From IMG/VR virus record IMGVR_UViG_2693429748_000014: a DNA stretch of 12,787 nt; one strand, given 5' to 3'. Shown here one piece after another: positions 1 to 12,787 of the stretch. Source of the stretch: a virus. Taxonomy: Duplodnaviria > Heunggongvirae > Uroviricota > Caudoviricetes. Under the pieces are notes generated by a model. That model was not told the origin of the DNA, searched no databases, and saw nothing but the letters and a program-made list of their open reading frames with translations. The position numbers and the translations under genes are program-made. Positions within the stretch are counted from its first letter, which is position 1, and the number at the start of each line of letters is the position of its first letter.

Positions 1-72
1 TAAGTGATACTGGTTGTCTGGAGATTCAGGGGGCCAGTCTACCACCCCTGATGTCAGGTAGGAAAACACCAT
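1..72 (-). CDS. 5'-partial ORF of unknown function downstream of D; begins MVFSYLTSGVVDWPPESPDNQYHL and runs off the window start
   Basis: ATG at 72-70 on the minus strand, preceded by an AAGGA-containing stretch; open to the window edge. No recognisable similarity to Ogr, which would follow D in P2. Confidence 0.2.
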   Translation of the reverse strand, partial: MVFSYLTSGVVDWPPESPDNQYHL

Positions 73-190
73 ATGTTTCTGCTCTGTTTTTCCTTAGAAA
101 TAGGCATCCTTGCTGGAACAAAGCGAGCAGCTATATTGACTCTATGTTGTGAGTGTGTTGATCCGTTCTGAGTTAATACATTTAAGTTGC

Positions 191-1300
191 TCACTCTGTT
201 TCTGCTATCCATTCCGGGATTTTTGCCTCAAGCTCAAGCTGCGTGGTAAAGCCGCTGTTATCAATGGTGTGCTCGGCTTTTGCAATAATCCAGTCCTGAT
301 TATCAATCTCGCTTTTAAATCCTGTTACCGTGCCATGCATTTCGGGGTAGAGTTCTGCACGTCCATGCGCCAGTGTGATGGAGAATGATGCGGCTCCGCG
401 TTGTAGCTGCTGCCACTTTGCCGCCGCTGCACGTCTTGCTGCCTGCTCGTTCTGATAAGTTTTGCGTAACACAAACACGTTGCCTTCCGCACCTTCCATA
501 TAGTCGCCTTCCCGGCTGCTGCTTTTCTCCTTTTTTGGTTTTGACGGTTTGCGGCGTTTCACGCTGACTTTTTTCTTTTTCCCGTAATTAAGATCAAGCC
601 AGTAAGCGCGTACCCCCGTATACGCTTCGCGGTCAGCAATGCGGAACTGATGGCGATCGCCGCTGCTGCGTGTGATGGCGAACGAGGGCAACGGCTGGCC
701 CTGTGCGTTCACGCCACCACCGGGCATGATGAATAACAGATTACCGCTTTTTACCGTGGTGATTGCGCCCAGCATTTCCGCCATGCGCGTAAGGAAGGAC
801 ATGTCGCTTTCTTCGGTCTGGTCGGCGTGGTCGATTTCGATATCCATCAGCATTTCGCTGATTTGCGGTTTCAGACCATACCGATGAGCGATGGCGGATA
901 CCACACGCTCAACGGTCACATCATGCCAGGACACCTCACGTTTAACGTTAAATTCAGCCCGAAAATCTGCGCTTCTGGCTGAAACAGTCAGCCTGTCCGG
1001 CGGTCCTTCGTGAGCGATTTCATCAACAATGTAAGTGCCTTTTTCTGTCAGCGGTTCTCCCTTCCAGCCAATGAGAACCGTCAGGCGCGCGCCCCGTGGC
1101 GGTAGCTGCAACTGACCATCCGCATCATCCAGCGTGATGGTGAGCTGGTCCGCCTCAAATCCCCGGTTGTCGGTCAGTGACAGGCTCATCAGGCGCTCTG
1201 CCACGCCTGACAGCGTTTTACCCTCCGCGAGAATATCAAAATCCGGCATTTTCACGGGGTCTGTGCCCTGACTGAGCAATTGCATGGTGGTGTCGGTCAT
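191..1300 (-). CDS. P2 gpD-like tail protein (late control gene D family)
   Basis: Translation recalls P2 gpD motifs (LSLTDNRGFEADQL, SARSADFR, SWHD, FLTR, GDRHQF, REGDYMEG, NSGFTT, lysine-rich KKKKVSVKRRKPSKPKKEK linker). Start placed at the internal ATG at 1300 (MTDTTMQLL) because of the GGGAGGGAG Shine-Dalgarno just upstream; the ORF-track start at 1432 is probably too long. Confidence 0.85.
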   Translation of the reverse strand: MTDTTMQLLSQGTDPVKMPDFDILAEGKTLSGVAERLMSLSLTDNRGFEADQLTITLDDADGQLQLPPRGARLTVLIGWKGEPLTEKGTYIVDEIAHEGPPDRLTVSARSADFRAEFNVKREVSWHDVTVERVVSAIAHRYGLKPQISEMLMDIEIDHADQTEESDMSFLTRMAEMLGAITTVKSGNLLFIMPGGGVNAQGQPLPSFAITRSSGDRHQFRIADREAYTGVRAYWLDLNYGKKKKVSVKRRKPSKPKKEKSSSREGDYMEGAEGNVFVLRKTYQNEQAARRAAAAKWQQLQRGAASFSITLAHGRAELYPEMHGTVTGFKSEIDNQDWIIAKAEHTIDNSGFTTQLELEAKIPEWIAETE

Positions 1301-1457
1301 CTGCTCCCTCCCTGTGTGGCATGGTCGCATGTGCGTGCGGAGGGGGTTACTGCTTTTTGTTGTCGCCGTGGCGGGAGAATGGCGCAGGGGTGAGATTACG
1401 CGCGTGGTGGGTGATGATTGTTGCCGAATCATTTAACGGATACAAGGGGTTGAAGCT

Positions 1458-2642
1458 ATGAGTGAAACTCGTTTTCATGGTGCCCGTGTTACGGAAAATA
1501 CCGACCTGGTAACAGCGATTAACGATGTTGATTCCAGCGTTATCGGTATCGTGGCAACGGCGGATGATGCGGACGCGGAGCTGTTCCCGCTGAACAAGCC
1601 CACACTGCTGCCCCGCGTCAATGACGTGCTGGGAAAATGCGGAACAACGGGGACGCTTTATCGTGCGCTTAAGGCCATCGCAGACCAGGTGAGCACAAAG
1701 GTGATCGTCGTTCGCGTGGCTGAACACAAAGAAGAAGACGGAAAAACGCAGGATCAACTGGTTATCGGTGGTTCTGAATCTGACGGCAGCTATACGGGGA
1801 TGTATGCGCTGCTTGTTGCAGAGCAGGATGAAAGCATCGGATACCGTCCGCGTATTCTGGCCGCGCCGGAGCTGGACACGGAGGCGGTGACAAAATCCCT
1901 GTGCGTGATTGCGGGTAAACTGCGCGCGTTTGTGTATGCCTCATGTCATGACTGTAACACGATGGCTGAGGCAATTACCTACCGCCAGAAATTCAACGAA
2001 CGTGAGGTGATGCTCTTATGGCCGGACTTCATCGCCTACAACCCGAAAAGTGGCAAAAACGAAACGTTCCCCGCGCCTGCCTATGCGTGCGGCCTTCGTG
2101 CGTACATTGACCATGAGCAGGGCTGGCACAAATCGCTGTCCAACGTTCCGGTTAAAAATGTGCTGGGGATGTCCAGGCATGTGTTCTGGTCGTTGCAGGC
2201 CGAAGACAGTGATGCCAACAGCCTCAACAACAAAGAAATCACGACCATTATTCGTCGCAACGGGTTCCGCTTCTGGGGCAACCGCACACCGGAAACGAAC
2301 GCCTACATCTTTGAGGTGTATACCCGAACCGCACAGGTGCTGGCTGATTCAATTGCGGAAGCGCAGTTTGAAACCATCGACAGTCCACTGACGCCTGCGA
2401 ACGTGAAGGATGTTATCGGTGCCATCAGGGCAAAACTGGATTCACTGGTTACTGCCGGGAAACTGATTGGGGCGTCGTGCTGGTATGACGTGGTGGATAA
2501 CGGCACCACGAATTTACGTCAGGGGCGCGTGCGTATTCGCTACAAATATACGCCTGTTCCCCCGCTGGAAGACATGGAGCTTTACCAGTCGTTTACTGAT
2601 GAATTCTTTGGTCCCGCATTTGCGGTGCTGGGAGGTGCCTGA
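1458..2642 (+). CDS. contractile tail sheath protein (P2 gpFI family)
   Basis: 394 aa; motifs LRAFVYAS, WPDF, DHEQGWHKSLSNV, RRNGFRFWGNRT, YTRTAQV and YKYTPVPPLE match tail sheath proteins as I recall them; AAGGGG RBS; stop overlaps next start (ATGA). Confidence 0.9.
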   Translation: MSETRFHGARVTENTDLVTAINDVDSSVIGIVATADDADAELFPLNKPTLLPRVNDVLGKCGTTGTLYRALKAIADQVSTKVIVVRVAEHKEEDGKTQDQLVIGGSESDGSYTGMYALLVAEQDESIGYRPRILAAPELDTEAVTKSLCVIAGKLRAFVYASCHDCNTMAEAITYRQKFNEREVMLLWPDFIAYNPKSGKNETFPAPAYACGLRAYIDHEQGWHKSLSNVPVKNVLGMSRHVFWSLQAEDSDANSLNNKEITTIIRRNGFRFWGNRTPETNAYIFEVYTRTAQVLADSIAEAQFETIDSPLTPANVKDVIGAIRAKLDSLVTAGKLIGASCWYDVVDNGTTNLRQGRVRIRYKYTPVPPLEDMELYQSFTDEFFGPAFAVLGGA

Positions 2643-3154
2643 TGGCTGTACCAAAACATCTTCGCTTTTTTACGCTGTTTGTGGATGGTGAAAACGAAGT
2701 GGGTAAGGTGACGTCCGTCACTCTGCCTAAGCTGACGCGCAAAACCGACAGCTACCGGGGTGGTGGCATGATGGGAGCGGTAAGTATTGATCTCGGCCTG
2801 GATGACTCCGCGCTTGATGCGAGCTTTGTCATGGGGGGCGCAGTTCGTGAGCTGTTCCTTAAGTATGGCGGCACGATTGACGGTACGCTGCTGCGTTTTG
2901 CGGGTGAATACTACACCGACGCTGAAAGCGACCTGTATGAAGTCGAAATGCGCGGACGTGTGACGGAAATTGATATGGGGGAAGCCAAACAGGGCGAAGC
3001 CACATCACACACTTACGCCATTAAAAACACCTACTACAAGCTGAGTGTTAACGATCGCCCGTTGTGGGAGATTGACCTGCTGAACTTCATTTACCGGAAG
3101 GACGGCAGGGACATTGTGCCCGATCGCATCCGTTCCGCGCTCGGGCTTGGCTGA
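2642..3154 (+). CDS. tail tube protein (P2 gpFII family)
   Basis: 170 aa immediately after the sheath gene; translationally coupled (ATGA overlap) with GGGAGG RBS; size and position typical of the FI-FII pair. Confidence 0.85.
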   Translation: MAVPKHLRFFTLFVDGENEVGKVTSVTLPKLTRKTDSYRGGGMMGAVSIDLGLDDSALDASFVMGGAVRELFLKYGGTIDGTLLRFAGEYYTDAESDLYEVEMRGRVTEIDMGEAKQGEATSHTYAIKNTYYKLSVNDRPLWEIDLLNFIYRKDGRDIVPDRIRSALGLG

Positions 3155-3208
3155 TAAGTAATATGCAGGCGGCGCAGTGCGTCGCCTCTGACTGAAAGGA
3201 GTTTCCTG

Positions 3209-3574
3209 ATGAAAGAGACGAAAAACATCGATACCGAAAACACGGTCGTTGCTGACACTGTGAAAGAAACCAGTGAGCGTGGCGTAAAACTTACCCAACC
3301 AATTGAGCGAGGCGGCGAAAAAATCACGTATGTGGAGATCACCGGGGCTATTGAGCAGGCTGGATCTCTGCGAGATTTGTCGCTGTCTGATGTGCTGAAT
3401 TTGAAAGCGGAATCCATGTTTACGCTGCTGTCACGCGTGACATCACCGCGACTGGATGAAGTGACGATCAAAAAAATGGCATCCCGTGACTTTATTCAGT
3501 TATGTGTGGTTGCCGTAAATTTTTTGAGCGGTGCGGACTCTGGCGAGAAGAACGAACAGGCGACGGAAGCCTGA
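3209..3574 (+). CDS. tail assembly chaperone (P2 gpE-like), zero-frame product
   Basis: 121-aa ORF between tube and tape measure genes; AGGAG RBS 8 nt upstream; contains the TTTTTTG slippery heptamer at 3520-3526. Confidence 0.75.
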   Translation: MKETKNIDTENTVVADTVKETSERGVKLTQPIERGGEKITYVEITGAIEQAGSLRDLSLSDVLNLKAESMFTLLSRVTSPRLDEVTIKKMASRDFIQLCVVAVNFLSGADSGEKNEQATEA

Positions 3575-3738
3575 TCACGGTTGTGTGCTTTGAGCACATA
3601 GAAGACTTTGTGGCGGATATTGCCGCCATTTTTAACTGGTCGCCCGCCGAAATCTTCATGATGACGCCCGGCGAAGTGGTTAGCTGGCGTGAGCGGGCGG
3701 CACTTCGCAGCGGGAATGCAGACAATGAAGACTCTTGA
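3209..3738 (+). CDS. gpE+E'-like frameshift fusion product (-1 slip at T TTT TTG, 3520-3526)
   Basis: Slippery heptamer lies in-frame as N-F-L. The -1 frame is open from there to the TGA at 3736-3738 (ORF-track protein 3502..3738) and overlaps the tape measure start, as in the P2 E/E' and lambda G/GT arrangement. Confidence 0.6.
3520..3526 (+). promoter_or_regulatory. programmed -1 ribosomal frameshift slippery site TTTTTTG
   Basis: Heptamer seen directly in the sequence with the correct zero-frame phasing (aaT TTT TTG); same heptamer is used in P2 E/E' by recollection. Confidence 0.6.
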
Positions 3739-6532
3739 TATCCGGGTCGCTTTCAGCGCCGTTGACAGGCTGACCCGGCCTGCCGAAAACGCCCGCCGCC
3801 TGATGGGGCAGTTTGGTGACTCCATCCAGCGAACGCAGGGGGCGATCAAAAATCTCGAGCGTCAGGCGCGTTCATTTGAGCGCGCCCGTGACGCTGTCAG
3901 TAAAGCGGATGCGGGCATCGTGAAAGCACGACGCCAGCTTAACGCCCTTAATCAGTTACAACGCACGGGTACAGTGCTCAGCGAAAAACAACAAAAGCTG
4001 ATGCAGCAGTTAAGCACCCGGCTTGAACGCCTGAATGAATCGCGCACACGGGAAATTCAGAAAATGCGGGAACTTGGCGGAGAGCTGAAACGCCACGGCA
4101 TTTCCCTGACAGGCAGCGATAACACCATCCAGCAGGCCATCAGACGCACCGGACAATACAACAACCAGCTTGAACGCGAACGGCGGGCGCTTGCGCGTGT
4201 AACGCAGGCGCGTGAGCGGTATTCACGCGCGCAGGAAACAGCGGGAAAACTGAAAACAGGTGGTGCGCTGGCAACAGGTGCGGCGGCAGCGGGCGGCTAT
4301 GCTGCCGGGCGTTTTTTGCAGCCCGCTATCGGGTTCGGGAAAGAGATGTCCCGTGTTCAGGCACTGACGCGAATCGATAAAAACAGCCCGCAGTTTAAGG
4401 CGCTGCGTGAGCAGGCGTTAAAACTTGGCTCTGAAACGCAGTTCACCGCAGGCGATGCCGCCAGTGGACAGGCATTTCTTGCAATGGCTGGTTTCACACC
4501 GCAGGCCATTCAGGCTGCGCTTCCCGGCGTGCTGAGCATGGCAACGGCTGGCGGTATGGACCTCGGCGAGACGGCGGATATTGGTTCCAATATCCTGACG
4601 CAGTTCGGCCTCTCTGCTGACCAGATGGACCGGGTCGGTGACACACTTACCGCAGCGTTTACCCGTACCAACACTGACCTTCGCGCACTGGGCGAAACCA
4701 TGAAATATGCAGGTCCGGTGGCGGGTAAGCTGGGAATATCGCTGGAGCAGGCCGCAGCGATGGCGGGCGTGCTGGCGAAGATGGGTATCAGGGGGAGTGA
4801 TGCAGGTACAGCGTTGCGTAAAAGCCTGGCCAATCTGTCATCACCGCCAAAGGCAGCGGCAGAAGCACTGAAAGAGCTGGGGGTGTCAGTTGCTGACGCC
4901 AAAGGCAAAATGCGCCCGATGGAGAATGTGCTGGCCGATCTCTATAAAGCCACCCGCAAATACGGGGAGGTTGACCGGGTATCGTTCTTTAAGGACATTG
5001 CCGGAGAAGAGGCTTTCACATCATTTATGGGCCTCGTTGATGCGGCAGGTGACGGCTTCTTAGCCAAACTGAGAAAAGAACTTGAAGGCGCGCGCGGTGA
5101 GGCAGAACGCACGGCAAAGGTTATGGCCAATAACCTTGATGGCAACCTGAAATCACTCGGCAGTGCATGGGAAGGTCTGCGTATTCGCATCAGTGATCTG
5201 GTTGACGGTCCGCTGCGTTCTGTCACGCAGTGGCTCACGCGGGTTGTCTCAAAGGTGACGGCGCTGGCGCAGGCCCACCCGGCACTGACGCGCCAGTTAC
5301 TGATAGCGGGAGGCGCACTGCTGGCGACAACAGCAACGGTTGGTTCGTTGTCTCTGGTTATTGGGGTGCTTCACGGGAAGCTGGCTACGTTGCGTCTCGG
5401 TTTTTCTCTCCTGACCGAATCAATGAATGTTGTCAGGGTTCTGCCTGCATTATGGGGAATGGTGACGGGTTCCGTTTCTTTACTTGGTGGCGCTATCGGG
5501 GCGCTGTTCAGTCCGGTTAGTCTTATCGTGGCTGCGCTTGCCGGAGCTGCCGTTCTTATCTGGAAATACTGGGATCCCATCAGGGCATTTTTTGCCGGGG
5601 TGTTCAGCGGGATTATGGAAAGGCTGACCCCGTTGCGCGAAACCTTTGAACGGTTTGGCCCTGTTTTTGATGTCGTGCGCGATGGGATTATTCAGGTCTT
5701 TAACTGGTTTAAATCGCTGCTGTCACCGATGGAGTCCAGCAAGGAAACGCTGGATAAATGTGCCAGTGCTGGCGAGATATTCGGTAACGTTCTTGGCGGT
5801 GCGTTACAACTTGTTCTGACACCTGCAAAAATGCTACTGGATACGCTGGCGTGGATACTTGAAAAACTTGGCGTCCTTCCGGATGAAGCGGAAAGGGCGC
5901 GCAAGAAAATCGAAGACGCACAGCGTGCGGCCATTCTTCAGGACAAGGTTGCCTTGCTTCAGGGGGACCTGGCGAAAATCAATCCGCCGAAGCCTGTGGA
6001 AAATGGCAATGGCACCGGAGGTGATAAACCCAAAGACAACAAACCGCTCACAGACAGCAATACCGGGACGCTACGCAGACTCAGCAAAATTGCTGATAAC
6101 ACAGGTAAGCTGGTTGATGAGACGAAAAAACGCATTGGCCCCGGCGATATTGTCTTTAAGAACCTGCCCCGCGCACTTGCTGTTCGTGGGGAGTGGCAGG
6201 AGCGGAAGATTGCGCAGGTCAGTAAGCCTGCCCCCGCAATTAATATCACACCCGTGGTCCCGGCTCCGCTGCCTCCGGCGCTGGTCCCTGTTGTTGCGGC
6301 CAGCTCCCGCCCGGTGGCGGAGGCCATACGCTCTCCAGTGGCATCAGTTCCTGTAACTTCCCGTAACCGGGAGCCTGTTGCCTCCGGATTTGGTGGTGAA
6401 ATTCATGTTCATCTGCATAACGTTGTTACGCAGAATCCCCGCGAACTGGCGAAACTGGTCGGTGAAATGGTCAGGGCAGAAATGGAACGGCGCGCCCGTG
6501 CCGGGCGTGGCAGTTTTTACGATAAAGATTGA
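3725..6532 (+). CDS. tail tape measure protein (P2 gpT-like)
   Basis: Very long ORF (GTG 3689 to TGA 6532) after the chaperone pair; coiled-coil-like N-terminal region, central hydrophobic Gly/Ala/Leu-rich block, Pro/Ala-rich C-terminus. Start uncertain: ATG 3725 (GGGA about 9 nt upstream) preferred, with ATG 3716 and GTG 3689 as alternatives. Confidence 0.8.
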   Translation: MKTLDIRVAFSAVDRLTRPAENARRLMGQFGDSIQRTQGAIKNLERQARSFERARDAVSKADAGIVKARRQLNALNQLQRTGTVLSEKQQKLMQQLSTRLERLNESRTREIQKMRELGGELKRHGISLTGSDNTIQQAIRRTGQYNNQLERERRALARVTQARERYSRAQETAGKLKTGGALATGAAAAGGYAAGRFLQPAIGFGKEMSRVQALTRIDKNSPQFKALREQALKLGSETQFTAGDAASGQAFLAMAGFTPQAIQAALPGVLSMATAGGMDLGETADIGSNILTQFGLSADQMDRVGDTLTAAFTRTNTDLRALGETMKYAGPVAGKLGISLEQAAAMAGVLAKMGIRGSDAGTALRKSLANLSSPPKAAAEALKELGVSVADAKGKMRPMENVLADLYKATRKYGEVDRVSFFKDIAGEEAFTSFMGLVDAAGDGFLAKLRKELEGARGEAERTAKVMANNLDGNLKSLGSAWEGLRIRISDLVDGPLRSVTQWLTRVVSKVTALAQAHPALTRQLLIAGGALLATTATVGSLSLVIGVLHGKLATLRLGFSLLTESMNVVRVLPALWGMVTGSVSLLGGAIGALFSPVSLIVAALAGAAVLIWKYWDPIRAFFAGVFSGIMERLTPLRETFERFGPVFDVVRDGIIQVFNWFKSLLSPMESSKETLDKCASAGEIFGNVLGGALQLVLTPAKMLLDTLAWILEKLGVLPDEAERARKKIEDAQRAAILQDKVALLQGDLAKINPPKPVENGNGTGGDKPKDNKPLTDSNTGTLRRLSKIADNTGKLVDETKKRIGPGDIVFKNLPRALAVRGEWQERKIAQVSKPAPAINITPVVPAPLPPALVPVVAASSRPVAEAIRSPVASVPVTSRNREPVASGFGGEIHVHLHNVVTQNPRELAKLVGEMVRAEMERRARAGRGSFYDKD

Positions 6533-6538
6533 GGAGTC

Positions 6539-7033
6539 ATGGCCATGATGATGATCTACGGCATGTTTGTTTTTGAGCTGCGTACATTGCCGCATCAGCA
6601 GTTACAGCAAAACAAAAGCTGGCGGCATGTGAAAAATGAACGCGTTAACCGTTCGGCAAGCTGGCAGTATATCGGTGCAGGTGATGAGCGCATCGTTCTT
6701 TCTGGTGTGCTTTATCCTGAAATTACAGGTGGCGAAGTGTCGCTGTCGCTGCTGACCACGCAGGCGTATACAGGACGACCCTGGCCTCTGATTGATGGCG
6801 TCGGGCAGATTTACGGCATGTATGTCCTGACCGAAACGAATACGACCCGCTCCGAGTTTGATCGCTACGGTAAGGCGAAAAAGATAGAATTTTCACTGAC
6901 TCTTGAACGCTGTGATGAGGATTTGCGGGAGCGCCTGCAATCCTCATCGTTCAGCGATATGCTGTCCGGCTTCAAAGATAAGGTAACATCATCCCTTAAC
7001 AGCGCGGCCAGTTCAGTTAAAGGGTTGTTCTGA
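6539..7033 (+). CDS. tail protein gpU-like (tail sheath-terminating / tail completion protein)
   Basis: 164-aa ORF directly after the tape measure gene with GGAG RBS; size and position match P2 gpU. Confidence 0.8.
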   Translation: MAMMMIYGMFVFELRTLPHQQLQQNKSWRHVKNERVNRSASWQYIGAGDERIVLSGVLYPEITGGEVSLSLLTTQAYTGRPWPLIDGVGQIYGMYVLTETNTTRSEFDRYGKAKKIEFSLTLERCDEDLRERLQSSSFSDMLSGFKDKVTSSLNSAASSVKGLF

Positions 7034-7044
7034 TTTAACACAAA

Positions 7045-7079
7045 AACCGCTAATGGTCAGATTAGCGGTTATTTTGTTT
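7045..7079. terminator. bidirectional intrinsic terminator between convergent U and invertase genes
   Basis: Perfect 10-bp inverted repeat AACCGCTAAT / ATTAGCGGTT with 6-nt loop, A-run upstream and ATTTTGTTT downstream. Confidence 0.6.
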
Positions 7080-7656
7080 CCTGACTCTTCTCTATTGTTC
7101 CGATTGATTCTCCTGCGGGGTGGTAACGATAAATCGTCGATATACCAATGCCGTAAATTATTGCCAGTTGTTTTCTGTCGTGCCCGTTTTTGATCAGCCT
7201 TGCTATTTGCTCATGCTGTTCTTTTGTCAGCTTCGGTCGACGTCCGCCTGTGCGCCCCCGTGCGCGTGCTGCCGCCAGTCCGGCCAGTGTACGTTCAACA
7301 ATTAATTCACGTTCCATTTCAGCCAGGGCACCCATCACGTGGAAGAAAAAACGCCCCATTGGAGAAGATGTATCTATGCTGTCGGTCAGACTGCGAAAAT
7401 TAATTCCTCGCTCCCGTAGTTCCCCGACGAGAGAAATCAGATGTTTCATGCTTCGCCCGAGGCGATCCAGTTTCCAGACAACCAGCGTGTCACCTTTTTG
7501 AAGGCGCTTTAAAGCGCGTTTTAATCCCGGTCGGTCTGTCTTTGTCCCGCTTAATTTATCTTCAAATATTTGTTCACATCCTGCACAAACAAGAGCGTTT
7601 CGTTGCAGGTCTGTATTCTGGTCATTTGTTGATACCCTTACATAGCCAATCAGCAC
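7069..7656 (-). CDS. serine site-specific DNA invertase (Gin/Pin/Cin/Hin family)
   Basis: N-terminus VLIGYVRVSTNDQNTDLQRNAL with catalytic-serine motif, WKLDRLGRS, GRFFFHVMGALAEMERELIVERT and a C-terminal helix-turn-helix, all hallmark invertase sequences. Start set at GTG 7656 (GGGAGA RBS) rather than the TTG at 7674 used by the ORF track. Confidence 0.9.
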   Translation of the reverse strand: MLIGYVRVSTNDQNTDLQRNALVCAGCEQIFEDKLSGTKTDRPGLKRALKRLQKGDTLVVWKLDRLGRSMKHLISLVGELRERGINFRSLTDSIDTSSPMGRFFFHVMGALAEMERELIVERTLAGLAAARARGRTGGRRPKLTKEQHEQIARLIKNGHDRKQLAIIYGIGISTIYRYHPAGESIGTIEKSQETK

Positions 7657-7710
7657 GCTGAATCTCCCGTCCAAAAGCGCAAATCATGCCATGCAGGCCG
7701 GAAACGGCCA

Positions 7711-7736
7711 TTATCTAAAACCTCGGTTTACAGGAA
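7711..7736. promoter_or_regulatory. 26-bp invertase crossover site (gix/cix/hix-like): TTATCTAAAACCTCGGTTTACAGGAA
   Basis: Imperfect palindrome with AAACC-N2-GGTTT core; matches the Mu gix sequence as I recall it at 25 of 26 positions. Lies between the invertase start and the fibre cassette. Confidence 0.7.
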
Positions 7737-7760
7737 ACGGTAAACAAGGCTGGTAACGCC

Positions 7761-8747
7761 GTGCAAAAAAATGGCGATACGTTGTCCGGTGGACTTACTT
7801 TTGAAAACGACTCAATCCTTGCCTGGATTCGAAATACTGACTGGGCAAAGATTGGGTTTAAAAATAATTCGGATGCAGACACCGATTCCTACATGTGGTT
7901 TGAAACAGGCAACAACGGCAATGAATATTTCAAATGGAGACACCGCATCATTGGCACCCGGCCTAAAGACCTGATGAATCTTAAATGGAATGCTTTGTCT
8001 GTTCTTGTTGAAGCCCTTTTCAGCAGTGAAGTGAAAATATCGACAGTCAATGCACTGAGGATATTTAATTCATCTTTTGGTGCCATTTTTCGTCGTTCTG
8101 AAGAATGCCTGCATATCATCCCTACACGAGAGAATGAAGGGGAAAATGGTAATATAGGGCCACTACGCCCCTTTACGCTTAATCTCAGAACTGGCCGGAT
8201 AAGCATGGGGCATGGTCTTGATGTTACAGGGGATATATTTGCAAACCGTTTTGCAATTAACAGTAGTACCGGCATGTGGATTCATATGCGTGACCAGAAT
8301 GTTATTTTGGGACGTAATGCGGTATCCACTGATGGTGCTCAGGCTTTGCTCCGTCAGGACCATGCCGACCGCAAATTTATGATTGGCGGTCTGGGAAATA
8401 AGCAATTTGGCATCTACATGATTAATAACTCAAGGACAGCCAATGGCACCGATGGTCAGGCGTACATGGATAATAACGGGAACTGGCTTTGCGGCTCGCA
8501 AGTTATTCCCGGCAACTATGGCAATTTTGATTCCAGATATGTGAAAGATGTTCGACTTGGTTCACAGCAATATTATGGAGTGAACAACTGGCAAACATGG
8601 AATTTTCAGTGCCCGTCAGGCTATGTACTGACGGGGATTAACGTACAGGATACCGGAAAAAACTCTGCCGATAATATTGCAGGCGTTCATTACAGGCCAG
8701 TGCAAAAGTATATAAATGGCACTTGGTATAATGTGGCGAGTATTTAA
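7761..8747 (+). CDS. tail fibre C-terminal variable cassette (Sv-like); reading frame is actually open from 7719
   Basis: Contains the [10 protein letters not shown] fibre motif and ends [11 protein letters not shown]. The GTG start at 7761 is probably not a real initiation site: the frame is open back into the right half of the crossover site, as expected for a cassette fused to a constant N-terminal part by inversion. Confidence 0.75.
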
Positions 8748-8748
8748 T

Positions 8749-9276
8749 ATGATGCACTTAAAGAACATAAAAGCAGGTAATGCTAAAACAGTGGAGCAGT
8801 ATGAGTTAACAAAGAAGCACGGAGTCATCTGGCTTTACTCTGAGGACGGAAAAAACTGGTATGAGGAAGTGAAGAACTTTCAGCCAGACACAATAAAGAT
8901 TGTTTACGATGCAAATAATATTATTGTCGCCATCACCAAAGATGCCTCCACGCTTAACCCTGAAGGTTATAGCGTCGTTGAGGTTCCTGATATTACAGCT
9001 AATCGTCGTGCTGATGATTCCGGTAAGTGGATGTTTAAGGACGGAGCTGTGGTTAAACGGATTTATACGGCTGACGAACAGCAACAACAGGCCGAATCAC
9101 AAAAGGCCGCATTGCTTTCCGAAGCTGAATCAGTCATCCAGCCGCTGGAACGCGCTGTCAGGCTGAATATGGCGACGGACGAGGAACGCACACGACTGGA
9201 AGCATGGGAACGCTACAGTGTTCTGGTCAGCCGTGTGGATACGGCAAAGCCAGAATGGCCACAAAAGCCTGAGTAA
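8749..9276 (+). CDS. tail fibre assembly chaperone (Tfa / Mu U / P2 G family)
   Basis: Starts [10 protein letters not shown] one nucleotide after the cassette stop; paralogous to the convergent ORF 9305..9838; conserved [19 protein letters not shown] and KWMFKDG motifs. The longer ORF-track start at 8716 overlaps the fibre gene and is less likely. Confidence 0.8.
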
Positions 9277-9281
9277 AAATT

Positions 9282-9301
9282 AAGGCCCGATATCGGGCCT
9301 T
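9282..9301. terminator. palindromic hairpin / bidirectional terminator between convergent tfa genes
   Basis: AAGGCCCGATATCGGGCCTT is a perfect 20-bp palindrome with A/T-rich flanks on both sides. Confidence 0.5.
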
Positions 9302-9304
9302 GTT

Positions 9305-9838
9305 TCATTCTGGTTGTTCGGGAAACGTTACTGGCAGGCTGGAGGTGTCTGTGGATTCGACCTTCTGCGCATAGAGCATCCACTCGGTTAATTTTTGTTT
9401 ATTCTCGTCGGAAATAATGCCCAGCCGTAGCTGTGAGTCCCATAGCTGGGTTTTATCCCTGACGAGCTGTAGCAGGCTTTGCTTTTCATTTTCCGCTTGT
9501 TGCCTCTGCTCTTCCCCGGTATAAGTTCGCTTTATCACTACGCCATCTTTGAACATCCATTTACCTGAAATATCAGCCCGGCGATTTGCTGTAATATCAG
9601 GAACCTCAACGACGCTTGCGCCTTCCGGATTAATTGCTGAAACATCCTTTTCAATACAAATAATAACGCCGTTGTGGTCATAGACCATTTTCAACGTATC
9701 AGGCTGAAAGTTCTTTTGTTCCTCATACCAGTTTTTCCCATCCTCTGTATAAAGCCATTTGATGTTAAATTGTTTCGTTAGCTGGTATTGCTCTTTTGTT
9801 TCAGGATTACCAGCAGAAATGTTTTTTAAGTGCATCAT
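9305..9838 (-). CDS. tail fibre assembly chaperone, second paralogue (Tfa')
   Basis: Starts MMHLKNISAG; N-terminal two-thirds closely similar to the plus-strand chaperone while the C-terminus diverges, as expected for cognate chaperones of alternative fibres. Confidence 0.8.
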   Translation of the reverse strand: MMHLKNISAGNPETKEQYQLTKQFNIKWLYTEDGKNWYEEQKNFQPDTLKMVYDHNGVIICIEKDVSAINPEGASVVEVPDITANRRADISGKWMFKDGVVIKRTYTGEEQRQQAENEKQSLLQLVRDKTQLWDSQLRLGIISDENKQKLTEWMLYAQKVESTDTSSLPVTFPEQPE

Positions 9839-9840
9839 CG

Positions 9841-10197
9841 TTAAATACTCCCCGCGTTATACCACGTCCCATTAATGCAATACTGAATTGGCCTTGCCTG
9901 AGTTGTATCAATTAGTTCATCTCTGTTTGAGTTAACGGAACCGGTAACAACATAACCTGACCTGTCAGACCATCCGGGACCATTCCATGTCTGAACAGAT
10001 AACAGACCACCAAGGCGAATACCTGTAATAAACCTTGAGTTACATTCTGCCTGCGTATATGCACCAACATCTCCCGCAGAGGGTTTGCGGGTTGTGGTGT
10101 AAAACTCTGAGGTGTACTGGCAATAGCGGACACTACCATTTGTTCTTTTTTTAAGCAGCCATCTGATGATATTTTTCCCTGAAGGCTGAAGGCTATT
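9841..10197 (-). pseudogene. truncated alternative tail-fibre C-terminal cassette (Sv' remnant), about 118 codons with no start codon
   Basis: Hand translation of the minus strand gives ...RLGGLLSVQTWNGPGWSDRSGYVVTGSVNSNRDELIDTTQARPIQYCINGTWYNAGSI*, homologous to the C-terminus of the plus cassette (SGYVLTG ... [11 protein letters not shown]). Stop TAA at 9843-9841, 2 nt before the Tfa' start. Frame closed upstream by TGA at 10200-10198, where GC content drops. Confidence 0.55.
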
Positions 10198-10250
10198 TCA
10201 ATATCGCTATGCTGCGGCAGCATTTAACCCCTTGTAATTCATCGCCATAA

Positions 10251-10279
10251 TTGATTTAATTCACAAATAAAACTATAAT
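10251..10279 (+). promoter_or_regulatory. predicted sigma70 promoter TTGATT-N17-TATAAT for the methyltransferase gene
   Basis: Hexamers at 10251-10256 and 10274-10279 with 17-bp spacer in an AT-rich region just upstream of the ORF. The predicted transcription start would leave a very short leader. Confidence 0.35.
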
Positions 10280-10291
10280 ATGGTGAAATTA

Positions 10292-10948
10292 ATGAAAAAA
10301 AACACAGATGATGGGGCTAAAATTTACACACCACTTACCCTAAAGCTTTATGACTGGTGGGTTTTGGGAGTATCAAATCGGCTTGCATGGGGATGTCCTA
10401 CAAAGGAACACCTTCTTCCACACTTTCTGGAACATTTAGGTAACAACCATCTGGATATTGGTGTTGGAACTGGGTTTTACCTTACTCACGTACCTGAGAG
10501 TAGTCTGATATCTTTAATGGATTTGAACGAAGCTAGCCTGAACGCGGCATCTACAAGGGCTGGGGAATCAAAAATTAAACATAAAATTAGCCATGATGTT
10601 TTTGAACCTTATCCCGCGGCGTTACATGGTCAATTTGATTCCATTTCCATGTTTTACCTTCTTCACTGCCTGCCTGGAAATATATCTACAAAAAGCTGTG
10701 TAATACGCAATGCGGCGCAGGCCTTAACTGATGATGGAACTCTATACGGAGCCACAATTCTTGGCGATGGAGTTGTGCACAATAGCTTCGGTCAAAAACT
10801 GATGCGCATTTACAATCAGAAAGGCATCTTTTCAAACACAAAAGATTCCGAAGAAGGCTTAACACATATACTCTCAGAGCATTTCGAGAATGTTAAAACC
10901 AGGGTTCAAGGTACTGTAGTAATGTTTTCCGCTTCAGGGAAAAAATAG
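10292..10948 (+). CDS. class I SAM-dependent methyltransferase (cargo / moron gene)
   Basis: Motif I-like LDIGVGTGFY, acidic residue after the second strand (LMDLNEASL) and later FDSISMFYLLHCLPG / LTDDGTLYGATILGDG motifs, consistent with the Rossmann methyltransferase fold. Clearly lower GC than the flanks. Start at ATG 10292 (GGTGA RBS) preferred; ATG 10280 possible. Confidence 0.65.
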   Translation: MKKNTDDGAKIYTPLTLKLYDWWVLGVSNRLAWGCPTKEHLLPHFLEHLGNNHLDIGVGTGFYLTHVPESSLISLMDLNEASLNAASTRAGESKIKHKISHDVFEPYPAALHGQFDSISMFYLLHCLPGNISTKSCVIRNAAQALTDDGTLYGATILGDGVVHNSFGQKLMRIYNQKGIFSNTKDSEEGLTHILSEHFENVKTRVQGTVVMFSASGKK

Positions 10949-10955
10949 CATCCAA

Positions 10956-10988
10956 CCGCAGCACGTTCTTGCTTAAGACGTGCTGCGG
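10956..10988. other. stem-loop after the methyltransferase gene (CCGCAGCACGT ... ACGTGCTGCGG)
   Basis: 11-bp perfect inverted repeat 8 nt after the stop codon; no T-run follows on the plus strand, so terminator function is uncertain. Confidence 0.3.
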
Positions 10989-11146
10989 CATAATCCCAAT
11001 GATTACTCCCTGACAGGGTTCGTAGGCCACTCAATATCAGGTGCAGTTGATGTATCAACACGGTTCAGCAACACCCGATACTTTTTCTAGGCTTCCACCA
11101 CCAGCACGACAAGATGCCGCATACAGTGACCCAGTCAGTCCAGTTT

Positions 11147-11329
11147 TCAGACAACCAGTGCGTCACCTTTTTGAAGGCGCTTTAAAGCACGTTTTAATCC
11201 AGGTCGGCCTGTCCTTGTTCCGCTTAATTTATCTTCAAATATTTGTTCATATCCTGCACAAACAAGAGCGTTTCGTTGCAGGTCTGTATTCTGGTCATTT
11301 GTTGATACCCTTACATAGCCAATCAGCAC
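11147..11329 (-). pseudogene. 5' fragment of a second Gin/Pin-family invertase gene (about 60 N-terminal codons), truncated
   Basis: Encodes VLIGYVRVSTNDQNTDLQRNALVCAGYEQIFEDKLSGTRTGRPGLKRALKRLQKGDALVV then a stop; 4 amino-acid differences from the intact copy. Homology to the intact gene ends near 11139. Confidence 0.7.
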
Positions 11330-11383
11330 GCTGAATCTCCCGTCCAAAAGCGCAAATCATGCCATGCAGGCCGGAAACGGCCA

Positions 11384-11409
11384 TTATCTAAAACCTCGGT
11401 TTACAGGAA
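11384..11409. promoter_or_regulatory. second copy of the 26-bp gix-like crossover site, in direct orientation to the first
   Basis: Identical sequence TTATCTAAAACCTCGGTTTACAGGAA, 3673 bp downstream of the first copy. Confidence 0.65.
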
Positions 11410-11433
11410 ACGGTAAACAAGGCTGGTAACGCC

Positions 11434-12420
11434 GTGCAAAAAAATGGCGATACGTTGTCCGGTGGACTTACTTTTGAAAACGACTCAATCCTTGCCTGGA
11501 TTCGAAATACTGACTGGGCAAAGATTGGGTTTAAAAATAATTCGGATGCAGACACCGATTCCTACATGTGGTTTGAAACAGGCAACAACGGCAATGAATA
11601 TTTCAAATGGAGACACCGCATCATTGGCACCCGGCCTAAAGACCTGATGAATCTTAAATGGAATGCTTTGTCTGTTCTTGTTGAAGCCCTTTTCAGCAGT
11701 GAAGTGAAAATATCGACAGTCAATGCACTGAGGATATTTAATTCATCTTTTGGTGCCATTTTTCGTCGTTCTGAAGAATGCCTGCATATCATCCCTACAC
11801 GAGAGAATGAAGGGGAAAATGGTAATATAGGGCCACTACGCCCCTTTACGCTTAATCTCAGAACTGGCCGGATAAGCATGGGGCATGGTCTTGATGTTAC
11901 AGGGGATATATTTGCAAACCGTTTTGCAATTAACAGTAGTACCGGCATGTGGATTCATATGCGTGACCAGAATGTTATTTTGGGACGTAATGCGGTATCC
12001 ACTGATGGTGCTCAGGCTTTGCTCCGTCAGGACCATGCCGACCGCAAATTTATGATTGGCGGTCTGGGAAATAAGCAATTTGGCATCTACATGATTAATA
12101 ACTCAAGGACAGCCAATGGCACCGATGGTCAGGCGTACATGGATAATAACGGGAACTGGCTTTGCGGCTCGCAAGTTATTCCCGGCAACTATGGCAATTT
12201 TGATTCCAGATATGTGAAAGATGTTCGACTTGGTTCACAGCAATATTATGGAGTGAACAACTGGCAAACATGGAATTTTCAGTGCCCGTCAGGCTATGTA
12301 CTGACGGGGATTAACGTACAGGATACCGGAAAAAACTCTGCCGATAATATTGCAGGCGTTCATTACAGGCCAGTGCAAAAGTATATAAATGGCACTTGGT
12401 ATAATGTGGCGAGTATTTAA
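11434..12420 (+). CDS. tail fibre C-terminal variable cassette, second copy (identical to 7761..8747)
   Basis: ORF-track translation is identical to the first copy. Confidence 0.7.
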
Positions 12421-12421
12421 T

Positions 12422-12787
12422 ATGATGCACTTAAAGAACATAAAAGCAGGTAATGCTAAAACAGTGGAGCAGTATGAGTTAACAAAGAAGCACGGAGTCA
12501 TCTGGCTTTACTCTGAGGACGGAAAAAACTGGTATGAGGAAGTGAAGAACTTTCAGCCAGACACAATAAAGATTGTTTACGATGCAAATAATATTATTGT
12601 CGCCATCACCAAAGATGCCTCCACGCTTAACCCTGAAGGTTATAGCGTCGTTGAGGTTCCTGATATTACAGCTAATCGTCGTGCTGATGATTCCGGTAAG
12701 TGGATGTTTAAGGACGGAGCTGTGGTTAAACGGATTTATACGGCTGACGAACAGCAACAACAGGCCGAATCACAAAAGGCCGCATTG
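12422..12787 (+). CDS. tail fibre assembly chaperone, second copy, 3'-truncated by the window end
   Basis: Same [10 protein letters not shown] start and sequence as 8749..9276 at offset +3673; runs off the window. Confidence 0.7.

What the first reader, a model, noticed from the sequence alone, without database searches (positions are those of the whole stretch)
191..7068. FI-FII-E-E'-T-U block inverted relative to D and the fibre/invertase region
In P2 and relatives the order is fibre H, chaperone G, then FI FII E E' T U D on one strand in one late operon. Here D is on the opposite strand upstream of FI, and the invertase and fibre region lies after U rather than before FI. Reading the window in reverse complement gives fibre cassettes, invertase, then U-T-E-FII-FI reversed, then D forward: the canonical order with exactly the FI-to-U block flipped. 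The breakpoints fall in the D/FI divergent intergenic region (1301-1457) and at the palindromic terminator 7045-7079. D would need its own promoter if this is real.
Basis: inference. Interest (0 to 1): 0.6.

Follow-up and report, generated by a model that had tools for sequence, protein, structure and literature searches.

The report
P88-type prophage tail genes, normal order
The flipped sheath-to-U tail gene block is real, but it is the standard, inherited gene order of a large group of P2-related prophages (phage P88 and relatives, found in about a quarter of complete E. coli genomes), not a misassembly or a recent rearrangement.

Summary

- The same order occurs in phage P88 (Xuanwuvirus), Salmonella phage SEN5 and two Klebsiella phage genera.
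- The D/FI junction is contiguous in 1356 of 5426 complete E. coli genomes.
- It occurs in 61 of 61 species-representative genome loci whose D protein is at least 61% identical to this one. These come from about 28 genera of Enterobacterales.
- All classifiable loci with D at 54% identity or less, plus P2, phiCTX and RSA1, are canonical.
- D, FI, FII and U trees each place the inverted loci in one clade, which fits a single old inversion.

The expression question has a candidate answer. The 157-bp D/FI spacer carries one Ogr-type site (TGT-N12-AGA, 1361-1378). Two -10 hexamers sit mirror-symmetrically around it, with the same geometry as the mapped P2 pP/pO divergent late promoters. This layout is conserved in 63 diverged relatives. 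The promoter has not been tested experimentally.

Verdict: an ordinary, already deposited arrangement of low interest. The right end of the window is separately odd: a 1.65-kb direct repeat, a truncated fibre gene and a methyltransferase.

The parts
1..45 (.). Terminal sequence of insertion element IS2. It is not part of the tail module and marks the left edge of the window.
   Evidence: 18,447 places in 4499 E. coli genomes; the match abuts an annotated IS2 family transposase.
191..1300 (-). Gene D (baseplate hub / late control D family), 369 aa.
   Evidence: Pfam Phage_GPD 5e-17 and phrog_52 1e-166. 99% identical to P88 D. Start codon and ribosome-binding site conserved in the alignment of 63 relatives.
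1321..1326 (-). Predicted -10 hexamer of the D promoter (GACCAT on the minus strand). It is the mirror image of the FI -10 about the activator site.
   Evidence: The NANNAT pattern is conserved at the exact mirrored offset in 45 of 63 distinct inverted-type spacers, against 1 of 14 canonical relatives. Function is inferred.
1361..1378 (.). Ogr/Delta-type activator site TGTCGCCGTGGCGGGAGA (TGT-N12-AGA), centre 1369.5. Predicted to serve both divergent promoters.
   Evidence: T1361, T1363 and A1376 are invariant in 63/63; G1362 and A1378 in 61/63; the N12 spacer varies freely. Consensus TGT-N12-ACA as cited in PMC3931495. Same geometry as P2 pP/pO.
1413..1418 (+). Predicted -10 hexamer of the FI (pF-type) late promoter, GATGAT.
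   Evidence: A1414, A1417 and T1418 are invariant in 63/63. It lies at offset 52 from the TGT in 59/63. The offset is 52-53 in P2 pF and in 14/18 canonical relatives.
1458..2642 (+). FI, tail sheath.
   Evidence: Pfam Phage_sheath_1, Gp18_domIII_N and Phage_sheath_1C; phrog_23.
2642..3154 (+). FII, tail tube.
   Evidence: Pfam Phage_tube 2e-46.
3209..3738 (+). E (3209-3574) and E+E'. E' is made by a -1 frameshift at T_TTT_TTG 3520-3526 and read to 3738. These are the tail assembly chaperones.
   Evidence: phrog_103. The ORF at 3502-3738 is in the -1 frame. Heptamer read directly from the sequence. P2 annotation of E/E+E'. The shift itself is inferred by analogy.
3689..6532 (+). T, tape measure protein. 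Probable start is the ATG at 3725, as annotated in relatives.
   Evidence: Pfam PhageMin_Tail 1e-57, phrog_28. Relatives annotate a 2808-bp gene.
6539..7033 (+). U, tail protein.
   Evidence: Pfam Phage_P2_GpU 8e-39.
7045..7070 (.). Bidirectional intrinsic terminator between the convergent U and invertase genes.
   Evidence: Terminator scan on both strands. Folds at -16.1 and -15.7 kcal/mol, z = -4.9 and -4.3.
7069..7674 (-). Serine DNA invertase of the Hin/Gin/Cin/Pin type. The probable start is at 7656.
   Evidence: Pfam Resolvase 1.5e-50 plus HTH_7; phrog_125 DNA invertase. P88 annotates a 588-bp gene.
7711..7736 (.). Invertase crossover site TTATCTAAAACCTCGGTTTACAGGAA.
   Evidence: Core AAACCTCGGTTT found at 7718-7729; sequence. 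The resemblance to the Mu gix site is from memory.
7761..9838 (.). Fibre module next to the block: fibre C-terminal cassette 7761-8747 (+), fibre assembly gene 8716-9276 (+), and a second fibre assembly gene 9305-9838 (-).
   Evidence: phrog_454/6859 tail fibre; Pfam Caudo_TAP for both assembly genes.

Best explanation
The window is the tail end of a P88-type (genus Xuanwuvirus, family Peduoviridae) P2-related prophage in its normal configuration.

In an ancestor of a large enterobacterial sub-clade of P2-like phages, the segment from the pF late promoter through FI, FII, E/E', T and U was inverted once. The breakpoints lay just upstream of the pF activator site and in the short U/D junction. 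This split the P2 'F operon' into two divergent late transcription units.

FI to U is read rightward and ends at the two-way terminator 7045-7070. D is read leftward; in relatives it is followed by cargo genes and ogr.

Both units are predicted to fire from one shared Ogr-type activator site (1361-1378). Their -10 elements sit mirror-symmetrically on either side (1413-1418 and 1326-1321). This is the layout of the experimentally mapped divergent pP/pO late promoters of P2.

The invertase and fibre cassettes belong to the fibre module on the far side of the breakpoint and played no demonstrable part.

Shown here: gene identities, the order, its distribution, monophyly of the inverted loci, and conservation and geometry of the promoter elements. 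Inferred: the direction of the event (canonical is ancestral), a single origin, and promoter activity and Ogr dependence.
For: Same order in deposited phages: P88, 520873, 503458, P884B11, 500465-2, PhiR44_2, Chuche and Citrobacter phiSM. Also Salmonella SEN5 (Senquatrovirus), Klebsiella Kp4871-3 (Reginaelenavirus) and Kp4848-1 (Reipivirus).

Junction prevalence: the D/FI junction (window 900-2000) is contiguous in 1356 of the 1380 E. coli genomes that hold it. The U/invertase junction (6600-7500) is contiguous in 621.

IMG/VR: 396 relatives of D. All 80 retrieved loci have D opposite FI; one of them (L081) carries a further rearrangement of U and the invertase.

Species-representative genomes: 61/61 loci with D at 61% identity or more are inverted, and 15/15 classifiable loci at 54% or less are canonical.

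Neighbour-joining trees of D, FI, FII and U, rooted on the canonical phiCTX and RSA1, each place all inverted loci in one clade with no canonical member inside.

Promoter. A TGT-N12-A(C/G)A site is present in 63/63 distinct spacers, with a variable N12. The FI -10 is at offset 52 in 59/63 and the mirrored D -10 in 45/63. The offsets are identical to P2 pP/pO, whose start sites at 3016 and 3127 lie 55.5 bp either side of the site centre. Canonical relatives keep the site and the FI -10 (14/18) but lack the mirrored -10 (1/14). In SEN5 and Kp4871-3 the perfectly symmetric site scores in both directions.

P88 and phiSM form plaques, according to PMC5285337 and PMC6456863. The arrangement is therefore functional.
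Against: No transcription data were available, so the D promoter and its Ogr dependence are predictions.

The window's site is TGT-N12-AGA, one mismatch from the consensus. The window's D -10 (GACCAT) is weak.

Eighteen of 63 relatives lack a clean NANNAT at the mirrored offset.

The strict motif does not find P2's own degenerate late promoters and gives chance hits elsewhere. The argument therefore rests on conservation and geometry, not on motif specificity.

The trees are simple neighbour-joining trees without support values, built from tblastn segments.

No sequence trace of the inversion mechanism (inverted repeats or cryptic crossover sites at the two breakpoints) was found.

The ogr gene is not inside this window.
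Confidence: 0.88

Rival explanations
1. The inverted block is an assembly error or a strain-specific recent rearrangement in this window.
For: The window looks like a short-read contig bounded by repeats: an IS2 end at 1-45 and a repeated fibre segment at the right end. Its right-hand part does contain a junction seen nowhere else.
Against: Both breakpoints are contiguous at 95-100% identity in finished genomes: 1356 for D/FI and 621 for U/invertase. They are also contiguous in sequenced, plaque-forming phages. The unusual junctions lie at 9538-11139, outside the block.
Confidence: 0.01
2. FI to U is a programmed, reversible invertible segment flipped by the adjacent serine invertase.
For: The invertase gene abuts one breakpoint (7069-7674). 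Enzymes of this family are known (from general knowledge) to use secondary sites occasionally. One IMG/VR contig (L081) has U and the invertase in a further rearranged orientation.
Against: There is no crossover-like site in 1301-1457 or at 7034-7080, and no inverted repeat pairs the two breakpoints. Every one of the more than 140 retrieved inverted-type loci has D and FI in this same divergent orientation. Most inverted-type loci, including phage SEN5, have no invertase at all. Canonical relatives that do have an invertase keep it on the fibre side of FI (L150, L168).
Confidence: 0.02
3. The order arose by replacement of the sheath-to-U module with a foreign contractile-tail cassette inserted backwards, or by several independent inversions, rather than by one in-place inversion.
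For: P2-like genomes are mosaic. The baseplate gene J does not follow the same clade structure. Other P2-like phages show tail-gene rearrangements (Smp131, PMC3931495).
Against: D stayed in place and FI, FII and U were flipped, yet all show the same clean split. Their divergence from canonical phages is similar (median 45-52% identity between groups). This is as expected if they diverged together. No canonical member falls inside the clade for any of the four genes.
Confidence: 0.07

Closest known systems
Escherichia phage P88 and other Xuanwuvirus prophages (NC_026014)
   Same: Window 180-7751 is 96.5% identical and collinear with P88. The gene order is identical: D, then the divergent FI FII E E' T U, then the invertase and fibre cassettes. 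D, FII, U and the invertase are 99% identical in protein; FI, E and T are 97%.
   Different: P88 has ogr directly after D; here an IS2 end lies about 150 bp beyond D. The fibre region to the right of about 9538-10110 differs and is partly duplicated.
Bacteriophage P2 F operon (FI FII E E' T U D, promoter pF)
   Same: Same seven genes, the same E/E' slippery heptamer, and a pF-type promoter with the activator site about 55 bp upstream of the start.
   Different: Proteins are only 32-50% identical. D is on the opposite strand, so the operon is split in two. D needs and apparently has its own -10 element.
P2 pP/pO divergent late promoters
   Same: One central activator site with two outward promoters. 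The -10 elements are at the same offsets from the site (+52 and -40 from the TGT), which places the start sites about 55.5 bp either side.
   Different: It drives tail genes rather than the packaging and head genes. Sequence similarity to P88's own pP/pO spacer is weak (z about 2.8), so common descent is not shown. No mapping data exist for the D/FI spacer.
Mu Gin / P1 Cin / e14 Pin fibre-switching systems
   Same: A serine invertase with an HTH_7 domain lies next to opposed fibre C-terminal cassettes and assembly genes. The cassettes are 88-95% identical to those of SfMu, P1, P7 and D108.
   Different: This system is adjacent to the inverted block but not responsible for it. Within this window the two recognisable crossover sites are in direct orientation, not inverted.

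Membership tests
P2-like contractile tail module (Peduoviridae) | Full set of FI sheath, FII tube, E/E' chaperones, T tape measure, U and D | tested here: met
   Pfam and PHROGs hits for each gene. tblastn to P2 homologues gives 32-50% identity.
P2-like contractile tail module (Peduoviridae) | Canonical order FI-FII-E-E'-T-U-D on one strand in one operon | tested here: not met
   D is on the opposite strand. This defines the P2/186 branch only, not the family: four ICTV genera of Peduoviridae share the inverted order.
Xuanwuvirus (P88-like phages) | High nucleotide identity and collinearity with P88 | tested here: met
   96.5% identity over window 180-7751 in one collinear piece. Only the part of the genome inside the window could be tested.
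Inverted-F-block clade of Peduoviridae (defined here) | D divergent from FI with a spacer of about 150-200 bp. In relatives, ogr lies downstream of D and the baseplate genes are on D's strand. | tested here: met
   The window has the D/FI divergence. The ogr and baseplate positions are seen in relatives but lie outside the window.
Ogr/Delta-dependent late promoter | TGT-N12-ACA element centred about 55 bp upstream of the start, with a -10 but a poor -35 | tested here: inconclusive
   TGT-N12-AGA at 1361-1378 has one mismatch. The -10 elements are at the correct distances on both sides and are conserved across 63 relatives. The start sites themselves are not mapped.
Ogr/Delta-dependent late promoter | Transcription requires the Ogr-family zinc-finger activator | not testable with these tools
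   An ogr homologue is present in relatives next to D but is not in the window. Testing requires an experiment.
Hin/Gin/Cin/Pin DNA inversion system | Serine recombinase with resolvase catalytic domain and C-terminal HTH | tested here: met
   Pfam Resolvase 1.5e-50 and HTH_7 1.8e-13.
Hin/Gin/Cin/Pin DNA inversion system | Two crossover sites in inverted orientation flanking the switchable segment | tested here: not met
   Only two good sites were found (7718-7729 and 11391-11402), both inside a direct repeat, plus one poor match at 10896. The partner site normally lies in the fibre gene H, which is truncated here.
Hin/Gin/Cin/Pin DNA inversion system | Fis-dependent enhancer within the 5' part of the recombinase gene | not tested
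   No search was made.

The most novel reading that the evidence does not exclude
The old inversion carried the pF activator site to the 5' side of D and turned it into a shared, two-way Ogr-dependent promoter. A new -10 element evolved at the mirror position. This gave a whole clade of enterobacterial P2-like phages a separately tunable D (and, in relatives, D-ogr) late transcript. I found no description of this clade-defining rearrangement or its promoter in the P88, phiSM or SEN4/SEN5 papers.
Probability: 0.55. Interest if true: 0.3.

Novelty: already known. Interest (0 to 1): 0.17.

Why it matters
It matters mainly as a correction. P2, 186 and Fels-2 are not the only template for P2-like prophages. 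A large enterobacterial branch, present in about a quarter of complete E. coli genomes, carries the sheath-to-U block flipped. Annotators and scanners should not flag this as an anomaly.

There is also a modest biological point. The arrangement shows how a phage late operon can be split by an inversion without losing regulation, because a symmetric activator site can serve both directions. The D/FI orientation is a simple, robust marker for that branch of Peduoviridae.

Tried and rejected
1. Invertase-mediated origin. I searched for crossover-like cores (AAACCNNGGTTT, up to 1 mismatch) and for inverted repeats linking 1301-1457 with 7034-7080. None were found. Invertase-free members of the clade (SEN5 and most genome loci) make the idea unnecessary.

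2. Exact TGT-N12-ACA search in the window. There was no hit in the spacer, because the window's site ends in AGA. It was recognised only from the multi-species alignment.

3. A genome-wide strict motif scan as a specificity test. It was not informative for P2, whose real sites are degenerate, and it gave chance hits.

4. Descent of the D/FI spacer from P88's own pP/pO spacer. A global alignment gave z = 2.8 forward and 1.7 reversed, which is too weak to claim.

5. Literature. The P88, phiSM and SEN4/SEN5 papers contain no mention of inversion, orientation or gene order for this block. A wider term search found only a Burkholderia P2-like phage paper, whose matches to those terms concern insertion sequences and genome maps, not this block.

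6. Source genome. FDAARGOS_943 matches 6600-7500 at 100% but has a different fibre region. O111 strains match 40-330 at 100% but have an acetyltransferase instead of the invertase. IMG/VR contig L007 is identical only to window 1-9538. The source was not identified.

Full report
**What is in the window**

- D (Pfam Phage_GPD, phrog_52) is on the minus strand. Its longest ORF runs 191-1432.
- The start codon conserved across relatives is the ATG at 1300, preceded by GGGAGG.
- On the plus strand follow FI sheath (1458-2642), FII tube (2642-3154) and E (3209-3574).
- E' is in the -1 frame to 3738. The slippery heptamer T_TTT_TTG lies at 3520-3526.
- Then come T (probable start 3725, end 6532) and U (6539-7033).
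- A hairpin at 7045-7070 has U-runs on both strands and folds well in both directions.
- A serine invertase (7069-7674, minus strand) converges on U.
- A crossover site (core at 7718-7729) and fibre cassettes with assembly genes follow.

P2 has V W J I H G, then FI FII E E' T U D ogr, all on one strand. The description 'exactly FI to U is flipped' is therefore accurate.

**Is it unusual? No.**

Megablast against phage records finds the same arrangement at 93-96% identity in Escherichia phages P88, 520873, 503458, P884B11, 500465-2, PhiR44_2 and Chuche, and in Citrobacter phage phiSM.

The annotated P88 genome (genus Xuanwuvirus) reads as follows (ogr located by tblastn):

- V W J I H G on the plus strand
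- opposed cassettes and the invertase
- U T E' E FII FI on the minus strand
- D and ogr on the plus strand

P88 and phiSM are plaque-forming phages according to their papers, so the arrangement works.

In complete E. coli genomes, the D/FI junction (window 900-2000) is contiguous in 1356 of the 1380 genomes that contain it. That is a quarter of all 5426 genomes. The U/invertase junction (6600-7500) is contiguous in 621.

IMG/VR holds 396 relatives of this D. All 80 retrieved loci have D opposite FI, and one of them (L081) carries a further rearrangement of U and the invertase.

**How far does the arrangement reach?**

A protein search with D against all phage records shows an identity gap. About a dozen records are above 90%, 35 lie at 60-80%, and the rest are below 60%.

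Three representatives of the middle band were fetched: Klebsiella phages Kp4871-3 (Reginaelenavirus) and Kp4848-1 (Reipivirus), and Salmonella phage SEN5 (Senquatrovirus). All have FI to U inverted, with D and ogr on the baseplate strand. SEN5 has no invertase at all.

A scan of one genome per bacterial species with an alignment of D proteins returned 80 loci. Classifying them by local tblastn gave a clean split.

- All 61 loci with D at 61% identity or more to the window are inverted.
- They come from about 28 genera of Enterobacterales, including Salmonella, Edwardsiella, Serratia, Erwinia, Pantoea, Enterobacter, Kosakonia, Citrobacter, Pectobacterium, Brenneria, Klebsiella, Xenorhabdus, Photorhabdus, Providencia, Morganella, Hafnia and Yersinia.
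- All 15 classifiable loci at 54% or less are canonical.
- phiCTX (Pseudomonas) and RSA1 (Ralstonia) are canonical too.

Neighbour-joining trees of D, FI, FII and U were rooted on those two. Each places every inverted locus in one clade with no canonical locus inside. The baseplate gene J does not follow this split, as expected for a mosaic family.

The simplest reading is one old inversion in an enterobacterial sub-lineage of Peduoviridae, with the canonical order ancestral. D stayed in place while FI, FII and U moved, yet all four show similar divergence from canonical phages. This argues against import of a foreign tail cassette.

**No role for the invertase**

No crossover-like site and no paired inverted repeat lies at the two breakpoints. 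The invertase is present in only a minority of both inverted and canonical loci. It is always on the fibre side of the breakpoint. It belongs to the fibre-switching module, which happens to abut U after the inversion.

**How D is expressed**

An alignment of the D/FI spacer from 63 distinct inverted-type loci (D protein identity down to about 60%) shows three conserved islands in otherwise diverged sequence.

1. TGT-N12-A(C/G)A at window 1361-1378. T1361, T1363 and A1376 are invariant. G1362 and A1378 are kept in 61/63. The N12 varies freely.
2. A NANNAT hexamer at 1413-1418 on the plus strand. A1414, A1417 and T1418 are invariant.
3. A NANNAT hexamer on the minus strand at 1326-1321.

The two hexamers are exact mirror images about the site centre (1369.5). 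Among the 63 sequences, the FI hexamer is at offset 52 from the TGT in 59, the D hexamer is at the mirrored offset in 45, and both are present in 44.

TGT-N12-ACA is the published consensus of the Ogr-dependent late promoters of P2 (PMC3931495, citing Christie and Calendar 1985 and Julien and Calendar 1995).

In the annotated P2 record, the divergent pP and pO promoters share one activator site. Their mapped start sites at 3016 and 3127 lie 55.5 bp either side of its centre, and their -10 regions sit at the same +52 and -40 offsets.

The window predicts starts near 1425 (FI) and 1314 (D), again 55.5 bp from the centre.

Canonical relatives keep the site and the FI -10 upstream of FI (14 of 18). 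They lack the mirrored hexamer (1 of 14), so the D-side element is specific to the inverted clade.

My inference is as follows. The inversion carried pF with the block, which placed its symmetric activator site next to D. A -10 at the mirror position was then enough to give D, and in relatives the downstream ogr, a late promoter. None of this has been tested experimentally.

The window's site has one mismatch (AGA), as does P88's own pP/pO site read on the other strand. Sequence similarity between the two spacers is too weak to claim common descent.

**Comparison with what is known**

The arrangement is already public in ICTV-classified phage genomes and in thousands of bacterial assemblies. 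The window is simply another P88-type prophage.

I found no explicit discussion of the inversion in the P88, phiSM or SEN4/SEN5 papers. The clade-level statement and the shared-promoter model may therefore be unremarked, but they are modest points.

**Things outside the finding**

- The window starts with the terminal 45 bp of IS2.
- The region between D and ogr is a cargo site in relatives. It holds an Hxs cluster in strain B2 and a PIN-domain gene in O111.
- The right part of the window is odd. Positions 7466-9114 are repeated directly at 11139-12787 (99.45% identity), and the window ends inside the repeat.
- The active fibre gene is cut off at about 10110.
- It is followed by a methyltransferase (10280-10948) and a truncated second invertase copy (11147-11347). 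Together these match the end of a lambdoid prophage next to potB in ETEC H10407 and many other strains.
- The joint between the two parts is absent from all 5426 complete E. coli genomes.
- An IMG/VR contig is identical to the window only up to 9538.

This may be a real recombinant between two prophage fibre regions, or an assembly path through repeated cassettes. It does not touch the two breakpoints of the finding.

**Verdict**

This is an ordinary member of a known phage group, with a plausible and testable explanation for how the split operon is expressed.

Noticed in passing
window 7466-9114 and 11139-12787: A 1649-bp direct repeat at 99.45% identity. It covers the 5' part of the invertase gene, the crossover site, a fibre C-terminal cassette and most of a fibre assembly gene. 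The window ends inside the second copy. Relatives have only one copy.
   Followed up: partly
window 9841-11347: The minus-strand fibre cassette is truncated at about 10110-10190. It is joined to a class I SAM methyltransferase (10280-10948) and a 66-aa invertase fragment (11147-11347). The methyltransferase and invertase fragment match the end of a lambdoid prophage beside potB in ETEC H10407. The junction itself is found in none of 5426 complete E. coli genomes. It could be a recombinant or an assembly chimera.
   Followed up: partly
window 7718-7729, 11391-11402, 10896-10907: The only two good invertase crossover cores are in direct orientation. No inverted partner is present, so as assembled the fibre segment could be deleted but not inverted by the invertase. 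The third match (AAACCAGGGTTC) is poor and lies at the methyltransferase 3' end.
   Followed up: partly
window 1-45: The window begins with the terminal sequence of IS2. This sequence has thousands of copies in E. coli genomes and abuts an annotated IS2 transposase. The window is therefore probably a short-read contig bounded by repeats.
   Followed up: yes
window 40-190; L002 11436-14833; L173 12424-13926: The gap between D and ogr is a cargo insertion spot in this phage group. It holds a His-Xaa-Ser (hxsDBCA) cluster in strain B2 and a PIN-domain protein in O111 RM9322, and it is empty in P88. Window 40-330 is 100% identical to the O111-type version.
   Followed up: partly
L173 21161-21733: In O111 RM9322 a serine O-acetyltransferase occupies the position of the invertase, between U and the fibre assembly gene. 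The U-side breakpoint is thus also a variable cargo site.
   Followed up: no
L081 (IMGVR_UViG_2654587728_000014) 1924-7612: One IMG/VR contig has U and the invertase flipped relative to T. About 3 kb of unmatched DNA lies between them and only part of T is matched. This is a secondary rearrangement or insertion in that contig.
   Followed up: no
L007 (IMGVR_UViG_2693429557_000008): A 12,679-bp IMG/VR contig is 100% identical to window 1-9538. It then diverges inside the minus-strand fibre assembly gene and joins sequence from near the crossover region of the fibre gene H. This looks like an alternative arrangement or assembly path of the same element.
   Followed up: partly
window 1328-1340 and relatives; L001 14181-14196: A G+C-rich block (consensus CACGCGCGCGCG) is conserved between the predicted D -10 and the activator site in the inverted clade. 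A similar CGCGCGCG run sits in the equivalent position of P88's pP promoter. Its function is unknown.
   Followed up: no
L090 (NZ_JBQPOM010000071.1): A contig labelled Vagococcus sp. (a Gram-positive genus) carries a P88-type tail module with D 98% identical to the window. This is most likely contamination or mislabelling of that assembly.
   Followed up: no

Follow-up and report, generated by a model that had tools for sequence, protein, structure and literature searches.

The P2-like prophage and its inversion switch

Positions 40-10110 of the window (the whole stretch of 12,787 nucleotides analysed here, IMG/VR record IMGVR_UViG_2693429748_000014) were found to be 100.000% identical to L016, one copy of a P2-like prophage locus that adjoins pheT-ihfA and is referred to here as locus P. 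The order at this locus is a Gin-like invertase, a left crossover site, the tail-fibre variable cassette Sv, the tail-fibre assembly gene tfa, the opposed tfa′ and Sv′, a right crossover site and the constant part of the fibre gene H, which runs on intact in L016 (656 aa). The window opens inside an insertion sequence whose terminal inverted repeat (1-41), judged by its sequence, is probably that of IS2. Positions 1-39 match L019, where an IS2-type element with transposase ORFs of 121 and 301 aa lies between a PIN_4 gene and gpD, but not L016, which has no insertion sequence at this place. The P2-like tail genes, assigned from their ORFs and Pfam families, follow at 191-7033 and are 100% identical to those of L016: gpD (191-1300, minus strand, GPD domain), the sheath FI (1458-2642), the tube FII (2642-3154), E/E′ (3209-3738), the tape measure (3725-6532) and gpU (6545-7033).

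A complete serine DNA invertase of the Gin/Pin type (7069-7656, minus strand, 195 aa) comes next. It has an N-terminal catalytic (Resolvase) domain, a C-terminal helix-turn-helix domain (HTH_7) and the catalytic serine, and it aligns with the Gin structures 3UJ3 and 4M6F (E value about 1e-100) through the catalytic motif YVRVSTNDQ, which places it among the small serine recombinases. Its near-identity to gin suggests that the 5′ part of the gene may also contain a Fis-dependent recombinational enhancer. The inversion end-points in the comparisons of L016 with L017 and of L026 with L034 fall within the crossover sites. Behind the left crossover site of the P switch (7711-7736, plus strand, core TC at 7723-7724) lie the silent variable cassette Sv (7761-8747, plus strand, an ORF of 328 aa) and tfa (8749-9276, plus strand, Caudo_TAP domain); according to exact-match extents, tfa is identical from 9081 onward to that of the lambdoid locus described below. 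Among the 25 contigs read, finished genomes included, the exact 328-aa Sv occurred only in the P2-like prophage context, behind a full invertase or IS600 and never behind an invertase stub. On the minus strand, tfa′ (9305-9838, Caudo_TAP domain, related to tfa by the inverted repeats I1, I3 and I5) adjoins the last 89 codons of H (9841-10107), which form its current variable part Sv′. The segment is therefore loaded as an inversion switch would be, with Sv and tfa on one strand, tfa′ and Sv′ on the other, two Caudo_TAP proteins and the inverted repeats I1-I6. It is also known in both orientations, as L016 and L017 differ by a 3.1-kb inversion and L003 is likewise in the opposite state. The crossover sites in the window are of the left type only and both lie on the plus strand, while the right site is beyond the IS600 break described next; its inverted partner in the identical locus L016 lies at 19329-19354.

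The window departs from L016 at 10107-10110, where Sv′ is interrupted by IS600. The terminal 81 nt of this element (10108-10188, the C-terminal end of the transposase) are 100% identical to IS600 in L005 and stop inside the insertion sequence. The Sv′/IS600 junction was not found in IMG/VR, and the sole other case seen is L009, in which the other half of Sv′ lies at 17603-18253. A paralogue SNP among IS600 copies was considered as the cause of the break after nt 81 and rejected, since 25 IS600 ends showed none at nt 82. A single filler base, A, follows at 10189 in place of the native C or T, which vary among paralogous copies within S. sonnei. The draft scaffold L010 has an N at exactly the equivalent position, followed by the same AGGCTATTTC. 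The linking junction itself was absent from 5426 finished E. coli genomes (no place covered it), its exact 35-nt pattern had no match in IMG/VR, GTDB representatives or JGI metagenomes, and the 103-aa ORF that spans it was not on record. A literature search on this S. sonnei locus returned nothing specific.

The lambdoid orphan switch and the second copy

From position 10190 the window continues with the left part of a module (10190-11138) from a second locus, referred to here as locus R. This orphan switch lies where a lambdoid prophage ends, next to trpA, and its parts are a gene for a methyltransferase, a fragment of tfa, an invertase stub of 60 aa, a crossover site and an invertible segment of its own. 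In L026-L035 its context reads J-lom-stf-tfa-tfa′-Sv′-site-stub-MTase-...-trpA. The left part of the module, and beyond it the whole left flank of the second repeat copy (10190-11351), is 100% identical to L009, L013, L015 and L033. It opens with codons 1-11 of a tfa fragment of 89 aa (10190-10223, minus strand), followed by a SAM-dependent methyltransferase gene (10280-10948, plus strand, assigned from its methyltransferase domains) and a second tfa fragment (about 10954-11100). The invertase stub (11147-11329, minus strand, 60 aa) covers just the start of the Resolvase domain and carries the nine R-type alleles; 7443 blocks of the collection list exactly this stub protein. R loci invert in nature, as is seen from L026 and L034, between which 3.1 kb is cleanly inverted and the half-sites are exchanged, and because their own invertase is a 60-aa stub, a trans-acting invertase must exist.

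The sequence then changes from R-type to P-type within 11251-11435, an interval placed by allele comparison, with the second crossover site (11384-11409) inside it. R alleles end at 11250, P-type alleles (G/G/G) occur at 11352, 11373 and 11379, and the Sv types part after 11435. All 22 R loci examined, finished genomes included, have A/A/C at these three positions together with R-type cassettes. What follows, as delimited by repeat comparison and exact-match extents, is a second copy of the P-type Sv cassette with the first 366 nt of tfa (11434-12787, plus strand), and the window ends 34 nt past the point where tfa becomes identical in P and R loci.

An ungapped comparison of the window with itself gave a direct-repeat offset of exactly 3673 bp with homology starting at 7466/11139, left of which the identity between the copies drops to a random level (0.2-0.4). 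The two copies, A and B, differ at exactly nine positions (7474, 7486, 7488, 7516, 7528, 7535, 7541, 7546 and 7577) and then agree at every one of the 1537 nt that run from 7578/11251 to the end of the window at 9114/12787. The 26-nt crossover site TTATCTAAAACCTCGGTTTACAGGAA occurs twice, in both cases on the plus strand, against a chance expectation of 0. We thus confirmed what the sequence-only reading had described, namely two direct copies 3673 bp apart, about nine differences in the first ~110 bp (all nine within 7466-7577, and not many more on exact alignment), identity from there onward and a complete invertase in copy A alone (195 aa with Resolvase and HTH_7, compared with the 60-aa stub of copy B). 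At the sequence level this description of the repeat is accurate and well past chance.

Its interpretation was borne out in part. Copy A starts within the invertase gene (7466-7577, codons about 27-64), and comparison of loci showed that its nine P-type alleles form one fixed pattern, CCTGCTTCC, in 19 of 19 P loci, as the alternative alleles do in the 22 lambdoid-type loci. What had been described as a divergence gradient is merely the allelic difference between two invertase 5′ ends. Nor did the label of a tandem duplication of one unit hold, because the copies are not derived from each other: A belongs to the P2-like switch, whereas the left flank of B belongs to the lambdoid switch. A tandem duplication would have the same alleles flanking both copies and a single join point, and its two copies and novel junction would recur in independent or finished assemblies. 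Instead, the alleles at the two left edges are those fixed in two different loci, the spacer is foreign (the IS600 end plus the R module), and in the finished S. sonnei genome AR-0030 (CP032523.1) the P invertase (3.721 Mb) and the R stub (4.272 Mb) lie in the same orientation about 550 kb apart.

Origin of the repeat

Taken together, we consider it probable that the repeat is an assembly or scaffold chimera of two separate, known S. sonnei tail-fibre switches and not a true tandem duplication. The segments come from loci P and R, and the breakpoints coincide with repeat boundaries, namely the IS2 end (1-41), the IS600 end at 10108, the base at 10189, the R-to-P change in the common stretch 11251-11435 and the window end 34 nt into the common part of tfa; the exception is the inner IS600 end at nt 81. 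The joins would have been made in the assembly rather than in the cell. The window would be a contig or scaffold built from short reads of a Shigella sonnei-type genome, the two loci having been threaded into one path during assembly or scaffolding, and the source strain would carry IS600 in the Sv′ of locus P. Such a path would leave P into the IS600 end and jump, via one filler base, to a contig beginning at the base that is variable between paralogous methyltransferase modules. It would then pass through the R invertase stub into the stretch common to P and R (11251-11435), exit a second time on the P-type branch and halt on re-entry into the tfa segment common to both loci. The nine mismatches are explained by the alleles that P and R each have fixed at the 5′ end of the invertase gene, and the perfect identity behind them by the same P sequence being written twice. 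Of the earlier proposal of recombination or gene conversion between two related switch loci, or an assembly collapse, the two related loci were borne out and an assembly problem is the likeliest cause, but as a chimeric join or expansion instead of a collapse.

A sample of the many S. sonnei assemblies was inspected, and the same loci were found mis-joined in other drafts of the species, always across N's. In the L045 scaffold the order is P / N / R / N / P, both parts matching the window at 100% identity, P is linked to R across 11 N's in L009, and R pieces are repeated and joined by single N's in L010-L013. None of the finished genomes searched had the linking junction. Against a chimera, however, stand the absence of any N from the window itself, the unexplained end of the IS600 piece at nt 81 and the overhangs of 41, 81 and 34 nt, which do not fit any one k-mer size. 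The R flank of L045 counts against it too, since there the P-type G/G/G alleles stand before a proper R-type cassette, and this hybrid may be a genuine allele of the lineage and no collapsed bubble.

An alternative explanation, which we regard as unlikely, is that the adjacency alone is artificial and that copy B is a real hybrid R locus of this sublineage, having acquired a P-type site region and Sv-tfa cassette by RecA-dependent gene conversion between flanking homologies, on the left the 5′ end of the invertase gene and on the right the 3′ end of tfa from 9081 onward. In that case the Sv-tfa cassette would truly be present twice, in identical form, at loci 550 kb apart. P and R match exactly over 101 nt at 7578-7678 and over at least 93 nt at 9081-9173, which could support such a homologous exchange, and cassettes are mosaic among these prophages, with tfa and Sv parts 83-92% identical across loci. 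The R flank of L045 also carries the P-type G/G/G alleles. However, in L045 the same hybrid flank leads into a proper R-type cassette, the 22 R loci uniformly combine A/A/C with R-type cassettes, the 328-aa Sv was never behind a stub in the 25 contigs, and the window stops exactly at the common tfa boundary, as a graph path would. The hybrid left edge of copy B had no full-length match above 95% identity in finished E. coli genomes.

The R-to-P change can be placed only within 11251-11435, crossover site included, and R loci invert despite their stub, which would agree with an origin of copy B in site-specific recombination at the P and R crossover sites, carried out by an invertase acting in trans between the prophages, in the whole culture or in a subpopulation whose reads confused the assembler. 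Strand exchange by a serine invertase is confined to the 2-bp core; the three alleles at 11352, 11373 and 11379, which lie outside the site on the R side, should thus have remained A/A/C as in the 22 R loci. Placing the change strictly in the 101 nt of 11251-11351 would exclude this route altogether, a placement made less firm by the L045 R flank, which has the same three P-type alleles before a normal R cassette. In addition, the left sites of P and R lie 550 kb from each other in direct orientation, and exchange between them would yield a deletion and a circle, a reaction that Gin-family enzymes disfavour. Site-specific exchange therefore appears highly improbable.

It is also quite improbable that the whole array is physical, with a copy of the R orphan switch module and its methyltransferase gene captured beside an IS600 stump in the P2-like invertible region of one S. 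sonnei sublineage. IS600 would have inserted into Sv′, an illegitimate join of IS600 nt 81 with the tfa fragment would have imported the R module, and recombination in the common invertase 5′ region would have remade the P-type site-Sv-tfa, giving a true 3673-bp direct repeat with one invertase serving both copies. The continuous sequence would fit such an array, the IS600 insertion at the identical site in Sv′ is real in at least one other strain (L009), and IS-rich Shigella genomes rearrange often. Nevertheless, at least two rare events would be needed and the join was not found in any collection searched. It lies away from the IS end, makes no use of microhomology and includes a non-native filler base; a microhomology-mediated deletion was rejected because the common AGGCT is present twice and the A is inserted. 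A simple deletion between P and R was rejected as well, since from the finished-genome arrangement it would take out the roughly 550 kb between ihfA and trp, an interval that on the E. coli K-12 map holds the terminus, dif and essential genes.

If the array were physical after all, one Gin-like invertase would face two direct sites and two identical Sv-tfa cassettes and could delete or amplify the cassette and not only flip it, a modest curiosity concerning serine invertase action at directly repeated sites. The earlier suggestion of deletion as the favoured outcome at direct sites is a general one; in cis, invertases of the Gin/Hin family have a strong preference for inverted sites, and sites in direct orientation would be poor substrates.

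Relation to known switches and drafts

Both underlying systems are of known kinds, one a switch of the Gin/Pin type within a P2-like prophage, the other an orphan switch that still undergoes inversion in trans. The value of the case is mainly cautionary, as prophage tail-fibre modules that are invertible and occur in several copies in an IS-rich genome, such as that of Shigella, yield chimeric contigs or scaffolds that mimic tandem duplications or recombinant switches. Some chimeras are deposited without an N at the join, and one sits in IMG/VR as a "viral genome" (L045). The chimeric drafts (L045, L009 and L010-L013) contain the same P and R pieces with the same kinds of boundaries and have N's at the joins, whereas the window has a real base, A, and its join is unflagged.

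The P switch resembles Gin and the G segment of phage Mu, Cin and the C segment of P1 and P7, and Pin and the P segment of e14. The catalytic domain of its invertase is almost identical to that of Gin, the 26-nt crossover site is of the gix/cix type, two sets of tail-fibre C-terminus and assembly gene oppose each other, and the DNA is 87-96% similar to the Mu-like, P1 and P7 invertible segments. It differs from these systems in lying in a P2-like prophage, between gpU and the fibre gene H, and in this strain its expressed variable part is broken by IS600, while the window does not reach its right-hand site. The left flank of copy B matches, at 99-100% identity, the orphan lambdoid segments with a truncated pin that adjoin trpA or potB in E. 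coli and Shigella. Natively, R-type cassettes and the fibre gene stf come after the stub, while in the window a P-type cassette does. Similar chromosomal, prophage-borne Pin-type invertases with an invertible tail-fibre segment are the Shigella pin loci, among them S. boydii pinB with the B segment and related loci of other subgroups, a relation drawn from the deposited P1 annotation, which gives 93% identity to the S. boydii pinB locus.

The repeat and its two switch loci

Alignment of the window to itself at an offset of 3673 bp revealed homology from 7466 (copy A) and 11139 (copy B) onward, with nine mismatches between the copies (7474, 7486, 7488, 7516, 7528, 7535, 7541, 7546 and 7577) followed by identity over 1537 bases, up to the final base of the window. 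The 26-nt crossover site TTATCTAAAACCTCGGTTTACAGGAA was found at 7711-7736 and 11384-11409, on the + strand both times and with no inverted partner within the window, while copy A is preceded by a complete 195-aa serine invertase and copy B by a 60-aa stub. The sequence-only reading had described the offset, the nine mismatches, the subsequent identity and the whole invertase at copy A accurately, but had labelled them a tandem duplication with a divergence gradient. We found instead that the nine positions are fixed alleles of two loci, as all 19 loci of the P2-like prophage switch (locus P) read CCTGCTTCC and all 22 loci of the lambdoid prophage switch (locus R) read TTCAACCTT. In S. sonnei AR-0030, the P invertase (3.721 Mb) and the R stub (4.272 Mb) lie roughly 550 kb apart in the same orientation. 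Fixed alleles and separate positions in one genome indicate that the copies are two different switch loci and no mutual duplicates. The tandem duplication is most likely no real feature of the genome.

Locus P comprises P2-like tail genes (gpD, sheath, tube, E/E', tape measure and gpU; 191-7033), the invertase gene (7069-7656, - strand) and, after the crossover site, the silent fibre cassette Sv (7761-8747), tfa (8749-9276), the opposed tfa' (9305-9838) and the final 89 codons of the current variable part of the fibre gene (9841-10107). In its catalytic domain, the invertase shows near-identity to phage Mu Gin (3UJ3 and 4M6F, both with E about 1e-100). Window 40-10110 showed 100.000% identity to L016, a prophage inserted beside pheT-ihfA, where the sequence runs on into a whole H gene (656 aa) and then I and J, and this same prophage is also present in finished genomes named S. 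sonnei AR-0030 and AR-0426 in a published table. Among genomes, the 3.1-kb P segment occurs both ways round with end-points in two inverted sites; locus P is an ordinary tail-fibre inversion switch of the Gin/Cin/Pin family. In this prophage family (window 191-7033; compare L001 and L016), the FI-FII-E-T-U block lies the opposite way round to gpD/ogr and the V-W-J-I-H block, and the invertase gene is placed between U and the fibre segment. Finished S. sonnei genomes carry an IS600 within the left crossover site, split as ACACCTCA / AACCTCGGTTTACAGGAA (L017 17521-17546; also the loci L018, L021, L023 and L024; corresponding to window 7711-7721), which should lock the P segment, and some of them carry a second IS600 in tfa'. 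In the orientation of the window, the IS600 that cuts the fibre gene (9841-10107) interrupts the variable part that is attached to the fibre constant part, so that the fibre gene is disrupted in this state and it is the silent cassette (7761-8747) that remains intact.

Four loci (L009, L013, L015 and L033) match window 10190-11351 at 100% identity. In finished genomes, this R module is the end of a lambdoid prophage beside trpA, with the native order J, lom, stf, tfa, tfa', Sv', crossover site, 60-aa stub, 45-aa ORF, SAM-dependent methyltransferase and tfa fragment; in ETEC H10407 it adjoins potB instead. Locus R, an orphan switch, is widespread: 7443 blocks of the collection list its exact stub. 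Two R loci (L026 and L034, 6834-9952 in both) differ by a clean inversion with half-sites swapped at the core and are otherwise 99.8-100% identical. R therefore continues to invert in nature although it has only a stub, presumably by means of an invertase acting in trans. S. sonnei has several paralogs of the methyltransferase module (window 10280-10948; L006-L008 10001-12628; L013), which differ by a few SNPs (10189, 10279, 10290, 10299, 10732, 10902 and 10985), and an ipaH-type (LRR + NEL) effector gene follows immediately downstream of one of them. On either side of the native gene stand direct repeats of a tfa fragment (10954-11100 compared with L026 11279-11426 and L002 6765-6862; 88-89% identical), which suggest that an older duplication or insertion made the module.

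Junctions and the origin of the array

The first 41 nt of the window form the end (inverted repeat) of an IS2-type element, which another locus (L019) has at the equivalent place between a PIN_4 gene and gpD; such a start within a repeat points to the window being an entire short-read contig. It ends 34 nt beyond the point (9081) where P-type tfa turns identical to R-type tfa. At 10107/10108 (join a), the fibre gene gives place to an IS600 end (TGAGGTGTACTGG...), with a 100% match over 81 nt (10108-10188). Scaffold L009 shows the identical Sv'/IS600 junction, its remaining Sv' half adjoining another IS600 end, which shows that some strains truly carry IS600 inserted in Sv'. The IS600 piece breaks off internally, at nt 81; no variation at nt 82 that could explain the break was found among 25 IS600 ends, and the overhang lengths at the window ends and the IS600 piece are not compatible with a common k-mer size.

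The piece is followed by a single A (10189) and by the R module from 10190 (join b). The native base preceding AGGCTATTTC is C or T, differing between the S. sonnei methyltransferase paralogs, and never A, while the independent draft scaffold L010 has a single N at exactly this position, then AGGCTATTTC. Join b is not an IS-terminus junction, and the AGGCT microhomology was not used.

Copy B carries R alleles through 11250, the P alleles G/G/G at 11352, 11373 and 11379 (A/A/C in 22 of 22 R loci) and P-type Sv past 11435 (join c). P does not differ from R within 11251-11351 or, provided that the left P site is intact, within 11380-11435, and the three SNPs lying in between make up a closed bubble of the kind that assemblers can collapse; on the other reading, the lineage really has G/G/G in an R context. 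Since G/G/G is explicable either way, the R-to-P change can be placed only within 11251-11435. The hybrid pattern was absent from JGI metagenomes and GTDB representatives and had one match in IMG/VR, the record L045, in which G/G/G stands in an R context without the P cassette and so is no sure sign of one. That copy B is a real gene-conversion product of the R locus, its adjacency alone being artificial, appears rather unlikely, and an invertase-mediated exchange is highly improbable.

A chimeric assembly path is the simplest account of the window. It would leave P into an IS600 end, pass via one filler base to a contig of collapsed repeats starting at a paralog-variable position, run through the R stub into a node shared by P and R, exit a second time on the P branch, and stop upon re-entry into the shared tfa node. 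This account is supported by the coincidence of every breakpoint with a repeat boundary, by the P-R distance in finished genomes, by the occurrence of the 328-aa Sv in P context only among 25 contigs read, by the absence of join b and of the hybrid left edge of copy B from 5426 finished E. coli genomes, and by the absence of join b from three large collections (IMG/VR, GTDB representatives and JGI metagenomes). A wholly physical array is slightly less probable than gene conversion at R, as several rare events would be required and a simple P-R deletion would cost roughly 550 kb, from ihfA to trp, an interval that on the E. coli K-12 map holds the terminus and essential genes.

Chimeras in other drafts

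L045 (IMGVR_UViG_2695420708_000013) consists of the P left flank (window 2531-7762, 100%), a single N and R sequence (window 10238-11435, 100%, G/G/G included), then the normal R invertible segment with 1 kb of stf, a single N and the P right flank. With N joins at 5233 and 10309, this 'viral genome' is a lambdoid switch module spliced between P2-like prophage flanks, and chimeras of this type thus sit in public viral collections. Nothing among the loci here is new in kind, and the main value lies in a warning on chimeric prophage records. In L009, P is linked to R through 11 N's, and in L010-L013 R pieces are strung in alternating orientation by single-N joins, one exactly at a crossover core. 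Together with those of L045, these joins indicate that S. sonnei short-read scaffolds routinely chimerise P and R.

Follow-up and report, generated by a model that had tools for sequence, protein, structure and literature searches.

Gin-type tail-fibre switches, their complementation in trans and the IS-driven decay of prophages in Shigella are textbook knowledge, and one more example has little biological weight. The closest described systems are the G segment of phage Mu, with its invertase Gin, and that of the Shigella relative SfMu, in which the invertase, a 26-bp crossover site, the variable fibre part Sv, the chaperone gene tfa (U), tfa' (U'), Sv', an inverted site and the constant part follow one another, the same order as in the element described here. 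Wild-type invertases (the Gin/Hin invertasome) are not known to recombine directly repeated sites productively. The enhancer of such systems works many kilobases away from the sites (PMC3798978). The invertases of cryptic prophages of E. coli K-12 act in trans on the segment of another prophage, as documented for PinQ of Qin, which inverts the P segment of e14 (PMC12529663).

The window, that is, the whole stretch of 12,787 nucleotides analysed here, had been described in the initial annotation as carrying an inversion switch in the order invertase (minus strand), crossover site, fibre cassette (plus), tfa (plus), tfa' (minus) and truncated fibre cassette (minus), with the architecture of the Mu G, P1 C and e14 P segments. 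This order was borne out by the open reading frames, the Pfam matches and the match to the site; the architecture was also correctly recognised. We consider it very probable that the feature belongs to a P2-like Shigella/E. coli prophage and is a tail-fibre inversion switch of the ordinary Mu type, cut off at its far end by an IS600 end and followed by the border of the switch of a second, lambdoid prophage, the joins most likely being assembly products. The portion present is the left two-thirds of a standard Gin/G-segment-type host-range switch. It is a switch of an already known kind; the P2-like prophage bearing it occurs in Shigella sonnei, S. boydii and E. coli, and is intact and annotated in complete genomes.

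Invertase, candidate enhancer and left crossover site

A full-length Gin-type serine DNA invertase of 195 aa with a GTG start is encoded on the minus strand at 7069–7656, with the catalytic Ser in MLIGYVRVSTNDQ. The protein is a small serine recombinase with an N-terminal catalytic domain containing the active-site Ser and a C-terminal HTH, and matches Pfam Resolvase (1.3e-50) and HTH_7. Comparison with the Mu Gin structures 4M6F and 3UJ3 gave E values of about 1e-100 (3.7e-101 over the full length for 4M6F); the protein is nearly identical to 4M6F over residues 1–135 and has the motif YVRVSTNDQ. On these sequence grounds it is a Gin ortholog.

Alignment found the first ~185 nt of the gene to be virtually identical to Mu gin, synonymous sites included. 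This 5′ end contains a candidate Fis enhancer (sis) at 7549–7611, with two putative G-N13-C Fis sites that are separated by 48 bp and lie at distances of 119 and 167 bp from the crossover centre; the Hin enhancer has the same size and position (PMC3798978). In switches of this family a Fis-dependent enhancer acting in cis normally occupies this part of the invertase gene, at about 100 bp from a site. The left 26-bp crossover site, the gix-like sequence TTATCTAAAACCTCGGTTTACAGGAA, lies at 7711–7736 on the plus strand with its core TC at 7723–7724. No chance matches to this site are expected (0), and the breakpoints of inversions between sister genomes coincide with it.

The complete cassette and its intact relatives

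The complete variable fibre cassette, Sv, occupies 7719–8747 on the plus strand in the silent orientation, followed by tfa, the gene for its tail-fibre assembly chaperone (8749–9276, plus strand; 175 aa; Caudo_TAP, 2.5e-37). The 328-aa ORF starting with GTG (7761–8747) is a mechanical one, and the open Sv frame already begins at 7719, within the crossover site. The H protein of S. boydii CP026836 (L014; species from PMC12817139) has 678 aa, of which residues 337–678 are the Sv sequence, joined there to the constant part. The H proteins of the relatives (656 or 678 aa) share a common part ending in ...VIEY, followed by LGLQETVN encoded by the site, which places the expected junction between constant and variable parts after ...VIEY.

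In a promoter scan, the stretch 7657–7760 preceding the GTG at 7761 contained no sigma-70-like promoter, in agreement with the claim that the plus-strand cassette is promoterless. This bears on the idea that the 328-aa cassette is expressed alone from this GTG with a function for the host, such as the blocking of a phage receptor, an effect reported for StfE2, a chimera from e14. Many genomes contain the ORF in intact form, and inversion reportedly allowed a fibre fragment of a cryptic prophage to block the adsorption of T2 (PMC12529663). However, besides the missing promoter, the frame opens back into the site and simply continues H in frame once the segment is flipped, and we give the idea almost no credence; the ORF is intact because it was recently used as an alternate fibre tip.

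From 1 to 10110, the sequence matches a P2-like prophage that is intact in S. sonnei ATCC 29930 with 100% identity (L021/L038; species from PMC9430107). There the second cassette continues into a 656-aa H gene holding the inverted partner site TTATCGAATACCTCGGTTTACAGGAA, 3.1 kb from the left site (9951–9976 on the plus strand and 13026–13051 on the minus strand of L038). Relatives identical over 1–10110 thus carry what is missing here: the remaining Sv', the inverted site and a 336-codon constant part within the 656-aa H gene.

The segment was found in both orientations among the relatives. In the P2-like switch the 3.1-kb segment is inverted in S. boydii CP026836 (L014) and in L019 relative to L038; the lambdoid segment discussed below is flipped between L023 and L031, two otherwise 99.99%-identical genomes, with just a 60-codon invertase stub adjacent. 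In these comparisons (L038 versus L014/L019, and L023 versus L031) identity is 99.8% inside the inversions, the flanks are 99.95–99.99% identical and colinear, and the breakpoints fall on the 26-bp sites. Therefore, both are ordinary working switches. In the intact P2-like element, the invertase, with Fis at the enhancer in the 5′ end of its own gene, would flip the 3.1-kb segment between the two inverted 26-bp sites; each flip would join the 336-codon constant part of H in frame to Sv (with tfa) or to Sv' (with tfa').

The absence of a constant part and of a partner site from the far end, reported in the initial annotation, stands in part. A site search found no inverted partner site anywhere in the window, and there is no constant 5′ fibre part in it to which either alternative, each with its own chaperone, could be joined in frame through the site. 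An identical copy in direct orientation at 11384–11409 had, however, been missed. The window thus holds the site at 7711–7736 and a direct copy, whereas L038 has two inverted sites. Since they are present in this identical prophage, the family assignment holds for the element, and the copy in the window is incomplete as written.

The truncated cassette and the IS600 end

The alternative chaperone gene, tfa', is located at 9305–9838 on the minus strand (177 aa; Caudo_TAP, 7.1e-37) and is the partner of Sv', of which only the last 88 codons and the stop remain (9841–10107, minus strand). This remnant corresponds to residues 569–656 of H in S. sonnei ATCC 29930 (L038), where the protein is 656 aa long, and the homology to intact prophages stops at 10110. 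The next 81 nt (10108–10188), starting TGAGGTGTACTGGCAATAGCGG, are the terminal inverted-repeat end of IS600 (IS3 family), which begins with TG, on the side adjoining the 3′ end of the transposase gene. They are 100% identical to the ends of full-length 1264-bp IS600 copies (L006, L014, L017, L034–36), and the same sequence is annotated as IS600 in E. coli genomes. Just these 81 nt are in the window, out of an element that would comprise both ends, a transposase and a target-site duplication.

The cassette is indeed truncated and ends at 9841, but the "about 118 codons" given for it comprise 88 codons of fibre, the remainder being the 81 nt of IS600 and a few bases. It therefore adjoins the IS600 end and does not abut the methyltransferase island directly, as had been stated. 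Because the IS600 end interrupts Sv', the switch is separated from the remaining Sv', from the partner site and from the constant part. As the sequence stands, the view that the switch is decayed was thus sound, Sv' being cut at 10107/10108.

The lambdoid island and the second crossover site

Another switch, independent of the first and belonging to a lambdoid prophage, begins at 10190 with its left border. The island at 10190–11146 (plus strand) shares 99.0–99.9% identity with Shigella loci and with the lambdoid prophage linked to trp/ompW in E. coli JJ1886. It contains the first 11 codons of a tfa fragment (10190–10223, minus strand), a moron encoding a class I SAM methyltransferase (10280–10948, plus strand; Pfam methyltransferase) with a promoter-like site found by promoter scan (10251–10279), and another tfa fragment (10954–11100, minus strand). 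An invertase stub of 60 codons follows at 11147–11329 on the minus strand, in which TGG has changed to TGA at codon 61; homology to the invertase ends 8 nt later. The stub retains the enhancer region (11222–11284), and 7443 blocks of the collection list exactly its 60-aa product.

Over 10190–11404, the identity to the lambdoid island of JJ1886 and many other genomes is 99–99.9%. In those genomes the island is followed by a cassette, tfa, tfa' and a 918–968-aa Stf gene with an inverted site, and the partner site proper to the lambdoid module normally lies about 3 kb further right, inside the Stf gene. For the present copy, this site and the constant part (Stf) would accordingly be expected rightward, past the end of the window. 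The lambdoid switch right of 10190 would be flippable solely in trans, for example by the full-length invertase encoded at 7069–7656.

The second crossover site (11384–11409, plus strand), identical to the first and in direct orientation relative to it, is part of a longer duplication. The plus-strand stretch 11251–12787 is a 100% identical second copy of 7578–9114, with the 5′ end of the invertase gene, the site, the whole of Sv (11392–12420) and the 5′ part of tfa, and runs off the window. At 11352, 11373 and 11379, it has alleles of the P2-type and not of the lambdoid type. Three lambdoid-specific alleles between the stub and the site have thus been replaced by P2-type ones, and the switch between the two types must therefore lie left of the core; it falls within a 101-nt stretch common to both modules (11251–11351), not at the crossover core. 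An origin of the joint between stub and Sv by invertase-mediated exchange between the two prophages was ruled out on account of these three alleles.

The initial annotation had offered, as an alternative to decay, that long-range or multi-site inversion gives access to a constant part located elsewhere. In its fullest form this would be a system like Min of p15B, in which the invertase uses the sites at 7711 and 11384 together with sites outside the window and shuffles cassettes between the P2-like and lambdoid fibre genes. In its favour, 3.7 kb contain a pair of identical sites, two copies of the enhancer region and an intact invertase gene; the trans-action of invertases of this family on other prophages (PMC12529663) and the range of the enhancer (PMC3798978) also speak for it. 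On the other hand, the two sites are directly oriented, the one at 11384 belonging to the separate lambdoid module. The change from lambdoid to P2-type sequence lies 45–145 bp left of the crossover core and was therefore not made by strand exchange at the site, and complete genomes with both prophages keep separate, canonical two-site switches (L020/L030, L024/L034). Where multiple inversion would involve at least three sites of mixed orientation and recombinant joints at the cores, we found two direct sites and a hybrid joint outside the core. We therefore regard such a system as highly improbable, and the proposal of long-range inversion gained no support. Apparent multi-cassette arrays in L007–L010 were also considered as a source for a Min-like system, and were rejected as scaffolds with single-N joins inside the island.

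Origin of the junctions

Judging from the sequence, short-read assembly or scaffolding across repeats is the most likely source of both the junction at 10188–10190 and the apparent duplication of the P2-type cassette behind the lambdoid stub. The base A at 10189, between the IS600 end and the island, is a probable scaffold join: native copies of the island have C or T at this position, and the sister scaffold L007 has a lone N exactly there. Many single-N joins are found within the island in L007–L010. The island also has alternative right-hand neighbours (ipaH in L003–L005) and is therefore multi-copy. The position of the change from lambdoid-type to P2-type sequence, inside the 101 nt that the two modules have in common, is a further indicator of an artefact. 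The IS600 piece, at 81–82 nt, has a length like that of a k-mer overhang; a real deletion could also leave an 81-nt IS fragment. The junction is missing from 5,426 complete E. coli genomes, the GTDB representative genomes, IMG/VR and the JGI metagenomes; an exact 45-mer spanning 10166–10210 had no match among genome, viral and metagenome contigs, and the 103-aa ORF spanning the junction was absent from the gene index. Only canonical arrangements came back when the methyltransferase, tfa', the 60-aa stub and the 328-aa cassette were looked up. As the window has no N and 10189 is an ordinary A, the sequence alone does not prove the join to be an artefact.

One k-mer size was considered for all three suspicious boundaries: the IS overhang would suggest a k of about 83, but just 34 nt of the stretch in common with the L006-type tfa precede the window end (equivalent to 9114), a length that does not fit this value and speaks against an artefact. 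An assembly join had been left out of account in the initial annotation as a source of the abrupt junction, for which the evidence favours one.

If the junction and the duplication are real, an IS600-associated deletion plus gene conversion would explain them. IS600 would have inserted into Sv', and a deletion from 81 nt inside the IS to the edge of the lambdoid island would have fused two prophage remnants, removing the partner site, the constant part and the baseplate and head genes of the P2-like prophage. Gene conversion through the homologies in the invertase 5′ end and the tfa 3′ part would then have copied the P2-type cassette behind the lambdoid stub, leaving the first switch dead and its invertase serving the second in trans. 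The window is indeed free of N; the same Sv'/IS600 junction occurs, with a full IS, in the independent assembly L006; and IS600 has struck the P2-like prophage repeatedly in complete Shigella genomes (L014, L017, L020, L034–36). Identity in the flanks extends over 101+ nt on the left side and 168 nt on the other, which is adequate for gene conversion, and orphan remnants of the form stub–Sv–tfa–tfa'–truncated Sv' exist in complete E. coli genomes, for example AR434. However, the deletion endpoint would by chance have to hit 10189, the sole base differing between island copies and the very position of the single-N join in the sister assembly, and the junction was found in no collection searched. 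A 100%-identical duplicate ending exactly at the window end also fits the re-use of an assembly path. Taken together, we consider a real rearrangement unlikely.

Cassettes of the same type with 95% identity follow invertase stubs in 132 complete E. coli genomes, and the arrangement is therefore natural in itself, which speaks against an artefact. A further speculation, likewise unlikely, is that the duplicate is real and that a conserved module, the invertase 5′ end with its enhancer together with the site, acts as a portable adapter. Through it, receptor-binding cassettes would pass by gene conversion from P2-like to lambdoid prophages, unrelated to each other but on one chromosome, and several switches lacking an invertase of their own would be driven in trans by a single surviving one. 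The 60-codon stub, which is found unchanged in thousands of assemblies, would be kept for the Fis enhancer it carries.

With joins made in assembly as the preferred reading, the locus serves mainly as a caution that an IS end and repeat-collapsed assembly joins can mimic an orphan switch with a nearby direct repeat of the site. Of minor interest is that the lambdoid switch still flips with just an invertase stub adjoining.

Comparison with known systems

The segment is about 3.1 kb here versus 3.06 kb in Mu, and the invertase and segment have 95.5% DNA identity to those of SfMu. The host element differs, being a P2-like prophage and not a Mu-like transposable phage, as does the constant part, which is P2 H-like with 336 codons versus about 170 codons for Sc of Mu. 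The far end is present in Mu and missing in the window. The C segment of P1 and P7, with the invertase Cin, has homologous cassettes and chaperones at 87–89% DNA identity, and the GenBank record of P1 gives 93% identity between its segment and the pinB locus of S. boydii. Tominaga et al. (1991, J Bacteriol) reportedly described the B segment of S. boydii as G-like with a different constant region; in this respect the pinB system would resemble the present prophage.

In E. coli K-12, the P segment of e14 with PinE, PinQ of Qin and PinR of Rac likewise represent modules for fibre inversion; they sit in decayed prophages and have cassettes that are orphaned or truncated. The methyltransferase moron beside the fibre module resembles ymfD of e14. 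Unlike the K-12 switches, the present invertase module comes from a P2-like element of which sister genomes contain complete copies, and its breakage is by IS600. Min of p15B resembles the locus in having more than two crossover sites near one invertase, but its six sites, of mixed orientation, belong to one fibre gene cluster, whereas here two direct sites belong to the modules of two prophages, with no evidence of exchange at the core.

Anatomy of the P2-type module

The first module of the window, a P2-type switch, opens with a serine recombinase (invertase) gene on the minus strand (7069-7656; 195 aa, GTG start) encoding Resolvase and HTH_7 domains. Crystal structures of Mu Gin match the protein with an E-value of about 1e-100, and the catalytic domain is near-identical. 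Next come a 26-bp crossover site, TTATCTAAAACCTCGGTTTACAGGAA (7711-7736); a fibre cassette (Sv) on the plus strand, whose mechanical "328-aa" ORF spans 7761-8747 in a frame open from 7719, inside the site; the Caudo_TAP genes tfa (plus strand, 8749-9276) and tfa' (minus strand, 9305-9838); and an 88-codon fibre remnant of the alternative cassette Sv' on the minus strand (9841-10107), equal to residues 569-656 of the 656-aa fibre protein H found in S. sonnei ATCC 29930. Each element of the layout proposed in the initial annotation, from invertase to cut cassette, was located in the window in the orientation claimed, and no constant fibre part was found in the window, as had been stated. The alternative cassette is indeed cut, but fibre sequence accounts for no more than 88 of the "about 118 codons" assigned to it; the last 81 nt of an IS600 element (10108-10188) make up the remainder of the open frame.

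A promoter scan found no sigma-70-like promoter ahead of the GTG ORF at 7761-8747; this ORF is simply a silent cassette. Terminator-like, bidirectional hairpins lie at 7045-7070, between gpU and the invertase gene, and at 9281-9302, between the convergent tfa genes.

Inversion in sister prophages

Window positions 183-10110 are colinear, at 95% identity, with a P2-like prophage that is intact in E. coli strain 755. The order there is D(-), FI-FII-E-T-U(+), invertase(-), cassette, tfa, tfa' and full-length fibre gene; this gene shares the minus strand with the baseplate and head genes. Window positions 1-10110 are 100% identical to the locus L015 and to the corresponding prophage (L021/L038) of CP026802.1, Shigella sonnei ATCC 29930 (PMC9430107). 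In L038 the partner site, TTATCGAATACCTCGGTTTACAGGAA, lies 3.1 kb away from the left one, inverted and inside the 656-aa H gene. The H protein starts with a constant part whose last residues are ...VIEY, continues with LGLQETVN, encoded by the site, and closes with the variable part. Other genomes with the same prophage, including S. boydii CP026836.1 (L014; PMC12817139), have a 678-aa H that joins the constant part to the "328-aa" cassette of the window. Direct comparison of the prophages revealed a clean 3.1-kb inversion with breakpoints on the sites, and identities of 99.8% inside and 99.95-99.99% in the flanks, which indicates that the P2-type module is a working host-range switch of the Mu G type in sister genomes.

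The FI-U tail operon runs opposite to gpD and ogr, with D on the minus strand and FI, FII, E, T and U on the plus strand at 191-7033. In phage P2, FI-FII-E-T-U-D form one co-directional operon. Every relative seen (E. coli 755, S. sonnei and S. boydii) had the divergent order, so this is a stable feature of the prophage lineage.

IS600 insertions

Homology to the intact prophage ends at 10107-10110, where the IS600 end TGAGGTGTACTGGCAATAGCGG starts. The insertion in Sv' is real, because another assembly (L006) has the same Sv'/IS600 junction at 100% identity with a full-length IS. IS600 has struck the same prophage at another place too: in several complete Shigella genomes (L017, L020, L034-36) a full copy interrupts the left crossover site at a point matching window 7718-7721, an independent way to lock the switch. 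In L034 and L036, tfa' contains a further IS600.

The lambdoid module

From 10190 the window is 99-99.9% identical to a lambdoid-prophage island widespread in E. coli and Shigella, whose neighbours are trpA and an ompW fragment in JJ1886 and in the majority of the other genomes inspected. The island runs tfa fragment, class I SAM methyltransferase, tfa fragment, invertase stub and crossover site; in JJ1886 and other genomes with the island, cassette, tfa and tfa' come next, and then a Stf gene of 918-968 aa in which the inverted partner site is located. In the window, the methyltransferase moron (10251-10948), with tfa fragments on either side, has its own promoter-like site (near-consensus TTGATT-17-TATAAT). 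The 60-codon invertase stub (11147-11329) ends by TGG to TGA at codon 61, and invertase homology stops 8 nt later. In some Shigella genomes (L003-L005) an ipaH (NEL) effector gene replaces the stub after the island; since the right-hand neighbours alternate in this way, the island is multi-copy and mobile between prophage ends.

The stretch 11251-12787 (1537 nt) is 100% identical to 7578-9114 and reaches the window end; ahead of it, about 110 nt at about 90% identity form the stub. It contains an identical crossover site (11384-11409) in direct orientation relative to 7711-7736. The initial annotation overlooked this copy, and its claim of "no partner crossover site" holds for an inverted copy, which is absent from the window. 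The two sites belong to two different switches. As the island is followed elsewhere by Stf with the partner site, the constant part for the second cassette copy would be expected just past 12787.

Origin of the joins

Position 10189 is C or T in all native islands, both variants being possible within one assembly, and a collapsed assembly node would start exactly at 10190. In the sister scaffold L007, a lone N stands exactly at the equivalent of 10189 and joins the island to an unrelated fibre fragment. Draft scaffolds of related strains (L007-L010) string together several copies of the methyltransferase island and of cassettes, in either orientation. We rejected these as real shufflon-like structures, since their look is due to single-N joins at repeat boundaries inside the island: L007 (9910, 12265, 12950), L008 (4483, 10656), L009 (9864, 15564) and L010 (1212, 4475, 6479, 10354).

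The equivalents of 11352, 11373 and 11379 are A, A and C in 22/22 lambdoid-type loci examined, and P2-type G, G and G in the window's second copy. The lambdoid-to-P2 changeover therefore falls within 11251-11351, 101 nt common to both modules and 45-145 bp left of the core; lying outside the core, it excludes strand exchange at the crossover site as its origin. Its position would fit either gene conversion or an assembler switching paths in a shared node.

The IS600 piece, at 81-82 nt, has a k-mer-overhang-like length. The junction did not turn up in GTDB representative genomes, IMG/VR, JGI metagenomes or 5,426 complete E. coli genomes, nor did the 103-aa ORF across it in the gene index. The join at 10189 is thus probably an assembly artefact. 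The remaining, much smaller probability goes to real joins made by IS600-associated deletion and gene conversion. Against an artefact speak the lack of any N in the window, a window end that does not fit the same k as the IS overhang, and same-type cassettes (95% identical) after stubs in 132 complete E. coli genomes.

Switching, expression and the candidate enhancer region

As written, the first module cannot invert because the inverted partner is missing; given the established topology of the Gin/Hin invertasome, wild-type invertases are not known to recombine directly repeated sites productively. In this form, neither cassette of the module can be expressed as fibre. If IS600 is a simple insertion at which the assembly broke, the switch would still flip, with only the Sv' state disrupted. 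In either case the intact invertase could serve the lambdoid switch in trans. L023 and L031, otherwise 99.99% identical genomes, differ by a flipped 3.1-kb lambdoid segment beside an invertase stub only, so this segment must, as far as these sequences tell, have been inverted in trans. Experimentally, PinQ acts in trans on the e14 P segment, between cryptic prophages (PMC12529663).

The first ~185 nt of the invertase gene, kept in the stub, are virtually identical in Mu gin, the full invertase and the stubs, synonymous sites included. When the 5' gene ends were compared (window 7470-7660 versus Mu, L045 4639-4830), about 110 consecutive nt, with the third codon positions among them, were invariant among Mu gin, window invertase and stubs, while the protein diverges in its 3' third. 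The 5' end is thus constrained at the DNA level, as an embedded enhancer would require. In invertase systems the Fis enhancer spans 65 bp, lies about 100 bp from a site and can act over many kb (PMC3798978). Here two G-N13-C motifs spaced 48 bp apart lie at the distance expected of such an enhancer, and we infer enhancer function for the conserved region. In the collection, 7443 blocks list exactly this 60-aa stub with its nonsense codon 61; its retained, Mu-gin-identical candidate enhancer may be the reason for its persistence.

Comparison with known systems

Taken as a whole, the module (invertase and segment) shares 95.5% identity with its counterpart in Shigella phage SfMu and 87-90% with those in Mu, D108, P1 and P7. 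The switch belongs to the Gin/Cin/Pin/Hin invertase family of fibre switches; G-gin of Mu/SfMu is the closest known system, here carried in a P2-like prophage. The B segment/pinB of S. boydii reportedly resembles it, and the GenBank record of P1 gives the P1 segment as 93% identical to that locus. Cryptic prophages commonly contain orphan and truncated modules, which are annotated as pseudogenes, as the complete genome of E. coli AR434 illustrates: near prfC/osmY (L043 7054-10016) an independent orphan module without constant part consists of a tfa fragment, a 64-codon invertase stub, cassette, tfa, tfa' and an alternative cassette cut to 474 nt. Nothing in the window's switch departs from these already known kinds.

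Follow-up and report, generated by a model that had tools for sequence, protein, structure and literature searches.

The window (the whole 12,787-nt stretch of DNA that was analysed) carries a block of P2-type tail genes, a serine invertase gene with a crossover site just upstream of it, a silent tail fibre cassette and two tfa genes, followed by a foreign module and a second copy of part of the same sequence (Table 1). The order D(-), FI-FII-E-T-U(+), invertase(-), site, silent cassette and two tfa genes is shared with Xuanwuvirus and matches that of Escherichia phage 520873, E. coli 755 and 20 E. coli genomes. The FI-U block converges on the invertase and the invertible fibre segment, the arrangement that marks Xuanwuvirus (P88-like Peduoviridae), while head, baseplate and fibre constant genes are absent within the 12,787 nt. 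The switch described here very probably belongs to a P88-like (Xuanwuvirus, P2-type) prophage remnant in a Shigella- or EIEC-like genome.

Table 1. Features of the window, with coordinates counted from its first nucleotide.
Feature	Position	Strand	Basis or remark
P2-type tail genes D(-), then FI, FII, E/E', T, U(+)	191-7033	mixed	Pfam matches to GPD, GpU
Hairpin, intrinsic-terminator-like on both strands	7045-7070		between convergent gpU and invertase genes
Gin-family serine DNA invertase, intact, 195 aa, GTG start	7069-7656	-	Resolvase + HTH_7; same 195-aa gene annotated in relatives
Putative equivalent of the Fis-dependent recombinational enhancer	7567-7638	-	predicted position, inside invertase 5' end
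gix-type site, copy 1	7711-7736	+	outer half 7711-7722, TC 7723-7724, cassette-owned inner half 7725-7736
Silent tail fibre C-terminal cassette A, 342 codons + stop	7719-8747	+	frame, L020 homology
Tail fibre assembly (chaperone) tfa gene of cassette A	8749-9276	+	Caudo_TAP
Tail fibre assembly tfa gene of opposing cassette B	9305-9838	-	Caudo_TAP
Cassette B 3' fragment	9841-10110	-	L020 homology ends at 10110
IS600 terminal remnant	10108-10189		95.8% identity to IS600 ends; same IS end in L014
tfa remnant start + class I SAM methyltransferase gene (10280-10948)	10190-10948	+	module of lambdoid prophage ends / Shigella ipaH islands
Invertase pseudogene, 5' fragment	11093-11329	-	stops after codon 60
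gix-type site, copy 2	11384-11409	+	identical to copy 1, direct orientation, same TAA
Cassette A, second copy	11392-12420	+	100% identical to first

The FI-FII-E-T-U block (191-7674) lies on the strand opposite gpD and, in relatives, opposite the fibre and baseplate genes. This inverted block, converging on the invertase across the hairpin, is common to P88-like Xuanwuvirus prophages; P2 itself is not known to have such an inversion. Further relatives (L015, L018, L019 and L021-L023, at about 11190-14300) have the same tail backbone with a different, Pin-like invertase of 199 aa and four to seven short cassettes with the 'Collar' domain, whose order and orientation vary between genomes, which suggests a multiple-inversion (Min/shufflon-like) fibre system. 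The invertase-proximal site of L015 has an in-frame TAA at its outer edge.

The window invertase matches the Pfam domains PF00239 (1.3e-50) and PF02796 (1.6e-13), is 86% identical to Mu Gin and keeps Ser9 (VRVS9TNDQ); the first 100 nt of its gene are identical to Mu gin. An enhancer is annotated in the P1 record at nt 19-90 of cin, and its putative equivalent was placed in the window invertase gene.

The crossover site, TTATCTAAAACCTCGGTTTACAGGAA, is a 26-base gix-type sequence that reads ATC TAA AAC CTC GGT TTA CAG GAA in the cassette frame, with the T at 7716, the TAA at 7716-7718 and the central TC at 7723-7724; 342 codons are open from 7719 to the stop at 8745-8747. Its AAACC-NN-GGTTT core within a 26-bp imperfect palindrome is a feature of Gin/Cin/Pin/Hin (Din) sites. 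The 26-mer has two exact copies in the window (7711 and 11384), both on the + strand, where 0.00 were expected (200 shuffles), and 25 of its 26 bases are identical in Mu gixL and gixR. The preliminary description had noted the in-frame TAA ahead of the silent cassette, which we confirm, and had given C as the Mu base at this position, making codon CAA, which is correct: both Mu gix sites read TTATCCAAAACCTCGGTTTACAGGAA. The alignment that it proposed, with authentic gix, cix and pix sites and with the Mu and P1 junctions, showed that the window differs from Mu only at the T. These comparisons support the reading of the sequence as a crossover site of Gin type, adjacent to a Gin-like invertase.

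The system is already known, being the classical, well-described Gin/gix host-range switch, and as a re-identification of it the finding matters little. The G segment of Mu (Gin, gixL/gixR) has the same central TC/GA, the same LGLQE junction motif, paired cassettes and chaperone genes, and a site upstream of the invertase gene. Its Sc/Sv junction reads …PLFIQNLGLQETVN… and its gin-proximal site IMPCVPKSTIIQNLGLQETVN…; with C in both sites, Mu has 104 open codons upstream of gixR in this frame, whereas the T in the window makes a TAA. The window differs further in its P2-type prophage host element and in missing a partner site and a constant part. Shigella phage SfMu, about 95-96% identical in DNA over the region, has an invertase-proximal site identical to that of the window, including the T and the TAA, in a complete segment with the inverted partner TTATCCAAAACGTCGG…. 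Between the two SfMu sites (L004, 4756-4781) there are two differences, T/C at position 6 and C/G adjoining the central dinucleotide; of these the SfMu paper treats just the 1-bp one by the central bases, and it does not mention the TAA (PMC4406740).

The C segment of P1 (Cin, cixL/cixR) belongs to the same switch family and shares the LGL junction, with ILAK…VIQY as constant-part context. Its Sc-proximal cix reads …AVIQYLGLRELG… and its cin-proximal cix …ISILNLGLRELG…, where the codon is CTA and open; cin reads towards the segment and ends within cixL, on a TAA of its own in a different frame. The P segment of e14 (Pin, E. coli K-12) lies in a defective prophage and likewise pairs an invertase with an adjacent silent fibre cassette; its sites have diverged (TTTTCATAAACG TT GGTTTGGGAGAA), the pin-proximal codon is ATA and the frame is open upstream.

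In switches of this family the textbook rule, which the present finding confirms, is that exchange at the central dinucleotide fuses the constant fibre part to alternative tips. Of the fibre segment the window has the cassettes and tfa genes and lacks the constant part, but the L020 locus, 99.99% identical to it over 43-10110, has an inverted partner, TTATCGAATACC-TC-GGTTTACAGGAA (TTATCGAATACCTCGGTTTACAGGAA), inside a 656-aa fibre gene. The context of this partner is …AAVIEYLGLQETVNQ…, and its half-site is open, reading ATC GAA TAC, or I-E-Y. The central dinucleotide is TC in both L020 sites, each read cassette-ward, as it is in both window copies. Inversion of L020 in silico between the central dinucleotides turned the 656-aa fibre into a continuous fibre of 678 aa, whose last 341 residues are identical to the window cassette, and parked the other cassette behind the same TAA; in this type of switch each alternative C-terminal cassette has its own chaperone gene. 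L074 is a natural ON form, in which a 95% identical cassette follows 345 open codons, and inverted site pairs are present in L020, L001, L004, L005 and L103. A survey of cassettes and half-sites, covering 79 IMG/VR loci plus other loci, found each of the cassette types ETVNQ…, ETVNK…, ETVNRAR… and RELGTSG… in two settings, following the TAA half-site and joined to a constant part.

The preliminary description had proposed that the left half-site, with its stop, is swapped for that of the partner at the central dinucleotide and that the cassette frame then runs on from a constant part. The swap is borne out in L020, with the natural recombinants in agreement, and the partner-site check gave the predicted continuous frame in the 678-aa recombinant. 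The mechanism is thus right for this type of element. The further claim, that the silent cassette becomes a C-terminal fusion, holds for L020 (in silico) and for the L074 type and fails for the window, which is without partner and constant part.

On this evidence the site at 7711-7736 is very probably the invertase-proximal site (the gixR equivalent) of a Gin-family fibre switch, with a T that is common and likely functionless, the switch being broken in the window. By analogy with Gin/Hin biochemistry, a Gin dimer in an intact element would bind this site and the inverted partner in the fibre gene, and both would be cut at the central TC before strand rotation. The cassette with its inner half-site would thereby be joined to the outer half-site of the partner, …V-I-E-Y / L-G-L-Q-E…, giving an in-frame C-terminal fusion and leaving the other cassette parked beside the invertase. 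The outer half-site beside the invertase is coding in neither orientation, and hence free to drift.

On the T at 7716 the preliminary description goes too far: T is the usual invertase-proximal base in the lineage and no peculiarity of the window. The TAA at this site is also found in SfMu, E. coli 755, ETEC H10407 and phage 520873 (as ATT TAA), so the T is normal there; its carriers are SfMu, P88-like (Xuanwuvirus) P2-type prophages and lambdoid prophage ends. Among P88-like prophages, phage 520873, E. coli 755 and L020 all have the TAA in the invertase-proximal site. A sample of 98 such sites, which the search pattern biases and in which near-identical prophages abound, has TAA as the invertase-proximal codon in 92, CAA in four and AAA in two; the constant-part-proximal codon in the sampled loci is GAA in 40 and CAA in 12, and never TAA. 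When only the 19 unique upstream flanks are counted, site position 6 is T in 14, C in three and A in two, one flank occurring with both T and C, and its variability resembles that of the other variable columns.

The stop had also been taken as a cap that keeps the cassette silent. It is not needed for this, as Mu (CAA), P1 (CTA) and e14 (ATA) are open at the same codon, and the position varies among close relatives; since those three are open, invertase-proximal sites do not in general carry an in-frame stop. Within the 10-bp core half-site the T at 7716 occupies position 8; the native gix core, CTGTAAACCGAGGTTTTGGA (PMC5175349), agrees with the Mu sites. The Gin catalytic domain takes any base at core positions 10-7, as measured with an activated domain fused to zinc fingers and not with native Gin carrying its HTH (PMC3616721). 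The TAA is therefore probably, as we infer, a neutral variant at a position tolerated by Gin. The 92 of 98 majority and the persistence of the stop beside a changed codon (ATT TAA in phage 520873) would be compatible with some selection on TAA and do not require it.

Such selection could in principle maintain the TAA as a translational cap, against ribosomes starting at the ATG at 7687 (MPCRPETAII*) or translating antisense-invertase transcripts; the product blocked would be a free fibre-tip fragment that could poison fibre trimers or soak up chaperone. The prevalence of the stop (92/98 sampled sites, T in 14/19 unique flanks) fits this, as do its retention in phage 520873 despite the neighbouring change, the conservation of the in-frame ATG nine codons upstream, and the case of an unrelated multi-cassette relative of Pin type, whose invertase-proximal site has an in-frame TAA at its outer edge. 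In Mu, moreover, this frame has 104 open codons, which GeneMark calls as a gene. Mu is a fully functional phage, however, and the codon is open in D108-type phages, P1 and e14 as well, while C and A alleles occur on otherwise near-identical flanks. The frame in the window is already closed by a TGA 18 codons upstream. Non-coding DNA is expected to show a stop roughly once in 20 codons. The ATG at 7687 has no evident Shine-Dalgarno sequence in front of it, no promoter-like site faces the cassette, and an ORF of 328 aa, starting at the in-frame GTG at 7761, is left behind the TAA. We consider a selected cap unlikely, and likewise its active maintenance across the SfMu, P88-like and lambdoid lineage, which would block synthesis of free fibre tips from the parked cassette. 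If it were real, Mu-type (CAA) phages would have to tolerate or use a low level of free fibre-tip product.

The T might instead act on the other strand (GGTTTTAGATAATGG), where the invertase promoter would have a -10-like element (GATAAT or TAGATA) that includes or adjoins this base, and so tune expression or autoregulation of the invertase. The site does lie 55 bp upstream of the invertase GTG, and GATAAT is visible on the invertase coding strand, but GATAAT is the same in T and C alleles and a consensus scan of the minus strand from 6900 to 8000 found no promoter-like site, so that we regard a promoter role as very improbable. Inactivation of the site by the T was also considered, and was rejected: the TAA half-site is joined to at least four cassette types that are also found fused to constant parts. 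We retain the neutral reading; a large set of prophages of Escherichia and Shigella has T/TAA as its standard spelling next to the invertase, and this spelling is compatible with recombination.

The switch in the window is incomplete. No inverted partner site was found in the whole window at up to 7/26 mismatches, and the sole other site, at 11384-11409, repeats copy 1 in direct orientation, TAA included, and adjoins a truncated invertase. With neither a partner nor a constant part, copy 1 is not switchable within the window. P88-like prophages continue into a full opposing cassette, a partner site (IEY), the constant part and baseplate genes, whereas in the window this continuation ends at 10110, where homology to L020 stops and cassette B is cut by an IS600 remnant. 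The 82-bp remnant (10108-10189) occupies the very point at which cassette B breaks off and the methyltransferase module starts, a position that implies at least two IS-associated rearrangement steps. In ETEC H10407 the same module stands at the end of a lambdoid prophage, with a truncated invertase and a frozen fibre segment as neighbours, and in Shigella-type contigs it lies beside ipaH. Very probably an IS600-associated rearrangement took away what remained of cassette B together with partner site and constant part. Next in the sequence comes the lambdoid-type module with methyltransferase and truncated invertase, whose own site and cassette were probably replaced by a copy of this one.

The copy forms a direct repeat, 7570-9114 and 11243-12787, that extends for 1.5 kb at 100% identity with a spacing of 3673 bp and reaches the window end, copy 2 being identical to copy 1 throughout from 11251; it takes in the 5' end of the invertase gene, the site, all of cassette A and a portion of the accompanying tfa gene. 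Left of the repeat (7420-7570) identity falls to 76-98%. Copy 2 is of the module type up to 11250 and of the copy-1 type at 11352, 11373 and 11379, which puts the switch of sequence type 32-134 bp left of the site. A Gin crossover between two prophages was considered for its origin and rejected, since the exchange between 11250 and 11352 lies left of the site centre (11396-11397) and 11352, 11373 and 11379 are already copy-1-type.

The direct-repeat layout might also be an assembly artefact, a repeat-induced mis-join of two prophages sharing the invertase 5' end, site and cassette. The copies are 100% identical over 1.5 kb to the window end and the switch point falls in shared sequence, as a mis-join would have it, and the layout is not found in public contigs (the junction 42-mer has 0 exact matches in GTDB species representatives, the 103-aa junction ORF has no entry in the gene-position index, and the relatives retrieved with gpU, the cassette and the methyltransferase are intact or differently arranged). 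The junctions between cassette B and IS600 and between IS600 and the methyltransferase module (10108-10190) are, however, unique sequence, which a repeat mis-join cannot produce, and IS-driven rearrangements of these modules are common in related Shigella-type contigs. We judge an artefact improbable. To go by its sequence, the join in copy 2 was most probably a homologous exchange or gene conversion, with mis-assembly less likely. A partner for either copy may lie right of 12787, about 3 kb away, and the intact invertase could flip this right-hand segment in trans if an intact cassette B, a partner and a constant part follow. Within the window the copy is a switch that has decayed and has no partner, set in a prophage mosaic scarred by IS elements.

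In several complete genomes (L014, 11173-12450; L016, L106-L108) a full IS600 lies inside the invertase-proximal gix site, in the arrangement ttatctaaaac / IS / aaacctcgg; with the outer part and its TAA split off from the core in this way, the switch should be locked. The methyltransferase gene at 10280-10948 recurs as prophage-end cargo, its neighbours being ipaH (LRR + NEL) effector genes in genomes of Shigella type and, in E. coli, truncated invertases.

The parked cassette is called as a free-standing 328-aa protein from an internal GTG in both copies (7761-8747 and 11434-12420), and in relatives the corresponding ORF has a Gp34_trimer match. It is a promoter-less C-terminal module and no complete gene, although gene callers can be expected to go on labelling it as a 328-aa "tail fibre protein".

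Follow-up and report, generated by a model that had tools for sequence, protein, structure and literature searches.

A start-less tail-fibre remnant at an IS600 end in the Mu G-type invertible module of a P2-like prophage

Known fibre-switching modules and the layout of the window

The G segment of phage Mu carries the gene pairs S/U and U'/S' next to gin (PMC4406740). The stretch of DNA analysed here (12,787 nucleotides; hereafter, the window) resembles the G segment, including that of Shigella phage SfMu, in three respects: a serine invertase lies beside two convergent pairs of a fibre C-terminus and an assembly protein, the crossover site TTATCTAAAACCTCGGTTTACAGGAA is close to the gix consensus, and the 89 aa of a fibre remnant match the C-terminal 90 residues of the Mu S/S' fibre (PDB 8ju3). 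SfMu itself covers 77% of window positions 7000-12787 at 95.5% DNA identity. Unlike the Mu segment, however, the module resides in a P2-like prophage and not in Mu, and its Sv' copy, cut to 28% by IS600 and with neither a gix site nor a constant part, cannot participate in the switch.

Cryptic Escherichia coli prophages with Pin-type invertases (the e14 P region, Rac, and Qin) hold start-less or truncated C-terminal fragments of side-tail-fibre genes next to tfa and invertase genes. Pseudogenes of this type find a likeness in the H10407 locus by potB, which mixes partial tfa genes with a truncated recombinase; they belong, however, to lambdoid side-tail-fibre modules, whereas in the window a specific IS600 end lies inside a P2-type fibre gene. 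A further counterpart is the intact allele of CP026802.1 (designated L012), of the type found in Xuanwuvirus-type Peduoviridae such as Escherichia phage 520873, which has the same order of D, FI to U, invertase, Sv, tfa, tfa', and fibre.

With respect to the features that characterize the Mu G, P1 C, and e14 P cassettes, the remnant shows homology to S'/Sv', a cognate tfa' on the same strand, a convergent Sv–tfa pair, and an invertase of the Gin/Hin/Pin/Cin group; absent are a 5' inverted gix/cix/pix site and a complete variable region that could be joined to the constant part (Sc). By descent, the remnant is a Mu S'/P1 Sv'-type cassette, one that fails two defining features of its class, namely, the flanking crossover site and the complete variable region. 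Nor does the locus conform to the multi-cassette inversion systems (the Min system of p15B and the shufflons), whose start-less cassettes are bordered by multiple crossover sites of both orientations: the window contains two sites in a single orientation, neither of them at the remnant.

As a whole, the window comprises tail genes of a P2-like prophage (Peduoviridae, Xuanwuvirus-type) together with a Mu G-segment-type invertible fibre module (Table 1), and its annotated relatives, which share this gene order, are assigned to the genus Xuanwuvirus of the Peduoviridae. In P2, the genes FI–FII–E–T–U–D are arranged on one strand. Here, the FI-to-U block is on the strand opposite to gpD and to the fibre and baseplate genes of the relatives, with the invertase gene at the end of the block. 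This opposite-strand arrangement is kept in all relatives examined (L004-L013 and L024) and in the Xuanwuvirus phage 520873 and, being conserved throughout, is a family trait as opposed to a local rearrangement. In CP026802.1, which is otherwise identical, position 1 of the window corresponds to the border of an IS3-family element (L012 19838-19889), which hints that the window may be a whole draft contig ending at an insertion sequence.

Table 1. Features of the window, with positions, strands, and the evidence for each
Feature	Position	Strand	Evidence or remark
gpD	191-1300	-	Pfam and annotation of relatives
Sheath FI	1458-2642	+ (opposite to gpD)	
Tube FII	2642-3154	+ (opposite to gpD)	
E	3209-3574	+ (opposite to gpD)	
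Tape measure	to 6532	+ (opposite to gpD)	
gpU	to 7033	+ (opposite to gpD)	
Serine DNA invertase (Gin/Pin/Cin type), 195 aa	7069..7656	-	Pfam Resolvase 1.5e-50, HTH_7 1.8e-13
gix-like site TTATCTAAAACCTCGGTTTACAGGAA, invertase-side copy	7711..7736	+	Paired in relatives with an inverted copy inside the fibre gene
Sv cassette, Mu S-type variable fibre C-terminus	7761..8747	+	328 aa from an in-frame GTG; PHROG 454 tail fibre 3.1e-94
tfa, U-type tail fibre assembly protein, 175 aa	8749..9276	+	Caudo_TAP 3e-37; coordinates mapped from L012 gene calls
GC-rich hairpin between convergent tfa genes	9281..9302	.	Looks like a bidirectional terminator
tfa', U'-type tail fibre assembly protein, 177 aa, intact	9305..9838	-	Caudo_TAP 7.1e-37
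Truncated Sv' remnant	9841..10110	-	Last 89 codons and TAA of a Mu S'-type fibre; 10108-10110 common with the IS600 end
Chimeric 103-aa ORF	9912..10223	-	tfa-like start, IS600 end, then fibre DNA out of frame
IS600 (IS3 family), terminal 81 bp	10108..10188	.	Terminal repeat TGAGGTGTACTGGC... and last 11-12 codons of orfB (AFREKYHQMAA, then stop)
tfa-like gene, first 11 codons (MLPQHSDIEIA)	10190..10223	-	Divergent from the methyltransferase gene in other genomes; alignment and translation of L014 7675-7944
Class I SAM-dependent methyltransferase, 222 aa, cargo gene	10280..10948	+	Pfam Methyltransf_12/23/25/11; so annotated in H10407
tfa gene fragment	about 11003..11107	-	Equivalent H10407 position annotated as partial tail fibre assembly protein; BLAST repeat
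Truncated invertase, N-terminal 66 codons only	11147..11347	-	Resolvase 4.1e-15, profile positions 2-69 of 145
Second gix-like site	11384..11409	+	Identical to the first, same orientation
Second Sv copy (11434-12420) and start of tfa	11434..12787	+	Identical to 7761-9114; cut by the window end

The module is ordered invertase, gix, Sv–tfa on the plus strand, and tfa'–Sv' on the minus strand. The length given for the invertase follows the gene calls in L012 and L004, which are 100% identical to the window here (the mechanical ORF extends further, as far as the TTG at 7674). An 18-nt inverted repeat (7037-7078, 89% complementary, with a 6-nt spacer) occupies the interval between the ends of gpU and of the invertase gene; it is probably a terminator shared by both directions of transcription. 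The Sv cassette, annotated with a Gp34_trimer domain in relatives, occupies the unexpressed position adjoining the invertase. The exact tfa' protein is indexed in 617 blocks of the protein collection, and in nine of the ten places shown it accompanies a long fibre gene, either directly downstream of it (L004, L006, L008, L011, and L012) or with the long fibre gene across the inverted segment and a short start-less cassette ORF upstream of tfa' (L005, L009, L010, and L013); in L007, only a 436-aa unannotated ORF is found upstream. Relatives of the same prophage carry the segment in both orientations with swapped outer half-sites, which indicates that the intact system inverts. In the window, the two gix-like sites of Table 1 are the only ones, and both are invertase-side copies in the same orientation; neither a gix site adjoining the remnant nor an inverted partner occurs within it. 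We also considered and rejected a gix-like match inside the remnant (10030-10041, two mismatches), which is at chance level (9 matches, versus 6.9 expected).

Identity and extent of the fibre remnant

The fibre-like coding signal lies in a minus-strand frame of 118 open codons (10197..9844) that ends with a TAA at 9843-9841 and whose product terminates in INGTWYNAGSI; the translation of 10260..9841 on this strand yields NSLQPSGKNIIRWLLKKRTNGSVRYCQYTSEFYTTTRKPSAGDVGAYTQAECNSRFITGIRLGGLLSVQTWNGPGWSDRSGYVVTGSVNSNRDELIDTTQARPIQYCINGTWYNAGSI between two stops, the upstream one at 10200-10198. The mechanical ORF list (minimum length, 20 aa) includes no ORF of at least 20 aa beginning with ATG, GTG, or TTG in this frame, and its sole long entry at the locus is the 103-aa ORF, in a different frame. 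An earlier note on this DNA had described just such a start-less frame with this ending, and translation and ORF list agree with it. The parallel that it drew with the C-terminus of the plus-strand cassette is likewise evident, both in DNA (a 54-nt inverted repeat, 8694-8747/9841-9894, that is 76% complementary) and in protein (40% identity between the remnant and the Sv C-terminus over the last 75 aa; BLASTP, E = 1e-10).

The earlier note had staked its interpretation on similarity to tail-fibre C-terminal domains, and such similarity is detected by BLASTP and by searches against PDB and PHROG sequences. Two intact fibres end in 89 residues nearly identical to those of the remnant: a 700-aa P2-type fibre from E. 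coli B2 (98% identity, E = 2e-60) and a 1033-aa side tail fibre from enterotoxigenic E. coli (ETEC) H10407 (97%, E = 7e-62). In the PDB, the remnant matches the C-terminus (residues 399-488) of 8ju3, "Tail fiber protein S, Tail fiber protein S'" (E = 3.6e-54), and aligns weakly (E = 6e-4) with the C-terminal tip of the Mu S fibre structure 5yvq. PHROG tail-fibre families 454, 5454, and 381 match the frame with E values down to 1.3e-29. Pfam returned no match to the 118-aa frame at E up to 1, such that naming it needed the PHROG and PDB sequence searches. This homology excludes a chance open frame and, together with the adjoining tfa' and an arrangement that mirrors Sv/tfa, it upholds the proposal that the sequence is the C-terminal remnant of a start-less Sv'-type cassette.

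Fibre sequence accounts only for residues 30-118 of the frame (9844-10110), the first 29 codons not being fibre. The earlier note's choice of coding frame is therefore correct, and useful for annotation, but the remnant that it extended to 10197 is real only over 89 codons: fibre homology ends at 10107-10110, and the breakpoint at 10197 is not correct.

What has been lost is apparent from the intact allele. Positions 1-10110 of the window are 100.000% identical at the nucleotide level to L012 and to L004, and the identity ends at 10110. In both of these genomes the corresponding gene encodes an intact 656-aa fibre, in which a gix site separates 342 aa of constant sequence from the 314 aa of the Sv' variable part (the internal gix site of L012 lies 314 codons before the stop, which sets the intact Sv' cassette at 314 aa). 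A measurement of the missing part against an intact Sv', as the earlier note had advised, puts the loss at 225 of 314 residues and leaves 89 (28%); gone as well are the gix site and the entire constant part. Whereas the intact allele continues through its internal gix site to the end of the fibre gene and then into baseplate genes, position 10110 of the window is followed by the IS600 end, the methyltransferase gene, and a second gix–Sv–tfa copy, and within the window there is neither further in-frame fibre coding upstream of 10110 nor any constant part beyond it. The remnant shows zero substitutions relative to the intact allele, which indicates that the truncation is recent; with no mutations accumulated, sequence decay offers no independent sign of a dead fragment.

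We consider the remnant, with a probability of about 0.9, to be a non-functional pseudogene fragment of the alternative invertible fibre tip of a P2-like prophage, cut by IS600. At 28% of the variable part, it is too short for folding onto a shaft and, since the gix site, the constant part, and most of the variable region are lost, inversion can fuse it to nothing. It is highly improbable that the sequence is, instead, an intact but silent alternative cassette that is start-less by design and just happens to be bounded by an island. The sequence does have the place and orientation that Sv' takes in modules of the Mu/P1/P2 type, with an intact tfa' directly downstream, the invertase gene is complete, and a start-less Sv' is the norm in such systems (PMC4406740); yet a cassette of 314 codons is down to 89 and has no gix site for fusion, its homology stops at an IS600 terminus and not at a cassette boundary, and beyond the break an opposite-strand methyltransferase gene stands where a constant part should be. 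The earlier note regarded the missing start codon as expected for a fusion cassette, and the absence is indeed inherited from the cassette design, but the fusion role has disappeared along with the gix site and 225 residues.

Given that the fragment of the pseudogene has no start codon and that a simple (and crude) consensus scan of 9200-10400 finds no promoter-like site on the minus strand, we infer that it is silent. The intact tfa', which normally depends on read-through from the fibre gene, is probably silent as well.

The 103-aa ORF is a chimera of three pieces. Its ATG and first codons come from a genuine tfa-like gene, but after 11 codons it crosses the IS600 terminus and then enters fibre DNA in the wrong frame. 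It has no Pfam (E up to 1) or PHROG match, and the exact protein is absent from a collection of about 15 billion proteins, whereas the other frame is 97-98% identical to known fibres. The chance that this ORF is a real gene, and the fibre-like frame incidental, is negligible, and the earlier note was right not to take it for the coding signal.

The IS600 scar and its two junctions

At the break, the fibre gives way to one end of IS600, with positions 10108-10110 (TCA on the minus strand) common to both. The 81 bp at 10108-10188 have a 100% match in each of the two IS600 copies of L016 (CXBM01000039.1); identity to other copies is 95.8-98.8%, the lower value being that for an annotated IS600 site in E. 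coli KSC9. L016 is an independent assembly in which the same fibre/IS600 junction occurs (window positions 9800-10188 at 100%), there followed by a complete IS600 with a 385-aa transposase. From this identical junction it follows that the insertion of IS600 into Sv' at this codon is real and that it predates the loss of the rest of the element. The scar resembles other IS600 insertions and IS-associated deletions in that its 81 bp are identical to full copies, one of which occupies the same point in L016; it differs in consisting of one end and the last 11-12 orfB codons only, and, with neither the orfA/orfB transposase nor the second of the two terminal inverted repeats in the window, it is inert.

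The position of the IS600 end overturns one part of the earlier description, in which the frame was cut off by a stop at the boundary with an AT-rich island. The break is the IS600 end at 10108, and the stop at 10198-10200 is incidental. The island, moreover, is not markedly AT-rich, with a GC content of 39-42%, versus 39-47% in the neighbouring fibre genes; the composition profile displays no sharp change, and an AT-rich island was rejected as the cause of truncation.

On its other side, the scar abuts foreign DNA: the junction reads CTGAAGGCTG followed by AAGGCTATTTC, with GAAGGCT present twice, and the sequence from 10190 onward is a 98-99.9% match to a methyltransferase island in H10407 and L014-L023, a block that elsewhere adjoins lambdoid side-tail-fibre modules and genes with NEL domains (IpaH-like). 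That this island might be bounded on its left by a gix site, as prompted by an Sc-gix near the island in L016, was rejected, because the fibre homology of L016 runs 45 bp past gix and the boundary in the window is an interior point of IS600.

The homology boundaries, the IS600 end, the loss of gix, and the sizes of the parts are direct observations, and they delimit a history whose order of events we infer. The ancestor is a start-less Sv', whose expression requires fusion to the constant part, and its remnant is now severed by an IS600 end, lacks the gix site, and has unrelated DNA beyond. In a first step, IS600 would have entered Sv' at a point 89 codons short of the stop. Thereafter, an illegitimate deletion or recombination event may have removed all but 81 bp of IS600 along with the rest of Sv', gix, and the constant part, and would have joined the scar to codon 11 of the tfa-like gene beside the methyltransferase gene, in a second fibre module of lambdoid type.

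Searches of complete E. coli genomes, one-genome-per-species contigs, viral contigs, and fetched loci retrieved no second example of the IS600/island junction (10188/10190), and exact-pattern scans of one-genome-per-species contigs for this junction and for the fibre/IS600 junction gave no match. The arrangement of the window is also not among the relatives found by look-ups of the exact tfa', methyltransferase, and Sv328 proteins, the same look-ups that supplied the intact allele (L012/L004) and the full-IS600 allele (L016). Uniqueness of this kind would be compatible with an assembly artefact at repeats, whereby the segment from 10108 to 10190, or the whole arrangement with its repeated module, is false and the real genome has an intact fibre or a full IS600. 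Such an artefact could also be suspected from the 1.65-kb repeat, perfect over 1537 bp, that runs off the end of the window, from the coincidence of position 1 with an IS edge in L012, as expected of the end of a draft contig, and from the scrambled appearance of the related draft assemblies L016-L020. We nevertheless judge it very unlikely: the exact recurrence of the fibre/IS600 junction in L016 makes the truncation of Sv' real at least in that lineage, an IS fragment of 81 bp is shorter than a typical read and would assemble correctly, and the two sides of the 10188/10190 junction share only the 7-nt repeat GAAGGCT, which is too short for a graph misjoin.

Taken as an IS600-cut pseudogene fragment, the remnant matters little in itself: the fibre cassette and IS600 are both well known, and the case is one of ordinary IS-driven prophage decay. 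It does, though, illustrate cleanly the erosion of a prophage host-range switch by IS elements, and it shows why start-less cassettes and their fragments escape ORF-based annotation. For annotation, we advise the labels "fibre pseudogene fragment" for 9841-10110 and "IS600 scar" for 10108-10188, with no gene call for the 103-aa ORF.

The methyltransferase island and the second module copy

The exact methyltransferase protein recurs near tail-fibre and tfa fragments, truncated invertases, and NEL-domain (IpaH-like) genes in L014-L023. To its right, the window contains a second copy of part of the fibre module, which together with the first forms a direct repeat of 1.65 kb (7466-9114/11139-12787, spaced 3673 bp apart) that spans the 5' end of the invertase gene, gix, Sv, and tfa and continues to the window end. 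The two copies differ at 9 sites in the first 112 bp and at none in the following 1537 bp (7578-9114 versus 11251-12787). Copy 2 begins on its left as island-type sequence but, from about 11435 rightward, is P2-prophage-type sequence, unlike the Sv280 and Sv203 types that follow the island elsewhere; the switch occurs somewhere within 11250-11435, and the gix site at 11384-11409 lies in that interval. Such a pattern points to a recent exchange or gene conversion, either homologous or invertase-mediated, involving the fibre modules of two prophages. With a gix–Sv–tfa duplication joined to the cargo island of another prophage type, the locus illustrates that homologous fibre modules are hot spots for recombination.

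It is conceivable, though unlikely, that the remnant, the methyltransferase gene, the truncated invertase, and the second gix–Sv–tfa copy all lie between the gix sites of a single enlarged, multi-site invertible region. Were this so, and were a third gix site, in inverted orientation, to follow closely after 12787, the intact invertase could act on segments of two lengths, one short and one long. Phase variation would in that case extend to the orientation of the methyltransferase gene, and the repeat would record an invertase-mediated exchange between the fibre modules of two prophages as opposed to plain homologous recombination.

Several draft assemblies (L016-L020, including CXBM01000039.1, FUDD01000084.1, FUDI01000087.1, and others) contain multiple copies of the methyltransferase island and of Sv/tfa, in both orientations and on single contigs, which reflects either real scrambling of fibre modules or misassembly at repeats.

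In Gin/Hin-type systems, the N-terminal region of the invertase gene holds the recombinational enhancer. The truncated invertase gene of the window, of which only the N-terminal codons are left, may retain this enhancer and adjoins an intact gix site, so that the intact invertase (gene at 7069-7656) might still act on copy 2.

Follow-up and report, generated by a model that had tools for sequence, protein, structure and literature searches.

The segment at 10190-10988 of a 12,787-nucleotide stretch of viral DNA (the window) can be identified, by comparison with related genomes, as a ybcY-type methyltransferase cassette that is still intact; such cassettes are small cargo units found at the right ends of lambdoid prophages in E. 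coli and Shigella. The finding is an ordinary one; the gene is already known and is annotated in thousands of genomes, K-12 among them. The window around it reads as a composite of four pieces: P88-like prophage DNA (1-10110), the end of an IS600 (10108-10188), a lambdoid remnant that includes the cassette (10190-11351), and repeated P88-like DNA (11251-12787). The junction of IS600 with the cassette and the later return to P88-type sequence would most likely be joins introduced by assembly or scaffolding, and we put the probability that an assembly chimera, rather than a real IS600-associated rearrangement, caused the arrangement at about 0.7.

The cassette and its usual surroundings

The minimal cassette (10190-10988, + strand) consists of an upstream region, an ORF and a hairpin, and this unit is common to all of its contexts. 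The methyltransferase coding sequence lies at 10292-10948 (+, 218 aa), although annotators start it at ATG 10280 and so obtain 222 aa. A first-pass annotation, made from the sequence alone, had delimited the segment at 10198-11141; comparison places the left edge at 10190 and the right edge at 10988 or 11097, depending on the relative, and position 11139 is merely the start of an internal duplication. The hairpin at the 3′ edge (10956-10988) is as strong as was first supposed (-23.9 kcal/mol, z = -5.35), with none of 200 shuffles equally stable; its end is a right boundary common to different contexts of the cassette and the point at which ipaH-linked copies diverge. No T-run accompanies the hairpin on either strand, and a terminator scan found no terminator there.

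Upstream of the ORF is a sigma-70-type promoter-like site, TTGATT-17-TATAAT (10251-10279, +), which agrees with the consensus at 10 of 12 positions. The earlier reading of a near-consensus promoter is borne out by this match but not by numbers, as two such sites were seen in the AT-rich stretch against 3.2 ± 1.6 expected, which is not above chance; the site is supported instead by its conservation across copies and by a K-12 holoenzyme binding site. The orthologous K-12 spacer (TTGATT-17-TATAAC) is an RpoD-holoenzyme SELEX site flagged for H-NS (PMC3946193). The -35 is kept in the Enterobacter chromosomal homolog of the methyltransferase gene, and the ribosome-binding region upstream is likewise common to both. 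Because the -10 abuts ATG 10280, a transcript from it would begin ~5 nt before ATG 10292, without a ribosome-binding sequence. In a lysogen the gene would be transcribed alone, from a sigma-70 promoter probably repressed by H-NS.

The segment had also been described as a self-contained, moron-like insertion of much lower GC. A moron, as defined after the HK97/HK022 comparisons, is cargo of a temperate phage that forms a transcription unit of its own, and the cassette does behave as such a unit in its sharp edges and in its absence from all P88-like relatives. Its composition does not set it apart from neighboring phage genes: the segment has 42.3% GC, clearly below the tail structural genes (54.2%) but close to the equal-length flanks (44.0 and 44.3%). 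Windowed comparison with the flanks, which the first-pass annotation had proposed, gave the same picture, with 21% of 944-bp windows in the fiber region (7700 to the end) having GC as low as the segment or lower.

Of 5,426 complete E. coli genomes, 3,796 (~70%) carry at least 80% of the cassette, and in 409 complete E. coli genomes it forms one unbroken block with its right-hand neighbors (tfa fragment, truncated pin, crossover site). Its position in a host-range module, initially thought unusual, is not so, because most E. coli genomes carry the cassette in the same kind of neighborhood; by these comparisons the normal context of the cassette is among tail-fiber-assembly remnants at the fiber end of lambdoid prophages. 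In the K-12 prophage DLP12, for instance, a frameshifted methyltransferase gene adjoining appY-ompT lies between tfa fragments; this copy is ybcY, and the flanking fragments are the tfaX and tfaD remnants. These gene names are in use for K-12 DLP12 (PMC3946193). The K-12 copy has 98.7% nucleotide identity to the window across the whole 908-bp cassette, with the same order (tfa fragment, methyltransferase, tfa fragment), the same -35 and the same 17-bp spacing. It differs in being a frameshifted pseudogene where the window copy is intact, and in having TATAAC rather than TATAAT as its -10; in addition, the window has an IS600 stub in place of the left tfa fragment and a truncated pin gene, instead of terminase remnants, on the right.

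Lambdoid phages provide further parallels. Phage 2G7b (YP_009909997.1; 99.3% identical over 10190-11097), phages ev243 and PhiR26_1, and the potB-adjacent prophage of ETEC H10407 match the window at 99.2-99.5% over 10190-11097, and in the H10407 prophage the collinearity extends past the truncated recombinase and the crossover site and reaches into an inverted fiber cassette. These are lambda-like siphovirus genomes (J, lom, stf), whereas the left neighbor of the cassette in the window is a P2-type myovirus tail module. In S. sonnei, ipaH-linked copies (complete genomes CP061367.1 and CP041511.1, and the 4.96-Mb contig VFAD01000001.1) encode an identical protein, have 99.75-99.9% identity over 10190-10988 and have a tfa fragment on the left, but their homology stops at the hairpin, and a gene for an LRR+NEL (IpaH-type) effector takes the place of truncated pin. 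Relative to the usual context of YbcY (PHROG 2132) genes, the window thus has the expected tfa fragment and truncated pin on the right and an atypical left flank, the IS600 stub.

A P88-like fiber switch, an IS600 end and a lambdoid remnant

Positions 1-10110 are assigned, on identity, to a P88-like prophage (P2-type, Xuanwuvirus), of which they cover the part that begins at gpD, includes the invertase and ends within the invertible fiber segment. They are 100.000% identical to three related loci (L025, L026, and L020) in which the fiber gene (656 aa in L025) continues. The window starts inside the terminal ~39 bp of an IS2-type element (1-39), and L025 and L026 have an identical IS end ahead of gpD; L020, which does not have this IS, diverges before position 40. 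We presume the element to be IS2 from its terminal repeat and from the pair of 121-aa and 301-aa transposases in L025. An intact Pin/Gin-type serine DNA invertase (7069-7674, -; Pfam Resolvase 1.5e-50, HTH_7 1.8e-13), 100% identical to that of intact relatives, adjoins the fiber segment and is followed by crossover site 1 (TTATCTAAAACCTCGGTTTACAGGAA; 7711-7736, +), an exact 26-mer with 0 expected by chance. Beyond it lie the alternative fiber C-terminal segment Sv′ copy 1 (7761-8747, +, 328 aa; the gene called in relatives carries Gp34_trimer), the tail fiber assembly gene tfa′ copy 1 (8749-9276, +, 175 aa, with coordinates taken from L025; Pfam Caudo_TAP 3e-37) and, on the opposite strand, the tail fiber assembly gene tfa (9305-9838, -, 177 aa; Caudo_TAP 7.1e-37). 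In relatives with a flipped switch Sv′ is joined to the constant part as a 678-aa fiber, and both orientations occur. The tail fiber gene H is represented by a 3′ remnant of its last ~88 codons (9841-10110, -), whose translation (...SEFYTTTRKPSAGDV...INGTWYNAGSI*) is the C-terminus of the 701-aa fiber of L004 and is 100% identical to L025.

Like P88/Xuanwuvirus, the Gin/G segment of Mu, the Cin/C segment of P1/P7 and the Pin system of e14, the window combines a serine invertase with a crossover site of 26 bp and with Sv/tfa cassettes in opposed orientation, and P7, D108, and SfMu match 9800-10110 at 94-97%. The window differs from these switches in having no inverted partner site and no constant fiber N-terminal part reading into the alternative C-terminal cassettes, only the last ~88 codons being left; its two crossover sites, both on the + strand, are direct repeats, and a partner could lie beyond 12787. 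Intact relatives have what the first reading had expected at this point, as the rest of their fiber gene is followed by the inverted crossover site (window-equivalent 10786-10811) and baseplate genes; in L025 that partner has 2 mismatches to site 1.

The cassette had been suspected of destroying the switch. Alignment, however, indicates that the fiber gene is broken 88 codons before its stop by the IS600 end and not by the cassette. This terminal stub of IS600 (IS3 family; 10108-10188, -) has 81 bp of one end only, with neither the other end nor a transposase; it is identical at 81 of 81 positions to the end of a full IS600 in L021 and also matches annotated IS600 ends in E. coli genomes. Between the stub and the cassette is an orphan base, an A at 10189, that fits neither IS600 (next base C) nor the flanks of ybcY in S. 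sonnei (C or T). From 10190 on, the two ybcY copies of S. sonnei agree throughout, and the preceding base is C in one and T in the other. Exactly at the position of the orphan base, scaffold L015 of S. sonnei reads N. These observations place the IS600-to-cassette join right on an assembly repeat boundary and make an artefact its probable cause. Microhomology-mediated joining was considered for this join and set aside: the heptamer GAAGGCT is duplicated there and not shared once, which does not fit a simple event. The 10190 junction was also rejected as an invertase crossover site; the window has such sites at 7711 and 11384 and nowhere else.

Sequence on both sides of the join has a perfect counterpart in the S. 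sonnei locus L014, with 100% identity over 9305-10188 and again, in its lambdoid remnant, over 10190-11351. The latter stretch continues past the hairpin into a tail fiber assembly gene 3′ fragment, a tfaD-type remnant (11003-11107, -), at the collinear position of which an incomplete tfa is annotated in H10407 and K-12; in relatives, 76 bp of the left-hand tfa fragment are found repeated. Next is a truncated pin gene of 66 initial codons (11147-11347, -; Pfam Resolvase 4.1e-15, profile positions 2-69 of 145), in which all 9 differences from copy 1 are S. sonnei lambdoid-remnant alleles, all of them present in L014. Crossover site 2 (11384-11409, +) follows in direct orientation to site 1. It is part of an exact second copy of 7578-9114 (11251-12787, +), comprising the crossover site, Sv′ and the start of tfa′, with 0 mismatches over 1,537 bp up to the window end. 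The three differences that come next after 11351 (11352, 11373, and 11379) are P88-type alleles, and because L014 alleles run to 11351 and P88-type alleles follow, we place the change from lambdoid to P88 alleles within the 101-bp identical stretch 11251-11351. As this falls left of the crossover core, the return to P88-type sequence was not Pin-mediated.

Origin of the arrangement

Every join in the window is at an exact-repeat boundary. Searches of complete E. coli genomes, GTDB representatives (two scans), IMG/VR and JGI metagenomes gave no copy of the IS600-cassette junction, and an exact look-up among 153 billion gene positions had no record of the junction-spanning ORF. The junction's absence elsewhere is weak evidence, because the collections searched at the DNA level left out S. 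sonnei genomes. Draft scaffolds are also the source of the comparison loci L014-L018.

A real rearrangement, which we consider the less likely course, would have begun with IS600 in the P88-like fiber gene. Illegitimate deletion or recombination from inside the IS, plus homologous recombination in the 101-bp stretch, would later have fused the prophage to a lambdoid ybcY/truncated-pin remnant; the invertase would have stayed intact, with two crossover sites as direct repeats separated by 3.67 kb. Such a history is plausible because IS elements heavily rearrange Shigella chromosomes, and IS600 is evidently active in this prophage, being inserted at other positions in it in S. sonnei genomes (L021-L023 and L030). 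S. sonnei moreover has multiple near-identical fiber-switch modules, RecA would have ample homology to act on in the perfect matches of 101 bp and 806 bp, the window has no N and its joins read cleanly, and a pure de Bruijn contig cannot hold a junction that is missing from the reads. Against this, neither transposition nor IS-mediated adjacent deletion yields an 81-bp stub of one end that meets non-IS DNA through an orphan base, as the IS stays whole in each; the breakpoint is, to the base, the start of the exact repeat in the two S. sonnei ybcY copies and coincides with the N of an independent scaffold; and neither the junction nor its spanning ORF turned up in any collection searched. For these reasons an assembly chimera is our preferred reading.

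We think it improbable that the composite is real in the fuller sense, namely an IS600-broken P88-like switch fused to a lambdoid ybcY/truncated-pin remnant, in which one intact invertase faces two direct sites bracketing the methyltransferase and identical fiber cassettes stand in two prophage contexts. If the composite were real, it would be evidence that host-range modules still pass between unrelated prophages at orphan crossover sites whose adjoining pin genes are dead. On this reading YbcY, which is conserved and always adjoins host-range genes, could also serve in lysogenic conversion by methylating a small molecule or a lipid of the envelope.

The first-pass annotation had instead seen an AT-rich moron inserted into the invertible fiber switch, where it replaced the partner crossover site and the N-terminal part of the fiber gene and may have destroyed the switch. 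P88-like relatives do lack a methyltransferase gene at the matching position, the unit does have a promoter-like site of its own and a hairpin, and the window does lack an inverted partner site, although a partner for crossover site 2 could lie past its end. The cassette was nonetheless not inserted in a P88-like switch, because P88-like sequence is not resumed on its far side and it runs collinearly into its own lambdoid neighborhood of tfa fragment, truncated pin and crossover site. With an IS600 stub as its left edge, GC like that of its flanks, and the same cassette and neighborhood in most E. coli genomes, insertion is very improbable. The alignment to prophages without the cassette that had been suggested as a check finds the fiber gene continuing in the relatives and the window to be a composite and not an insertion; what remains of the moron-like description is the cargo unit itself.

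The apparent island within the switch dissolves once relatives are compared and has little discovery value, but it is a cautionary case. Exact repeats of tfa genes, pin remnants and ends of IS elements make up the prophage fiber-switch regions of Shigella and E. coli; a draft contig from such a region can be chimeric, and odd gene placement there calls for read-level support.

The methyltransferase

The ORF at 10280-10948 is intact and, in agreement with the first reading, its product is predicted to be a class I SAM-dependent methyltransferase, with matches to Pfam Methyltransf_12, Methyltransf_23, Methyltransf_25, and Methyltransf_11. The exact protein is an S. sonnei protein found on 301 contigs. 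It matches PHROG 2132 with E = 1.9e-156 (518.9 bits; residues 5-222 against profile positions 1-218 of 218). The SAM-binding motif I is present as LDIGVGTG, with D55, G57, G59, and G61 invariant among 47 homologs, and the acidic residue ending strand 2 is D77 (LMDLN), which is also invariant and ends strand E72-77 of the AlphaFold model (pLDDT 91). The predicted fold is the seven-stranded alpha/beta Rossmann-like fold of class I methyltransferases.

In this model the fold resembles small-molecule and lipid methyltransferases, not DNA methyltransferases, as the nearest structures are PmtA (8ys9), JHAMT (7ec0), MM_2633 (3dtn), BelI, DhpI, and Coq5. These are only 12-21% identical to the YbcY-type protein and have no family-level sequence match with it, and therefore neither subfamily nor substrate can be transferred from them; PmtA 8ys9, for example, is alike in general fold only. 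The NCBIfam profile of the bacterial phospholipid N-methyltransferase PmtA scored 15.5 bits (cutoff 390) and that of RquA 16.8 bits (cutoff 175), both below family level. The profile and structure searches proposed earlier for a subfamily assignment hence delivered the fold and PHROG 2132 but no NCBIfam family, and the earlier view that the substrate is not predictable was upheld. The product would be a soluble 218-aa class I SAM-dependent methyltransferase acting on a small molecule or lipid head-group rather than DNA.

Orphan methyltransferases are common on phages, and the only result from PADLOC was a weak match to mad2 (E = 0.0026, 14.6 bits), which we did not accept as membership in a defense system. 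That the enzyme methylates DNA to guard phage or host from restriction, or is part of a defense system, is the least credible of the readings considered, given that the Pfam search matched no DNA-methylase family, the translation when read directly has no (D/N/S)PP(Y/F/W) or PC motif, a protein of 218 aa has no target-recognition domain at such a size, the best structural neighbors act on small molecules or lipids, and the homologs are single chromosomal genes without restriction or defense partners.

Homologs with 56-69% identity occur in Enterobacter and Erwinia as chromosomal, non-phage genes, and the cassette may have originated from such an Enterobacterales gene captured with its upstream region. 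Function could not be read from gene neighborhood, since the chromosomal homologs have unrelated neighbors: a liv-type ABC transporter, DUF4156 and a hydrolase in Enterobacter, and an esterase and DoxX in Erwinia. A literature search for ybcY function returned mentions only in lists or as a landmark near ompT, with no function described. YbcY-type methyltransferases are nevertheless intact, with a promoter-like site, in most E. coli and Shigella lineages, which makes their substrate an annotation gap.

The P88-like tail module and its fibre switch

ORF listing, Pfam searches and alignment to relatives identified in the window the tail module of a P2-type (P88-like, Xuanwuvirus) prophage. The module begins with gpD (191-1432, minus strand), which is followed on the plus strand by the sheath (1458-2642), tube (2642-3154), E/E' (between tube and tape measure), tape measure (3689-6532) and gpU (6539-7033). 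The fibre switch comprises an intact serine invertase, pin (7069-7674, minus), a 26-bp crossover site (7711-7736, plus), the alternative fibre C-terminal cassette Sv' (7761-8747, plus) with its assembly gene tfa' (8749-9276, plus), tfa (9305-9838, minus) and a remnant of fibre gene H (9841-10110, minus) that keeps its last ~88 codons. Positions 1-10110 align at 100.000% identity to three intact P88-like prophages (L025, L026 and L020), whose 656-aa fibre gene continues uninterrupted past the equivalent of 10110. The intact relatives also have an inverted partner crossover site (window-equivalent 10786-10811) and baseplate genes after the fibre gene. Otherwise near-identical P88-like prophages, related to window 7069-10110, occur with the invertible segment in both orientations (L029, L033 and L037 versus L030, L034, L035 and L038), having either a 656-aa fibre with a 328-aa cassette adjoining the invertase or a 678-aa fibre containing the Gp34_trimer cassette, and this phage family therefore has an active switch.

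In the window, P88-like homology of the fibre gene ends at 10110. The 81 bp at 10108-10188 match one IS600 terminus at 100% identity, base 10189 belongs to nothing, and the methyltransferase cassette starts at the next base. The first-pass annotation had placed this cassette as an insertion inside the switch, a reading that fails on comparison with the relatives because P88-like sequence is not resumed to the right of the cassette as an insertion requires. Whether the window is chimeric or a real rearrangement, it is IS600 that breaks the fibre gene, not the cassette. In other genomes the same prophage carries complete IS600-type copies (called as 385-aa fused transposases), at 8759-9915 and 11719-12875 of L021 and similarly in L022 and L030. 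Their sites in the invertible region differ among complete genomes, lying between the invertase and Sv' and within tfa, and IS600 is actively degrading the switch in this lineage.

Another IS element, presumably IS2-type, contributes ~39 bp of its terminal repeat at the window start (1-39); it lies upstream of gpD in L025 and L026 and is missing from L020. Just left of the window, the ogr-gpD slot of P88-like prophages carries cargo that differs by relative (L004 2436-5833; L020 703-2205): a His-Xaa-Ser (HxsDBCA) radical-SAM system in E. coli strain B2, a 500-aa PIN_4-domain protein in Shigella sonnei-type prophages and nothing comparable in P88 itself. This slot looks like a genuine cargo hotspot.

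The junction between IS600 and the cassette

The window holds either a real REARRANGEMENT or an assembly join, and we consider it probable (roughly 0.7) that the juxtaposition of IS600 and the cassette is a chimeric join made at IS/repeat boundaries. The two S. sonnei copies of the methyltransferase gene (L011 and L014) show no difference from 10190 on, and one has C and the other T at the base just before. At that same base, 10189, the window has an orphan A and L015, an independent S. sonnei scaffold, has an N; the breakpoint therefore falls, to the base, on the edge of a repeat node in the assembly graph. The 81-bp IS end fused to foreign DNA looks like a contig end; in both transposition and IS-mediated adjacent deletion the IS stays whole. 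Exact repeats common to the loci involved lie at 9305-10188 and 11251-11351, and the final 1.5 kb of the window duplicates DNA already present in it and runs to the window end. In this direct repeat, 7466-9114 recurs as 11139-12787 with nine mismatches, all within the N-terminal coding part of the invertase; the last 1,537 bp, starting at 11251, match exactly. The start of the window, 39 bp inside an IS end, also counts for an assembly join.

The junction was not found in complete E. coli genomes, GTDB representatives, IMG/VR or JGI metagenomes, in a DNA-level search that did not extend to S. sonnei genomes, and exact look-up found no record of the junction-spanning ORF. On the other side stand this limit of the search, the lack of any N in the window and the evident activity of IS600 in complete-genome copies of this prophage; we nevertheless regard a real IS600-associated rearrangement as unlikely. 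At the right edge, 10190-11351 matches L014, a lambdoid remnant of S. sonnei, at 100% identity, and shares with it each of the nine alleles by which truncated and intact pin differ; the next three differences (11352, 11373 and 11379) are P88-type. The change-over to P88-type sequence therefore falls within a 101-bp identical stretch left of the crossover core, a position that rules out Pin-mediated exchange.

The S. sonnei drafts L015-L018 have two or three copies of the same fibre and methyltransferase modules, placed in both orientations. Single-N joins occur in them at L015 9910, L016 4483 and 10656, L017 9864, and L018 1212, 4475, 6479 and 10354, several of them at single-base differences between repeat copies. 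Assemblies of these S. sonnei loci are unreliable.

The methyltransferase cassette and its usual neighbourhood

A self-contained methyltransferase cargo gene, as first annotated, is real. Its ORF (10280-10948, 222 aa) scores above threshold with four Pfam families of class I methyltransferases and matches PHROG 2132 ('unknown function'; 1.9e-156) over its full length, and the promoter-like site claimed for it was found at 10251-10279 (TTGATT-17-TATAAT). The hairpin at 10956-10988 is indeed strong (-23.9 kcal/mol, z = -5.35 versus shuffled sequence), but it lacks a T-run and a terminator scan there found none. The supposed much lower GC is not borne out locally: the segment has 42.3%, flanks of the same length have 44.0% and 44.3%, and one fifth of fibre-region windows of this size are as low. 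A clear contrast exists only with the tail structural genes (54%).

Nor is the placement unusual, as had been proposed: an already known and ubiquitous gene sits here among neighbours of its usual kind. The 908-bp cassette (10190-11097) is 99.2-99.5% identical to lambdoid phages including 2G7b, ev243 and PhiR26_1, and is present at >=80% coverage in 3,796 of 5,426 complete E. coli genomes. Its K-12 MG1655 counterpart is the frameshifted methyltransferase of prophage DLP12, known as ybcY, between tail-fibre-assembly fragments and adjoining appY-ompT. ETEC H10407 is one of several genomes in which the cassette occupies the very end of a lambdoid prophage, adjoining potB. The order after it is the same there as in the window: tfa fragment, truncated recombinase, crossover site, inverted fibre cassette. 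Because of this order and the contiguity of block 10190-11440 in 409 complete genomes, a position beside host-range genes and a dead invertase is the normal context. The exact window protein is an S. sonnei protein on 301 contigs. In S. sonnei complete genomes (L011-L013, 10985-12628), the identical cassette is followed directly by an LRR_TTSS plus NEL (IpaH-type) E3-ligase effector gene; homology to the window stops exactly at the hairpin 3' end (10988), which therefore marks a module boundary. Many database entries for homologues (P0001, P0003, P0005, P0008 and P0012) are C-terminally fused, internally duplicated or truncated, reflecting frequent cassette breakage by rearrangements or assembly problems.

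Protein fold, origin and expression

A confident AlphaFold model (pLDDT 91, pTM 0.87) predicts a class I methyltransferase fold, and motif I (LDIGVGTG) and the ribose-binding D77 are invariant in 47 homologues. The nearest solved structures (12-21% identity) are the small-molecule and lipid methyltransferases PmtA, JHAMT, MM_2633, BelI, DhpI and Coq5; profile comparison gave no match on which a family could be assigned. Nothing points to a DNA methyltransferase, there being no catalytic PP or PC motif, DNA-methylase Pfam match or target-recognition domain.

Homologues at 56-69% identity are single chromosomal genes with unrelated neighbours in Enterobacter, Citrobacter, Erwinia, Yersinia and others; the phage gene is probably a captured host gene. 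Upstream of the Enterobacter homologue (L006 5890-6012), TTGATTTAATTCAC and AAGGTGAAATTAATG are shared with the window, and capture would have included this upstream region. The -35 and the AAGGTGA ribosome-binding region are common to the window (10274-10294) and L006. With these shared sequences the start would be fixed at ATG 10292, making 10292-10948 (218 aa) more likely than a frame from ATG 10280. The -10 runs from TGTTAC (Enterobacter) through TATAAC (most E. coli) to TATAAT (window and S. sonnei), which we read as improving; the A-to-T change giving TATAAT also creates the spurious upstream ATG 10280 used by annotators. Transcription starting downstream of TATAAT would leave almost no leader. 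In K-12, genomic SELEX located a site for the RpoD holoenzyme, flagged for H-NS, in the spacer between ybcY and tfaX (PMC3946193). Most likely, the cassette would be expressed in the lysogen from its own putative promoter, damped by H-NS.

On the opposite strand, a 45-aa ORF (10893-11030, minus) runs across the 3' end of the methyltransferase gene and across the hairpin; its RefSeq annotation as 'hypothetical protein' or, in K-12, 'nucleocapsid protein' is most likely an artefact.
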